Source of the DNA: an uncultured Clostridium sp. | GTDB lineage: Bacteria > Bacillota > Clostridia > TANB77 > CAG-508 | Length of the DNA stretch: 64,000 bases | Reading direction: 5' to 3' | Assembly (NCBI GenBank): GCA_930991035.1 | Contig: CAKNRV010000004.1 | Coordinates: 262-64,261, forward strand | Shown: piece after piece, positions 1-64,000 of the stretch | Layout: each line of letters starts with the position of its first letter | How positions within the stretch are numbered: the stretch's first letter is position 1 | Made by a program: the position numbers and the translations under genes | Notes under the pieces: generated by a model | Told to the model about the DNA's origin: nothing | Databases searched by the model: none | The model's input: only the letters and a program-made list of their open reading frames with translations

Positions 1-29376: not shown

Positions 29377-29421
29377 TAAAGATGTTATTTTTATTGGCGT
29401 TGGATTCAATGCTTAACATCT
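29377..29421 (+). promoter_or_regulatory. Conserved palindromic 5' leader element, copy C
   Basis: AAAGATGTTAtttttattGGCGTTGGATTCAATGCTTAACATCTT. Confidence 0.6.
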
Positions 29422-29464
29422 TAAAACATCTATCACTTATCACTCGACGACAGGAGGACACGTA

Positions 29465-29716
29465 ATGATTGAAATTCGTTTACCAATAATAAAATGGTTA
29501 AGGAGCTATGCCGAGTACGGCGAAATGCATGCTCCATTCGAATTGAGCAAAACTGAAATTGCTAACCTTAAAAATTCTGGTTTTCAGGTTACAATAATAG
29601 CTAATGCAAGGATTGAGAATCTACATCTGTGCGATGTGGATTGGAGCCAGCCAAAAGGCAGGTTGGCTGAACGTTTTCACGAAATTGCACAAGATGCAAT
29701 TTCAATAAGCAAATGA
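29465..29716 (+). CDS. Islet gene C: orphan protein, 83 aa (paralog of B)
   Basis: AGGAGG SD 7 nt before the ATG; own promoter and terminator. Confidence 0.65.
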   Translation: MIEIRLPIIKWLRSYAEYGEMHAPFELSKTEIANLKNSGFQVTIIANARIENLHLCDVDWSQPKGRLAERFHEIAQDAISISK

Positions 29717-29763
29717 GCGTGAGGTAAAACTCACAAAGTAACAGAGCAAGTGATAGATGTTGG

Positions 29764-29796
29764 CAACCCTACCGTAATTCGGCAGGGCTGTTTTTT
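29764..29796 (+). terminator. Terminator of islet gene C
   Basis: CCCTACCG-taatt-CGGCAGGG stem followed by T6. Confidence 0.65.
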
Positions 29797-29867
29797 GAGT
29801 GTTAAGAATAATATAATTAATTATTCGCACTTACTATTTAAAACATACATTGCACCTGCAAAAAATC

Positions 29868-29882
29868 AACTGTGAATTGTAA
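29868..29882. repeat. Right copy of 15-bp direct repeat AACTGTGAATTGTAA
   Basis: Identical to 28225-28239. Confidence 0.6.
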
Positions 29883-29986
29883 CTATTCGCAATTATATAG
29901 ACTAGAACAAAACATAAAACACTTGTTTTTTGTCAATTTATGTAGTATAATATTATCTGCTAAAATAAGAAATAGGGGGCTACTTT

Positions 29987-32815
29987 ATGAATGATAAAAT
30001 AGTAATAAAAGGAGCAAAAGAGCATAACCTTAAAAATATAAATATAGAAATTCCAAGAGATAAATTAGTAGTTATAACAGGACTTTCGGGTTCGGGTAAA
30101 TCTTCTCTTGCATTTGATACACTATATGCAGAAGGACAAAGAAGATATGTAGAAAGTTTATCTGCGTATGCAAGACAATTTTTAGGATTAATGGAGAAAC
30201 CAGATGTAGAATCAATTGACGGGCTTTCTCCAGCAATTTCAATAGACCAAAAAACTACTTCTAAAAATCCACGTTCTACTGTTGGTACTGTTACAGAAAT
30301 TTATGACTATATACGTCTTTTATATGCAAGAATTGGTGTGCCATATTGTCCTAAATGTGGTAAAAAAATTGAAAAGCAAACAATAGATCAAATTATAGAC
30401 AATATATTAGAACTAGAAGAAGGCACAAGGATTCAAGTTTTAGCACCAATAGTAAGAGGAAGAAAAGGTGAGTTTACAAAGCTTTTAGAAAATTTCCAAA
30501 AAGAAGGCTTTGTAAGAGCCAGAATAGATGGAGAGATGGTAGAGCTTTCTGACGATTTACAAATAGACAGAAAGAAAAAGCACAATATAGAGTTAATTGT
30601 AGATAGATTAGTTATAAAAGAAGACATTAGAAGTAGATTAACAGAATCTGTTGAAACAGCTCTAAAGCACGCTAACAACATAGTTATCATAGAAGATGCG
30701 ACACATAAAAATGAGATGTTATTTAGCCAAAACTATGCCTGCCCAGATTGTGGAATTAGTTTTGAAGAGTTAACACCAAGAATGTTCTCATTTAACAATC
30801 CATTTGGGGCTTGCCCAAGTTGTACAGGTATTGGATACTTAATGAAAATGGACGAAGACTTAATTATTCCTGACAAAAACAAAACTCTATATGATGGTGT
30901 AAAAGCCTTTGGCTCTAGTGTTATGAAACGTGGAGACACTATGGCTAAGATGTATTTTGAAAGCATTGCAAAACATTATGGAGTAGAAATAAAAGGTGTA
31001 CCTATAAAGAAATTACCACGTGACTTCCTAGATAAAATCCTATATGGTACAGGTGACGAAGAAATAAATTTTGAATATACATCAGCAGCTGGAACAAGAA
31101 GGTTTACAGCACCATTCGAAGGAGTTTTGCCAACACTAGAAAGACGCCATAATGAGACAAAATCTCAAGGAATGCGTACTTTTTATGAAATGTATATGAG
31201 TGAATCTCCTTGTCCAGAATGTCACGGTGCAAGACTAAAAAAAGAAAGCCTATCTGTAAAAGTAGGAGATAAAAATATAAATGAACTTACAGATATGTCA
31301 ATAAATAAAATAAAGGACTATTTAAATTCTTTAGAGTTAAATGCTAAAGATAGAATGATTGCAGACCAAATATTCAAAGAATTAAATAAAAGATTACAAT
31401 TTTTGATAGATGTTGGACTAGAATATTTAACACTTTCAAGAAGTGCTGGAACATTATCAGGAGGAGAAGCACAACGTATACGTTTGGCAACACAAATTGG
31501 TTCTGGACTTACAGGAGTGTTATACATCTTAGACGAGCCAAGCATAGGACTACATCAAAGGGACAACGACAAACTGCTTGCAACTTTAAAGCACTTGAGA
31601 GATTTAGGAAATACTGTTTTAGTAGTAGAACACGACGAAGATACTATGTATGCAGCAGACCAAATAATTGATATAGGGCCTGGGGCTGGCGTGCACGGAG
31701 GAAACGTTATGGCACAGGGAACAGCAGAAGAAGTAAAACTTGTACCAGACTCTATTACAGGGCAATATTTAAGTGGCAGAAAGAAAATATTAGTTCCAAA
31801 AAAACGTAGAAAATCTAATGGAAAGTCTATTGAAGTAAAAGGAGCTACTGAGCATAACTTAAAAAATATAAATGTAAAATTTCCACTTGGACAATTTATT
31901 TGTGTTACTGGTGTTTCTGGCTCAGGGAAAAGTACATTAGTAAATGAAATATTATACAAAACAATTGCAAGAGACTTGAACGATTCAAATGAAAAACCTG
32001 GAAAATGCAAAGAAGTAAAAGGATTGGAAAACATAGATAAAATAATTAACATCGACCAATCTCCAATAGGAAGAACACCACGTTCTAATCCAGCAACATA
32101 TACAGGTGTATTTGATTTTATACGTGATTTGTTTGCAGGAACAAATGAAGCTAAAATGAGAGGATATGACAAAGGAAGATTTAGCTTTAATGTTCAGGGG
32201 GGAAGATGTGAAGCTTGTAACGGAGATGGAATATTAAAAATAGAAATGCACTTCTTGCCAGATATATATGTACCTTGTGAAGTTTGCAAGGGAAAAAGAT
32301 ACAACAAAGAAACATTAGAGGTAAAATATAAAGGCAAAACTATATCAGATGTATTAGATATGACAGTAGAAGAAGCATTAGAATTCTTTAAAAATATACC
32401 TAGAATAAAAGACAAAATACAAACCCTATATGATGTTGGACTTGGATACATAAAATTAGGACAACCATCTACAACATTATCAGGAGGAGAAGCACAACGT
32501 ATAAAACTTGCAACAGAGCTTTCTAAAAGAGCTACTGGAAAAACATTGTATATCTTAGACGAACCAACAACAGGACTTCATATAGCAGATGTTCACAGAT
32601 TGGTTGATATATTGCAAAGAATAGTTGATACAGGAAACAGCATTATTGTAATTGAACACAACTTAGACTTAATTAAAACGGCAGATTATATCATTGACCT
32701 TGGACCAGAAGGTGGAGATGGTGGAGGAGAAATAGTTGCAGTTGGTTCTCCAGAGCAAATTGTAAAGAATGAAAGAAGCTATACAGGTAAGTTTTTGAAA
32801 AAATATTTGGAATAA
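29987..32815 (+). CDS. uvrA: Excinuclease ABC subunit A
   Basis: Two ABC modules ([18 protein letters not shown]) and zinc-finger CxxC pairs, 942 aa. Confidence 0.97.
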
Positions 32816-32936
32816 TTAATAACTTGTAGGTCCCCATCTTAAGCGGTCCAACATAAAATTAAAAATAACATTGCTTCGCTTGAATAATAAGAGTTAGACT
32901 TGCTCACAAAAAGCAAATCTAACTCTTATGTCCTAA

Positions 32937-33020
32937 CTATTGATTGTTGTTATTGTTATTTTCGTTTTGTTTTCCATTATTTTTTTTGTTATTCTTTTTT
33001 GAATTTTTATTTTCTGCCAT
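32937..33020 (-). CDS. Tiny Asn/Lys-rich peptide, 27 aa (MAENKNSKKNNKKNNGKQNENNNNNNQ)
   Basis: GGAGGTG SD 6 nt before the ATG at 33020. A strong hairpin terminator follows the stop (32888-32931). Confidence 0.45.
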   Translation of the reverse strand: MAENKNSKKNNKKNNGKQNENNNNNNQ

Positions 33021-33211
33021 TAGAAGCACCTCCAATCTAGTAAAATTATGCACAAAAAATATAAAATTATACAGAAATTTATTTTTGAATACGTAATAAT
33101 ATGTACTATTTAAAATAATATTGATTAGCCAAAAATATAACTGTATTTGTAACTAAAAAACGAGAAATAAAGTAAAAGACAAGAAATAAAGTAAAAGACA
33201 AGAAAAATTTC

Positions 33212-33240
33212 TTGACAAGCAAAAGAATTATTGATATTAT
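33212..33240 (+). promoter_or_regulatory. Promoter of leader/LRR unit 1
   Basis: TTGACA-17 nt-TATTAT, preceded by a 2x tandem 20-mer AAGAAATAAAGTAAAAGAC (33163-33203). Confidence 0.65.
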
Positions 33241-33331
33241 TTAGCTGTGCAAAAAAAGAAGTTGGAGAAATTATTTCTTCAATAAGTTTTGTATAACTTG
33301 AGAAGAAAAAGCAAAGGAGAAAAGACAAAAA

Positions 33332-33412
33332 ATGGGAACAAAAAGAATAAGAAAAATGATTAAAACCGTTGGCGTTGTAAGAGAGAGAGAGAGAGAGAGA
33401 GCAATAGATTAG
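33332..33412 (+). CDS. Leader ORF 1 (26 codons as sequenced) containing the (AG)11 tract
   Basis: AAAGGAG SD; MGTKRIRKMIKTVGVVRERERERAID*. A conserved stop-free frame 33403-33531 would be joined if the tract had 10 or 13 units. Confidence 0.45.
   Translation: MGTKRIRKMIKTVGVVRERERERAID
33380..33401 (+). repeat. (AG)11 dinucleotide microsatellite
   Basis: Perfect 22-nt AG tract. Confidence 0.95.
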
Positions 33413-33474
33413 AAAAAGTTGCTCAAATTTGTGATGCTAAAAATGTAAGTGTAAATAATAAAATAGATAAGCAA

Positions 33475-33543
33475 AAAAGGATAGATTATATTGCAAATAG
33501 AAGGAAAGAAAAACTTCTATTTACAGGATAGTCTATCCTTTTT
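33475..33543 (+). terminator. Compound hairpin + T-run (putative attenuator/terminator) upstream of LRR gene 1
   Basis: Outer stem AAAAGGATAGA/TCTATCCTTTT, inner stem AAATAGAAG/CTTCTATTT, then TTTTTG. It ends 37 nt before ATG 33580. Confidence 0.5.
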
Positions 33544-33579
33544 GCGCGTTTAAAAATAAATTTAAGGAGGAAAAAGTCA

Positions 33580-35538
33580 ATGAAAAGAGAAAAGACAAAA
33601 GGAATAACATTACTAGCATTAGTACTAACCATAGTAGTGTTAATAATATTAGCAACAGTAAGTATAAATATGTTGTTTGGAGAAAATGGATTAGTAACAT
33701 CAGCCAATATGGCAGTAAAAATGTCAGAATTCTCAACATTTTTGGAAGAGAAAAATATGTTTGATGCAAATAAAAAAGCAGAAAATGTGGAATATATGCA
33801 AGAAAGTTTAAATGCAGGCAAAACAGTTCTATCCTATAACACACAAGGAAGTGAAGAAACCGATGGGAATATACAAATAGTAATTCCATCAATGGGAGAC
33901 GAATACTTAAACAAATTTGAGATAATAAATGGAGAGCTAATAGTAAATACAGCAGATATTACAGAAATAGAAGTAGCCAGAGCATTAGGAATACAATCAA
34001 ATCCATATGATATAGTAGATGGAGTACTAACATCTTCAAATGAAAATTTAAGCTTGCAAGCACCAAACGGAGTGTTAAAAATCCCAGATAGTGTAACGGT
34101 AATAGGTTCAGGAGCATTTTCAGGGGTTAAAGGATTGACAGAGGTAATAATTCCAGGAACAGTGCAAGAAATACAATCAGATGCATTTTCATATAACACA
34201 GAAATAGAAAAAGTAACAATACAAAATGGAGTAAAAAGCATAGGAGCAAATGCATTTAGAGAATGTAGTAGTTTGCAGGAAATAATAATACCGGATAGTG
34301 TAACAACAATTGGAACGTATGCTTTTTATGCTTGTACAAATTTAAAAAAAGTACAGTTGTCTAATAATCTATCTATATTAAATGCATCTGTTTTTTATGG
34401 GTGCAATAACTTAACCGAAATAAACATACCAACAAAATTAACCCAAATATCTGATAGTGTATTTACTAATTGTACAAAATTAAATAATATAACCATACCA
34501 GCAGGAGTAACAAGTATAGCAAGCAGTGCATTTAGCGATTGTACAAGTTTGACAAATTTAACAATAGACCCATCAAATGAATCATATAAACTAGACGAAA
34601 ATCAATCAGGCATAATATATAAATTAGACGAAATTACTGGAGAACCAACATCATTAATAATGTTAGCAACAATGGCAAATGAAGAAACAGTAAGAATTAG
34701 TGAAGGAATAACAAGCTTAGAAGTAGGAGCACTATCAATATGTACAAATATGAAAACATTGGAATTACCAAGTAGTTTGTCAAGTATCATAGGAAGTACT
34801 TTTGACAGACTTAGATTATTGGGAAATATAAGCTTTCCTTATGGCAATAGCAATTACACAGTAGAAAATGGATATCTATATGGAAATAATGGAACAGAAT
34901 TAATCTATGTGGTTCCGACTAAAACTCAAATAGAAATAAATGAAAAAGTACAAATAATAGGGAGTCATTCAATTCAAAATAGAAATATAACAGAGTTAAA
35001 TATACCAGATAATGTAACAACAATAGAAAATCAAGCATTATATGGTACCAGTAAATTAGCAAAAATACACATAGGAAGTGGAGTATGTAGTTTATCAAGT
35101 CAATTTAAAGAATGGTCGCAAATACCAAATGGACTTGAAATAGAAATAGATGGAGATAATCAAAATTATAAAGTAGAAAATAATTTAATATTAACAAAGG
35201 ATGGAACAGAGGTAGTAACTTATGTGAATAAAGATGTACAGACTCAGGAAATACCAACAAATGTAGTAAAAATTAGTAGTTTTGCTTTTACAGATTTTGA
35301 TATAGCAACAGAAATAATATTGCCAAATACATTAAAAGAAATAGAAAGTAATGCCTTTAGATATTGCGATGGAATAACACAAATAGAAATCCCAAGTAGC
35401 GTAGAAACAATAGGAAATAACGCATTCGATAATTGCTCTAATTTGGAAACAATAAAAATAAACAAAGCAAAAGGCGACCTAGCAGGAGCACCCTGGGGAG
35501 CACCAAAGGGTGATAGAGTGCTTGTGTGGAGTGAGTAG
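33580..35538 (+). CDS. BspA-type leucine-rich-repeat surface protein with pilin-like (class III-like) N-terminal signal, paralog 1
   Basis: N-terminus MKREKTKG|ITLLALVLTIVVLIILA. More than 15 repeats of the IPxSVTxIGxxAFxxCxxL (LRR_5/BspA-like) unit. Confidence 0.85.
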   Translation: MKREKTKGITLLALVLTIVVLIILATVSINMLFGENGLVTSANMAVKMSEFSTFLEEKNMFDANKKAENVEYMQESLNAGKTVLSYNTQGSEETDGNIQIVIPSMGDEYLNKFEIINGELIVNTADITEIEVARALGIQSNPYDIVDGVLTSSNENLSLQAPNGVLKIPDSVTVIGSGAFSGVKGLTEVIIPGTVQEIQSDAFSYNTEIEKVTIQNGVKSIGANAFRECSSLQEIIIPDSVTTIGTYAFYACTNLKKVQLSNNLSILNASVFYGCNNLTEINIPTKLTQISDSVFTNCTKLNNITIPAGVTSIASSAFSDCTSLTNLTIDPSNESYKLDENQSGIIYKLDEITGEPTSLIMLATMANEETVRISEGITSLEVGALSICTNMKTLELPSSLSSIIGSTFDRLRLLGNISFPYGNSNYTVENGYLYGNNGTELIYVVPTKTQIEINEKVQIIGSHSIQNRNITELNIPDNVTTIENQALYGTSKLAKIHIGSGVCSLSSQFKEWSQIPNGLEIEIDGDNQNYKVENNLILTKDGTEVVTYVNKDVQTQEIPTNVVKISSFAFTDFDIATEIILPNTLKEIESNAFRYCDGITQIEIPSSVETIGNNAFDNCSNLETIKINKAKGDLAGAPWGAPKGDRVLVWSE

Positions 35539-35943
35539 AAGATAAAAATTTATTTTTTAAATAGAAAATTTATATCACGAAAAAATCAGAAAATTTGTAA
35601 TATAAAATTTATAGGGTAAAAGGATCAAAAACATCCACAGGTTTCCTGTGGATGTTCAATCGATCTAAAAGATATGTATAAGCCTATGTCGAAAAATGTC
35701 GAACGATTTATGTTGACTATGGCATATAAATATGTTATAGTCAACACATTAATTCAAAAATGTTTTTTGAACTCAAATGAATTGTTTCAAATTTTTTATG
35801 TTTATATCAATTACATATTAAGTTATATCTAAAATATTTTCTCAATGTTAAACATAATCTAAAATATAAAATTTGTATCAAAATAATTTATTTCAAAAGA
35901 TATTTTCAAAATTAAAATATTTTAATCATATGGAGGACGAGTT

Positions 35944-36864
35944 ATGCCAAAAAATAAAATTACAAATACAAAAGAAAATAAAGGAGAAAAACGAAAATTA
36001 CTATCACCAAAATTAGATGTAGTATTTCAAGTCTTATTCGGCGAAAAAGGAAGCGAGAATATTACCAAAAAGATTTTGAAAGCAATATTAAAAGAGCCAA
36101 TCAACAAAGTAGATTTAAGTAGAAATCCAATATTAAGAAGACAAAAGATAAAAGGAAAAATGGGAGTGTTGGATGTAATAGCAGAATTAAACGAAAAAGA
36201 AATGTGCGATATAGAGATGCAAGTAGGAGAGCAAGAAAATATAATAAAGAGGATATTGTATTATTGGGCAAGAGTGTACGGAAGTAATATAAACAAAAAA
36301 GAAGATTATGAAGTATTAAAAAGAACCATTGCAATATTAATCGCAGACTTTGAAATTCCAGGATTGAAGGAACTAGGATATTACACAGATTGGAAGCTAA
36401 TAGAAACAGAGAGCAGAAAAGTAATATTGACAGATACAATCGAGATTGTTATAATAGAGTTGCCAAAGATATATAGGTTAAAAGAAGAAGAGCAAGACAA
36501 AGAATTACTAGACTGGCTATATTTTTTAGAAGATCCAAATTCAAAGAGGGTGATGGATGCAATGAAGGAAAATGAAGGAATAAGGGAAGCAAGAGAAAAA
36601 TTAGAAGAAATGAGCAATGATGTAATAATGCAAAGATTAGCAGAATATAGAGAGTCTGCAATAATTGAAGAAAATGAGGCAAGAAATACAGCGTTACATA
36701 AAGGCATAGCGCAAGGTAGAGAAGAAGGCTTGAAAGAGGGACTTGAACAAGGTGAAAAGAAAAAACAATACGAAATAGCCAAGAAGCTGAAAAATAAAGG
36801 AATAGCAATTGAAGAGATAATGGAAATTACGGATTTACCAAAAGAAGAGGTAGAAAAATTATAA
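35944..36864 (+). CDS. Rpn-family recombination-promoting nuclease / PD-(D/E)XK putative transposase (YhgA-like)
   Basis: LLSPKLDVVFQVLFG..., GVLDVIAEL...CDIEMQV (D...E-x-Q/K nuclease core), C-terminal EEGxxEG repeats plus a GIAIEEIMEITDL helix. This pattern is typical of the PDDEXK_2/Rpn family (from memory). Confidence 0.65.
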   Translation: MPKNKITNTKENKGEKRKLLSPKLDVVFQVLFGEKGSENITKKILKAILKEPINKVDLSRNPILRRQKIKGKMGVLDVIAELNEKEMCDIEMQVGEQENIIKRILYYWARVYGSNINKKEDYEVLKRTIAILIADFEIPGLKELGYYTDWKLIETESRKVILTDTIEIVIIELPKIYRLKEEEQDKELLDWLYFLEDPNSKRVMDAMKENEGIREAREKLEEMSNDVIMQRLAEYRESAIIEENEARNTALHKGIAQGREEGLKEGLEQGEKKKQYEIAKKLKNKGIAIEEIMEITDLPKEEVEKL

Positions 36865-36947
36865 ACAATAGAAGGCAGATACAAATATCAATAATTTTTA
36901 CCATTTAAAAGATATGATAAAAACTGAAAAAATATGCTATGTGCCAC

Positions 36948-36976
36948 TTGACAAAGAAAGTTAGTATTGATAATAT
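36948..36976 (+). promoter_or_regulatory. Promoter of leader/LRR unit 2
   Basis: TTGACA-17 nt-TAATAT. Confidence 0.65.
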
Positions 36977-37015
36977 ATAAATACAAAAGAAAAAGCAAAG
37001 GAGAAAAGGCAAAAA

Positions 37016-37093
37016 ATGGAGACAAAAAAGACAAGAAAAATGGATAAAACCGTTGGAACTGTAAGAGAGAGAGAGAGAGAGAGAGAGCAATAG
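37016..37093 (+). CDS. Leader ORF 2 (25 codons as sequenced) containing the (AG)12 tract
   Basis: AAAGGAG SD; METKKTRKMDKTVGTVREREREREQ*. The conserved stop-free frame 37089-37217 would be joined at 10 or 13 units. Confidence 0.45.
   Translation: METKKTRKMDKTVGTVREREREREQ
37064..37087 (+). repeat. (AG)12 dinucleotide microsatellite
   Basis: Perfect 24-nt AG tract. Confidence 0.95.
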
Positions 37094-37160
37094 ATTAGAA
37101 AAAAGTGCTCTTGTTTGTGATGCAAGAAATGTAAGCATAATAAATAAAATAGATAAGCAT

Positions 37161-37229
37161 AAAAGGGTAGATTATATTGCGAATAGAAGGAAGGAAAAAC
37201 TTCTATTTACAGGATAGTCTATCCTTTTT
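37161..37229 (+). terminator. Compound hairpin + T-run upstream of LRR gene 2
   Basis: AAAAGGGTAGA/TCTATCCTTTT (the A-to-G change keeps a G-U pair), inner AATAGAAG/CTTCTATT, then T-run. Confidence 0.5.
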
Positions 37230-37264
37230 GCGCGTATAAAAATAAATATTAGGAGGAAAAGTTA

Positions 37265-64000: not shown

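Follow-up and report, generated by a model that had tools for sequence, protein, structure and literature searches.

A slippage-prone (AG)n tract in a short leader reading frame probably sets how far ribosomes reach into a terminator-like hairpin and thereby switches a gene for a surface adhesin ON or OFF. The putative switch would act separately in each of two cassettes that were found in the window, i.e. the whole analysed stretch of 64,000 nucleotides from contig CAKNRV010000004.1 of an uncultured Clostridium sp. This reading draws on the anatomy of the cassettes, the length polymorphism of the repeat, the maintenance of a long reading frame and the geometry of this frame with respect to the hairpin. 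All features of the window described here lie on the plus strand.

In the proposed switch, a constitutive-looking promoter would drive a transcript that opens with a short translated (AG)n leader ORF. Slipped-strand mispairing would alter n by whole units and the frame behind the tract would cycle through three states. With n = 11 or 12, the ribosome would meet a TAG 3 or 8 nt past the tract and leave the RNA about 60 nt before the hairpin. The hairpin with its U5 run would then form behind RNA polymerase, transcription would stop and the product of the leucine-rich repeat (LRR) gene would be unmade or basal (OFF). With n = 10, 13 and so on, the ribosome would translate the 5' arm and the loop and stop at a TAG in the 3' arm. 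It would thus occupy the hairpin while the polymerase crosses the U-tract, termination would fail and the gene would be transcribed (ON). We infer three steps, namely, termination at the hairpin, translation of the leader and relief of termination by a ribosome that occupies the hairpin. In Bacillus subtilis, the polymerase runs ahead of the translating ribosome, and this would weaken an attenuation that depends on ribosomes.

The first leader begins with a promoter at 33212-33240 that a preliminary description of the locus had called near-consensus. It indeed has a -35 box TTGACA, a 17-nt spacer with a TG extension and a -10 box TATTAT (11/12 consensus matches) and ranked second among the sites scanned in 4.6 kb. 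Promoter-like sites with at least 9/12 matches were no more frequent than in shuffled sequences, so that only the high score of this promoter counts. The Shine-Dalgarno sequence (SD) AAAGGAG (33313-33319) and, after a 12-nt spacer, the ATG at 33332 (33313-33334 in total) were located where they had been reported. Judged by consensus matches, a promoter and a translatable ORF with SD and start codon precede the gene. This ORF, MGTKRIRKMIKTVGVVRERERERAID (33332-33412), has 26 aa in the OFF frame. It contains the perfect (AG)11 slippage tract at 33380-33401 and ends at the stop 33410-33412, both as previously described. The (AG)11 tract and its (AG)12 counterpart in the second cassette are simple repeats within an ORF, with a unit length not divisible by three. 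An AG 14-mer pattern gave 11 overlapping matches at two sites in the 64 kb, with 0.06 expected, and these two tracts were the only dinucleotide arrays found in the window.

Directly behind the tract, CAATAGATTAG (33402-33412) provides twin TAG stops which close both OFF frames at +3 and +8 nt; with n = 12, the frame ends at CAA-TAG (33405-33407). The third frame is reached only at n = 10, 13, etc. and extends as S-NRLEKVAQICDAKNVSVNNKIDKQKRIDYIANRRKEKLLFTG (33400-33531) to the TAG at 33529-33531. The claim that this frame is open for 42 further codons and free of in-frame ATG, GTG and TTG was confirmed on the sequence. It can be entered only via the tract since it has no start codon of its own. 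In shuffles of the A-rich segment, equal openness arose by chance in 0.9% of cases for the specified frame and in 2.6% for any frame.

These properties also bear on the idea that the tract acts without translation, in that n would change the folding or spacing of the 5'-UTR and the small ORF would be incidental. Repeats in untranslated leaders modulate expression in other species. For the leaders studied here, nothing specific favoured such an effect, and it appears very improbable to us. An SD and an ATG were present in every leader, stops followed the tract in exactly two frames, and the third frame was both start-less and open to an extent reached in 0.9% of the shuffles. Among the ON ORFs, n varies in steps of three, the AG tract was unpaired in the predicted leader fold, and it lies approx. 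140 nt downstream of the -10 box, so that promoter spacing is unaffected by n. Among all related leaders, the SD was followed by a 10-13-nt spacer and an ATG; it reads GGAG, or the weaker GGAA/GGAAG in L049, L133b and L135.

Between the leader stop and the gene, a terminator-like compound hairpin of about 30 pairs was predicted at 33471-33545, with a T5 run at 33539-33543. It is composed of a core stem GGAUAGAUUAU/AUAGUCUAUCC, an inner stem AAAUAGAAG/CUUCUAUUU and an A-tract/U-tract extension. The compound hairpin and the T-run of the preliminary description are thus present, but the structure is larger than had been described. The fold of this region, which had been suggested as a check, yielded -35.6 kcal/mol (z = -9.5), and equally good folds occurred in 0/200 shuffles. 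A simple terminator scan had missed this hairpin because of its loop limit of 8 nt. When the whole leader was folded, the hairpin was the dominant structure and the SD of the LRR gene was unpaired. A scan of 32800-37400 against Rfam 15 revealed no RNA family and a single miRNA match at chance level (E = 0.27).

The position of the stops relative to the hairpin is what the proposed switch would need. The short-frame stops lie 58-66 nt upstream of it, in line with the roughly 60 nt that had been claimed for OFF. The ON-frame TAG (33529-33531) had been placed just upstream of the 3' arm; arm and TAG both exist, but the TAG sits inside the extended 3' arm. As claimed, the outer stem ends (33542) 37 nt before the ATG of the LRR gene at 33580. 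According to fold prediction, a stem-loop with a U-run separates leader stop and gene in both cassettes, the short frame stops more than the approx. 28 nt upstream that are needed at minimum, and the long frame ends within or after the stem-loop. From the hairpin to the start codon of gene 1 there are 34 nt, which leaves no space for a promoter.

The window-type hairpin was found in nine distinct copies that are 94% identical. Its 3' arm was invariant in the nine distinct leaders except for one substitution at an unpaired position. Changes of the 5' arm in the core and inner stems were A to G, by which G-U pairs are kept on the plus-strand RNA only. No pair was changed on both sides among these nine copies, which are very similar in sequence, and compensatory double substitutions numbered zero, so that the hairpin is conserved but gains no support from covariation. 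A masking of the ribosome binding site (RBS) by the window-type leader was considered and rejected, as no duplex was more stable than -7 to -9 kcal/mol and the SD stayed free. Control in the window-type leader would therefore not proceed via the RBS, since the hairpin dominates the leader and leaves the gene's SD accessible.

The gene that would be controlled comprises an SD AAGGAGG (33564-33570) and, from ATG 33580, the reading frame of an LRR_5 (BspA-type) surface protein (33564-35538 in total). The N-terminus of this protein consists of a basic stretch plus a hydrophobic helix. By eye, its sequence (K-G-I-T-L-L-A-L-V followed by the helix) has a prepilin-like look. With the Pfam model N_methyl for type IV prepilin-type N-termini, the LRR protein of the window gave no match and the protein of the distant locus L010 an E-value of 0.19. 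Relatives of the LRR protein in GTDB were distant only (23-38% identical).

A second cassette, which the preliminary description did not mention, is located 3.7 kb downstream of the first leader. It has a promoter TTGACA-17-TAATAT with TG (36948-36976), a leader ORF of 25 aa in the OFF frame (37016-37093) with (AG)12 at 37064-37087, a terminator-like hairpin at 37157-37231 (-32.9 kcal/mol, z = -8.4) and a second LRR_5 surface-protein gene (37265-39208), a paralogue with approx. 82% identity at the DNA level. With n = 11 and n = 12, respectively, both cassettes of the window are in an OFF frame, and their third frames are open. The promoter module of leader 2 also occurs in L031, L047b, L048 and L133a, and that of leader 1 precedes the leader L047a. 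Between the cassettes lies a gene for an Rpn-family (PDDEXK_2) recombination-promoting nuclease (35944-36864). An Rpn gene also stands beside the cassette in L133, L135 and L137-139, and the nuclease is possibly a driver of module shuffling.

Length variation of the repeat was evident between assemblies. Two assemblies from other samples (L045 and L046) matched the window at 36384-39358, a span of 2.9 kb, without any mismatch; the sole difference was a 2-nt gap in the tract, i.e. n = 11 versus 12. At the locus of copy 1, n = 11 was found in four other assemblies. At an orthologous DUF951-leader-LRR locus, L048 had ten units and L133 eight, and the two leaders on a single contig (L047) differed as well (n = 10 and n = 11). 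These comparisons of aligned assemblies indicate that slippage at the tract is real. A lack of length heterogeneity between strains had been named as an outcome that would speak against the model; instead, the survey of (AG)n in related genomes which had been proposed gave n = 8, 10, 11 and 12, with differences of 11 versus 12 and 8 versus 10 between counterparts.

All leaders that were sampled independently of their ORF were OFF (n = 11, 11/12, 11 and 8, plus L010), and no ON allele was detected at the window's own two loci among the assemblies compared. ON examples were ascertained with a bias, as a protein search can only find ON alleles. The fact that every allele sampled without this bias is OFF would suit a non-functional relic, namely, a small gene undergoing decay together with a hitch-hiking microsatellite. 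This is most unlikely given that the cassette is multi-copy with at least 41 clusters at 50% identity, that the repeat has been kept perfect and is polymorphic in length between identical flanks, and that OFF loci retain open frames of 42-81 codons.

When the hypothetical ON peptide was used as a query, 28 proteins were retrieved, and all of them came from metagenome assemblies of ENA. Many of these were complete ORFs of 61-111 aa starting at the leader ATG. The RE runs of the long ORFs correspond to (AG)4, 7, 10 and 13, which is the in-frame series in steps of three. Full-length in-frame homologues (P0001-P0005) were 75-90% identical to the ON extension, and P0006 and P0018 were spurious ORFs in which an n = 11 leader is read from another upstream frame. 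A profile search against 1.84 billion representatives yielded at least 41 clusters at 50% identity. Family members were drawn exclusively from ENA assemblies via protein search. On this sequence evidence, the leader family is sizeable, multi-copy and present in relatives of Clostridium sp. CAG:273.

The extended frame was open in both copies of the window and in every related leader with this hairpin, so that the loss of conservation which had been named as a refutation of the model was not observed. OFF loci keep open frames of 42-81 codons, as mentioned above. The OFF stops were found at +3 and +8 in 14/15 tabulated leader entries; in the exception, L031, a synonymous change of AAT to AAC removes the first OFF stop. 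In 27 out of 63 family proteins the sequence ends with LLF[TA]G*, so that the stop falls within the 3' arm, just as it does in the window. A further 20 out of 63 read ..SLSFL, i.e. the same 3' arm and U-tract (AGY CTA TCC TTT TTG) in a different frame, and this reading was checked on the DNA for L049-52. Ten of these 20 proteins stop right after the motif and seven run on to a KDKYA* end. P0048 (..SSFLC..KDKYA) appears to read through the arm too. Altogether, the long frame ends within, just after or beyond the terminator arm in 48/63 family members. The arm is conserved as nucleic acid, since two different frames run through it (LLFTG* and DSLSFL) and a third subgroup lacks it. With regard to these points, the sequence-level predictions of the preliminary description that could be tested all came out as its model required, which supports it.

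A distant leader, L010 from the GTDB MAG BRZ_FC bin47, possesses an unrelated classical terminator with the same geometry: the OFF stops lie approx. 30 nt before the stem and the ON stop abuts it. In P0049, the leader frame reads on into the downstream protein, an arrangement that may be ancestral.

The third subgroup, with proteins ending in KD[KR]YA*, has no terminator and has kept the phase-variable ORF. Melting of a terminator is therefore not universal in the family. This subgroup is compatible with a read-out of leader translation other than intrinsic termination, i.e. exposure of the RNA to Rho or RNases, or a role of the hairpin in stability or processing. The core stem beside the U-tract, which is A/U-rich with only three G-C pairs, points in the same direction, and in H. 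influenzae a repeat-dependent switch cannot do without an element of the 5'-UTR that RNase III processes (PMC12721329). We nevertheless consider such a read-out unlikely for the window. The U5 run follows the hairpin directly, the symmetry of A-tract and U-tract is typical of intrinsic terminators, and a textbook terminator occupies the corresponding position in the unrelated leader L010. The leader contains only 8% C, with G outnumbering C, and would be a poor rut site; Rho-dependent polarity was judged unlikely from this base composition.

The long-frame product itself, of approx. 65 aa, could instead be a functional, phase-variable small protein with the hairpin as its own terminator, and expression of the LRR gene would then begin elsewhere or be under the control of the peptide. 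A core KT[VI]..V-(RE)n-SN.L.K[ILV]..F.C.AK, flanking and including the tract, persists in remote members from clusters less than 50% identical, with conservative replacements (I/L/V and F/L). Its S-N-x-L part is accounted for by the need for two OFF-frame stops, and the rest of the core is not explained in this way. In the hairpin region of six close leaders, five of six variable sites were synonymous third positions and the sixth was a conservative Ile/Val change at a first position; when L134 was counted too, all four variable sites of the loop were synonymous third positions. The conserved core and the synonymous loop changes suggest that the peptide sequence itself may matter.

Other properties argue against a small protein as the purpose of the locus. 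The ON peptide matched no family in Pfam or NCBIfam, and AlphaFold returned a single featureless helix (pLDDT 74, pTM 0.33). Variable sites of the N-terminus were distributed 4/10/7 over the codon positions, thus without a coding-type bias. The middle of the peptide is hypervariable in length (10 to 50 residues) and the C-terminus takes three alternative forms across the family. As described, the arm is translated in two frames and missing from the third subgroup, in agreement with conservation at the nucleic-acid level. Among matches known as proteins only, a loop codon showed changes from Glu to Ala and from Glu to Lys. A weak 9/12 promoter-like site at 33464-33492 within the 5' arm could serve as another start for the LRR gene. 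It was rejected as an internal promoter, as such sites occur at background frequency, and it is absent from the L049-type hairpin. A functional small protein in place of the translation-coupled attenuator is therefore improbable in our view.

A wider reading is possible, if rather doubtful. The leaders might form a large modular family of phase-variable "translation sensors" in uncultured CAG-273-like (TANB77) gut Clostridia, in which one (AG)n ORF serves two different read-outs, terminator melting as in the window or RBS unmasking in terminator-less members. In the latter, the final 13 nt of the ON-frame ORF would pair with the RBS of the gene. The conserved peptide core would fulfil a separate function, e.g. 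as a nascent chain holding the ribosome on the RNA, and the modules for promoter, leader and adhesin would be shuffled by the neighbouring Rpn nucleases.

The combination of repeat slippage with leader attenuation had been presented as novel in the preliminary description. It has, in fact, already been demonstrated for pil1 and pil3 of another Firmicute, Streptococcus gallolyticus. Mutations showed there that pil1, like pil3, is controlled by changes of a GCAGA repeat in the gene for a leader peptide, in that the ribosome destabilises a premature terminator (Danne et al. 2014, PMC3894217). At distances similar to those in the window, the OFF stops lie 39 or 33 nt upstream there, a distance of at least 28 nt suffices for OFF, and translation in the ON state ends in or behind a stem-loop of -18.7 or -28.2 kcal/mol (PMC3894217). 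Common to both systems are a promoter, a leader ORF bearing a repeat with a unit that is not a multiple of three, a stem-loop terminator (predicted here) and a gene for a surface structure. In both, short peptides stop approx. 30-60 nt before the hairpin and long ones within or after it, with low and high expression demonstrated in S. gallolyticus, and the repeat number differs between isolates.

The differences are equally clear. Neither the repeat unit nor the peptide shows sequence homology to S. gallolyticus. The unit is AG with n of about 4-13 here and GCAGA with 13-23 units there. Here, one frame in three is ON instead of two, and two dedicated stops follow right after the tract, whereas out-of-frame changes give the long peptide in S. 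gallolyticus. The hairpins are more stable (-33 to -36 compared to -19 to -28 kcal/mol), and the regulated gene encodes an LRR_5 protein with an N-terminal hydrophobic helix instead of a sortase pilus operon. Furthermore, the present leaders form a multi-copy family in an uncultured lineage and are known from sequence alone. Every sequence-level feature of the pil1/pil3 type except homology was found in the cassettes of the window. As far as sequence can tell, they belong to this type by mechanism and not by descent and are an unrelated, independently evolved instance of the design.

Individual elements are familiar from other bacteria. In the E. coli pyrBI leader and in rph-pyrE, a ribosome that translates to or through an intrinsic terminator suppresses termination, and in E. 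coli K-12 the rph-1 frameshift lowers downstream expression by an early translation stop upstream. Those systems sense UTP-dependent pausing of the polymerase, however, and rph-1 is a fixed laboratory mutation and not a reversible repeat. Within the Clostridia, the surface protein CwpV of Clostridioides difficile is phase-variable (ON/OFF) via an intrinsic terminator in the leader, but there the switch is a site-specific DNA inversion that involves neither repeat slippage nor translation. In opa of Neisseria (CTCTT) and lic1 of H. influenzae (CAAT), slipped-strand mispairing close to the 5' end alters the reading frame, and a truncated product results. The repeat is located in the regulated gene itself in these cases, whereas it lies in a separate leader ORF in the window and would act on transcription.

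UvrA of the window was 96-97% identical to that of two uncultured Clostridia MAGs and 88% identical to that of Clostridium sp. CAG:273. CAG-273 is placed under TANB77/CAG-508 by GTDB (table, PMC13508870). The cassette was absent at all 80 uvrA-syntenic loci from related species. In the closest one, L064 (UvrA 97% identical), the genes behind uvrA are a small minus-strand ORF, cmk and murD, and the cassette is missing. As these syntenic relatives are devoid of it, the region of approx. 33.1-39.25 kb represents an accessory insertion. A 32-mer and a 21-mer of the hairpin arm had no match in the GTDB representative genomes, and a 20-mer of the tract plus its flank had one, in L010. Contigs L042 and L043 begin inside the leader. 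Assembly breaks at the repeated cassettes are a likely reason why the family is missing from GTDB representatives, with the exception of one MAG. Twenty matches to AGAGAGAGCAATNNATTAGA in JGI metagenomes were discarded, all of them being unrelated chance matches.

Such switches would be invisible to standard annotation because gene callers miss OFF ORFs of 25 aa, contigs break and representative genomes lack the cassettes. Given the distance of approx. 140 nt between tract and terminator, single metatranscriptome reads could link n to read-through without any cultivation.

To our knowledge, an attenuator with a repeat in the leader was previously known from two loci of one species. The cassettes described here would be a second example of this rare mechanism, in an uncultured gut clade and in probable control of adhesins. 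With another repeat, another peptide and another hairpin, they would be an unrelated instance, and the design would have evolved more than once and may be common. BspA-type LRR surface proteins are likely adhesins or antigens. Pilin-like surface proteins of the Clostridium sp. CAG:273 clade have been linked to the response to immunotherapy (PMC11680825). If the proposed switch holds true, a stochastic ON/OFF display of such proteins would matter for any study of host interaction.

Four leaders whose ON frame ends in KD[KR]YA* lack a terminator; they lie on contigs of other assemblies (L036 5001-5230, L133 10001-10313, L135 1708-1956 and L136 268-562). The last ~13 nt of their ON-frame ORF read GAUA[GA]AUACGCUU and are followed by TGA. 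For the segment of the downstream gene from SD to ATG, this ORF end was the top duplex partner across the whole leader, with a predicted duplex energy of -14 to -16.5 kcal/mol compared with window averages between -5 and -7 (sd 3-4). The two segments are spaced 169 to 261 nt apart, and the changes observed in the duplex are one-sided and wobble-compatible. This arrangement looks like the switch acting at the level of translation: ribosomes in the ON frame would unmask the RBS. The leader at locus L049 carries an anti-SD, ACCUCCUU, within its ON ORF besides a terminator.

Leader cassettes are directly adjoined by genes for Rpn-family (PDDEXK_2) recombination-promoting nucleases on several unrelated contigs. 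Such genes are located at 35944-36864 in the window, at 9044-9934 on L133 and at 674-1636 on L135, with divergent ones on L137-L139. Promoter, leader and downstream gene occur as modules in varied combinations among the cassettes. On L031, for example, an upstream region as in copy 2 is joined to a copy-1-like leader with a different gene downstream.

The entire block from leader 1 through LRR1, Rpn and leader 2 to LRR2 (window 33100-39250) is absent between uvrA and cmk in L064, the closest related genome with flanking sequence, and is therefore an accessory island. Leaders 1 and 2 form a pair of direct repeats at a distance of 3.7 kb, an arrangement that could give rise to deletions or duplications. 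Over 5 kb, two other contigs, L040 and L041, differ from the window at only 5 and 6 positions, respectively, and both encode a 100% identical LRR protein. The 5 differences common to the two contigs all fall inside 37 nt of the leader spacer (window 33438-33474), which looks like a gene-conversion patch with another leader copy as donor.

Upstream of leader 1, the -35 box of the promoter is abutted by a 19-nt tandem repeat, TAAAAGACAAGAAATAAAG, with 2.7 copies and 93% matches (window 33154-33205). This repeat is not present upstream of the leader 1-type promoter on L047. A small Asn/Lys-rich ORF of 38 aa (MHNFTRLEVLLMAENKNSKKNNKKNNGKQNENNNNNNQ) is found downstream of uvrA on the minus strand (window 32937-33053), and L064 carries recognisably conserved DNA at the corresponding position.

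The N-terminus of every regulated protein consists of a short basic stretch, then G-I-T-L-[LI]-A-L-V and a hydrophobic helix, as encoded at window 33580-33700 and 37265-37385 and, behind the distant leader L010, at 6835-6700 on the minus strand. This N-terminus resembles that of pilins; the regulated proteins gave no significant match to Pfam N_methyl. TANB77 genomes have been reported to contain a conserved pilus gene cluster that encodes pilin-like proteins (PMC11680825), and no cluster of this type was found at 41.6-47.6 kb of the window.

Some proteins of the leader family are unusual. P0009, P0019, P0020 and P0024 have other sequence (..GGIRLLDSNRLEK..) in place of the RE repeat or lack the segment from ATG to tract; they could represent locked alleles or else artefacts of assembly at the ends of contigs. 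In P0049 (202 aa), examined as protein sequence, the leader frame extends across the tract, SNRLEK motif and terminator arm (..CLSFLYV..) and then runs without a break into the hydrophobic N-terminal part of the protein encoded downstream (AGITLLTLAITIL..). The origin of the leader may lie in an N-terminal extension of the gene that it regulates.

Follow-up and report, generated by a model that had tools for sequence, protein, structure and literature searches.

CT/AG repeats in the 5′ ends of outer-membrane protein genes of H. pylori are an example of the classical dinucleotide contingency loci located inside open reading frames (ORFs). In the pyrBI leader of E. coli, ribosome-coupled attenuation operates without an antiterminator and its input is UTP-dependent pausing, and in leaders of the trp and his type the input is the supply of charged tRNA. 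At cwpV and flgB of C. difficile, site-specific DNA inversion by RecV creates or removes a terminator or a Rho site. The flgB switch is cited in PMC12360218 and trp attenuation is discussed in PMC3894217.

Leader-ORF phase variation combined with attenuation was found, in the literature searched, only in S. gallolyticus. At its pil1 and pil3 loci, GCAGA repeats in a leader ORF set the length of the leader (Danne et al. 2014, PMC3894217). Short peptides, which stop 39 nt before the terminator, give low expression, and long peptides, which stop within or beyond it, give high expression; ATG mutants, inserted stops and deletion of the terminator confirmed translation-mediated anti-termination (PMC3894217).

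Here, a 64-kb window (64,000 nucleotides, the whole stretch of DNA analysed) from an uncultured Clostridium sp. was investigated. With a probability of roughly 0.7, we read the module at 36948-37264 as a contingency switch acting by translation-dependent anti-termination, in which an (AG)n leader ORF gates the gene of a leucine-rich-repeat (LRR) surface protein. This reading is supported by tract polymorphism, ON alleles, an open frame, the regular position of the long-frame stop within the hairpin, a peptide conservation that tracks the RNA, the variant outputs of relatives and the S. gallolyticus precedent.

Like pil1 and pil3, the module carries an SSR in a short leader ORF between a promoter and genes for surface structures, with a stem-loop terminator, predicted here, downstream. 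In both systems the stops of the short frames precede the hairpin by a wide margin (39 nt in S. gallolyticus and 62-67 nt here, against a criterion of at least 28 nt), the long-frame stops lie within or just beyond it, a genome has more than one locus, and the bacterium is a gut Firmicute whose adhesive surface structures are targeted. The repeat of the window is the dinucleotide (AG)n, unlike the GCAGA pentanucleotide, and the two systems have no homology in sequence. Only one of the three frames is long in the window, whereas in S. gallolyticus the peptide becomes long whichever direction an out-of-frame change takes. In the window each target is a single gene for a surface protein whose N-terminal anchor is pilin-like, while pil1 and pil3 are sortase pilus operons, and the window cassette is modular, spread over many loci and also found fused to the gene or with an RBS-masking helix, unlike pil1 and pil3. 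The module appears to display every structural feature of the pil1/pil3 mechanism and to be an analogue of it, not a homologue; the same logic has probably evolved independently from a dinucleotide repeat and an unrelated sequence.

With the H. pylori loci the window shares a dinucleotide tract near the 5′ end of the frame, frame-dependent ON and OFF states, wrong-frame stops just after the tract and surface targets, but its tract is outside the coding sequence of the regulated gene; one relative (L016:7040) does have the fused layout. As in the pyrBI, trp and his leaders, a ribosome that translates the leader ORF into the terminator hairpin is proposed to prevent termination. Unlike in these leaders, the input would be genetic, repeat number setting the frame, and not metabolic, and neither regulatory codons nor an alternative antiterminator helix was evident in the window. 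With cwpV and flgB the proposal has in common the stochastic ON/OFF expression of surface structures in Clostridia by premature termination in the 5′ leader, although the input would be replication slippage of an SSR read by the ribosome and not DNA inversion. No description of this Clostridia leader family was found in the literature searched.

Genomic setting and anatomy of the leader module

The window comes from the chromosome of a bacterium with a low GC content (about 30%). Upstream of the LRR region lie uvrB, a Firmicute-type FBPase gene and uvrA, downstream lie cmk and murD, and a gene of the Rpn family (PD-(D/E)XK) is located between the two LRR genes. All features described below are on the + strand. 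The regulated genes encode BspA-type LRR proteins of 652 aa (copy 1, 33580-35538) and 647 aa (copy 2, 37265-39208), matching Pfam LRR_5 with E = 1e-85 and 1e-90, respectively. The two proteins are 75% identical overall and identical in residues 1-45, and within the 64 kb an N-terminus of this type occurs only in these two. The N-terminal anchor of the copy 2 surface protein is of a basic/Gly/hydrophobic kind and appears pilin-like; its prepilin-type identity was unconfirmed by Pfam (no N_methyl match) and by NCBIfam (one weak match, E = 0.066, in a relative).

The copy 2 module opens with a promoter-like site at 36948-36976 (TTGACA-17 nt-TAATAT, TG before the −10, 10/12 match), followed by an SD (AAAGGAG, 36997-37003) that is kept in copy 1 and in relatives. 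The leader ORF as it stands, in the OFF state, extends from the ATG at 37016 to 37093 (25 codons and a TAG at 37091-37093) and translates as METKKTRKMDKTVGTVREREREREQ followed by the stop. It contains the hypermutable (AG)12 tract at 37064-37087, detected by TRF; a perfect, uninterrupted SSR is thus found inside a leader ORF with SD and ATG, between a promoter-like site and a structural gene. Directly 3′ of the tract comes CAATAGATTAG, through which each of the two wrong frames runs into a TAG. Every coordinate that the earlier note had given for the promoter-like site, the SD and ATG, the tract and the stop was correct. The hidden ON frame, read when n = 10 or 13, occupies 37089-37217 with 42 sense codons and a TAG at 37215-37217, and overlaps an intrinsic-terminator-like hairpin at 37161-37229, which has a 5′ A-run, a long stem, a 10-nt loop and a U5 end.

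The LRR gene has its own SD (AGGAGG, 37251-37256) and ATG, the ON frame ending at 37217, 47 nt short of the LRR start at 37265. The distance from the hairpin to the LRR start codon is only about 35 nt, in which no credible or strong separate promoter fits, and LRR expression should therefore depend on read-through. A covariance search of 32800-37700 against Rfam 15 at E ≤ 10 returned only two chance-level miRNA matches; a known riboswitch, T-box or other structured leader was rejected, this permissive scan of both leaders having yielded no family.

Comparison of the two copies

Copy 1 has a promoter-like site at 33212-33240 (TTGACA-17-TATTAT, 11/12), a leader ORF at 33332-33412 (26 codons and a TAG, in the other OFF frame), an (AG)11 tract at 33380-33401 detected by TRF, a hidden ON frame at 33403-33531 (42 codons and a TAG) and a terminator-like hairpin with U5 at 33473-33543 (dG −30.6 kcal/mol, z −9.2). 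The tracts of copies 1 and 2 are the only AG tracts within the 64-kb window, and their hairpins likewise the only ones of this kind. The module ahead of each LRR gene is about 280 nt long and 86-91% identical between the copies, which is higher than the identity of the LRR genes themselves (76-85% nt, 75% aa). Directly after its tract, copy 1 (n = 11) reads GCA-ATA-GAT-TAG and copy 2 (n = 12) reads CAA-TAG, so that the sequence confirms the view of the earlier note that the copies are parked in the two alternative OFF frames. Judged by these frames, both copies would currently be OFF.

The hidden frames were described in the same note as equal in length (42 codons), stop-free and different by 8 replacements (V>S, Q>L, I>V, K>R, V>I, N>I, Q>H, I>V) with no indel, and the sequence check agrees. 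Three changes between the copies fall in the hairpin: A>G at hidden-frame nt 79, which turns an A-U pair of the outer stem into G-U and was borne out by folding as preserving the pairing, and two further A>G changes, one at nt 93 with the same effect in the inner stem and one at nt 105 in the loop. The reading of 36948-37264 as a second copy of a leader/(AG)n/terminator module is supported, and tract polymorphism, in-frame alleles and the tracking of hairpins by stops are added to it here.

Tract length in related loci

A lookup of the exact 647-aa LRR protein in public assemblies led to contigs with identical flanks. Among loci with a 100% identical LRR protein and identical flanks, n = 12 was found in the window and L008 and n = 11 in L009 and L010. 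The orthologous loci L015 and L018 had n = 8 and n = 10, L016 had n = 10, and L017, whose contig ends inside the tract, had n of at least 11. Protein pairs were also found that differed only by the number of RE repeats, namely P0004/P0007 (n = 10 and 4) and P0008/P0014 (n = 10 and 7).

An ORF-independent sample was obtained by scanning metagenome contigs with the pre-tract pattern AAACCGTTGNNNNTGTA followed by (AG) in at least five copies. Of the 33 loci obtained, several carried a human-gut label; n was between 7 and 24, and 12 of the 33 were in the long (ON) frame, close to the 1/3 expected for a free-running, freely slipping switch. Over all relatives n ranged from 4 to 24. An ON allele of copy 2 itself was not among the alleles found, and both window copies stand in OFF frames. 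The contigs L013, L014 and L017 break at the tract, which in assembled consensus sequences is at most suggestive of heterogeneity within populations.

Openness of the hidden frame

A search with the frame-corrected 67-aa product returned 30 metagenomic proteins, many of them full-length. The in-frame proteins read ...TVGxV(RE)kSNRLEK...KRIDYIANRRKEKLLFTG, with the C-terminus KLLFTG, at n = 4, 7, 10 or 13; therefore the ON state needs n = 1 mod 3, as had been deduced from the window before. The DNA pattern AGAGAGCAATAGATTAGAAAAA matched in one MAG only, uncultured Clostridia bacterium BRZ_FC__bin47, and had no match in the metagenome collection, and among the GTDB representative genomes a protein pattern matched 74 times, with none of the matches confirmed. 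All relatives found were from uncultured Clostridia or gut metagenomes.

In the 126 nt of copy 2, the ON frame contains no stop and the other two frames contain 6 each; over all counts made, each alternative frame has 5-7 stops and the ON frame none. Of the shuffles of the hidden frame that preserved dinucleotides, only 0.5% were stop-free. At L015:525, a locus in the OFF state (n = 8), the hidden frame is open over 79 codons, and 0 of 5000 shuffles were open. Insertions of 10 and 37 codons in relatives kept the frame, which was intact in every relative examined, OFF-state loci included. Neither the stops nor the frame-breaking indels in relatives against which the earlier note had weighed its proposal were found, and its claim that the frame is or was translated gains support from the in-frame alleles and from the openness in all diverged relatives.

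Substitutions were less informative. Four window-type leaders differ at 16 variable sites, which are distributed 5/4/7 over the first, second and third codon positions; the majority of the codon changes are non-synonymous. A dN/dS-style look at the hidden frame had only these few, evenly spread changes to draw on, and the pattern, the second criterion by which the frame was to be judged, does not single out the hidden frame. The argument for translation from mostly conservative replacements carries no weight with such a spread and mostly non-synonymous changes. The selected property appears to be the open frame and not the peptide sequence.

The hairpin and the position of the stops

The copy 2 hairpin, which occupies the 3′ third of the leader, has a predicted dG of −28.5 kcal/mol (z = −7.2) and a U5 tail; its stem is A/U-rich and there are only five U. 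A simple terminator scan did not flag it, the 10-nt loop and internal mismatches being outside the pattern of that scan, but direct folding finds it. The OFF stops of the window are 62 and 67 nt upstream of the hairpin, and the ON stop is in the 3′ arm, 12 nt from the hairpin end. If its footprint measures about 30 nt, as assumed in PMC3894217, a ribosome terminating at this position would cover the whole 3′ arm.

The same geometry was sought in 39 modules by locating, downstream of every one, the best hairpin followed by a T-run. The modules represent about 11 hairpin sequences unrelated to one another, with energies of −9 to −35 kcal/mol, most below −26, and z of −7 to −9 where tested. The long-frame stop was inside the hairpin in 30 of the 39 modules by script and in 32 by eye, two having been mis-scored. 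In most remaining modules it was 2-3 nt before or 2-13 nt after the hairpin, and one module reads 59 nt further. The short-frame stops were never closer than 19 nt to the hairpin on its upstream side, and the usual distance was 60-175 nt. Among the window-type leaders, 13 of the 16 variable sites precede the hairpin and 3 are inside it, all 3 structure-neutral. We infer that the hairpin is an intrinsic terminator and that its action is relieved by translation.

Proposed mechanism of switching

The switch may be depicted as follows: A sigma-70-type promoter would drive a transcript that opens with the short leader ORF (ATG 37016) carrying the slippage-prone (AG)n. With n = 11 or 12, the ribosome would be released at a TAG 62-67 nt before the hairpin, the free hairpin would form and transcription would stop ahead of the LRR gene. 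With n = 10 or 13, 42 more codons would be read and the ribosome would stop at the TAG at 37215-37217 in the 3′ arm of the hairpin; its footprint would block the hairpin, RNA polymerase would read on and the LRR surface protein would be made. Switching of this kind would be expected within populations. In B. subtilis, RNA polymerase outruns the ribosome and the coupling of the two is weak. If the present lineage behaves like B. subtilis, the lead ribosome may fail to reach the hairpin in time without a pause.

Alternative explanations

The in-frame peptide of 65-67 aa could itself be the switched product, a small regulator or effector, with the LRR gene expressed independently; a regulatory role of the basic, ~65-aa peptide had been considered in the earlier note. 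The peptide is very basic, its N-terminal 30 residues KTVGxV(RE)nSNRLEKxAxxCDAK are common to most relatives, and AlphaFold2 predicts a single long, continuous helix at moderate confidence (pLDDT 70). The pTM of 0.30, however, indicates no tertiary fold, the in-frame peptide had no match in Pfam or PDB, and the profile search that had been proposed for it found no family. The peptide family comprises only 26 representative clusters among 1.84 billion, and its members range in length between 41 and 146 aa and are unrelated to one another in the middle part and at the C-terminus; in human-gut relatives the same pre-tract leads into another peptide, LYFTNIECS..., after the tract. What conservation the C-terminus has is that of the hairpin RNA: the invariant KR(I/V)DYIANRRK(E/A)KLLF(T/A)G coincides exactly with the hairpin, with its amino acid variants at wobble, mismatch or loop positions, and the LSFL-stop that recurs at otherwise unrelated C-termini is CUAUCCUUUUUG (CUA-UCC-UUU-UUG), the hairpin base and U-run. 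Purifying selection is not visible in the 5/4/7 spread over codon positions, the tract of fused relatives runs directly into the surface protein, and the window leaves no room for a separate LRR promoter. A small folded regulatory protein was dropped for want of a domain, of a compact fold and of any codon-position bias among the substitutions, and an effector function of the peptide, which itself looks unimportant, is very unlikely. The strongly conserved pre-tract K-T-V-G-x-V (AAAACCGTTGG...GTA) and post-tract SNRLEK.A..CDAK are not explained by a pure ribosome-track model. These segments may reflect homogenisation of the cassette by gene conversion, which is suggested because leaders are mosaic between copies and strains despite an identical LRR protein (L011 vs the window).

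The tract might also act without translation, through the structure, processing or stability of the leader RNA or through Rho-dependent polarity after an early stop, beyond which some 130 nt remain without translation; in H. influenzae, SSRs of the 5′ UTR can work by way of RNA structure and RNase III (PMC12721329). A good SD and ATG are nevertheless kept upstream of every tract, both wrong frames stop within 0-5 codons of the tract in almost all modules while the third is kept open, and the three-fold periodicity of the full-length alleles fits frame logic. Low-C RNA is a poor loading site for Rho, and with a leader RNA of only 8% C and a strong predicted hairpin with U-run present anyway, Rho-dependent polarity is improbable as the main route; an action of the tract independent of translation is on the whole unlikely. 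Decay is the least probable of the readings considered, the leaders then being what frameshifts have left of an N-terminal extension that the LRR protein once had, without any regulatory role today. That both copies are out of frame, that fused versions exist in relatives (L016:7040) and that an ON allele of copy 2 was not recovered would fit such a remnant, but the hidden frame is intact in every relative examined, OFF ones too, and a hairpin with the stop inside it is found again in modules of unrelated hairpin sequence. The leaders are, moreover, better conserved (86-91%) than the LRR genes (76-85% nt, 75% aa), and the tract is perfect, uninterrupted and polymorphic.

Proposed further outputs of the leader cassette

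The targets among relatives, too, are single genes, for LRR, fn3 or uncharacterised proteins with such a pilin-like anchor. In L016:7040 the tract is fused in frame with the surface-protein gene itself, the classical layout. Six loci (L001, L015:10055/L030, L023, L028 and L029) are without a terminator, and their peptides end in ...KDKYA-stop. The last codons and stop of these (AAAGATA(G/A)ATACGCTTGA) form a predicted 12-13-bp helix with the SD-to-start segment of the downstream gene, the partners being 107-185 nt apart. For this helix, energies of −14 to −16 kcal/mol were calculated, whereas 34 other RBS regions gave −3.8 ± 2 with a minimum of −10.3; all sequence differences within the helix keep the pairing. 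At P0029/L019 and others, the ORF passes the terminator and then ends in an RBS-pairing segment. Neither the RBS-unmasking version nor the serial terminator-plus-RBS version was found described in the literature searched. A Pfam search with the truncated products behind the L034 and L037 cassettes gave no usable match.

Such variant outputs are difficult to account for if the signal is anything other than the moving ribosome. Tentatively, and with somewhat less than even confidence, we propose that the (AG)n leader cassette (M..KTVGxV(RE)n and stops in both wrong frames) is a portable "frame sensor" of uncultured, largely human-gut Clostridia. It would have at least three ribosome-read outputs, sometimes in series, namely gene fusion, terminator read-through and melting of an RBS-masking helix, and would control a family of surface proteins and possibly other genes.

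Implications

For annotation, the rule may be stated that a short SSR-bearing ORF whose long frame ends in a terminator is a switch, and annotators should be warned that "intergenic" AG tracts and 25-aa ORFs would be functional. At about 250 nt, the modules would also be of use as small, naturally occurring parts from which to build stochastic switches for Firmicutes. The cassette is multi-copy, modular and common in uncultured Clostridia of human-gut metagenomes, and the LRR/BspA-type and other surface proteins that it would gate are likely to meet host immunity and phage.

Relatives of the leader module

A larger sister family of the window-type leaders was represented by 33 metagenome loci (L031-L063), several of them carrying a human gut label. 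The sequence before the tract is identical in this family (AAACCGTTG....TGTA), the peptide encoded after it is different (LYFTNIECSLFEHG...), and the long frame is ON when n = 0 mod 3. The tract varied from n = 9 to 24 among samples, and a small hairpin with a U-run again contained the stop of the long frame.

In L016 (7002-8442), a leader of the same kind as that of the module, MKKIKKLKSIEAV(RE)n, was fused in frame to a pilin-like surface-protein gene, which is the classical in-ORF layout of phase variation. With n = 12, this fused tract is OFF at present. The cassette was also found before, or fused to, non-adhesin genes in L034 (tract at oriented positions 10179-10192, minus strand) and L037 (1144-1165). 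The long frame of L037 enters a multi-pass membrane protein. The product downstream in L034 displayed a CDLPYG motif, reminiscent of motif IV of DNA methyltransferases, and by this motif the product could be a phase-variable methylase; Pfam searches with the truncated product fragments of L034 and L037 gave no usable match.

Relatives that share the (AG)n leader of the module and lack a terminator, here termed type C, were located at L001:10001-10233, L015:10001-10316, L023:268-565, L028:1501-1774, L029:1501-2410 and L030:714-1029. A long-range helix of 12-13 bp (ending near 1814 in L029) is predicted between their ON-frame stop region (AAAGATARATACGCTTGA) and the stretch from the SD to the start of the gene that follows, with a duplex energy of -14 to -16 kcal/mol compared to a background of -3.8. 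This predicted pairing suggests SSR-controlled translational unmasking of the downstream gene.

Assembly breaks were observed at the AG tract or close to it: the contigs of L013 and L014 start 33 nt upstream of the tract, and that of L017 ends within it, at 12747. Such breaks would be expected from mixed repeat numbers among the reads of a sample, but are not proof of them.

Possible exchange between cassettes

The pre-hairpin part of the leader in L011 (1323-1450) and L012 differed from the hidden ON frame of copy 1 (window 33403-33531) at five sites, although the 652-aa LRR protein of copy 1 is 100% identical among these strains. The variant leader is similar to those of copy 2 and L006b, and the metagenomic leader peptide P0001 is likewise a mosaic of copies 1 and 2. 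Taken together, these sequences suggest gene conversion between leaders.

Codons 1-45 of both LRR genes (window 33580-33714 in copy 1 and 37265-37399 in copy 2) encode identical peptides, whereas the proteins share 75% identity beyond these residues, so the N-terminal anchor seems to belong to the homogenised cassette. The shared N-terminus consists of a basic stretch, a Gly, about 20 hydrophobic residues and FGENGLVTSANMA; neither Pfam nor NCBIfam confirmed a prepilin-like nature.

In copy 1, the -35 box is directly preceded by a 19-nt tandem repeat, TAAAAGACAAGAAATAAAG (window 33154-33205; 2.7 copies, 93% matches), which is absent from copy 2 and L006. Two further well-conserved tandem repeats, at 18269-18358 (33 nt, 2.7 copies, 96% matches) and 44575-44664 (35 nt, 2.6 copies, 90% matches), are unconnected with the leader module.

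In several unrelated loci, the leader/surface-gene cassettes are adjoined by a gene of the Rpn family of recombination-promoting nucleases/putative transposases (PDDEXK_2, TIGR01784), found in the window at 35944-36864 and elsewhere at L015:9044-9934, L028:533-1435 and in L024-L026. The Rpn-family nuclease may help to duplicate or homogenise these cassettes.
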